The notes under the pieces: model-generated
The model's database searches: none
The model's input: only the letters and a program-made list of their open reading frames with translations
Told to the model about the DNA's origin: nothing
Assembly: GCA_024679065.1 (NCBI GenBank)
Contig: JAGIQG010000009.1
Span: 100,068,001 to 100,132,000, forward strand
DNA from: Sphyrna mokarran
Lineage: Eukaryota
DNA length: 64,000 nt
Direction of reading: 5' to 3'
Translations under genes and position numbers: made by a program
In this document: piece after piece, positions 1-64,000 of the stretch
Layout of the letters: the number at the start of each line of letters is the position of its first letter
Position numbering within the stretch: position 1 is the stretch's first letter

Positions 1-789
1 AAAATAATAATCCAATCAAAGATGACTTCAAGATCAGGTCAAAACGAATGTTGTTTAGTCCGAGTTTCTTCATGACTGTCCTGTAAATAATCTACTTGTA
101 ACATCCTGTTATAGAAATGCATCAATGCGTTATGCTGTCCAGTTGAGCGTCTAAAGCACCGTGTATCAAAATGAAGAGGGTTTGCAGCAATATTTTCAGA
201 ATTGTTCCACAACCGATTCGAATAACAGTATAACGTATCTGATTTATCAGAAGTTGTCAAATTAACCAGTTAAAAAAAAAACTTCCAAATTGCTATCTTC
301 TAAAACAATGCTCTCCGATGTTGCTCTGATTTGTCTGTTCAGTATCGACGTCCATGGCTTAGCATTCTCATTCAGTCATGCGAAATTATGCAGCAGCTGC
401 TGCTGAATAAGTCATTTATCAGATAATGCACGCGTTCACTGACCTGGCTGTTATTTTCGACAGGATGAATTTTTGGTTTCTGCTGGCTTAATCCAACATA
501 TTCCGAAAAAAAAATCCTCGAGAGATCAAGACGTCAAGTGCTGTTGCCTAATTCTCAATTTCAAAATTCATATTTTTTACATTTCATTCAGTAGGTATAT
601 TTGTCTGGAGCAATAGAAAAAAGATTGGGCATCACTCACTGAGCAATTCACCGTGCTTACGACCTTTGGGCCCATGGCAATCGTTGGTCCTATTAAACTG
701 CCAAATCACCGCAGAAGTAATCGATATTAACAAATACCTTCTTATAATAACTTTCGTGGTCTCGGGATACAGTTAAAACAATGACATCT

Positions 790-1937
790 AACTGGTGATG
801 TGGAAATTTGCCCAAGTACGCCTTGAACCCAAACCACAGGACAATTCAAACCAAGTTAGTTTGGTCCCGTCTGTCCAATATGAAAACCATTAGTGAAGTA
901 ATGGAATCGGTCATCAACAGTGCAATCAAGCAGCACTTGTTCAGTAATAACTTGTTCAATAAGTTCTGTTTTGCAGGAGTCATTCAGCTCCTAATATCAC
1001 AAAGAAAGATGTGGGAATGTTTACCAATGATCCCACGAGTTCAGCGTTATTTGCACATACTCAGATTCTAAATCATCCCATGTTCAAATGAAACATGACT
1101 TGAACAGAATGCCGGCTTTGTCTGACAATAGTAAGTAACATTTCGCGTCAAAAGAAATGTCTGGCAATTACTATCACCAAATCGAGTCATTCTAACTACT
1201 GCCACTGACATTCAATGGTGTCGCTATCATTGAACTCCATTGTCCTTATCTTTGGAATTAACATTGAATTGGGTTCCCTAAAGGAGTTGAGTGGATGCAA
1301 GTACAGACCAACCTTTTGTTATTCTGAGACGAGAAATTCAGTGCCCGACTTCCCAAAGCCATCTGCAATGCACTCTCCAGGAGTGTTGTGACATAGTCTC
1401 AAGTTCCCTGGATGGGTGCAGTTAATTCAACACTCAGTAAGCTTGACTTCATTCAGGTAATATTCACCCGCTTGATTTGAAAGGCATGCAATAACCTCCA
1501 GCCCTCGACCACCAACACTCGGTCGCAACACATATACTCTTTAAAGTCTACTTCGTATGAATTAAAAAAAACAATCGACATCGACTTCCAATCCCACAAT
1601 TAAATCCATCTGAGTGCATAGTGGCAGCAGTTATATGGAAACACCATGACTTACAAGATCCCCTCGAATCCTCGAATTGTATTGACTTATAAATATTGAA
1701 GAAGAAATAGTTCCTCCAAACCATTCATTGCAATGATCTGGAAATATGTTTGTGTCCTTTCGAAGTCAATGGGTAAAATCGTGGATTTCCATCTCATAAG
1801 GCATTGCGGGTCAATCCGCAGCACGTGAAGCTCAGTGTATCAAGGACGCAGCTCACTACCATTTTCTCAAAAGCAACTAGGGATCTGCAATAAATGCTAT
1901 CAGCCAGCAGCGCCCATGCACCATGAATAAATACAAA
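790..1937 (+). mobile_element. Decayed CR1/L2-group LINE, 3' portion (older second family)
   Basis: RT remnant (ISEVMESVINSAIKQHLFSNNL in ORF 808-1071) and a family-type 3' end caactagggatctgcaataaatgct...catgaataaatacaaa at ~1875-1937; many stops and deletions. Confidence 0.75.
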
Positions 1938-4638
1938 TGAAACACAACTTCTACCTTTGTGAAGTCATCGCCACCTCCAACGTGACGTTGTGAGTTCTTT
2001 GGGATTGGTGAAAGATAACATGTTGGACAAGACTGTATGCTCCCGATGCTCGTGATCAAGCGATTTTATTTACAGCGCTGAAAGAGTTATTCATTTTGTC
2101 AATAATTTTTTATCTCAGTTCAGAGTGTTAGCGTGACATACTCAGAAGAGAAAACTATGTGACGTGTACTTGACTCAACTATGTCTTATTTTTCAGATGT
2201 GCAAGGCTGAATAACTTACCATTAATTCAGGTTGACAATGAGACACCCACGGCAGATGTGAAGAATGCGTTTGGAGCGAGCACGTTTCAATGCCAAGGCA
2301 ATCATTCTATGAACCCATTGTGGATAGTGAGAATCCAATTTTCCACTTCATAACTTACCTCACTCATCTTGACCTATTTTTTAAAGAATGACGATAAGCT
2401 AGATTGCTGGGAGACCTTTCAGAATGCCAAGTCGTTAGAAAGATTAAGACTACGAAGTGGCCTGTGGTCTTTCCATCAAATCTATTGTTAGTTCCAGACT
2501 GAGAATATTTCACCTGCGATTCCTCCAGATCTTGAAAGCAAAAGCTTGGATTTGGACAAGATACGTTCATTTTTGAGTTTGATATGGCAAAATGGAAATA
2601 GTTTTCTCCGTCGCATACATGTGAAATCCATTGAAGTTTGATGCAGCTGCAGCGGTCGACGTGATTGATCCAGGTTCCCAATCTGTGCACCACACTTACA
2701 TCAAAGCACTGTCAACTCCCTCAAGAAGAGAGGACCATGTTTTTGTTTGCAGATCCAGTAGCAATGCCCTTTCCCCATTATTGCTGACTTTAGTCTTTCT
2801 GAAATTTGGAACCAGATTTTTTTTGACAAGCGAATCCATTACTATGGGCAGTTTGGGTCGACAGCCCATTGAAGGAAAGCATTTTGTTTCCATTCCGAGG
2901 TCGCCCCTGTCCCTGCCGTAGACACATATAAATAATGACATATAGAAAGAGTGCCGGACATTTGGCTGCACAGCCCGTTAGTTCTCATTGTATCAACGCT
3001 CACATGGGTAAGCGAATTTGCTTTTTCAACGGCTCTGCCATCTGACTAATTTTGGCTTTACGAACGGCCGACTGTGAATCCTTATATCTATAAGACTGTG
3101 CGAGCTTCAAATGTTTCCAAATAACCAGAATGAAATCACAGTTGACCTCACCTTTAACATCCACTTTCAGAGATGCCTCTGCTGATAACCGCTGCACAGT
3201 CATTGCGTATATAGAGTGCAATTCTATTTTGCGGATAACATGTAATTAATAGTGAGCCACTGCCAGCAGAATGACAGCTTAGTATCAGCAACAACTTTGG
3301 AAATGAATGTGTCCATCGACGAATTAAATATTTATCTTCACAGTTTATTACATTTATACAACCATGTTCATGCGAGGTTATCGAGCTTGCAACAACAAGA
3401 AATCTCACCATCAATGAGCGGTCTTACAATTGATGAGGTGCCAACCCGAGAACAATAAATGTCACATTCTAAACAGATTGTCGGGAGAAAGCTCATCACA
3501 AATCACACATGAATTGTCATGGCAACTAAGCCATTAGTACGTCTGCAGGAACCAAGCATTTTCGTATAAGATGGAAAACAGAATCACTTCGAATTATTTT
3601 TCAACAGACATGACGCATAGCAGACGAATCTCGGCAGCATTTTGAGCTCCACAACTCCAAGAGAGTAATCTTCAGAATAACTTAATTACAACCGCTGATA
3701 TAAACGCATTGTCAACGTCATCGGCTACAACACATCTTATATCCCTAACAATGTGGCACAGTAGGATTGTGGACTTTTGTTAAGAAGTAGCCGGTTTCCC
3801 AACCAACTGTCTCAGTTGAAACAAACTTTTTGTACGAAAGGATAACGTGCGGGACGGCACATTGTGATATATAAGTGTACAAAATGTGAAATATAACCTA
3901 ATTTTAACAAGGAGAAGGGAAACCTCTGTAATCTATGCTATGTAGGGGAAGTTATTAAATATTTGTTTGTAGGCTAGTACTCACATTTGTGTCCAAATAT
4001 TCCTTTTACGTCTTGACTAAACAGCCTTCTCCAAAAATGGAGAAAAAAACTGATTTCCAAAATTGCTCAGCAGTTGCCTCTCAATAATTTCAATGCGCAT
4101 TTGAACGACTGCAGTATCATGGAACTGTGGATTTTTTACTGTGTGTGTGAGTAAAGCGTAATACTAAGGATGATAGTTGCGTTTCCTACAAGTTTTTGTT
4201 TTACAGTCTTATGATAGCATGTCATGATATATGCTGCATCTCTTTCTAACTTCTGTTCCCGCCAGTTGCTTCAGTAGAGCTACTTGCTGCATCAAACGAT
4301 GAGATTTGGGGATCTTCTTTGATTAATGGCAAGTGTGCAGTAACGTCTGTCTCTGTTTTGATGTTAAACAATCCGTGTTCGTGTGCTGGAAGAATTTTAC
4401 CAGGCAGAGTCTTGAATTGATAATGGAAAATATCATTCACCACCCATAATGTCAGACAGTAATAATTTCGAAGATAAATAGATCCAGTGATCTTCACTCA
4501 ACGGTGTTTGAAGTATTTGTGGGCTTCTCCACCTCCAGCCCCGTAAAATTTGTGGATATCAGTGTCATTAATTTTGCTTGACCAGTCAATTAATGCAGCT
4601 TATAAGTGTATGTCAGAAGTTCAAACCATCCCTATATA

Positions 4639-6254
4639 CATAGAACATAGAACATAGAACACTACAGCACAGAACAGGCCCTTCGGCCTTCGATGTTGCG
4701 CCGACCAATATAAAAAGCATTGCCCCTCCAAACTAAACCATTCCCTTCTCTTCCATATACTTATCAACTAACCTCTTAAACGCCACCAAACTTGGCGCAT
4801 CTACAACTGCTGCAGGCAGGGCATTCCACTCCCGAACCACCCTTTGGGTAAAGAACCTACCTCTGATATCCGTCCTATAACTATCACCCCTTAATTTAAA
4901 GCTGTGTCCCCTCGTGCTAGCTTTTTCCATCCTAGGAAAAAGGCTATCACTGTCCACCCTATCTAAACCTCTAATCATCTTATATGTTTCGATTAGGTCC
5001 CCTCTTAGCCGCCTCCTTTCTAACGAAAACAACCTCAAATCCCTCAGCCTCTCTTCATAAGACCTGCCCTCCATACCAGGCAACATCCTGGTAAACCTCC
5101 TCTGTACCCTCTCCAATGCCTCCACATCTTTCTTATAATGTGGGGACCAGAACTGCACACAATACTCCAAGTGCGGCCGCACTAGAGTTTTGTACAGTTG
5201 CAACATGACGTTGCGGCTCCGAAATTCAATCCCCCTACCAATAAAAGCCAAGACTCCATATGCCTTCCTAACAACCTTCTCGACCTGACTGCCTACTTTC
5301 AGGGATCTATGCACATACACACCAAGATCCCTCTGTTCATCTAGACTACTAAGAATCCTACCATTAGCCCTATACTCTACACATTTATTATTTCTGCCAT
5401 AGTGCATTACCTCACACTTTTCCACATTAAACTCCATTTGCCACCTCTCGGCCCAGCTCTGCAACTTGTCCAAGTCCCTCTGCAAACTATAACACCCCTC
5501 TTCACTATCTACCACTCCACCGACTTTAGTGTCATCTGCAAATTTACTAATCCATCCCTCAATACCCTCATCCAGATCATTTATAAAAATTACAAACAGC
5601 AGGGGCCCCAAAACAGACCCCTGAGGTACACCACTTGTCACCGAACTCCACGATGAATATCTCCCATCAACCACCACCCTCTGTCTTCTATCTGCTAGCC
5701 AATTCCTAACCCAATTAGCTAAATCACCCTCTATCCCATACATCTGCATTTTCTGCAGAAGTCTTCCATGGGCCACCTTATCAAACGCCTTACTAAAGTC
5801 CATATATACCACATCAACCGCCTTACCCCCATCCACCTCTTTAGTCACTTTTTCAAAAAACTCAATGAGGTTAGTAAGGCACGACCTACCCTTCACAAAA
5901 CCATGCTGACTATCCCCAATCAATTCATTTCTCTCTAAATAACTATAAATCCTATCCCTAATAATTCTCTCCAATACTTTGCCCACAACAGAAGTAAGAC
6001 TCACTGGCCTATAATTCCCTGGAAGGTCTCTCTTCCCCTTCTTGAACAACGGGACCACATTCGCTATCCTCCAGTCCTCCGGAACCACACCCGTAACCAA
6101 CGACGACCTGAAGATCAGAGCCAGAGGCTCTGCAATCTCCTCTCTTGCCTCCCAGAGAATCCTAGGGTAAATCCCGTCCGGGCCAGGGGACTTATCCAAC
6201 TTCAAACCCTCGAGAATATCTAGCACATCCTCCCTATCTGCTTCGATACCTTCC
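4639..6254 (-). mobile_element. Young 5'-truncated CR1 LINE (HER1-like)
   Basis: Open RT frame with [33 protein letters not shown] and KFADD motifs; short 3' UTR and (TTCTATG)n tail at 4639-4660; near-identical to 50130-51720. Confidence 0.95.
4733..6254 (-). CDS. CR1 ORF2 reverse transcriptase and C-terminal region (uninterrupted, 5'-truncated, no endonuclease domain)
   Basis: ORF 4733-6316. The first ~20 codons come from flanking DNA and do not match the CR1 copy at 50.1 kb. Confidence 0.9.
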
Positions 6255-6870
6255 AGTTTGAATATACAGAACCATTTGGTTTGTATCAACTGCAATTCTC
6301 CTTCCCATAACTCCACGTTAGCCCTGCTAATCCCCTGAAACTATTGTCAATTTACCATGACCAATCAAATTAAAACGTACATCTTTGCAGTTGGACATAT
6401 GCAGCAAATTACTGATATTGTCGCCCTGGAAATTCGTCTTCCAAATATAAAGTTCGGGAACGCGGTAGAAAACACCTATTAACTGTGTCCCCAACACTCT
6501 GACGAAGCTCGGTAACCTCAACGAAATAATGGCGTCCTGCTTGCCCAGCGACCTATCCACGATCTTAAACATCTGATTGATCAAGTTTGCTTATATTGCT
6601 AAATCAGATACTTCAGTGTCTTGAATAATATGCGCACATTCAGCAGTGAGCATTGAGGCCAGCTGTTCAGCCTTGATTTTCTAGTATAGAGCCGTCTTGA
6701 AGGAAAACAATGCGGAATAAGCAAAAAGCTTATTCCACAGTTCCATATCGACATCAAAAGTCCTAAATAACAGGCTAGCCTTCTTCAGATATCGGACATG
6801 TATTATTGTAATCAAATAACAGTGACATGAATAAATATGAGCCATGTTTGACTTTTTCGCTGACATTTAC

Positions 6871-6900
6871 CTTGTAAAGCATTTGCAAGTTTTTGCGTTG
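6871..6900 (-). CDS. Candidate 30-nt microexon, phase-1 peptide ATQKLANALQ
   Basis: Minus strand: T-rich tract ...ctttatAG|CAACGCAAAAACTTGCAAATGCTTTACAAG|GTAAAT; strong acceptor and donor, length a multiple of 3. Confidence 0.6.
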
Positions 6901-7744
6901 CTATAAAGAAAAAAAGTCAAGTTATTTAGTTATCTAAATTCAAGCAAAGTGTTATTGTATCGATCGAAAGCTTCCTTTCATCAGATTGCATTCCTCATTT
7001 TTCATATGCCTCTGTTAGGGAATGCCTGAATGAGTTTGTAGTCACAATAGACCGCTTTGGAATAAACTTCGGTCTTCACGTCATCAGTTGCTCTCTACTT
7101 CTCGAATTCGGAGATTAATCATATACAGAATTGAAACGAATTCTGAGAAACTACTTTGCAAATCAGAATATGCTAAGTCATTACAAAATTAGTTATCATT
7201 CCAGTTATCCAGATTCAAGATACAACAGATGCTGGAAATTGACGTGTGAAAAAAAATGTTTGAAATACTCAACATTCTGCCTAGAAATGTTAACACCGTA
7301 TAATTGCTGAGACGATGCTTGGCCTGCTTTGTTTTGCACACATCACAACTTTACTTATTATTTTGGAACTGATTCTGATGTGGCTACATGAAATGTAGCT
7401 TATGAAGTTTGCAGGTGAATGGGCAGATTTATAGAGCAACCTGTAACCTCTGGCTTTCCTATTCTGGAAAATACAAAGGGGAGAGCCATAATTTATAACA
7501 TCAACCATTTTTGGGACGTGCAATCGTACATCAAATAAGCTTCAACCTGGAAAGATGCAAATTGCGTAATCGATTTTAAAGTCACGAAACGTCTCATTGC
7601 CGGAATTTTTCCTTTGCATTGTATGGAACGAGTTTTACGATATTTCCAATTTTCCAATGAATATGAGGTAGATTGTGCAAGTTCCAAACTATTCGATAGT
7701 GGAAAAAAATGTATTTCTGGGCAAGAAACATTAAGTCAGACTGA

Positions 7745-8110
7745 TTTTTTTTTTGCTACTGATATGTACGGGGACCTGTGAATCCTTGTGTCATGGGCGG
7801 TGCTGGTAGGTCAGAATTCCATTGTTCATCCCAGATTGTTCTTAAGAAGTTGATGGCGAGCTTGAATCCCTGCAGCCCATGTGCTTTGGGTTGACCCGCA
7901 CCTTTAAGGAGGACATTGCAGGATTTTGACCAAGAGACTATGAAGGAATGATAATATATTTTCATGTTAGGATGGTGAGTGCCTTGGGCGGAGCTGTGCA
8001 GTGGTGGTATTCCTATTTATCTGTCGCCCTTGGCCTTCGGGATGGAAGTGGTCATTAGTTTGGAAGGTGCTGTCTAATGATCTTTGGTGAATTGCTGCAG
8101 TACCTTCAGT
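7745..8110 (-). mobile_element. Decayed 3' end of CR1/L2-group LINE (same family as 790-1937)
   Basis: Poly-T end followed by ggatggaagtggtc...tttggaaggtgctgtc...ggtgaattgctgcagt, antisense to the family 3' region. Confidence 0.65.
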
Positions 8111-9467
8111 GGATATTTTATGTTCAACTTTCAGCCTTCCTTAATTGACTATCATATCAGCCTCTTCAATATCTCGCAGTGAATCCCACTTGCATTCCAG
8201 ACGTTCTGCTGACTATTAAGCACAATTTCACCAAGACCTAGACAACATAATATGGTGCAGTGCACCCATACCTTTCTCCTAAGCAAACTAACCACGAACA
8301 CCACCCTGAAACAAGTCGACTCTGTACCAATCACCAAACAAATATGTGGCCGTGAACATAATAACTAGTCGCTATCCAGTTGGTAGATCAGAATCATCCC
8401 AATGGGACGATATACATAACAGCCAATTGTCGAAGGGCAGACTATTCTCCAGATCAGCAAACTGCAATCCAATGTTTTATCTAATCTGCAAGCATACGTT
8501 ACTACATCAGAAACACAGATACTTGTGGCCTCAAACGAATCATTTGTTAACGGGAATAGATAATCTATCTAGCAGATTACGGAGGCTGACTGACACAGAT
8601 ATGTTAGACACAATACCCCTTGCAAACTACCAACACGTAACGGAAATGCACCACACAAATTTCACAGTTGTTCTGCAGATACAAACAGCTATCTCTGTCT
8701 GACCCGGCATACACTCCTCCAGCCGATTGACATCAACCTTATCCGTGCACCCTTCAGAAAATCTCGTTCGGCTTCCTTCTTCACTTTTCTGTCCATACTG
8801 CAACAGCCTAATAGCCATCTACAAAAAAAATGCTTACAAAAATATCAACTTCACCAATAATCCAACTCAAACATATGCCCACATACAATCCTCTTAAACT
8901 ATCCACTATCTTACCACCGGTGCATTTGCCTGTCTCATTGTCTTACGCATCTTATCCAACTGTCAACCAGTCCCCCCATGTATTGCCTGTGGACCCTCCC
9001 CCCAAAAAAACACATAACTGAACAGCATTTTCTAACTACATAGTAACCAAACTCATACATGTATCCATAAAATTATCTACTTACTTTCGCACGCACCGAT
9101 TTACACAATTCTCCATTGGTCTACGTAAGCCATCAATATTCACTCAAATGATCTGATCCACACACCGCTAATCCGTATTACAATCCTCTACTTTTCGGAG
9201 ACAAGATGCACCACACTCACTTACCTAACAATCATTGATATATCTCATTCAATTTCCCAGCCTTCTACTCAAATGCAGCGAACGATTCGTGTAACAATTG
9301 GGCTACATCAACCACTTTTCCAATTGGTGGTTCAAACACCTGTCCTGCCCCTCTGATGTGTGCATGTCATTCTTCTATCTATAATCCAATCTGCACACAC
9401 ATAGAACATTCCAACCACTCATCTACACGTCTTATCTATTTACATAATTCCACCTAGCTACTCGAAG

Positions 9468-9786
9468 TGGTCGGACAATGGTTAGCACTGCTGCCTCACA
9501 GCGCCGGGGGCCCGGATTTGATTCCGGGTTTCCGTCAGTACCTGTGTGGACTTTGCATATTCTGCCTGTGTCTGTGTGGGTTTCCTCCAGGCGCCCTTGT
9601 TCCTTCCACAATCGAAACATTTGTATGTTATATGGATTGTCGATGCTAAAATGCACTTTAGTGTCAGGGACAAGCTATGTAAGTGTTTGTGTTTACAGAG
9701 GTAGGAGCTGCGTGGGATTGTGGTGGGTGCAGACTCAATGGGCCGTATGGCCTCTATCAGCACTGCAAGAGACTATGATTCTATTA
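9468..9786 (+). mobile_element. HE1-type V-SINE (tRNA-derived)
   Basis: tRNA-like head tggttagcactgctgcctcacagc...gattcc; V-domain tgtgtggactttgcatattct...tgggtttcctcc; CR1-like tail tgggccgtatggcct...gcactg...attctatt. Confidence 0.9.
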
Positions 9787-12218
9787 TACTCAATATCATG
9801 CCGAATCAGTCCATCGACATGCGATATTTCTAACCAACCATGACCTACGAAAACAACACCCCTCTCACTCGTATCATTAAGCCTACCTGTCCATTTACCT
9901 ATCCCCTTCATTCCAGCAGTAACAATCACCTTTCCATCTGTGATTCTCAACTATTTACATGCTTACTCGATCACACGTTTAAAATGAGAACCTAACCCAG
10001 CTTTAGGCACAGATCAATGAACGCCATAGCTATGCACTTCAACCCTGATCCAGCTCATTTTTGGATTTGACACTTTGTCAACACAATGACCCATCTATTC
10101 ATCACTCCCATGTATCCAGTTTTTAGGTTTTACCCAGCTTTCGCGCTCACCTCCCACGCTAATGTTATAATCTTCAGTAATTCATCGCGTCAATGATTCA
10201 CTCGTTTGATTTGCAAAGCATGAACTCTTAAACCACTTTGAACATTGGAGCTGGTGCAGGCAAATCTGACCTGTCTCCTCATACACCAACTCTACACTGC
10301 CCATCGATCTTCAGTACGAGGCTCTAAGCTTCCCATGTAAATTTCATGGCTATTTGGCATTTACTTGCAGTATTATGAATAGCTTGGAGATTTTTTTAAA
10401 TCTTTACGGGAAATGCAAATTTGCCGAACTTGTCCGCTAATCAAACCATGCAAGCTTATGTGTTTTGCAGAGAAGTTCGCTTGCTCCCATACATTGTGCT
10501 ATTTATGTGGAATGATGTTTGGCTAACCTCACAAAATTAATGAATACAATTCAAAGAATGAAAGCATTTCAAACACAATTCACATTTAAGTAGTATAACT
10601 GTTAAGCGTCAATTGATTCAATTTTTTACTGTGATCATTGATGCTTACTTTTCCTACCTGAATTTTTCAGTGCCTCCTGCAATTCCGCCAACTCTGAATA
10701 ACAAATCGACACCCTATTTAATTAATTGTATGTTAGCAAGATTTTGATTCTCTGCTCAAGACTTATCAACAAATCAAACATTTTTTTGGGGAAGTAGACT
10801 CGTCAAATTGAGGTGGCATATCACCTAGGACATATAGGTGAAAACATTTAAGTTCATAACGTGACAAAAAAGAAAACAAAACATAACAGCTGCCCGATTT
10901 TTAATGGGAACTCATCAAGTTGCGATATTACATCAGTTTGCGTCGAGCGAAAATCAAATGTGATACAGTCCACTGTTCTGGTGTGACGCTCAAATTAGGA
11001 TCCTCACCGGGCAAATATCAAAACGTGAATTATGAAACACTTTCGCCAGTAATACTTTTGACTTGTGTTGCCATACAAAAGATAGACTTCACACAATACA
11101 TTTTGTATTGCAGATATGGAGCCTTATTTGCTAACAAGTGGATAGGTAATTGATAAGTTACTGTATCTGCTGTGATAGTAGAATCGAATCACACCACGAT
11201 CATTCATGAGCATAATTCGATCAAAGGCAAAGGAACACTTCAAAGACGTGACCTCTATAACATCGACGAATTTGTAAAATCGCTGTCATTATTATCATTT
11301 GGTTCCTTAATGCATTTAGAGTTGGAAAAGGCCTTCAAGATCGCGTCGAAGCCAGAATGGTACTTTCGGGTCAACAGCAATATTATTAAGAATTATTATT
11401 CTCGGAAATGCCCCAGCTAATCACCGACTTGTGCAAATAATCTGTAGAAATAAAACAATTACACATGCGACATCTAATAACATATAATGGTGTTGTGCCA
11501 AAAATTATCACGCAGCTTAGTCAAGCATCAGCATGTCGTATTTGTACTAACATAATGGCACCAAATATCCTCAGTTCCACCCCCGTCCACATTAACTGAC
11601 ATTTTTGTTTTAATTCTGTAGAACACTTAGTTTCGCTATGATAGTTAACCCCGTGTTCAGAATTGGCAGTTGTGACTCTGGATTCTCATTTTTGCATGGT
11701 GGCTTCTGCTACATTTGCTGTAAAACCGGACAGTTGGGAGAAAAAAAAGAACCTATTCACTGGTCTCCATTTGCTTTTGCCCTCTTCTCGACAAGTAAAG
11801 CGATTCTTGTTTGGCTCGCCTTTTCCACTTTATTCCAAAATGTCGAACTCCATAGCTAATGGTATCAGGGATTGCATCTCCGTTCTTAGTGTCATTATTC
11901 ACCATTCACTTTCTACTTACAGGTAGCATTCTGTGGAACCAGCTCTCAAGAAGGGGCATCCTGTTTCGAACGGTTATCTCGATTCTATTTCTACGGAAGC
12001 TCTCAGACCTGCTTATATTTTCCAGCATATTATGTTTTGTTTTCCTTCCGAACGATGGTATCGTTAGAATCGTATTGAATATACATCACTCACAGATTTG
12101 AACATCCTCTATCATTTGCAATTTATTAGGATATCAAATCTCTGATACTGGCCCAAATGAAAATTATGTTGACTGCTCTGCATCGTTATCCAAACGAATT
12201 GCTGATGCGTTATTATAC

Positions 12219-12245
12219 CTGCGTCTCGTTCATCAATTTCTGCCT
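12219..12245 (-). CDS. Candidate 27-nt microexon, phase-1 peptide EAEIDERDA
   Basis: Minus strand: ttttttatttattttttgctcatAG|AGGCAGAAATTGATGAACGAGACGCAG|GTATAA; long T tract, purine-rich exon, 27 nt. Confidence 0.65.
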
Positions 12246-12529
12246 CTATGAGCAAAAAATAAATAAAAAATACCAAATTTTACAATCGAAATTCAACAAT
12301 TATACTTCGTTATAGTGCGAATTAAAAAAATGAGGTGGCTTGTAGCCTAGAACATACAGATAAAAACATTCAAGCTGATAACGTGCACTTCTTTCTTATT
12401 GGAAATATACTCAAAGGAATATATTAGCAACAGGAGTCCAAGATGCCATGGATATTGCTCTAGCATTCATTATTTTCTTAGTTGATCATTAATGTCAATC
12501 ACATGATCAACAATACCAACTCTCCACCC

Positions 12530-13015
12530 CCAGCCAATTTTCTTCATTCTCCTTGACCCTATATATATTATGGCATCATCAAAACGTACAACATTTTGCG
12601 TTTAAATGCTTTTTTGTGGTAACAAATTCCTCAGCCTGACGAAACTCTATTTGAAGACATTTCCCGCTGCCCTAAGAGGTCTATATGCATGCTCAGGTTC
12701 TGGACAATCCAACATATCAACGTCTTTTTGGATCAATCCTGTCAAGACATTCTCAAGAGTTGTAGATTATTAAAAAGTCTCCTTTCATTCTCCTGAACTC
12801 CAGGGAATAACATTCTAACTGACTCAATGTCTCCCCATGTTTCATTCTGCCATCTCAGAAAACAATCCAGTAAACGTGCTCTGCAACCCATGTACAGCAA
12901 GCGCATGGTTCCTCAGATGAGGAAGCCATACCTCTGCACAGTACTCCAGGTGTGGATTAAGGCATCAAGGCATCTCTGTTTCTGCTTTCGTATCTTCTCG
13001 TAATGAGTGCCAACA
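12530..13015 (-). mobile_element. Heavily decayed CR1 3' fragment
   Basis: Remnants cagtactccaggtgtgg (PHLEYC) and tcctgaactccagggaata, colinear with the C-terminal region of the young CR1. Confidence 0.6.
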
Positions 13016-13789
13016 TATAAATGTCGCGCTTCCTGATGATCCAACCGGAAACATCGTCACTTTGGGTCGAGTGACAATGGCGTAAGCGACTGGCCGAGAA
13101 GTGGTAATATGAATGTAATTGCGCCTCTGTCGCCGTTAGAGTCCAATTACACTCAGAAGGTTCGGGAACTGATATTAAATCCGTTCATGCGCGGAAATAT
13201 GGTCTCCAGTAGCTCTAGTCCAATTAGCTGTGTGGAATTTCCTGCTTCTATAACACAGTGATTCACGCCTTTCTGCAGGTACCATCTGGGTGTCATCTCT
13301 ATGGGCACCGAGTGATGGTGCTTAAATGACTCGCTGATGATATTGAGCGGGTGCAAACATGCCCCCTAAGAAAACTGCCACCAGGAGACTGCCAGCAATT
13401 ATAGTGATATTGTTAATTTAATGTGATGTCATTGAGAAGTGGCAGAAGTTTCTTAGCTGTGGCGATCTTGACTTTCTAACCAACAGCAAGTCGTGCCAGG
13501 CTAGTGGTCCCACACTGATTCAAGTAGGCTACAACGTGGCAGACCTGATTATGTACTGGATATACGACTGGCCGAGAATTACCAAACAGACTCCTGGAAT
13601 TCAAATCCGTTTTGATATTTTAAAGAAAAACACATGACAGATGGTGTATGCTATTTGTTCCGAGAGTAGTTGGTGACACACATTCAACCATCGAAAATGT
13701 GTGTCGCACCGATCAAGGCCCAGGACCAGGAATTTTCGACTCCCTCGATCGGTCAAAGTAGAAAATCGATTATTCTAAGACCAGGGCCC

Positions 13790-14690
13790 GGTGTGAAGAA
13801 ACGAATGGACGTAGGCTTGGAATGGCCAGTCTGCAACATTCGGTCGAGGACAGTTCTTTCAACTGGAAGATCAGCAAGTTTCGGGCGGACCAAAGTGCGT
13901 CCTTTACCGAGTTGATGATCTTCCAGCAGCAGTTCATATTTGTCTCGGTATTCGTATCCGGAAACAGCCCGTAGAGCACAGAATCCTGCGTCACCGAGCT
14001 GCTCAGGACGAACCTCGACAAATACCACCTCATCTCACTCCAGACCTTCTTTGTAAAGGCACATTCCACAAGGAGGTGTGCGACCGTCTCATCAGCCCCG
14101 CAGCCGCTTCTAGGGCAGATTGCGGTGCTGTTCAGACCTCGAGCGTGCAGGAAGGATCTGACGGAGAGTGCCCTTCTCACCACCAGCCAAGCCAGATCTT
14201 GATGCTTGTTTGTAAGTTCTGGTGATGAGGCGTTCTGCCAAATGTTACTGACTGTCTGCTCAGGGAACCATTCGACAGGATCCGCCACCTCCTTTTCTCT
14301 CAGGGCCGCAAAGACGTTACGCGTTAACCACTGCTTAATCGCCATGTGATCAAAGATGTGTTTGCGGAAAAAAATCTCCACGAAGGATAGGTACGGCCTG
14401 GACTGTGGTACGGTCCAACGACTCGGAGCGTTCCGCGGCAGTGTGGCCAGTCCTATCCTTCGCAACACTCGGGACAGGAAGAACCTCAAGAAGTAGTCGC
14501 ACTTGTTTTTATTGTACCGAAGATCTACGCACAGTTTATGCAGCCACACACGAGGGTGGTCATCAGGATGAGGGCAGCGTTCGGAACATTTTTTCCCTCC
14601 GTTCCCTGGAGATTTGTGCATAGCGTCCTCCGGACGCGATCCTTCTTTGATCTCCAGATAAATTTAAAGATATCCTGCGTCCATCTTGGT
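13790..14690 (-). mobile_element. L1-group (Tx1-like) non-LTR retrotransposon ORF2 C-terminal fragment
   Basis: ORF 13770-14621 contains WQNASSPELTNKHQDLAWLVVRRAL and a CCHC knuckle CPRSGC-x4-TVAHLLVEC (zf-RVT type), followed by LWSARN. Confidence 0.85.
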
Positions 14691-14799
14691 AGAGAATGTT
14701 AAAGTGGATGAGTGCAACTAGGACACAGTCAACACACTTATCATCATGCAGTACAAAACATCCCGTTGTTTTGCTACCTATTCCGCAAGCGTTCGTTCA

Positions 14800-15115
14800 C
14801 TCCACCATGGAAAATTGAGGCAGCCATGTGTCACATCTACATAGCTGCACTGCAGGATGTCTTCAACTTCCCTTGGTGGCACCTTCCAAACTTACGACTT
14901 CTATCATCTTGACAGTCAGGAGTGAAAAATAGTTGCAAAGAGCAACAATGGGATGTTCTCTCTCAGTCTGTCACTATATTGACTGAGAATTGTATTGCCT
15001 TTCCTTCAGAATGATTGTATTTACATGCAGCAATTCCACCATAACTATATTGTCAGTGCGCTTGCTCCTAAGTTACCTTCAAATTCTGAGTGCAGTTCAC
15101 CGTGGCAGTAGTATG
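14800..15115 (+). mobile_element. Decayed CR1/L2-group LINE 3' fragment
   Basis: catctacatagctgcactgcag...gcaccttccaaac...ctatcatct, homologous to ~1530-1860 and antisense to 7745-8110. Confidence 0.55.
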
Positions 15116-15155
15116 CACAACATTTAAGGGGTAACGAGTGCTGCTTCGGCTACCA

Positions 15156-15181
15156 ACACACACACACACACACACACACAC
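15156..15181 (+). repeat. (AC)n microsatellite
   Basis: Read directly from the sequence. Confidence 0.95.
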
Positions 15182-17379
15182 CCTCGATAGCTTCAGACTC
15201 TAGCCATCCTTCTTTTTGTTTCATAAATTCAGTGTTCACAAATGCACAACCTTATCTGGCAGATAGTTCCGCAGATTCACACACCTAAGAGAGAAATATT
15301 GCTTCTCGCCTCACTCCTAAATGGCTAATATTTTACATGAGAATGTTCCGCAAAGGAAACTAAGTGCCCAAAAATTAGAAAACGAGAGGTTTTTCTGCCC
15401 GTCTTTTGAACGTACGACATGCAACGAAGCCCTCTCTTCCAGAGACTTCATCAGAGAGATTAACTCCGGTAAATTTATTAACAATGTACTAATGACCATG
15501 GAATCTTTGGCGATTGTCGAAAAAAAATCACTAACATCTTTTAGGAAAGAAAGTCTGAAGTGGCTTCCTAGTCCGGCCTATGTGTGACTTTAGAGCAGCA
15601 GAAATGTGTTTGATTCTGAAATACCCACCAATGCCAATGAGAGGAGAGGGTGTTGGGGGGAAAATACATATCCTGTCAATGAGTAAATCATATTGTGAGT
15701 CGGGGCCTTATCCCGTAAAAAAGAGGTCGGCAGCATAATGCTAAGTACGCAAATGGGCTTGTGCCGGTCTGTCATCGCTAGCATACCAATCAACTCACCC
15801 CACCCCACGCTTTCCCCCGGAATAGCCAGTTCAATCAATAAGACAACATTCCACGTCTCACCACGCAATCCATCCTGTCCGAGTCGAGCTAGAGGGTCCT
15901 CATTGATATCTCCGGTCTTGCTATTCTAATGGTGATGCGCAGCGGCCCAGTGAAGCCCCCTCAAATGTTTCCTGGCCTATCTTGAAGCCACAGCCGTGAG
16001 CGGCGAGGAGTGGGTGATGGCAGCCCAATGGCGTGGTACAAACCTCTATTACCTTTCTTTTCAATAGCCACAGTATCATGATTGGCGTTTTCTACATTCC
16101 TGTACATCAAACATCGCGTTCTGAGTCATACTGGAACTCTTTCTTTCCTATTTTGAGATATGTCATGCGTCTTTCGTCCGCTCTATGGTGCCTTCTGACC
16201 CTGTGCATTGTCTTGTTTGTTTGGCAAGTATGTGTGGAATACTACAGTTTTATTGAGAACGTTCTTTCAAAATACACGAACTGTTCTTGTCTTTCAGATT
16301 TGACATGTGTTTCCTAAGTTTAATTTTATGCACCCTGTGTGTCTTCTGAGGTCGAAAAAATGATTTCTCCCATCTAAAGATCTCCACAGACTGACGAGTA
16401 AATATTTAAAACGAAACAAAAACGTAGTAAAGTCCAAATGCAGAGAAAAGCCAATCAACTTTACCTAAGACGGAAGTTTCTTTTTTTCCCAATAGCCAGA
16501 GTCAGCATCGTGATATGGTCAGCAATAATTTACTGTCCTGATTTGATTCCCGCGGTCACCCTTAAGCGATCTGAAATGGACAGTCAAAGTTCAGGTGTCG
16601 AGAACTGGGTGGAGTTGCAAGGAGAAATTTTGATATCAGCTCCCTACAATCTCCTCCGTCTTTTCGTTTCCCTCTTCATCTTATCGTTTCCGAGCAATGA
16701 CATATCGGCAATATCTGCTCAGCTGCTTTACAGTGCGAAACATCTTCTGATTTTATTGATTTGCGGAAACCTCCTCATCCTCCTGCATTCATTTTATGTT
16801 CCAGTGTGCATAAAAATCGAATTGATTGTTCAACCCACTACAGTGTTTCATACTGGCAGCAGAGTGCATGGTTACACAGCACTTATCTGAATGCATTTCC
16901 GAAGCCAGCAAATCACATATCGCCATGCATGAAACTGAATAAAACGTGTACTGTCATAGTTCTAACAGAGTTTTGATGAAATGTTTCAATTTTCAGACGC
17001 TCTGACAGAAAAAAAAAGCGGATGGGCAATTATATTTAAAAAGTTAAAGCAAATTTAAAACGAATAACTGTTATATCACGTTAAAATATCGACAGTACAA
17101 TAGTATACCACATAATATGAACTGATCTCTCGCAGCTTTTAATGCACGTGTGTAATTTAATTTCGTCCAGGTTCATCCTAACTTCCAATAGCCATGGGAT
17201 TTCTGATGATATTTGACGTTTCGATAGGTTTGGCAATACATTGGTCAAACTGGTCTGAAACAATTACTTCCTTAATGGTGCCGCACTTTCTCGGGATTTT
17301 ATTCATAGAAGGTGTTGTGAATCACAAAGTTAGATTAGAGGAAGGATAATAAATTCATTGAAAAATAGAGTCATATAAT

Positions 17380-17610
17380 CCATATAGTGCATAAGCAGGG
17401 TGTTGTTTCATCCAGTCTGCACCGACAACAATCCACCATTGTCTTATCCTCATGATCTTACATATTTATCCTACTAATCCGTTCAGACTAACGGAGCATT
17501 TACCATGCCGAAACAACATAGCATGCACATTTTTGGACAGTGGGAGGAAATCACAGCTCCCAGAGGAAAACCACGCAGATTTGCGGACAGCGTGCAAGCT
17601 CCACAAAACA
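17380..17610 (-). mobile_element. HE1-type V-SINE fragment
   Basis: ttggacagtgggaggaaa...gaggaaaaccacgcag...gtgcaagctccaca is the reverse complement of the V-domain; head missing. Confidence 0.75.
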
Positions 17611-19536
17611 TTACATAATTGCATGACATAACGTCCCAGTGAAATATTGTGCTAACGTTTGCCTTGTCTATTTTGGTTTTTGTCCTATATGTGTCGTATA
17701 TCAGAAAGTATGCTGTACGAGCGTCAATCAGGTTACATCATTTTTTTTCCTTGTTTTCTATTTAATTTATGCCACACTATAGCAATATAAAGAACATGGC
17801 TGCTGGTAGACGTCGAGTTATTCCAAATGCGGAAAAGAAGAATTGAAAAAAAATACAGTCAATTGAAATTAAAATGTAATAAAATGCGAGGGAAGATTGA
17901 TGTTTCAGGCTTTGTGCTATGAATTTTACATAAACAAGTGTCTATTCCATTACAAACTTAACAACAATACGTTACATTAGAGATATATTTACTTGAAATA
18001 ATGCCCGCAGGAATATTTAGGCTTAACTAGGCTTATCCAGTTCTTTCTCCATTTAGTTAATTGTTTTCAGAGATATGAGTTTTCAGAAACGTGCATGAAG
18101 TCGCATAAGTGGATTGAACAAATTATAAACACAATCTAGAGTCAGTTAACACGCCCGAGAGACAATTCTCATTGAGGTTACTTCTGAGACAAACAAATCC
18201 GTTTTCTTTTTCTAGGGCGCACTTTCATTAGAGGCACGACTTTCTGGGGGGCGGGGGGGAATCAAACTTTCGAACTGTTGGCTGAGATTTCACAAAGGGA
18301 CAGACACATGGATTAAATAGTATCATATGCTGTTTTTCCCCTTTGATCTTCAATTATCAGATGAAGCACCTTGTGAAGACGACATTTATTACTTTGAATT
18401 AGAATTTTAGATTGTAACTGCAACGTTCACAAATTCCTCGCTCTGTAACCCTCCAAAACGTATTCAAAGCCATTTTATTGCATTCCTCAATGTTATCAAC
18501 ATCAAAGTGCTGCCGTCATCTTTAAGTCACTTTGATCATTTTACCTTCAGTAAGATAAAACACGAACACATTCAAATGACTTTTCGAGCGACGTGTTCCC
18601 TAATGTGCTTCACTATGTCATCCATTGTATTACAATGTATAGTGGATAACACGTTTCCACAGTGATTAGAACGGTTGCCTCGTAGGGAGATGTACTCAGT
18701 TCCATTCCCGTCCTATGTCACTGCTTGTGCACAGTTTCGGCATTTTCCTCGTGTCTGAGTCGGCAAAATTATTGGTTCGATGGATTGTTCAGGCTGAAAA
18801 TTCGCTCTTTATATAAGAGCAGGCGCCGTAGTGTGGCAATTAGGGGATTATCAAAATAATTTTATTGTAGTGGTAATTAAAGACGACTTGTGATACAAAT
18901 AAATAAAATAAAATACGCTCCATCTCTAGTTTACGAGTAGTTATTGTATTAGTGCTAACATTATACGAAAATTTCCAGAAACTCCGAAATCCTGCCGTCA
19001 GCAGACTCTGCAGACTCCTGAAGGACGCTGACGGTGTATTTTTCTTTTTGCCTTGCGGGTTTCGCTGATATTCCAGAAAAAAAGAAAGCGGGAAATAGAT
19101 CACAAATCTCAAGAGGCACATATTTGCTGACCCTCTGACAAATTGTTGAAGATTTTTATGAACTACTGTTTCCCCGTTTCTGTAAGATACTCTGCATCCA
19201 AGTACATTTTGCTGGGTTACACACCACCTTCTTTTATTGTCGGTTGTGCAAAAGCTTCTCCTTGTTTGCTTTTGCTTAAAGCTAATCATACACTTGCTGA
19301 AAACAATTTAAATCAATTCCAAAACTTGCACCAATATTAACAGATACATTGCCAAAATGGCACCAACAAAATCTTTTTGTTTGTTTGTTTTTTATTTGAT
19401 GCATTGCTGAGATAATAAAGAATGTGAATACAGAAAAATAATCAAAGCAATTTGGCTATTGACGGTAGAAAATAAGCATGGACAGATAAACGATGGACTC
19501 CAAAATAGCGTCATCATTGCAAAATGAATATTTTAC

Positions 19537-19563
19537 CAAATTCATTCCTTGGCATTTGGTCTT
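19537..19563 (-). CDS. Candidate 27-nt microexon, phase-1 peptide EDQMPRNEF
   Basis: Minus strand: gtatttttcAG|AAGACCAAATGCCAAGGAATGAATTTG|GTAAAA; 27 nt. Confidence 0.55.
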
Positions 19564-19864
19564 CTGAAAAATACACCCAAAATACATTAAGGGTAAAGGC
19601 TGTTTTCAATAAATGCTGACAGATATGTCTACTCGGCATTTACCAAACGCCGAATATGCCAAATTCCATAAAGTTTTGTCGTATTATTCTGGAAACTCCT
19701 TACAACCAACGGAATGGATATTGATGTATTTAACCTAATTGCGCTATTTTAAAATTTATTTTTTATTCGACTGCAATCATGGATTTTTTTTTTAAATGTG
19801 CCGATCAAATGGCACTTGTATTACCAATTTTGTGACTACGTTCAACATGTCAGTTGAATACTTC

Positions 19865-20866
19865 AATTGATTGTCATTTATATTAATAATTTGAATGAGC
19901 ATAGAGGGGACATGGTGAATAAGTTTGCCAATGATAACAATATTGGTGGCATAGTGATCAGTGGAGAAAGTTATCTCCAATTGCAACGAGTTCTTGATCT
20001 TCCGGGCCAGCGGGCTGACGTTTGGCAGATGGAGCTTAATTTAGATGTTTTTTTTGGTTGATTGAACCACGGCAGAACTTACTTAATTAACCGTAGGGCG
20101 TTAGGGAGAGTTAATGAACAAAAAGACCTAAGGGTACATATTCATAGCTCCTTGAAAGAAAGGGTGGGGGGGGGGGGGGGGGGGGGAGTCACAGGCAGAC
20201 AGATTGGCGAAGAAGGTATTCAGCATACTTGGTTTCATCGGTCAGAAAATTGAATACGGGATTTGGAAAGTCGTGTTGTTGAAGTAGAAGAAATTGATAA
20301 GGCCACACTTGGAATACTGTGTACAGTTCTTGTCACCATATTAGAGAAAGTGCGTTATTAATAGAAAAACTGCAGAGAGAGAAAAAAAAACTAGGATGCT
20401 ACTCGGACTTGACTGTTTGAATTATAAAACAAGGCTGGATAGACTGGGACTGTTTTTTTCCCTCTGGAACGTAGAAGGCTGAGGGGCGATCTTACAGAGG
20501 TCTATAAAATAATGTGGTGCACAGATCAGCTTGATAGTCAATATTTTTTTCCCCAAAGTTAGGGGAGTCTAAAGCAAAAGGACATAGATTTAAGTTGAGA
20601 TGGGAAAGATACTAAAGTGTCCAGAGGAGTATTGTTTTCACACAAAGGGCGGTGAGAGTCTGGAACAAGCTGTCAGGCTCGTGGGTGGGTACAATTTTCT
20701 ATTAAAAAAAAATACATTTAAACAGTTACTTTTTAGCAAGATGGGTATAGAGAGATATGGGCCAAATGCAGGAATTGGGATTAGTTTAGGGATTTAGATA
20801 AAAAGGATGACATGTAACAAATTAGGCCGAAAGGCCTATTTCAATGCTGTGAGCTTCTATGACTTT
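19865..20866 (+). mobile_element. Decayed CR1 3' fragment
   Basis: FVIYINDL/KFADD remnants (IVIYINNL...NKFANDNNIGG), aggccacacttggaatactgtgtacagttct, and tail ggccgaaaggcct...tgctgt...ttctatgact. Confidence 0.85.
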
Positions 20867-21197
20867 AGTGCGTTCTGAATCGCTTGTTAACTCTTTGTTA
20901 GCAATATAATCACTGCCATTCTGAGGGAATTTTATAATTCAAACAGTCAAGTCCGAGTAGCATCCTAGTTTTTTTTCTCTCTCTGCAGTTTTTCTATTAA
21001 TAACGCACTTTCTCTAATATGGTGACAAGAACTGTACACAGTATTCCAAGTGTGGCCTTATCAATTTCTTCTACTTCAACAACACGACTTTCCAAATCCC
21101 GTATTCAATTTTCTGACCGATGAAACCAAGTATGCTGAATACCTTCTTCGCCAATCTGTCTGCCTGTGACTAACCCCCCCCCCCCCACCCCCACCCT
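20161..21197. repeat. Near-perfect ~268-bp inverted repeat (20161-20429 / 20930-21197), ~500-bp spacer
   Basis: 20930-21171 is the reverse complement of 20187-20429 apart from homopolymer length; both arms end in G/C runs. Confidence 0.92.
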
Positions 21198-22176
21198 CAT
21201 ACATTCTGTATCGGCTACAGTTTACAACGAGCTACAATATATTCGGCAGGGAAAACATGATTCAACCAAGAAAATTAATTTGACAACGATGGCTTTCCCA
21301 CAACAAGCACGCTCCACTGGTGTGTTACATTTCCCACCGCAGATGGGCGGGAGACCCTGTCGGAATTTGTGCTCAACCCTTCCCAATGTCTGATGTTGTG
21401 CTCCTGGCATCCTCAGTTAAAACAGGCGGATTTTAAAACAATGGAACAATGGGAAGCTATCAGACTCACTTCCCAAGTGGAGTTAAGAGGTCAGTGCTTT
21501 GGTAGCTGAAGCAGGGGACCTGTGCAGATTTCTAATGAGAACCAACAGGAATAAATATGATGCAAAAATATTAAAAGGGGTTAGAAAAGTGGTTAAAATA
21601 GATGTACACGTTCGCTATCTCTACTTGGCAAACAACACTCGGTGCAATTGAACTCGCCTCACTATCCCAAACCTCTAACCTCGGTCTGCCAATGATCCAC
21701 ATCATAGGTTAAGCCAAGCTTGTTTGCAACGCTTCATTGTATGCGATTATTCTGTCCGGCATCCTCTGCGGCGCCACGGCCGAAAATTCCCGTTTTTTTT
21801 TTGGAGGGGGAGGGTGAGGTGGGGTACTGGGCAGTGTTTTTGTCATTCTCTACGGTGAGCGACTTTGGAACTGGAACGGTTAAATCAATTATGGAGTCAG
21901 ATATCCCATAACCTGTCGGCTGGAAGGCCCGGACGTAAAAAAAAACAACCTCTATGCTTCTCTGGTGTGCTGAATAGAATCTGACATTTTCTTTCGGAAG
22001 GTGGAGCAGTTGCAGTAAAGTATCGTTGCCCTGTAATCATCTAGGTCCCTGACCTAGATGTACTCAAGTGCCTGCACCACGCAGTTCATATTCTTCAGCA
22101 CGGAACTTCAACTGCGTGCAGCAGCCTCGAAGTGTCGAGCTCAATGCGGCAGCACGCAGAAACGGCCATCTCCGAC

Positions 22177-22515
22177 TTTTTTTTTCCATTCATGGAACGT
22201 GGGCGTCACTGACTGGCGAAAATTTATTATCCAACCCTAGTTACCCAAAGACAGATGAGTGGCAAACACGCTGCTGTGGCTCTGGAGTCACGTGCATATC
22301 AGAGCGGATATGGGCGCAATTTTCCTTACTTAAACGAAATTAATGAACGAGTTGAATTTTTTGGACAATCAACAACGTTTTCATGGGCATAAGCAGATAC
22401 TTAACTCCATAGGTTTGTTCTTATATTCAAAATCCAATAGTTGCGTTGGCGGGTCTAGTACCCGTGAGCTTCGAAGTAAAGCTGAGTTTCAGGTTTCATC
22501 ACATTGCGGTAATGC
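22177..22515 (-). mobile_element. tRNA-derived SINE, SacSINE1/DeuSINE-like, decayed
   Basis: Poly-T, then attcatggaacgtgggcgtcactg...tttatt...ccctagttaccc (tail shared with the LINE at 1875-1937) and core gctgtggctctggagtcac; family name recalled from consensus, not searched. Confidence 0.65.
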
Positions 22516-23809
22516 CACTGGGGCATCACATGCCTGAAGGGCTGGCTTAAACGTAAGATGTTGGAATTTATCTCGTTATCTTCGCGATCTGAGGAGCAAT
22601 GCGAATATCTGTTTTTGATCTTTCACTCGGAGGTCCAGATCTAAAGACATGTCAAATTACTGCGGCGCATCAGATGTTGTCTAGTTGATCTCTAAATGCC
22701 ACATCACTGTCTTGGCTTGTTTCTTTTTCTCTCTATTGATACTGTGGTATGTCTCTGAACTGGGTAAGAATGTGACAGGTTGCGGTCACTTTTCTTCAGG
22801 TTGCACTGCTGTGAATTCGGCAGATCGTACGTCTGGCCTACTCTAGTATTGGAAGGCAGATATGTTGAGCACATGGGAATGACACAGTTGGGGAAGTGAT
22901 AGCCTTCTCGCGTGTTTCAAAAGCCCTCACTTGCTTTTCTCTTACACATTACCAACTAAACAAAAAACGGGCTGTGTCGCTCGGCGACAAACATTGCGCT
23001 TTTCTCAGACTCATGAGTTGTTTCAAATCGATCATCTCTCCGCCCGTTCCGTGCCTCTCCCGCCTACAGGTAGCGCTCCTTTCCTTCAAGGGAACAGATG
23101 AAGAGAGTGTAAGGCGTCCGTGAGACAAATGGGCGTCCGTGAGTGGGTGAGCAGATTACAATCAGACTCGTGACTTACCCTAGATTAGGGGAGGTGGTCA
23201 TTTATCCCCTACCTGCAATACACTGTCGAACTCGTCAGCGGAAAGTTGACACTTAACAGCTCTCCGAAAATACCGATGCTGTGTTAGTGACATTTCCGGA
23301 ATGCCCTTTCCCTGGCCTATGGTAAAGTTTCCAGAAGATGCTCCCCATGCCATTCAGCATTCAGACCAGTTGCTGGCTTCAATGCTTCTGTGCGGCCTTC
23401 TGTGCAGGCATCGTCTTTTTTGGATTAGCAATAAACGCTGGGAAGGCATTTATGTGGAACTCCCCAGTGATCGAAACATCCAGCCTGAAGGCAGGCCAGA
23501 GAATCAGAGTCTATGTGCGTGGCCTGAAACCAAGGAACTATGCTGGATCGGGTTGAATGTTGCATAATGGAACATCGAAACGAATGGATGCGGCTTGCTA
23601 CGACAGTGGAAGCACATGATGCAACATATCAGGTATCCCGATCGATGACAATACAAAGCTAGTCTTTTCAAATTGTTTGTGATGAGAAACATGTTAATAT
23701 GCATGCACGGTTTCTGATCGTCATCCACTTGAAGTCAGCCACACTTCAAGTCTTCAGTTCTTTCATTGCAAGGGTTTCTATCATTCGAAATGGCTGAAAT
23801 GTTAGTAAT

Positions 23810-24085
23810 AACATCCCAGTTTTAGACACGTCATTCCATACGTGGCACCCTATTCCATACCCTAAACACTTTGAGTAAAGAATCTACTTCCCCCCTGTAT
23901 CTCCCGCCATGAACTTTATTAGCTATGCTCCCTAGTAATAATTACATCCACCCGAAGACACGATCTTTGCACGCCCACTCTATCAATTCCGCTCATCTTC
24001 TTATAAACCTCCATCAAGTCGCCACACATCTTCGTCTGTTCTAAAGAACAAAGTCAAAGCTCCCTCAATTTTTCCTCATCTTTAT
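23810..24085 (-). mobile_element. Decayed CR1 3' fragment
   Basis: ttataaacctccatcaagtcgcc...ctgttctaaaga is a remnant of LFSLE-x-RRLRGDL-x-EVYK. Confidence 0.6.
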
Positions 24086-24516
24086 TTCGCATCTGCATTT
24101 ATTTGGAGAATATAAGGGCCGCAGTAAAACATGAACTTTAGTTGATAATCTGAAAGACGTGAACATCGTCGATATTATCAAGTGTTTATTCCAGTATTTA
24201 ACTATTCATTCATTAAACAATTCAAAACATATTGGAATCTGAAATGGTTGCGCTGAATTACATGAATTGAATCAACTATTTCTAAATTGAACGGATGTCC
24301 CAATGACACACAATGTAGATAGCACATAAAACATTGAGGATGGAGCCTAGTGCAAGAAATAATACAAAATACATACTACGCTCAAGAATACAATATGCAT
24401 TAGTTTTGCTGTCGCCACAGTAAAGCAATCCTTCCAGAATGTTAAGAATGGTAATAAGATAAAATGAGTTTAGTATAACGAGAGTGACGTGATTAATTGA
24501 CTTATCCTTGTTTAAC

Positions 24517-24543
24517 CTGAACTTATTACTGGCCGCACTCGCT
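24517..24543 (-). CDS. Array microexon, terminal divergent copy (ERVRPVISS)
   Basis: gAG|AGCGAGTGCGGCCAGTAATAAGTTCAG|GTTAAA; positionally homologous, 27 nt, weak acceptor. Confidence 0.35.
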
Positions 24544-25184
24544 CTCCTCAAGCAGACGCGTGAAATCATTACTCCTTTCAAAGCTGTAAGCACGTCACAA
24601 ATCCATAGATATTTCAAATGACTGGCCATTGATTTTGGTCATACCTAAAAGAAAAATCGTATTTTTGGAAAGAAGCGCCCTGTATTCTCAAACTATTATC
24701 ACTTCAACGTTTATTTTAGATTTCCAGAAGCTGCAATATTTTGTTTTTAAATTTCCCTTAGTTGTTTTCGAGTATTGTTGGAGCTACACATATCAACTAT
24801 AACGCTTATACAGCTGTTGTAGTGCATTATATGGTCAAGAACAGCCCCAAGAATGCAATAACTGTGGATTCAGCGATTATATTGCCAATGAATCTCAATG
24901 GATGGAGACTATGTGTTTTCTCTTCTTGAAGCAGACGTTAACCTCGCAATACTGTGGGGCGAGTGTTAATTTTCAATTGTCAGCCAAAGAGAGCAAACTC
25001 AGGAAAACGTGAATTTCCCTTGGTCATGTTGAAAATCTTGATAATTGTGGACGAATACCATCTTGTGTATTGAATATAGCGAATGACTCATTCAACAATA
25101 CAATCGTATTATATAGTAACTGGTAGAGCAGCACTTTGGAGTGATTACAGCCAATTAGCGCAAACATTTGTAGTGGTTCTGTAA

Positions 25185-25625
25185 GGTCAGTCATCTCAGA
25201 AGGAATCCCTCAGGGTAGTTTTCTAGCCCCAACAGCCTTCAGCTGTTTCATGAATGTCCTTCAGATGTTGGGATGTTCGATGAAGATTGTACAACGTTCA
25301 GCAAAATTGGCGACTGCTCAGATACCCAGCCCATGTTCACACGCAACAAGGTCTGAAAAATATCCAACCTGGGACTGACAAGTGGCAAAGCACTTTCACG
25401 CCTCACAATTTCCACCCTTTAGCAATCACCAATGAAAAATACTCTAACCATAGTCCCTAGACTTTCAATGGTATTTCTATCAGTGATTCCCCCACCGCCA
25501 AAATGCTTAGGGTTACCATTAATTAGAAACTCAACTGGCTCACCACATAAACACAGTGACTACAAGAGCAGGTTAGCGGTTGGAAATAGTGCGACGAGTG
25601 ACAGACCGCTCAACTCCACAATGGC
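25185..25625 (+). mobile_element. CR1/L2-group LINE RT fragment inserted in the array
   Basis: ggaatccctcagggtagttttctagcccca ([10 protein letters not shown]-like) and gacaagtggcaa (DKWQ); opposite orientation to the LINE relic inside the units. Confidence 0.8.
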
Positions 25626-26372
25626 AGCTTGAGGCTATTCAGGCTCACTACTTAAAAATAGATTGTCGGTGGATGGTAGATTCATTTTGTGGAGATGCCA
25701 AATGGAGCAAGAAGTGATTAATTTGGGACTTCCGAGACTCTAATCTGCTGTTCTAGCCACATTATTTACATTATTGCACTGTTCAGTTTCTGTTCAGGAT
25801 GGACCACATTTTTTTTTTACCTTGGAGAATTCAGCAATTGTGTTGCAACGTTGTTTCAATGGATGGCGGTTCTGCATTTGGCTTCTTGGATTGAACCATA
25901 ATTCTGTGGCCAAACGCTACTTGTCAATTGTCAGGTCAAACTGGGATTTGTTTTTTTGCTAATACACTTGAAAATCTTGATCATCTCAGACAAATAGGTC
26001 ACTTCGATACAGTTTGTGACCACTCACTCATTGTATTTTGTTTTTTTTTTGTTAGCAGGAATGGTCCAGCAAAACTGCAATAATTATAGTCAACTGAATC
26101 AAGCATTTGTAAATTGAACAGATAGATCAGCTAGACAGAATAACTGGGTTAATCATTCTACAAATCAATTGAAGCTAGCGTCAAGTGCAATTGAAGTCAA
26201 TACCACTAAAAACAAAAATTTTACGAGTCGAGATAGAGGCAAAGTGCAACATATTTTTGTATTGTAGATGCCTTATTTAAAAATAGCATCCAAAATATTA
26301 AGGGTGACATTGAGACACATTGTGTTTAGTAGAAGAAGAGATGTACGCAAAGTTGACCTCTCCATATGTCAC

Positions 26373-26399
26373 CTGATCTTCTGGACATCTGGTCTTGAT
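26373..26399 (-). CDS. Array microexon (xQDQMSRRS)
   Basis: cAG|ATCAAGACCAGATGTCCAGAAGATCAG|GTGACA. Confidence 0.5.
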
Positions 26400-27019
26400 C
26401 TGTTCAAATGGATAAGTACAACTAATTAAACTTTCCAAACCTCTCAACATACGACTGAACCTGAGAAAATTTCATTGACCTTAATCAACATTCGTTTTCT
26501 TTTCAGAAAGCCAAAATCCGCTCAAAATTCTAAAATATTTGCTCTTAATTGAAAAAAAAATACATTTAGAACACTGCTTCCAGTGTAGCCAAAGTTAAAT
26601 TGTTGTCATGGGAATCTAATGAAAAACAATGATGTGAACTTGCAAAACGCTGTTTATTTTCTGCCCCCGAACCCGCCACCATCCCCCCCCCCCTCTCCGT
26701 TTTGTCGGTTAATGGCGTGTGCATTATATTAGGAATCCCTCCTTTTGCTAAAGAAAACATGAAATCATACGCTCTTTGTGCACATTTGTGAGAAGTTGTA
26801 TTTGCAGGCTGTACCAAAAAAAAAATGCTCATCAGAAGGTGAATCTCACCTGCATCTATAAAACCCGGCAGACCATACAATGTACATATAGCCAAGTTAC
26901 TGATAATGAGTGTATTCTATGATTTTGGCACAGCAAAATTAATAGCACGAAAATGTCATTTTTTCTGCATGGGATGAGGTGGGGCATGTAGGGGGCTGAG
27001 GTGGTGGCGGCGGTGGGGT

Positions 27020-27625
27020 GGACGTCTTGAAGGACGCTGAGGAATCCAGTATCTACAGGTCAGCGTTCATGAGTTTGGTAGTTGTTGTTGGAGTTGCTTT
27101 AATGGATTTCAGCAGACTAATCGTATGCACAATAATGCAACGTTCTAAGTTTGGCTTGCGTGCTTGAAGGCATAGGTGGCGCCTAAGGATTGGTGGCAAA
27201 TGGATTGCAGTTGAGCATCAAGTGATCTGCATTCTCTTGGATTGCGTTGAAGTTCTTGAGTGTTGTTGGAGCTGTATCTATTATGACAGCTCGCGGCTTA
27301 ATCCTTAATCGAACGTTGGAGATGGTGAAGAACATTTGGGGACGTGCCGGGTGGAGACAGATTTGTTTCACTGATTAGATAATTACGAAAATCTAATTTG
27401 CTGTTCTCGCCAAAGCATTTATACATCTGACACTGTTAATTTTCTCGTCATGGTCGACCGAATTGATTTTTATAACGAAGCATTCAGTGCCTTCATTGTC
27501 GTTTAATTTAATGGATACGTTTCAGCATTTGTCTTCTTGGATCAGTTTGCTGAAAGACAATTCTGTGCCCGAATGCGTATTGTCAAACGTCAGATCAAAC
27601 CAGGAAAATCAGGAAAACCTGAATT
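27020..27625 (-). mobile_element. Ancient CR1/L2-group LINE relic forming part of the array unit (representative copy)
   Basis: Translations APTTLKNFNAIQENADHL (27183-27371) and WLDKWQVAF (29008-29295) resemble ORF2 C-terminal motifs; the block recurs at the same position in most units. Confidence 0.7.
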
Positions 27626-28060
27626 TGGGGTGATATCATGATAATTTTGCTAGTCTGAGAAAAATACACCAATTTAGTGAAATTCACTGAATGATGCTGA
27701 ATCCTTTCGTTAGCAGAAGTGGTTGTGCATAACTATGCAATGATTACAGCTAACTGAATCAAATATTTGCAAATTGAACAGATAGATCAATTCTGCGATT
27801 CTGTGATTCTGTGAATTACGCTAAATGACTGGGAACAACATTCTAGTCGTAAATGGAATCATGAGTCAAGAAAAAGTTGAAGTCGAGACCATTAAAGGTG
27901 ACGTTTTACGTGGCGGGATTCGACCAAAGTTCATTATGTGTCTGTTTTGCTAATGCTTTAGTTAATCAAACCCTCCAAACTATTAAGCGTGACATTGAGG
28001 AGCATTTAGATTGTTGGAAGAAGATTGGTTCAAAATAAAGTTAACTTCTTGGTATGTTCT

Positions 28061-28087
28061 CTGATCTTATGTCCATCTTGTCTTGAT
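28061..28087 (-). pseudogene. Array microexon copy, donor lost (DQDKMDIRS)
   Basis: cAG|ATCAAGACAAGATGGACATAAGATCAG|AGAACA. Confidence 0.5.
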
Positions 28088-29636
28088 CTGCTCAAATGAA
28101 GAAATCAAGCTAATTAACCGGTACAAAGCTCAAAGAGTCCTACAGAACTATTGAAATTTCAAATGACCTGAAATTGATCTCGATTTCTTCTCAGCAACCG
28201 ACTTCCCTGCTCAAACATCCATCGCTTCGGTTCTTGATTTAAAATTGTATTAGCTGTGGGGTTTTGCTTTCAGTCTTGCCATAATTAAATTGATGTAATG
28301 GGATGGAATTCGGAATCAATGATTTCCATTTGAAGGACAGCTATTTATTTTTTTGGACTTCCGTTTTGTTGTTAATTAACGGTAACTACACATTTGGAAC
28401 AGCTCTTTATTGGAAAAACAAGGGCCAACTTTTTTATACTCCCACATTAAAAGTTTTGGATGCTAACCAAACCAGAAATTAATGCTCATCAGAAGGCAGA
28501 GCTGATCTACATCGATGAAACCCTACAGATCATGCAGCCTTGCATATCTTCAGTACTACTGATAATCGTGTGCAGTTATTCTGATACAGTAAAATTGATG
28601 ACACAACAATATATTTTAACGTCGGGTGGCGTTTCCCAGATCTTCGGGCGACTTGTTTTTGAAGGTTGCCGAGAAATTCCGTTTCCAGGTGACAGCGGCC
28701 ATATGTTTGGTATTTGCCATTGGAGACATTTTGATGAATTTCATCAGACGAATATTGTGAATAATGCTTCATTCGTGTGCGTTTGGCGTATATGCTTGAG
28801 GGGATAGGTAGGGCTTTATATGTTGTTGGCTGAGGGAGTGGTGTTGAACGTAAAAATGCTTGTTTTCCATCAGATGGCTTTGACGATGAGGGTTGTTGGA
28901 GTTACACCTACCATGGCAGGTCGAGGCTATTCAATCATACTCCTTAAGTACACTTTTCAGATGGTGGATAAATTTTTGGGAGGAATTGGATGAGACAAGA
29001 GAGATGATTAATGCGTTAGTGCCTCGAACCTGGCACTCTCCAGTTTCTGGTCGAATTCGACCTTAAAATTTTTAAGAAGGATACATTCAGCGAATACTTT
29101 GCCAACCAATTTCAATTGATGACGGTTATGATTTACTCTTTTCGGAGCAGTTTGTTGTCTCGCAATTCTATGCATGAATGCAACTTGCCACTTGTCAAGC
29201 CAAACAAGGAATGCCAAGAGAACTTGAGATTCCATTGAGCCACTTGAAAATATTGATAAAATAAGACAAACAAATTTAGTCCAGTGTTCACTCACTCGCT
29301 AATTGGATAACGCAAAATCCTACTACTAATGATAATGTTCGAGTATCACTATGTGATAATTGCTGTCATCTAGATCAAACTTTTGCCAAATGAACAGCTG
29401 GACAAATTACAAACAATGACTGAGGACATTAATGTAAGCAAGTGAAAGCAAGTGTAAATAATAATTGAAGCCAATACCGTGAGAATCGAAATTTTATGAG
29501 ACGAAAGAAGATTAGAAAGCAATTGGAATGAGTTTTCTTGTTGACTTGGTTGAGCAAAAGCTCCAAAATATCAAGAGTGGCATTGAGTCCGATTTTGGAA
29601 GAAGAGATACAGAAAGTTGACTTCTTGAAATGTGAC

Positions 29637-29663
29637 TTGATCTTATGTCCATCTTGTCTCGAT
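29637..29663 (-). CDS. Array microexon (DRDKMDIRS)
   Basis: tAG|ATCGAGACAAGATGGACATAAGATCAA|GTCACA; weak donor. Confidence 0.45.
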
Positions 29664-30479
29664 CTACCCAAATGGAAAAGTAAGGCAAACTAATCGTTCG
29701 AAAGATCGTGCCGGCCCATAGAGTTTCTCAGATTTCGAACGGCGTGTCATTGGCCTTCATTCAGTAATTCCCTATATCAGGTAGCGACTTTCCTGCTCAA
29801 AATACTATCACGTTCCCCATCTTAATGCAATATTACTTTATCCGCAGCATTTTGATTTCAGGCTTATCAAAATGAAATTGCTGTAATGGAAATTAATGAT
29901 ATATAATCGAAAAAAAAGTTACTGATTTTCTGGTCCTCCTTCGTTTTCACTATTCATAGCGGTTAACACAAAAGAGGAATCCCTCTTTTGTAATTAGTGG
30001 TCTTCAGAAGGCTTAGGTGATCTACATACTTGAAACCCTACAGGCCATACAGAGTAAGTAAATCCACAGTGCTGTTGGTGAGCGTGCATATGATTTTGAT
30101 AAAACAAAATTAATGTCACACCAATACATTTTAATGTCGGGTGGCATTGTCGAGGAGTTGCTGGGGGTGAGTGACGAGTGGGGGTGGTAGTAGGGGAAAG
30201 GGGGCTACTTGCATTTGCCAATTCTCGAGGAATTCCTTTCTTACAGGACAAGGGTCATGTCATCAAATTCACTATTGGAGTTATTTTGATGGTTTCTAGC
30301 AAAACAGTTTGTGCACATTGCTGCAACGAGTTTGGCCTGAATATTGAGGGGGTAGTGCAATTGGCATTAGTTTTATTGTTACCTTAAGCCATCACTCCAA
30401 ATGAATAAGATTGGCTTAAAGTCAAATAGGCATTATTGAATGAAGAGAGGTACGAAAAAAATGCGTTCTGTTGTGTCAC

Positions 30480-30506
30480 CTGATCTTCTGTCCATTTTGT
30501 CTCGAT
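30480..30506 (-). CDS. Array microexon (DRDKMDRRS)
   Basis: cAG|ATCGAGACAAAATGGACAGAAGATCAG|GTGACA; AAG>AAA is synonymous in phase 1. Confidence 0.55.
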
Positions 30507-32115
30507 CTGCTCAAATGGAGAAAGAAAACAATTTACTCGTACCAAACCTTGAGCCGTCCCCCAGAACTCATTAGATTTCAAATGCCCTGTCATTGACCTT
30601 TATCAGTAATTCGCTTTATTTTCAAGTTGCATCTTTCCTTTTCAAACTTTCATCACTTCTCCTCCGAATTTAAAATTGTCAATATTTTCATTTCACTCTT
30701 GCTGAATGCAATTAATGTAATGGGAAGCTAATTACAATTAATGATTTCCAATTGAAAAATATTTATTTATTACCTGACTGTCTAGTTAAAAGCGTTATGG
30801 TTCAATTATGAATCCCATTTTTAACAATAAAGCATAACTTGAACGCTCTATTATAATCATTCTGAAAAGTAACGTTTGCCAGCTGGAGCAAAATCAATGC
30901 TCATTAGCAATTGGAGGTGATCTGCCTCCATGGAGTCCTGCAGGCCATGCACTGCCCGAAAACACAGATTGTTCATTGTATGCATGTCATTTGAATTGGC
31001 ACAGCAATATTGATGGTTCCGCAATATATTTAAATGTAGCTTGGTTTTGGCCTGGAGTAGGGATGGGGAGGGCCTTAAAGGATGTCGAGGAACTCAGTTT
31101 CTGCAGGTCAGCGTTCATGTGTTTGTAAATTGCTGTTGGAATTGTTGTGGTGAATTTCAGCAGAAGAATATTGTGCACAATAACGCAACAGTGTGCATTT
31201 GGCATGTGTCATTGACGCGGAAGGTAAGGCATTTCACAAGTGTTGATTGAAGGAGTGCGGACTAACGTCAAGCCGTCTGCATTGTATGGGTTGGTGTTGT
31301 GGCTGTTTAGTTTATTTTTGGAGCTATATCTATGAAGACAGGTGAAGGCTCTTCAAGCTTACTCCTGAATTGTACGTTACAGACGGTAGACAACATTTTG
31401 GGCAGATTCCAAATGAAAGAAGAGGCAATTAACTCGTTACCAGCTTCGAAAACTCGAATCCGTTATTTTAGCCGCATTATTTTTTCTTAAGTACTATTCA
31501 ATTTCGATTCAAAGTCGAACGCACGGGTATTTATAACGGATGATTCAGTGACTGTACTGACAGTTGGTCTCTTTGGATGGCTTTTATGTATTTGTCTTCT
31601 TGGATCAGTTTGCTACATCACAATGCTGTGGCCCGAAACCTACTTTTGCATTGGCAGATAAAATCAGTAAAATCAGGAGAACTCGAAGTTTGGTAGATAA
31701 GCTTGAAAATATTGTTATTTGCAGACGGATAACACATTTAGTAGAATGTGAGGCCAATGTGTGGTCGCTCATTGCATAATGCAAAAAAAATATTTTTAGC
31801 GGAAAATGTCCATCCTTACTCTATGACAATTACAACCAAATTAATCAAGCATTTGCAACTTGAACAGATAGATCAATTTCGTGCAATGTCTATGGGCATC
31901 ATTCTCAAATTTAATGAAGGAAGGACCAAGAACAATTGAAGTCAATATAAGTAAAGACGAAACTTTACAAAACGAGATGTGACCAAAGTGCAATAGATGC
32001 TCATTTTGCTGACGACTTAGTTATGCAAACCCACTAAAATATTAAGAATGGTATTGAAGAACACTTAGGTTGTTCGAGAAAGGGAGGTATGGAATTTGAT
32101 TTCTTGAAATATCAC

Positions 32116-32142
32116 CTGATCTTATGTCCATCATGTCTCGAG
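32116..32142 (-). CDS. Array microexon (ARDMMDIRS)
   Basis: cAG|CTCGAGACATGATGGACATAAGATCAG|GTGATA. Confidence 0.55.
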
Positions 32143-33706
32143 CTGCTCAAATGGAAAAGTAAAGTTATGTAATCGATCTAACATCGAAGCATATCACAGT
32201 ACGGATGAGATTTCATATGAGGTGTCATTGACCTTTATCAATAACTCACTTTATTTTCAGGAAGCCAAATTCCTCCTCACGATTCAATCAATTTTCCTAT
32301 TAGTTTAAAATTCCACTATCTGCAGTGTTTTGCTTTCACACATGCCAAAAGAAAATCGATGTAAATGGAAACTATTCGGAATTAATGATTTCCAATTAAA
32401 AGAACGCTCTTTCTTTGCTGCCCTCCTCCATTACGTTGGATGATAGCCCTAACACTGAATTAGAAATTCCTCTTATTGTAAGAAAAGACCATTTACTTTT
32501 TTGCATTAATTCATGAGAAGACCAGAAATTAATGTTCGTCAGAAGGCGGAGGTGATCTGCATCCAGGATGCCCCGCAGACCATTCAATGTACCGATATCG
32601 ACAGAGCTGATGGCAAGCGTGTACCATCATTTTCATACAGCAGCCTTGATGGCACGGCAATATGCTTTACATTCGGGCGATGCTGTCTAGGCCTTGAATG
32701 ACTGGAACTTGAAGGCCGTCAATGATTCACGTTTCCATACGAAAGTAGTCATGTGATTCTAATTTGTTATTGAAGTTGTTTTGATGAATAGGAACAGAAG
32801 GATGTTAAGAACATAGATGCAGGGTGTGCTATTCACTTGTGTGATTACGAGGCCGTGTGTATCCGTTCTATATTGTTGGCTGACAGAAAGAGGTTGAGCA
32901 TCAAGCCGTTTGTTCCCTGTTTGATGACGTTGAAGTTCTTGACTATTGTAGCGAGATCTATCATGACAATTCGCGACTATTGCATCATTCTTTTTAAATT
33001 GTAGGTTATAGATGGTGGACGGATTTTGCGGAGGAGTTGAATCCGATAAGGGTAAGCCCGTTTCACGTTTCTTCAACCTCAAGAATAATAGAGCTGGCAT
33101 TATTCAGTTTCTAGTCAAGGATGTAGATTGCAGTTGGTATGGGGAGGAGGAGTGGATTTAACGATTTTATTGCCAATTAATCTCAATGGAAGAAGGATAT
33201 GCATTTCTCCCTTGGAGCAGTTTATAGCCTCAGAATTCTCTGGCCCGAATTCATGTTTACTTTTCAGGCCAGACGGGAAAATCAGCAGAATGTGAGTTTC
33301 CATTGAGCAGCTTGAATACGTTAACAATCTCAGACAAACACGCTACTTTAGTACAGTGCGTGACCACTTGCTAATTGAATAATGCATAATCCTTTGATTC
33401 GCGATAATGGTCGAGCAGTACGTGTGATAATTACAGTCACCTGAAATAACTATTGCCCAAAAGGTTACTAGCGACACTCCATTACTGAGAACATTCTTCT
33501 ACTAGTAAAAGTAAGGGCGTTTCAAGAATATTGAAGTCAATACATCAAAAATAAAATTTTACGAGATTTTTTTTTAAAACAAGCAAGTGGCATTAGATTT
33601 ATTGTTGGCTCAGTTAAGCAACCATACAAAATATTCAGAATGGCATTGACTCAGATTTAGTTTTTTTGGAAGAAAACTACGAACATTTGGCTTCTTGCTC
33701 TGTTAC

Positions 33707-33733
33707 CTGAACTCATGCCTATGTTGTCCAAAT
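33707..33733 (-). pseudogene. Array microexon copy, acceptor CAG>CTG (DLDNIGMSS); an in-frame GAG 3 nt upstream could rescue it as 30 nt
   Basis: gagcTG|ATTTGGACAACATAGGCATGAGTTCAG|GTAACA. Confidence 0.45.
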
Positions 33734-35393
33734 CAGCTCCTTTTGAGAAGTAAAGCAAAATATTCGCTCCAAAGCTCGACTGTCCCATGGAGTGCATCCT
33801 AGTTCAAATGACGCCTCATTGATTGGCATTCATCAGTAATTTGCTTTCATTTCAGAAAGCCGCATTCTTTTCAAGCATTATTCGCTTCCCCTCTTACGTT
33901 TACATTACATTCCTGTATTGTTTTGATTCATCTTTGCCAGAATTGAAGTGATGCGAAGCTAATAGGAATAACTTATTTCCGATTGTAGGAAAGCTATTGA
34001 TTCCTGGCCCTTTTCCATTTGGTGGTTAATCGCGTTAACGATAAATTAAGCATTCTTTTCTTATCAAAAAAACCCTTTGTATTCATCAATTAGAAGTAGT
34101 GGTTGACGGATAGAGCAGAAATTAATGTTCATTAGAATGTGGATGTTGTCAGCATTCATAAAAGCCTGCAGACCATGCAGTGTCCAAGAATCCAGATTGC
34201 TGTTTGTGTGCGTGTTTCTTGATTTTGGCAGAGCCCAATTGATGACTCAACAATATATTTTACGGCCACTTGGTTTTGGCATAATCCGGGAAGGCAGTAA
34301 GGGAGGGGGAGACGGAAGGGTGGAGAAGGTAGGGTAGAGAGGAGAGAAGGGATTGGAGGGGTGGCACTTGAAGGATATCCAATAATTTAGTTTCTACAGG
34401 TGAACGTTCATCTGTTTGGACGTTGCTATTACAATTGTTTTAATGAATTGTAACAGACGATTCTTTTGCGTGACAGTGTAATTGTGTGGTTTTGTTTGTT
34501 CCGTTTACGGAGAAGGTGGGATATTTCCTGATTGTTTTCTGACGGAATGCTGATCAACGTCAAGCCACCTGTATTGTATTGGTTGGCAGTATAGTTGTTC
34601 TGTGTTGTTGGATCTATATCTATAAATGGGAAGTCGAGGTGTTTCAAGATTACTTTTGGATTCCATATCGTTGAAGATGAACAGCATTTCAGGGTCTTGC
34701 CCGATGGAACTAAACGAGATTACCTCTTTACATGCTTCTTGAAAATAATCCGCTATTTTAATACTTATAAAACAGACACTGTTCAGTTAGTCATGTTCGA
34801 ACCGAAGAACATTTTGCAACGAATCGTTCAACGACTGTATTGCCATTTAATCACGACGGATGGTCTTTACGTAATTTGTGTCCTTGGATGAGTCTGTAGC
34901 ATCGCAATTCTGTGTCCCCAATTCTACTTGCCAACTGTGAGATCAAATCGGTAGAATCAGCAGAACATGAATTCCGTTGTTAAGTTTGAAAATTGTATCA
35001 ATGGCAGACAGGAATACAGATTTAGCATGACTATTAGCTCGTTGAATATTGCAAAATCATATTATTTGAAGAAATGCTCAGCCATAACTGCGCAAAAATT
35101 ACAGTCAAATCCGTCAAGTATTTGTCAATTGAATAGGTGGGTCTTCCACACCCAATGACAGAGAGCGTAATTTTCCAAGTAAATGGAAGCAAGCGTCAAC
35201 AATAATTGAAATCACTACCTCTAAAAAGACAATCTTACGAGACGAGATGAGACCAAAAAGGTAAGTGCAATTAGTATTGTTTTCCCTGTTGCCTTAGTTA
35301 AGCAACAGCTCCAAAATATTAGGAGTTTCTCTGAGTCAGATTGGGATTACTGGAAGAAGACTGATATGGAAAGTTGACTTCTTGAAATGATAC

Positions 35394-35420
35394 CTGATCT
35401 TATGTCCATCTTGTATCGAT
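35394..35420 (-). CDS. Array microexon (DRYKMDIRS)
   Basis: cAG|ATCGATACAAGATGGACATAAGATCAG|GTATCA. Confidence 0.55.
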
Positions 35421-37064
35421 CTGTCGATATCGAGAAGTAAAACAAATTTATCATTCCAAAACTCGTGCTGTTCCACATAACGACACAATTTTCAAATTAC
35501 GTGGCATGGACCTTCAGCAATATTTCGCTTCAATTTTAGGTAGGACTTTCCTACTTAAAATGTCAATACAATTTTTCTTATCTTTCTTTTTATCCGCAGT
35601 ATTTTGAATTTAATCTCGACAAAATGAAACTGATATAATGGGGAGCTAATGATAATTAATCATATCAAATTGAAAGAGCTAAAGTTATCTTCTAGCCCTC
35701 TTCAACGTTGTTGGTTAATAACGGCAACATCAAAATAGGAATCTCTCATTTTTGTAAAAAAAATAATTAACAACTTGTTGTTCCTTTATATCCTCATTGG
35801 GGACTAATGTTTGTCGGTATGGCTGAAGTCAATATTCATCAAAGGTTGGAAGAGATTTGCATTCCTCGAGACCCTATAGAACATGTAGAGTACGTATATC
35901 CACAGCATTGTTGATAAGCATGTACAAAGTTTCGAAACAGCATTTTTGATGGCAGGACCATATGGTTTAATACCAGATGGTGCTGTAAAGGGTTGTATGT
36001 GTGTGTATGTGGGTAGGGGTGCGTTGGGGAGGGAAGAGGGGTTTCTAGTTGAAGGTTGTCGAGTAATTGCGTTTCTACAGATCAACAGTTGGAATTTGCT
36101 GTTGCATTGTTTCGATTAATTCAAGCAAAATAATATTGTACACACCGATGCAACGGTGCGTGTTTGACTTGTGGGGATGAGGGGGTAGATGGGGCCGTTA
36201 AGTAATATTGGCTGACAGAGAGCAATATAACATCAAACGGTGTGCTTTCTACAGATGGCATTAACACGATTGAACCTGTTGAATGTTGTCCATGAGCTAT
36301 ATCCAGGATGGCTGTTCTAGCTTTGCAGTCATACTCCTTAATTATTCGTTGCAGATAGTGGACAGAATGATGGGGAGAAGTTGATAGGGCCCGAGGTGAT
36401 TAATTCCTTAAATGCTTATTAGCCTCTAATCTGCTAACCTCGATATATTATTGATGCAGCTAGCACTGTGCATTTTATATTCAATATTGGTGCCAACAAT
36501 TTTTATGAAGGTTGACTCAGCGATTGTATTGCAAATTAATCTCAATGGGTAAATGTTATTTCTTTCTCCGTTTGGAACAATTTGTTGCCTCACAATTCTC
36601 TGACCCGAATAATAATTTTCACTTGTCAGGCCAAATTGGGAATATGAGGAGAACTTGTGTTTCCTTAGAGCATTTTGAAATAATCACAATCTAAAAAAAA
36701 GTCACCACTAAAGTACAGTGTCTAACTGGATAATGAAAATGGTATTATTAGCTACAATGGTCGAGCATTACAGTGTGATAATTACATCACTTGAATCAAA
36801 GATTTGCAACTGAACAGATGGATCAATGAGACACAGGGACTGACTACATTATTGTCTAAATGAATTGAAGCAAACATTAAGAATAACTGAAATCTATACC
36901 ACTTAGTGCCAAATTTTACGAGACAAGTCAAAGCCAGAGTGCAATTAATATTAATTTCACTGTTGCCATAAGTAAAGCCATCCCTCGACATTAATAGGAA
37001 TGACATTGAATCAGGTTGACATTTATGGAAGAAGAGGGGTAAAGTTGGCTTCTTGTTATGTCAC

Positions 37065-37091
37065 CTGATCTTCTGTCCATCTTGTCTCGAT
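37065..37091 (-). CDS. Array microexon (DRDKMDRRS)
   Basis: cAG|ATCGAGACAAGATGGACAGAAGATCAG|GTGACA. Confidence 0.55.
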
Positions 37092-37345
37092 CTGCTCAAA
37101 TAGAGAAGTAAATCGTTACAAAGTTTGAGCCATCCCACAGAACATGCCAAATTTCAAATGACGTGTTACTTGCATTCTTCAGTAATTCGCTTTCTTTCCA
37201 GTCAGCCCCTTTTCTCTTCAGACTTTCGTCACTTCTCTTATTTTAAAGCTCCTTATTCTGCAGTATTTTGATGTCAGTCTTGCCAAAATGAAATTGATGT
37301 GATGTGAAGCTAATAAGAATTATTGAATTTCAATTGAAAGAAAAC

Positions 37346-37387
37346 TAGAACACTACAGCACAAACACGCCCTTCGGCCCACAAGTTG
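37346..37387 (-). mobile_element. ~40-bp CR1 3'-tail-only insertion
   Basis: tagaacactacagcacaaacacgcccttcggcc matches 4655-4689 (tagaacactacagcacagaacaggcccttcggcc); absent from the other units. Confidence 0.8.
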
Positions 37388-38709
37388 TTTCTTTCCTGAA
37401 TCTCCGTTTTGGCGGTTTATAACATGAACACCAAATTAGGAAAGCCTCACTTGTAACAACAAAAAGCCAATTTTTACTCTCTTTATATTCCTCCATGAGA
37501 AGTAGTCTTTGCAAGCTGGAGCTCTATTAATGCTCATTAGAATGTGGAAATGGTCTGCATCCATGAAAATCTGCAGAACACACACTGTCCGAAAATCCAG
37601 ACTGCTGTTTGTATGCGTGTTCCTTGATTTTGGTTCGGAAAATTGATAGCTCCACAATATATTTTAAGGTCAGCACGAGGTGGGGATGTGGGGTTGGTGG
37701 GGGGCGGCGTGGAGGGGATGGTGGGTATTAGTTGGGATTGAATGATATCAAAGAATGTCTACAGGAAAGCCTGTATTTGTAAATTGTTATTGGACGTATT
37801 TTGATGAATTTCAGCAGACGGGTTTTGCGCACAATCATGAAACGGTGTGAGTTTGGCTTGTGTCGTTGACGGGGTAGCTGGGACATTTCACGATTGTTGT
37901 TTGGCAATCTGCGGATTCACATCAAGCCGCCAGCATTACATTGGTTGGCATTATGGTTGTTAACCGTTGTTGGAACTATATTTATCATGCCAGGTCAAGG
38001 GTGTTCAAGCTTACTCCGGAGTTGTACAATGCTGGTGGTGTATAGCATTCTGAGGAGTTTGCGGATGGAACAAGAAGTGATTAACTCGTCCCACATGTCC
38101 AAATCCAAACCTGCAAGAGACGCTGTTCAATTTATTGTCAAGTTCGATCTTAAGGATTATTTAGGACAGTGGATTCAGCGAGTATATTGCCATTTAATGC
38201 CAACGCATAAGCGTTGTGTTTATGCCTTCGTGGATCAGTTGGCTGCATCTCAATTCGTTAGCCCAATATGCCACCTTGTCCGTTGTCAAGGTAAATCTGG
38301 AAAATTCAGGCGAACTTGGATTTGGGAGGATAAGCGTGAAGATCTTGTCCATTGCAGACAAATGTTCCAATGTAGCAGAGTGGGTGACATTTCATTCATT
38401 GAATAATGTAAATTCCTATTGTGTGCAGAAATGGAGCAGCATAATCGCTCAATTACAGTCAAATCAATCAAGAATTTTCAATTATTCACATAGGTGAATT
38501 ACACACAGTGGAAGCAGACGTTAACAATAATTGAAATCAACATGCTAAAGACGAAATTTTACAAGACAAGAACATAGATAGTACAGATGATATTACCTTT
38601 CCTCCTGCCTTTATTAAGCAACAACTCCAAAATATTAAGATTGGCATCGAGTCAGATTGAGATGACTGGAAGAAGAAAGGAACGGAAATCTCTCTTCATG
38701 AAATGTTAC

Positions 38710-38736
38710 CTGATCTTATGTCCATCTTATTTCGAT
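38710..38736 (-). CDS. Array microexon (DRNKMDIRS)
   Basis: cAG|ATCGAAATAAGATGGACATAAGATCAG|GTAACA; phases 0 and 2 both contain TAA, only phase 1 is open. Confidence 0.55.
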
Positions 38737-39064
38737 CTGCTCCAATGTAGAAGTAAAGCAAATTAATGGTGTCAAAAAGCGAGCCACCTCACAGATCTGA
38801 TATAGTTTCAAATGGCGTGTCATTGACTTTCATCAGGAACTCGTTTTCTTTTCAGATATCTTCTTCCCTTCTCAAATGTTCATCACTTCCCCTCTCAATT
38901 TAAAATTCCTTTACCTGAACTATTGTGATTTCAGTCTTACCAAAATGAAATTAATGCAATGCGAAGCAAATCGGAGTTACTGATTTCCACTTGAAAGGAC
39001 ACTGTTTATTTTCTGGCCCTCCTCCGTTTGGTGGACACAAGTCTGATTTTTTTTTTAACCACAG

Positions 39065-52272: not shown

Positions 52273-53161
52273 CAACGGTATGAGTTTGGCTTTTGCTTTT
52301 GAGGAGGTAGTTCCGGAGTTTTTAAACTGTTGGCTGACAGAGCGTGTTTGTTTGTTTTCCATTGGATGGCGTTGAAGTTGTGTGTTGTTAGAGTTATATA
52401 TATTATGTCAAGTCGCGGCTAATCAAATTCTTAAATGTACGTTTTAGATGGTAGACAGATTTTGGGGAGGGATTGGATGGGGCAAAACGTGATTTTTTTT
52501 AATGCGCTTTCTGTTCCATAATCTGTTGTTTTGGCCACGACAGTTACATAGCTGGCAAGCTCAGCTTCGATTCAAGGTTGACTACAATAATTTTGACAAT
52601 GGTCCATTTAGCAATTGCATTGTCAACTAAATTCAATGGTTGACAGTTATTTCTTCTCTTGGAGCAGTTTGTTGGTGAACAATTCTTGGGCGTCGAAGCT
52701 ACTAGCCACTCTCAGGCCATCAGGGAAAATCAGGAGAATTTGATTTTCTGTTGAGCAGTTGAAAATGTTGATTAATTAAGATGACAACGATATACTAATA
52801 CAGTGTCTAACAATTTACTGACTGAATTATAAATTATAAAATCTTATTATTAGTGATAATAGTCGAGTACTGCTGTGTGTTAATTACAGTCACCTGAATC
52901 AGATGATTACTATTTTAACTTATGGACCGATGGCATGCAATGATTCAAGATATTCTTTTGTAAGTAAATGAAAGAAAACCTCAACAATAGTTTAAGTCAA
53001 CAGTTCTAAAGGCTAAATTTGTTAGAAAAGATAAGACCAGAGGGCAATTGGTATTAGTTTGCCTGTTGCCTTACTTAAGCAAAATATTAAGGGTGGCATT
53101 TTCTTTAATTGAGATTATTGCAAAAAGAGAGTTACGAAAAGTTGACTTCTTATTATGTTAC

Positions 53162-53194
53162 CTGAGCTTGAGCTTCCGTCAATGTTATTTCAAC
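53162..53194 (-). pseudogene. Dead array microexon: acceptor lost, in-frame TGA, 6-nt duplication
   Basis: tAC|GTTGAAATAACATTGACGGAAGCTCAAGCTCAG|GTAACA. Confidence 0.55.
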
Positions 53195-54786
53195 GTACTC
53201 AAACTGACAAATATAGTAGAATAATTGGTCCAAATGTTGAGCCGCCCCACTGAACGCATTAGATTTCAAATGTTGTCTCATTGGCCATCATCAGCAACCC
53301 ACCTTCTTCTCAGCTAGTGATTTATTGCTCAAACTTCCATCACAACTCCAGTTAATTTTAAAATCCTTTGTCCGCTGCGTTTTGGTTTCTATCTTGCAAA
53401 AACGAAATTGATGCAATGAGGAGCTAATAGGAATTCATAATTTCTAATTGAAACAACGTCATTTATTTTCACCTCCTCTTCCATTCAGTCGGTTACTAGC
53501 GGTGGCACCAAAAGAGGAATCTCACTTTTTTTTTGCAAAGACAAGCATCAACTTGTGGTCTTCTTTACGTTCTTTATGAGAAGGAATGACTGTTGGCATA
53601 TCTGAAATTAATGCTCATCAGAAGATGGAGTTGAGCTGCACCTATGAATATCTGCAGAACGTGTACCCACATTGTGCTGCGAAGCGTGTACTTTGAGTTT
53701 AATATTTCAAAATTGATGGCACGATAACATATTTTAATGCAGCGTGATGCTGTCTAGGGTTTGGGTTGGGAAGGGGTGGGGCTTGCACGATGGTTATCGA
53801 AAAATTCTATTTCTGCAGTTTAATCGTAATGTAGTTGGAACTTGCTTTTCGAAATGATTTGATGAATTCTCGCAAAATAATATTGTGCACAATGGTGGAT
53901 TGTTTCAGTTTGGTTTGTGGTGCTGAGGGAGTAAGTGGGGCTATTTGCTGACAGAGTATGGTTGAATATCAAGTATTTTGCTTTCTACTGGTTGGCATTG
54001 AACTTATTGAATGGTTTTGGAGCGATATCCATGATGGTTGGTCGAGGTTTTACAATCATGCAATCAAGTCTAGATTGTAGACGTTGGACAGGATGTTAGG
54101 GAGGAGTCGGAAAGGTCAGGAAGTGATTAAGTCGGTACATGCTTCCTAACCTCTAACCTGCTTTTCTAGTCACAATATTCTGACGCGATATAGTGGGCAC
54201 TGTAAAGTTTCGACTCAAAGTCGAATCCAAGGATTTTGATTAAAGTGGATTCAACGATTGTATGTCCAAAACATCTCAAAGGATGAAACTTATGTACTTC
54301 TCGTCAGAGAGTAGCTTCTTTATTCACTGTTCTATGGCCCCTATGATACTTTTCCCTCAACAGGTCATGCCTGGAAACTAAGGAGAATCTGAGGTTCCGT
54401 TTTGTAGATTGAAAATGTTGGTAATATAAAATAAATGCATTACTTCCGTCTAGTGTCTAACCATTCGCTATTTTAATAATGCAAAATACTATTATTAGTT
54501 TCAATGGCCGAGCATTACTCTATGACTATTGCATCCATTTGAATCAAACATTTGCCAAGTGAACAGATGGATCAGTGAAGACAATCATTAACCAACATTA
54601 TTCTGCAAATAAATGGAAGCAAGATTTAAGAATAAAGGCCAAATTTTAAGGGACGAGATAGGACCAGATGCAATTGTTGTTGTTTTCACAGTTGCATTTG
54701 TTAAAGCACTCCAAAATAATAAAACAGTATTAATTTAAGCTGGGGTGACTGGAATACAAGAGCCACGAAAAGTTGACTTTTGTTAC

Positions 54787-54813
54787 CGGATATTCTGCCC
54801 ATTTTGTTTCGAC
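54787..54813 (-). CDS. Array microexon (GRNKMGRIS)
   Basis: cAG|GTCGAAACAAAATGGGCAGAATATCCG|GTAACA. Confidence 0.5.
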
Positions 54814-55162
54814 CTGCTCAAAGGGAGAGGTAAACCAATTCAATCTTTCCAAATTTGAGCCTTCCCATAGAAGGTTTCAGCCAAATCAAGCATTTGCCTC
54901 TTTAACAGGTAGATAAATCGCACACAATGAATGGGGGCATCATTCTCCGTGTTAATGGAAACAATGACCCAGAAAAATTGAATTCAATCCAACTAAAAAG
55001 GAAACTTTAGGAAACGAGTTATGTTCAGCCCGTAATTTGTGTACTCGTTTTGCTGACGACTTAGTAAACAAAAAACCCTCCAAAATATTCAGATTTTCAT
55101 CGAGATATAATTAGATAATTAGAAGAAGAGAGGTACTGAAAGTTGACTACTTGAAAAATGAC

Positions 55163-55189
55163 CTGGTCTTATGTCCATCATGTCTCGAT
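55163..55189 (-). CDS. Array microexon (DRDMMDIRP)
   Basis: cAG|ATCGAGACATGATGGACATAAGACCAG|GTCATT. Confidence 0.5.
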
Positions 55190-56749
55190 CTGTTCAAATG
55201 GAAAAGTAAAGCTACTTAGCCGATCCAAGGGCGAGGCATCACACAGAACTGTTGAGATTACAAATGACGCGTCATTGATCTTGATCAGTAATTCGCTTTC
55301 TTTTCAGGAAGTCAATTTCCTGCTCAAAACTTCATCAATTCACATCTTCATTTTCTGCAATGTTTTGCTTTCATTCTTGCCGAAAGAAAATGTACGTAAT
55401 GGGAAGCTAATCGGAATTAATGATTTCCAATTGAAAGAACTTCTTTTTTCTCTGACCTTCCTCCATTATAAATTAATAGTACATCTTCCTGGGAAAGAAA
55501 ATCTTCCTTGTTTATATTTATTAATGAACCGTTGTGGTAGGCGGCTCGACCAGAAATTTAACGTTCATCAAAAAGAAGGTGGAGCTGATCTGCAACCACG
55601 AAGCCCTGCAGACGTGCGGTTCACGTGTAACCACAGAGCTGATTGCATGTATGTACTATCAATTTTCTGCAGCAAAATTGATGACACAGCAATATATTTT
55701 AATGACGGTTGGTGTTGTGCGGTGCTTGAATGGCTAAACCTTCACCGTTGCTGAGGAATTGTGTTTCCACATTTGAGCGGTCATGTGTTAATAATTTGCA
55801 ATTAGCTTTGTTTCGATGGATTTCGCAGAAAAAAATTGTGACCATAGATGTAACAGTTTGGCTTTTGGGGTTAAGCGTTTTTTTGGGGCCTTTATAAATT
55901 GGTGGCTGATGGAGTGTGGCTGAACATCAAGCCATTGGATTTATTTTGGATGATGTTGAAGCTCGTGGGTGTTTTGACTAATCTATCATGGCAGATCGTG
56001 GTTGTTCAATTATGCTTGTAAATTGTTGGCTTTAGACATTGAACAGAAGTTTGGTTTGTGTCGGATGAGAGAAGAGTTGGTTAGCTGGTTACACTCTTCC
56101 TGGCCTCTAACCTGTTGTTCTTGTCAGATGATTCATATAACTGGCACTGTTCAGTTTCCAGTCAAGTTCGACCCAAGCATTTTGATAATGGTGGATCTAG
56201 CGACTGCATTGCAAATTAACCGCAATGGATTATGTTTTCTCCTTTTGGACCAGTTTGTTGCATTCCAATTATCTGGCGCGATTGGTACATGCCACTTGTC
56301 AGGCCAAACCTGGAAAATAAGGAGAATTTGATTTTCCGTTGAGCAGCTTGAAAACGTTGTTAATCTGAGGCAAATGCACCGCTTTAGTAGAGTGTATGAC
56401 CATTTCCTAGTTGGAAAATGTAACGTTATTTTGCTCGTGGTAATGGTCGAGCATCACTGTGTGATAATTATAGTCATCTCAATCAAATATTGTCCAAGTG
56501 AACAGATGGGTCGGCGACACTCAATGGTTGAGCACATTTGTCTGCAAGTAAAGTGAAGCACACATCAATTATAATTGAAGCCAATGCCACTCATGGTGTA
56601 ATATTAGAGATGAGATAAGACCAGAGTGCAATTGCTACTGGGCCAACTGTTGCCTCAGTTAAACAACTCTTCCAAATTTCGAGTAGCGTTTAGGCATATT
56701 TAGATTTTTGGGAGAAGCGGTACGAAAATCTGAGTTCTTGATATGCTGC

Positions 56750-56776
56750 CTGATCTTACGCCCATGTTGCCTCGAT
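56750..56776 (-). pseudogene. Array microexon copy, both splice sites altered (DRGNMGVRS)
   Basis: tAA|ATCGAGGCAACATGGGCGTAAGATCAG|GCAGCA. Confidence 0.5.
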
Positions 56777-57035
56777 TTACTCAAATGGAGAAATAATATA
56801 AATTGATCTGTTGAACACTCAAGTTATCCCACAGAATTCATCAGATTTATAAGGAGGTATCATTGACCTTTATCAATAATTCGCTTTCTTTTCACATAGC
56901 CACAATCTCTCCCATGATCATTGGCTTGTATTCTTAATTTAAAATGACTTTATCTGCAGTATTTTGATTTCATTTTTATCAAATTAGCTTGATGTGATGG
57001 GAAGCTAACGGAAGTTTTTTGTTGGTTTCCAATTG

Positions 57036-57610
57036 NNNNNNNNNNNNNNNNNNNNNNNNNNNNNNNNNNNNNNNNNNNNNNNNNNNNNNNNNNNNNNNNN
57101 NNNNNNNNNNNNNNNNNNNNNNNNNNNNNNNNNNNNNNNNNNNNNNNNNNNNNNNNNNNNNNNNNNNNNNNNNNNNNNNNNNNNNNNNNNNNNNNNNNNN
57201 NNNNNNNNNNNNNNNNNNNNNNNNNNNNNNNNNNNNNNNNNNNNNNNNNNNNNNNNNNNNNNNNNNNNNNNNNNNNNNNNNNNNNNNNNNNNNNNNNNNN
57301 NNNNNNNNNNNNNNNNNNNNNNNNNNNNNNNNNNNNNNNNNNNNNNNNNNNNNNNNNNNNNNNNNNNNNNNNNNNNNNNNNNNNNNNNNNNNNNNNNNNN
57401 NNNNNNNNNNNNNNNNNNNNNNNNNNNNNNNNNNNNNNNNNNNNNNNNNNNNNNNNNNNNNNNNNNNNNNNNNNNNNNNNNNNNNNNNNNNNNNNNNNNN
57501 NNNNNNNNNNNNNNNNNNNNNNNNNNNNNNNNNNNNNNNNNNNNNNNNNNNNNNNNNNNNNNNNNNNNNNNNNNNNNNNNNNNNNNNNNNNNNNNNNNNN
57601 NNNNNNNNNN
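57036..57610. other. Assembly gap (575 N)
   Basis: Run of n. Confidence 1.
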
Positions 57611-58932
57611 TTAATATTCTTAACATTAAATTAGAAATCCCCGTTCTCAATAACTAAACGTAAACTTTTATGCCTATTATATTCATTCATGAGAAGTAGT
57701 TGTTGTTAGCTAGTGCAGAAATCAGCTCTCATTCGAATTTGGAGGTTGTAATTTGGGGGATGACCTGCATAGCCTATGCAGTGTCCGAAAACCAAATTGA
57801 CGTTTGTATGCGTATTCTCTGATTTTGGCAAAGTACAATTGATGGTACGGCAATGTAGTTTAAGGTCACTTGGATTAGGCATGATGTGGGAAGTGGAGGT
57901 CGGGGGAGGGCTTGAAGGATGTCGAATAATTCACTTTCTTCGTTCAGCATTCATGTATTTGGAATTTACAGACATTGGAGCTGTTCTGGTGAATTTCATC
58001 AGAAGATTCTTTTGCACAATTATGTAACGGTCTAAGGCTGCCTTTTGAATTTGTCGGGGAAGATTAGGCATTTCACTATTTATGGATTGTAGATCAACAT
58101 TAAGCTGTCTGCATTCTATTGTTTGTCGTTGCAGTTATTCATTGTTGTTGAAGTTCTATCTATCATGACAGGTCGAGGCTTGTCAAGCTTATTTGTGAAT
58201 TGTACATTGCAGTTTATAAACAACATTTTGGGGAGTTTCTGATTGGAACAAAAACAGTTTAGCTCGTTATACACTTCCAAGGCTCTAATCTGCCTTTTTA
58301 GGCACAAAATACTTACATAACAGGCAGTATTCAGTTTTTAGTCAAGGTCAACTTCAATGGTTTTTATAACAGATCATTTCACGACTGTATTGCCATTTTC
58401 ATTGAACGGATGAAAGTTATGTACTTTCCTTCTTGGACCAATTTGCCTTATTTTGATTCTGTGGCAATAATACTACTTGCAATTGTTCACTAGAACCAGA
58501 AGAACACGAATTACCGTGGATCAGCTTGAAAATTTTGTTCAGCACAGATAAATGCATCAATTTAGAAGAGTGTTTGCTCGATCGTTCATTGGATAATGCA
58601 GGTTGCCGTTATTAGCGGAAAAGATCGTTCATAACTGTGTGATAATTACACTCAAATGAATCAAGCATTTGGAAATTGAACAGATCGATAAATTACGCAC
58701 AGCGACTGGGGACATCATTCTATAATAAATGGAAGCAAGTGCTAAGAACAATTCAAGTCAATATAACGAAAAACAAAACTTTACGAAACAAAATATGACC
58801 AATGTATAATATGTATTCACATTGCAGAAGTTTAAATTAAGTAAACTGTGCAAAATATTAACAGTGGTATTGGGGTGCAATTATAATATCCGAAGAGAAG
58901 AGAAAATAAAAGTGGACTGTTTGAAATGTTAC

Positions 58933-58959
58933 CTGATCTTATGTTCATATTGTCTAGAC
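58933..58959 (-). CDS. Array microexon (GLDNMNIRS)
   Basis: cAG|GTCTAGACAATATGAACATAAGATCAG|GTAACA. Confidence 0.5.
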
Positions 58960-60496
58960 CTGCTCAAATGTAGAAGTAAATCCATTTAATCGAGTCAAAG
59001 CTCGGAAGCTATCCAAAGAACTGATGAGATTTCGAATGGCATGTCACTGGCCTTCATCAGTAACTCGCTTTATTTTCAGGAAGCCAATTTCCTGCTCAAC
59101 CATGCTGACAGGAAAGAGATGTGTTGGGAAACAATGCAAATTAATGATTTCCAATTTAAAGAATTTGGCTTACTTTCTGGCCTTCCTCCATTATGTTGAT
59201 GAAAGTCGTAAAAATAACATAGAAATAACTCTCACTTTAAAAGGAAACGCCAATTTTCTTCATTGATGACAAATAGATCTCGTCGGCTAAAGTGAAATTA
59301 ACTCTCATCAGAAGGGTTTGGGATTAGCACCATGAAGCCTTGCAGACTAAACAATCCAGATGAAGCATAGTGCTGATTATAAATGCAGACTACGATTATG
59401 ATACAGAAGTAAATTATGGCATGGCAAAATATTTTAATGTCGGTTTGTTTCATCTCGATCTTGGGGGCTATGCACTTGTCGGCTATCGAGGAATTCCGTT
59501 CAACATGGCATCAGCCACGTGTTTGATATTTGAAATTAGTGTTGTTTTGATAAATTTCAGTAGACGAAGTAATTGTGAACAGAGATACAACGGTGAGAAT
59601 CTGGCATTTGATGTTGGTACGTAGGATCGGTCATTAGGTACTGTTTGCTGGCAGAGTGTTGCTAAACATCAAAACATTTGCTATCCATTGGACTGCATTG
59701 AAGTTTTGAATATTGTTGGAGCTATATATTTCATGGCATGTCGCAGTTATTTAATCATACACCTTAAATGTTCTTCTTAGATGGTAAAGAGGATTTGGGA
59801 GGAGTCCAAGAAGTGATTAATTCTACGAAAGCTGTAGAATTAATCCATTGCTCTGGGCACAAAAATTATATGTCTGGCATTGTTTAGTTTTTTTTAAATC
59901 AAGATTGAATCCAAGAAGTTCTACAATGGTACATTCAGCGATTGCATTGCCAAATTATCTTAATGAATGAAGGTTATTCTTTCTCCTCTTGGAGAAATTA
60001 GTTTCCTGACAATTCTCGTGCCCGAATGCTACTAACTACTTGTCAGGCCAAACCGACAAAGTCTGATATACTTGAGATTCTGTCGAGCAGTTTGAAACTG
60101 CTGATAAAATAAGACGAATTTTACATTTGTATTTTACTACAATGTCAAACCACTCACTAATTGAATAATGAAAAATCCTCTTCTTAGTGACAGCGTGAGC
60201 ATTAGTGTGATAATTGTAGTCATCTGAATCAAAAGTTCGTCAACTGAACAGATGGACGAATGACACGCAGTGACTAAGGAGATTATTCTGCAAGTAAATA
60301 GAAGAAAACGTCAGCGTTAATTCAAGTCAATTCCTCCAAAGACGAAATTTTACTAGACGACGTAAGATCAGAGTGCAACTGGTATTAGTTTTCTTGTTGT
60401 CTTAGTTAAACAGCTCCAAAATTTTAAGAATTGTATTGAGTCAGTTTGAGATTATTGGTAGAAAATAAGTCGAAATTTGACTACTTGTTATATTTT

Positions 60497-60523
60497 CTGA
60501 TCTTCAGTCCATCATATAGATAT
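60497..60523 (-). pseudogene. Dead array microexon: donor lost and in-frame TGA
   Basis: cAG|ATATCTATATGATGGACTGAAGATCAG|AAAATA. Confidence 0.55.
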
Positions 60524-62100
60524 CTGTTCAAATGGACAAGGAAAGCCAATTAGTCCTTCCAAAGCTCCAGCCGTCCAAGAGAACTGATCAGATTTCAAAT
60601 AACGTTTCATTGACCTTCTCATTTTTTTTTTCAAGTAGGGGCTTTCCTCTTCAAAATTCTATCATATTTCATCTTAATTTAAATTTCCACTATCCGCAGC
60701 ATTTTGATGTCAGTCTTGTCAAAATGACATTGATTTCATGGGAGTAATGGGAATTAATGATTCACAATTGAAATAATGTTATATATGTGCTGGCCCTCCA
60801 CGATTGTGTCCGGAAATAGTGGTAACATTAAATTAGGAATCACTTTTCTTTCTTTATAAGAATAAACACCAACTGGTAATTTCTTTATCCTTATTCAAGA
60901 AAAGTAATGGCATCCGGTAGAACCAAATTCAATAGTCATCAGAATGCATCTGCATCCATGAAATCCGATAGACAATACAGAGGTGGAAAACCCATAGTGC
61001 CACTGACAAGAGCGTACCATGATTTTGATACAGTAAAATTCATGGCACCTCAATATATTTTATTGTCGGGTGGTGCTGTCTTAGTTTTAGACGGGAGCGT
61101 CTTTCCTTAAAGGTTATCGAAGAATTCCGCTTTTATGAGCCAAAAGTTATGTCGTGGGGATTTGGTTTCGAGTTGCTTTGATCAATTCCAGTAAAATAAT
61201 CTCGTTGCATAATCAGGAAACGGTGCAGGCCTGGATTGTGGAGTTGAACGGCTAGGTGGGGCCATTAAGCAATATTGGCTGACGAGTGCGATTGAACATC
61301 AAGTCAATGTGCTTTCTACTGGATGACGTTGAACTTATTACATGTTTTTGGAGCTATATCCATGATGGTTGATCGAGGCTTTGCAATCATACACGTTAAT
61401 TGTACGTTGTAGTCAGTGGACATGATGTTAGAAAAAGTCTGATGTGACAAAATGTAATCGGCTCTTTATTTGCGTCCGAGCCTCAAAATTCCTATTCTAG
61501 CAACAGTATTCACATTGTTCAGTTTTTTTTTAGCCAATATCGACCTAGAGGATTTTGACAGTAAGGATTCAATACTTGTATTGCCAATTAATCTCAATGG
61601 ATGAAGGGTACTTATTTCTCCTCGTGGATCAGGTTGTTGCCTCACAATTCTCTGGGCCGAATGATACTTGTCACTTCTCAGGTCACACTGGGAAAACCAG
61701 TAGAACTCGAGTTTCAACTGAACAGCTGAAAATGTTCATAATGTATGACAACTACTGGCTAATTGAATAATGCAAACTCCTTTTGTTATGTATTCTGGCC
61801 AAGGCCTGCAGTGTGAAAAATACATTCAGTTGGAAATAATATTTTCCAATTGATCAGATGAGTCAATGTCACCCAATGACTGAGGACACTTTTCTGCAAA
61901 TAAGTGGAAACAAGCGTCAAGAATAGTTGAAGTCAACGCCACGAAAGACGGAATTTTACGAGACTAGAGTGCAAGGGAGATTGTGTTTCTATATGTTGCC
62001 TTTGTTAAGTAAACCCTCCAAAATACTAAGAGTGGAATTGAGTCTGATTGAGATTGTTGGAAGCAGAGTGATACAAAAAGTTGGCTTACTGTTAAGTTAC

Positions 62101-62127
62101 CTGAGCTTCTGTCCATCTTGTCTCGAT
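62101..62127 (-). CDS. Array microexon (xRDKMDRSS)
   Basis: cAG|ATCGAGACAAGATGGACAGAAGCTCAG|GTAACT. Confidence 0.55.
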
Positions 62128-63394
62128 CTGACCAAATGGAAAAGAAAAGATTGAGCCTTTCCACAGAACTTATCAGATTTCAATGACACGTCATTCACCT
62201 TCATCAGTAATTCGCGTTCCTTTTGGAAAACATTTTCCTTTCAAACATCCGCTATTTATCTTCTTAAGTTAAAAATCCATTATATGCAGTGTTTTGATTT
62301 CTTTCTTGCCCAAACGAAATTGATATTCAAGAAGGGCTAGTAGGCATGTGCGATTTCCAATTGAGAGAACACTATTTATTTTCGGTCCTCCTCCGTTTTA
62401 GTGGTTAACAGTGTTAACAATAAAGTAACAATCCCTTTTTTCTATAACACATCACATTGCATCCTCATTGCATTCATCCATGAGAAGTAGTTGTTACCAG
62501 CTAGAGCTGAAATCATTGTTCATTACAGTTTGGAGTTGATGTGCATCCATTAAAAACTGCAGGACATGTGGTGTCTGGGAACACAGATTACTGATTTATA
62601 CCTGTTCCTTGATATTGTGACAGCGAAATTGATGGCATGGCAATACATATTAAGGTGACTTGTTTTCGGCATTGTGTAGGGAGAATGGGGACTTAAATAA
62701 TGTCGAGGAATTCAACTTACACATGTCAGCGTTGATGTATTTAGAAGTTGCAGTTGAAGTTGTTTGGATGAATTTCAGCAGTTGAGACTTGCGCACAATG
62801 ATGCAGTAGGGTGAGATTGACTTCTGTGATTCACGTGAAAGGCGGGGTATTTCACGATTGTTGGCTTACAGAGTGCGTATGGGCATCCAGCCAACTGCAT
62901 TATGTAGTTTGGCGTGATGGTTGTTCAGTGATGTTGGAACTTAATCTATCATGGCAGGTCACAGCTATTCAATTTTAGTTGAATAGCATGTCGCTGGTGG
63001 TGAATAACATTTTGGGCAGTTGCTGCATAGAACAAGAAAAGATTAACTCACTACTGAATAATCAAATTTGCTATTATTAGCACAATTGAAGAGCATAACT
63101 GTGTAATGATTACAATCTAATGAAGCACGCGTTTACAGATTTAACAGGTAGATCAATTACACACAGGGACTGTGGACATCGTTGTACAAGCTAAGGAAAG
63201 CAAACGCGAAGAACAATTTAAGCCACTTCAAATACATACGAAATTATGCGGAACGAGATATAACCAGATTGCAATAAGTATTCGTTCTGCTGATGAAATA
63301 GTTAAGCAAACACCTCAAAATACTAAGAGCAGCAATGAGAAACACTTAGATTTCTCGAAGAGACATATGGACATTCGGCTTCCTGAAATGTTAC

Positions 63395-63421
63395 TAAATC
63401 TTAATTTCTTTTTGTCTCGAT
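63395..63421 (-). CDS. Array microexon, divergent (DRDKKKLRF)
   Basis: gAG|ATCGAGACAAAAAGAAATTAAGATTTA|GTAACA; weak sites. Confidence 0.35.
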
Positions 63422-64000
63422 CTCCTCGGATGGACAAATGAAGCTATGTAATGTTCCAAAGCACGAAGCGCCCCACAGAACTTATGAGATTTCAAATGGC
63501 GTGTCATAGAACTTTTGTCAGAAAATCGCTTTCTTTCTAGAACACTAATAATCCTCTTAATTGAAAAAAATCCATTATCGGCAGTATTTTGCTTTTCAGT
63601 CTTGCCAAAAGTAAATTGAAGTGATGGGAAGCGTATGGAAAGTTATGATTTCCAATTGAATGAAATTTAATTATTTACTTGTCCTTCTCCGTAAGTTCGT
63701 CTGATAGCACAATTCGACATTACACTTATTGTAAAAAAATGCAGTTTTTGGTTCCTTATGTTCATTAATAATAAAAAAAATCGTTGCCTGGTAAACCTAA
63801 AATAATACTTATCAGAAGGAGGAGGTAGTCTGCATCCACGAAGCCCTGCAGACCATGCAGTGTACGGATACGCAAAGTGCTGATGGTAAGAGTGCGTTAT
63901 TATTTTCATACAGCACATTGATGCACGGCAGTATATGCTCACGTCTGCTGGTCTTGTCTAAGGATTGCTGCGGCTGGAACCTGAATTTTCTCGAGAAATT

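Follow-up and report, generated by a model that had tools for sequence, protein, structure and literature searches.

Strings of small symmetric exons that encode charged peptides are found in the luminal regions of triadin and ASPH. A second system in which a long protein region is assembled from very short exons is that of the chicken BG genes. A BG gene comprises a signal peptide, an Ig-V exon and a transmembrane exon, together with small exons of 21 or 24 nt that number 13-36; the genes lie in tandem and in one orientation beside the MHC, their exon number is variable and the tail exons are alternatively spliced (PMC4046983, PMC8813856). In the same reports the BG tail is described as a 'zipper protein' that affects actin-myosin interaction (PMC4046983, PMC8813856), and a further report places BTN genes on the MHC chromosome in some sharks and rays (PMC12841164).

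The window analysed here is a stretch of 64,000 nucleotides from Sphyrna mokarran (C1548:100,068,001-100,132,000), in which a preliminary description had reported three short segments that continue the frame of a microexon array. The segments are as described, lying on the minus strand with an AG, a T-rich tract, a terminal G and a GTA donor, having lengths of 27, 27 and 30 nt, and all being open in frame when read in phase 1. A fourth exon, of 36 nt, was first detected by a looser scan between the second and the third segment, where it had been overlooked. Candidates were scored by a held-out model trained on 133 exons located more than 150 kb away, which had been picked by our own earlier scoring. 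The relevant features are as follows, with window positions unless C1548 is given.

24517-63421, minus strand: window part of an array in which 27-nt exons (type DRDKMDIRS) stand in tandem, 21 copies in units of ~1.6 kb, 17 of them with AG..GT and an open frame.
19537-19563, minus strand: candidate exon, 27 nt, phase 1 (EDQMPRNEF), the first past the array, with a tandem CAG/AAG acceptor; held-out score 10.6, the weakest of the set.
12219-12245, minus strand: predicted exon, 27 nt, phase 1 (EAEIDERDA), a member of the 27-nt class in the 36-27-30 module found downstream; held-out score 25.6.
10658-10693, minus strand: predicted exon, 36 nt, phase 1 (ELAELQEALKNS), with five downstream paralogs; held-out score 22.2.
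6871-6900, minus strand: predicted exon, 30 nt, phase 1 (ATQKLANALQ), the first of six 30-nt exons; held-out score 17.4.
C1548:100,480,383, minus strand: start-codon exon of the host gene, 412 kb upstream.
C1548:99,847,415 (next gene) and C1548:99,470,440, minus strand: paralogous start-codon exons; all three start exons comprise 39 codons.

Our preferred reading, to which we give a probability of about 0.72, is that exons 12219, 10658, 6871 and, probably, 19537 as well are coding microexons of a single gene spanning no less than 572 kb; its predicted product would be a coiled-coil rod, soluble and ~1,100 residues in length, that apparently lacks a B30.2 domain. Considered by themselves, exons 12219, 10658 and 6871 are very likely real, while the use of 19537 as an exon is favoured by a smaller margin over even odds.

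Of the two analogies that had been raised, the BG/butyrophilin tail is the closest. Like BG, the locus has a long heptad region made from many small exons in tandem, same-strand, MHC-linked genes, and the likeness extends to a variable number of exons and to alternatively spliced tail exons; it differs in having ~110 exons, mostly of 27, 36, 24 and 30 nt, spread over more than 570 kb, plus two arrays that are not heptad-encoding, and neither an Ig nor a membrane part was found. The likeness to butyrophilins lies in the MHC-chromosome location and in a heptad region followed by B30.2, as is seen in paralogs of the host gene, whereas the rod of the host gene itself is tens of heptads long, has no detectable B30.2, and no IgV/IgC or transmembrane part was found. 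Thus on the features tested the host gene resembles a BG/butyrophilin tail but does not belong to the BG, BTN or TRIM families. Triadin and ASPH were also tried as an identity and rejected, as all three matches to Asp-B-Hydro_N (PF05279) fall in exons on other contigs (C1326 and C1104), there is no transmembrane anchor, and the host exons have a heptad pattern instead.

The host gene runs on the minus strand; its ~110 exons are symmetric, in phase 1 and 18-36 nt in size. Its extent of at least 572 kb follows from a start 412 kb upstream and a last recognised exon 160 kb before the window start, and it ends before the start exon of the next paralog at C1548:99,847,415. No terminal exon was identified by comparing gene ends. 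In gene order, the pre-array exons are followed by the two arrays, the exons of the preliminary description, and a repeated 36-27-30 module of 31 residues. Taken in full, the 27-nt array has at least 42 copies and extends 76 kb beyond the window end, with 33 of the 42 copies intact (AG, GT and open frame); the second array has 12 copies of a 36-nt exon, and both are situated mid-gene. If every exon were used, the start exon, 31 pre-array exons, 12 exons of 36 nt, 33 intact exons of 27 nt and 34 post-array exons would give ~111 exons and ~1,100 residues. The earlier proposal of a minus-strand host gene of small symmetric exons continuing the array frame holds as far as the gene is concerned, with exon sizes that are mainly 8, 9 and 12 codons and not only 9-10. 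Since all called microexons are in phase 1 and have a length that is a multiple of three, the gain, loss, duplication or skipping of an exon would keep the frame.

The three segments had been considered unrelated to the array, and a nhmmer profile built from 41 array units indeed matches none of them. They had also been called single-copy, which is right for the DNA but not for the exon type, as 12219 and 6871 sit in paralogous 27-nt and 30-nt classes that are repeated downstream of the window. Together with 10658 they are members of three classes whose 36-27-30 module recurs to 91 kb before the window start. Exon 12219 has the top score among the 293 minus-strand candidates of the window under the held-out model, and with 10658 it makes up the family's 27+36 pair (21 residues, three heptads). 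The 30-nt exons are confined to the post-array block, which holds six of six such exons in a catalogue of 244. The exon that comes after 6871 lies 636 bases before the window start. A 27-nt exon predicted by the 36-27-30 pattern between 10658 and 6871 was looked for there and not found. With the 36-nt exon placed between 12219 and 6871, the three-exon peptide proposed earlier would arise only by exon skipping, and a direct junction from 12219 to 6900 is probably not the default.

The order of the exons was compared with shuffled orders. Joined as they lie in the genome, the 34 post-array exons had a 3.5-residue hydrophobic periodicity above that of 300 of 300 exon-order shuffles; for the 31 pre-array exons it was reached by 13 of 300, and the array itself had no such periodicity (reached by 167 of 300). 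Local periodicity was practically the same with and without the 36-nt exon (0.142 vs 0.141). Exon order was colinear with two of the three paralogs tested (210 vs a null maximum of 163, and 157 vs 141); for the paralog adjacent on the downstream side it did not exceed chance (130.6 vs a null mean of 122.4). Relative to the two colinear paralogs the match lies on both sides, and the arrays with most of the triplet block form an insertion peculiar to the host gene. This flanking colinearity and the post-array periodicity suggest that the predicted rod starts again at the noted exons. A search of the ESM Atlas with the catshark rod returned generic coiled-coil structure matches and no feature match.

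In the mechanism that we propose, splicing would join the exons in genomic order, the heptad rod would restart at the noted exons after a charged spacer, and translation of the spliced chain would yield the predicted soluble rod. By analogy with the BG tail and its description as a 'zipper protein', the product might serve as a cytoplasmic oligomerising scaffold, possibly pairing with B30.2-bearing paralogs, which we put forward as a tentative suggestion with the odds against it. Less likely still is the further idea that the ~45 intact skippable cassettes of the two arrays allow splicing to set the spacer length between two coiled-coil arms of a soluble, B30.2-less MHC-region rod, the noted exons then being the constant point from which the second arm begins again; in the most extreme form, neighbouring genes might be chained over more than 1 Mb by in-frame read-through across their symmetric start-codon exons.

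The alternative that survives best is a variant of the preferred reading and concerns only 19537, which may be a chance or dying splice site that is skipped while 12219, 10658 and 6871 are real; we rate this as somewhat short of an even chance. Among 7,664 plus-strand candidates, two come up to its score of 10.6, and it falls in no repeated exon class. In genomic contigs of three other organisms (the site covered at ~88%, whole introns at ~87%), the acceptor G at 19564 is an A in all three, and the last exonic G is also changed in one. On the other side, 19537 is the sole candidate scoring above 2 in the 12 kb that separate 12245 from the array, and an alternative AG three bases further on would leave a 24-nt in-frame exon in the other organisms. 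Five of its 27 bases differ, three synonymously and with no indel, against 20 of 222 listed flank bases (flanks from one organism; Fisher p 0.16). The alternative AG and the synonymous changes make the outcome at 19537 mixed; a lack of conservation in relatives, which had been named as evidence against the segments, is thus seen in part for this exon, in that its conservation in the three species does not exceed that of its flanks.

By sampling, the microexon field extends from ~99.11 to 101.46 Mb, and the host gene is one of a head-to-tail cluster in which the three paralogous start exons are all on one strand. All 53 MHC class I matches are on the same contig, at 85.8-95.8 Mb, the nearest ~4.2 Mb off. 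At the cluster head stands a gene with an intact B30.2 at its end (101,418,778); the gene immediately downstream of the host gene closes with a frameshifted B30.2 remnant, and the following one with a B30.2 that carries a late stop. For the host gene no B30.2 was found in 1.464 Mb by tblastn, blastn or a 4-sequence profile that recovered the remnant of the next gene, and the same searches gave none for the upstream neighbour gene. None was listed in these 1.464 Mb in a genome-wide SPRY search with 150 of 228 candidates scored. A B30.2 at C1548:98,912,563 was rejected as a candidate end exon, since the six 10-kb stretches sampled above it contained no microexons.

Three catshark proteins, all RefSeq models, match individual genes of the cluster. 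XP_038673008.1 (uncharacterized) is the best match to the 5' part of the host gene; it ends at 270 residues and is without the exons of the window, and no database protein was found that covers these. XP_038671248.1 ('CENP-E-like') best matches the next gene, and stops early although the genomic exons of that gene go on. XP_038672308.1 ('TRIM39-like'), the best match to the B30.2-ended gene at the cluster head, joins family modules to PRY/SPRY, has isoforms that differ by 9-residue blocks, and has a module in common with the host gene; it too is without the window's exons. The names 'CENP-E-like' and 'TRIM39-like' are automatic labels, and on four catshark family proteins only PRY/SPRY was significant in Pfam, with no RING. 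A profile of the three start exons matched 3 proteins among 1.84 billion, all from catshark. Word-based protein searches, which are weak searches, matched none of 141 candidates with the start exon and none of the 13 candidates scored with the array. No description of the family was found in the literature searched; gene tables in shark MHC papers beyond it could list these loci.

The early end of the catshark ortholog model, the lack of B30.2 in the host gene and the damaged B30.2 copies of the two genes after it would fit a second alternative, in which the exons arose as genuine ones but decay has set in over the 3' half of the gene, leaving translation to its 5' part and making relics of the arrays and noted exons. 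The 9 broken copies among 42 in the array and the poor conservation of 19537 point the same way, as does the pairwise dN/dS of ~1.1 among the array copies. For the triplet classes dN/dS was 0.43-0.63, and for an intron control 0.73 (small samples); on these values purifying selection on the array and triplet exons is weak or unproven. Against decay, AG/GT and an open frame are found in each of the 34 called post-array exons though their introns no longer align mutually, a result that is partly circular as the calling rule demands it; the heptad register persists across the junctions; and the catshark model of the next gene likewise ends early despite continuing exons. We therefore regard decay as improbable.

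If the preferred reading of a translated rod is correct, ~2.3 Mb beside the shark MHC would be a cluster of very large genes annotated only as mislabelled fragments, and a BG/butyrophilin-style coiled-coil tail would have been built from tiny symmetric exons without the membrane receptor part. This would offer a testable handle on the origin of the heptad-plus-B30.2 tail and on protein growth by exon duplication. Through the noted exons the architecture would be settled for one member, in which B30.2 appears to have been lost and two arrays and the 31-residue module to have been gained.

It could also be argued that the host is a true membrane butyrophilin or BG gene whose Ig and transmembrane exons were missed, the noted exons then belonging to the cytoplasmic tail. 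The MHC linkage and tandem layout are as in BG, and in all three genes the start-codon exon has its own acceptor, is 132 nt long, in phase 1, and open upstream of the ATG. Nevertheless, the three database proteins begin at the methionine of this exon, and no signal peptide with Ig-V was found, the start exon peptide being acidic and without a Pfam match. The non-repeat minus-strand ORFs of at least 85 residues that were scanned between the host gene start and the last exon of the previous gene contained no member of the Ig family, and no transmembrane exon was seen among the called exons, in whose chains the top 19-residue hydropathy was 0.54 and 1.21. Pfam searches of 143 + 70 ORFs (chosen from the 601 minus-strand non-repeat ORFs of 1.264 Mb, a stretch that stops short of the last 200 kb upstream, plus a few others) gave only zf-RVT over the cut-off, and no RING or B-box, as would be found in TRIM, in the 213 ORFs scanned. 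A signal-peptide or folded-domain exon, which the preliminary description had proposed to look for in neighbouring windows, was thus not found for the host gene, and a membrane gene appears very unlikely.

The preliminary description had cautioned that its segments, being picked by eye, could be chance matches. When its description was coded as a rule, the minus strand gave exactly these 3 matches and the plus strand gave none (window positions 1-24000), whereas the plus-strand background of 2 in 1.464 Mb predicts 0.033 per 24 kb (Poisson p ~6e-6). That all segments are chance AG..GT matches in intron DNA can be set aside as the least credible explanation, given this excess, the repeated classes into which the exons fall, and the checks of the same calling model across species.

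With the held-out model, none of the 7,664 plus-strand candidates scored 14 or more and two scored 10 or more, one of which (11.6) is inside the window. Over 1.464 Mb there were 200 minus-strand candidates vs 1 on the plus strand (training exons included), and in a held-out 300-kb zone 29 vs 0 at a score of at least 14. Chaining onto catshark proteins supports the exon-calling method, in parts of the cluster that do not reach the window's exons. In the next gene downstream 30 of 36 candidates chain in order onto XP_038671248.1 (214/297 identical; score 1057 vs a best shuffle of 474), and in the 5' part of the host gene 11 of 23 chain onto XP_038673008.1 (62/98 identical; 314 vs 227). Both chains beat all 100 order shuffles, and three cross-gene controls chained 2, 3 and 5 exons.

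In the minus-strand host gene, the array of 27-nt exons (type DRDKMDIRS) is interrupted from window position 47109 to 54787, and the copies at 60497, 56750, 33707 and 28061 have a broken acceptor or donor, one of them with a stop. Across the entire array, 9 of the 42 copies are broken in this way. The same gene also holds a second array, which lies 82-110 kb beyond the window end (contig JAGIQG010000009.1 ~100,214,400-100,242,100, stretches L009-L012). In it, a 36-nt phase-1 exon of type GISENNDNTRYD occurs 12 times, in units of 1.85 kb that share 84-96% identity, and this array is younger than the 27-nt one. Its copies have retained AG, GT and frame despite low scores from the microexon-calling model (0.5-6.8).

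In the next gene of the cluster, two identical 24-nt exons (VGTTEETD) with 1.6 kb between them (contig ~99,623,350 and ~99,624,980, L096) are a recent duplication of a single exon. The differences among the catshark isoforms XP_038672306/8/9 (P0001-P0003) consist of 9-residue blocks, and these proteins start with tandem repeats of 9 residues; both features parallel the 27-nt array.

In all three paralogs the ATG lies in a 132-nt symmetric phase-1 exon with an open frame (L055:8266-8397, L078 and L081), and an acceptor is found 14 nt upstream of it. Exons located further upstream could therefore read through into the ATG exon. At its other end, the next gene terminates in a frameshifted B30.2 remnant (contig ~99,502,800-99,503,400, L084). 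Across 681 nt this remnant shares 65.6% identity with the B30.2 exon of the paralog that comes after that gene, and that exon in turn carries a stop some 20 codons short of its end. The majority of the 150 SPRY matches scored in the genome lie on this contig, at 91.8-112.9 Mb, surrounding the gene cluster.

The intron between exons 19537 and 12245 contains a LINE fragment:

Window 13773-14663, minus strand: ORF of 297 codons with a zf-RVT domain

An inverted pair of 1.6 kb and 96% identity (window 4633-6255 and 50128-51747) is probably one recent mobile element, and a 269-bp inverted repeat of 98.5% identity was found at 20161-20429 and 20930-21197, with a spacing of 500 bp.
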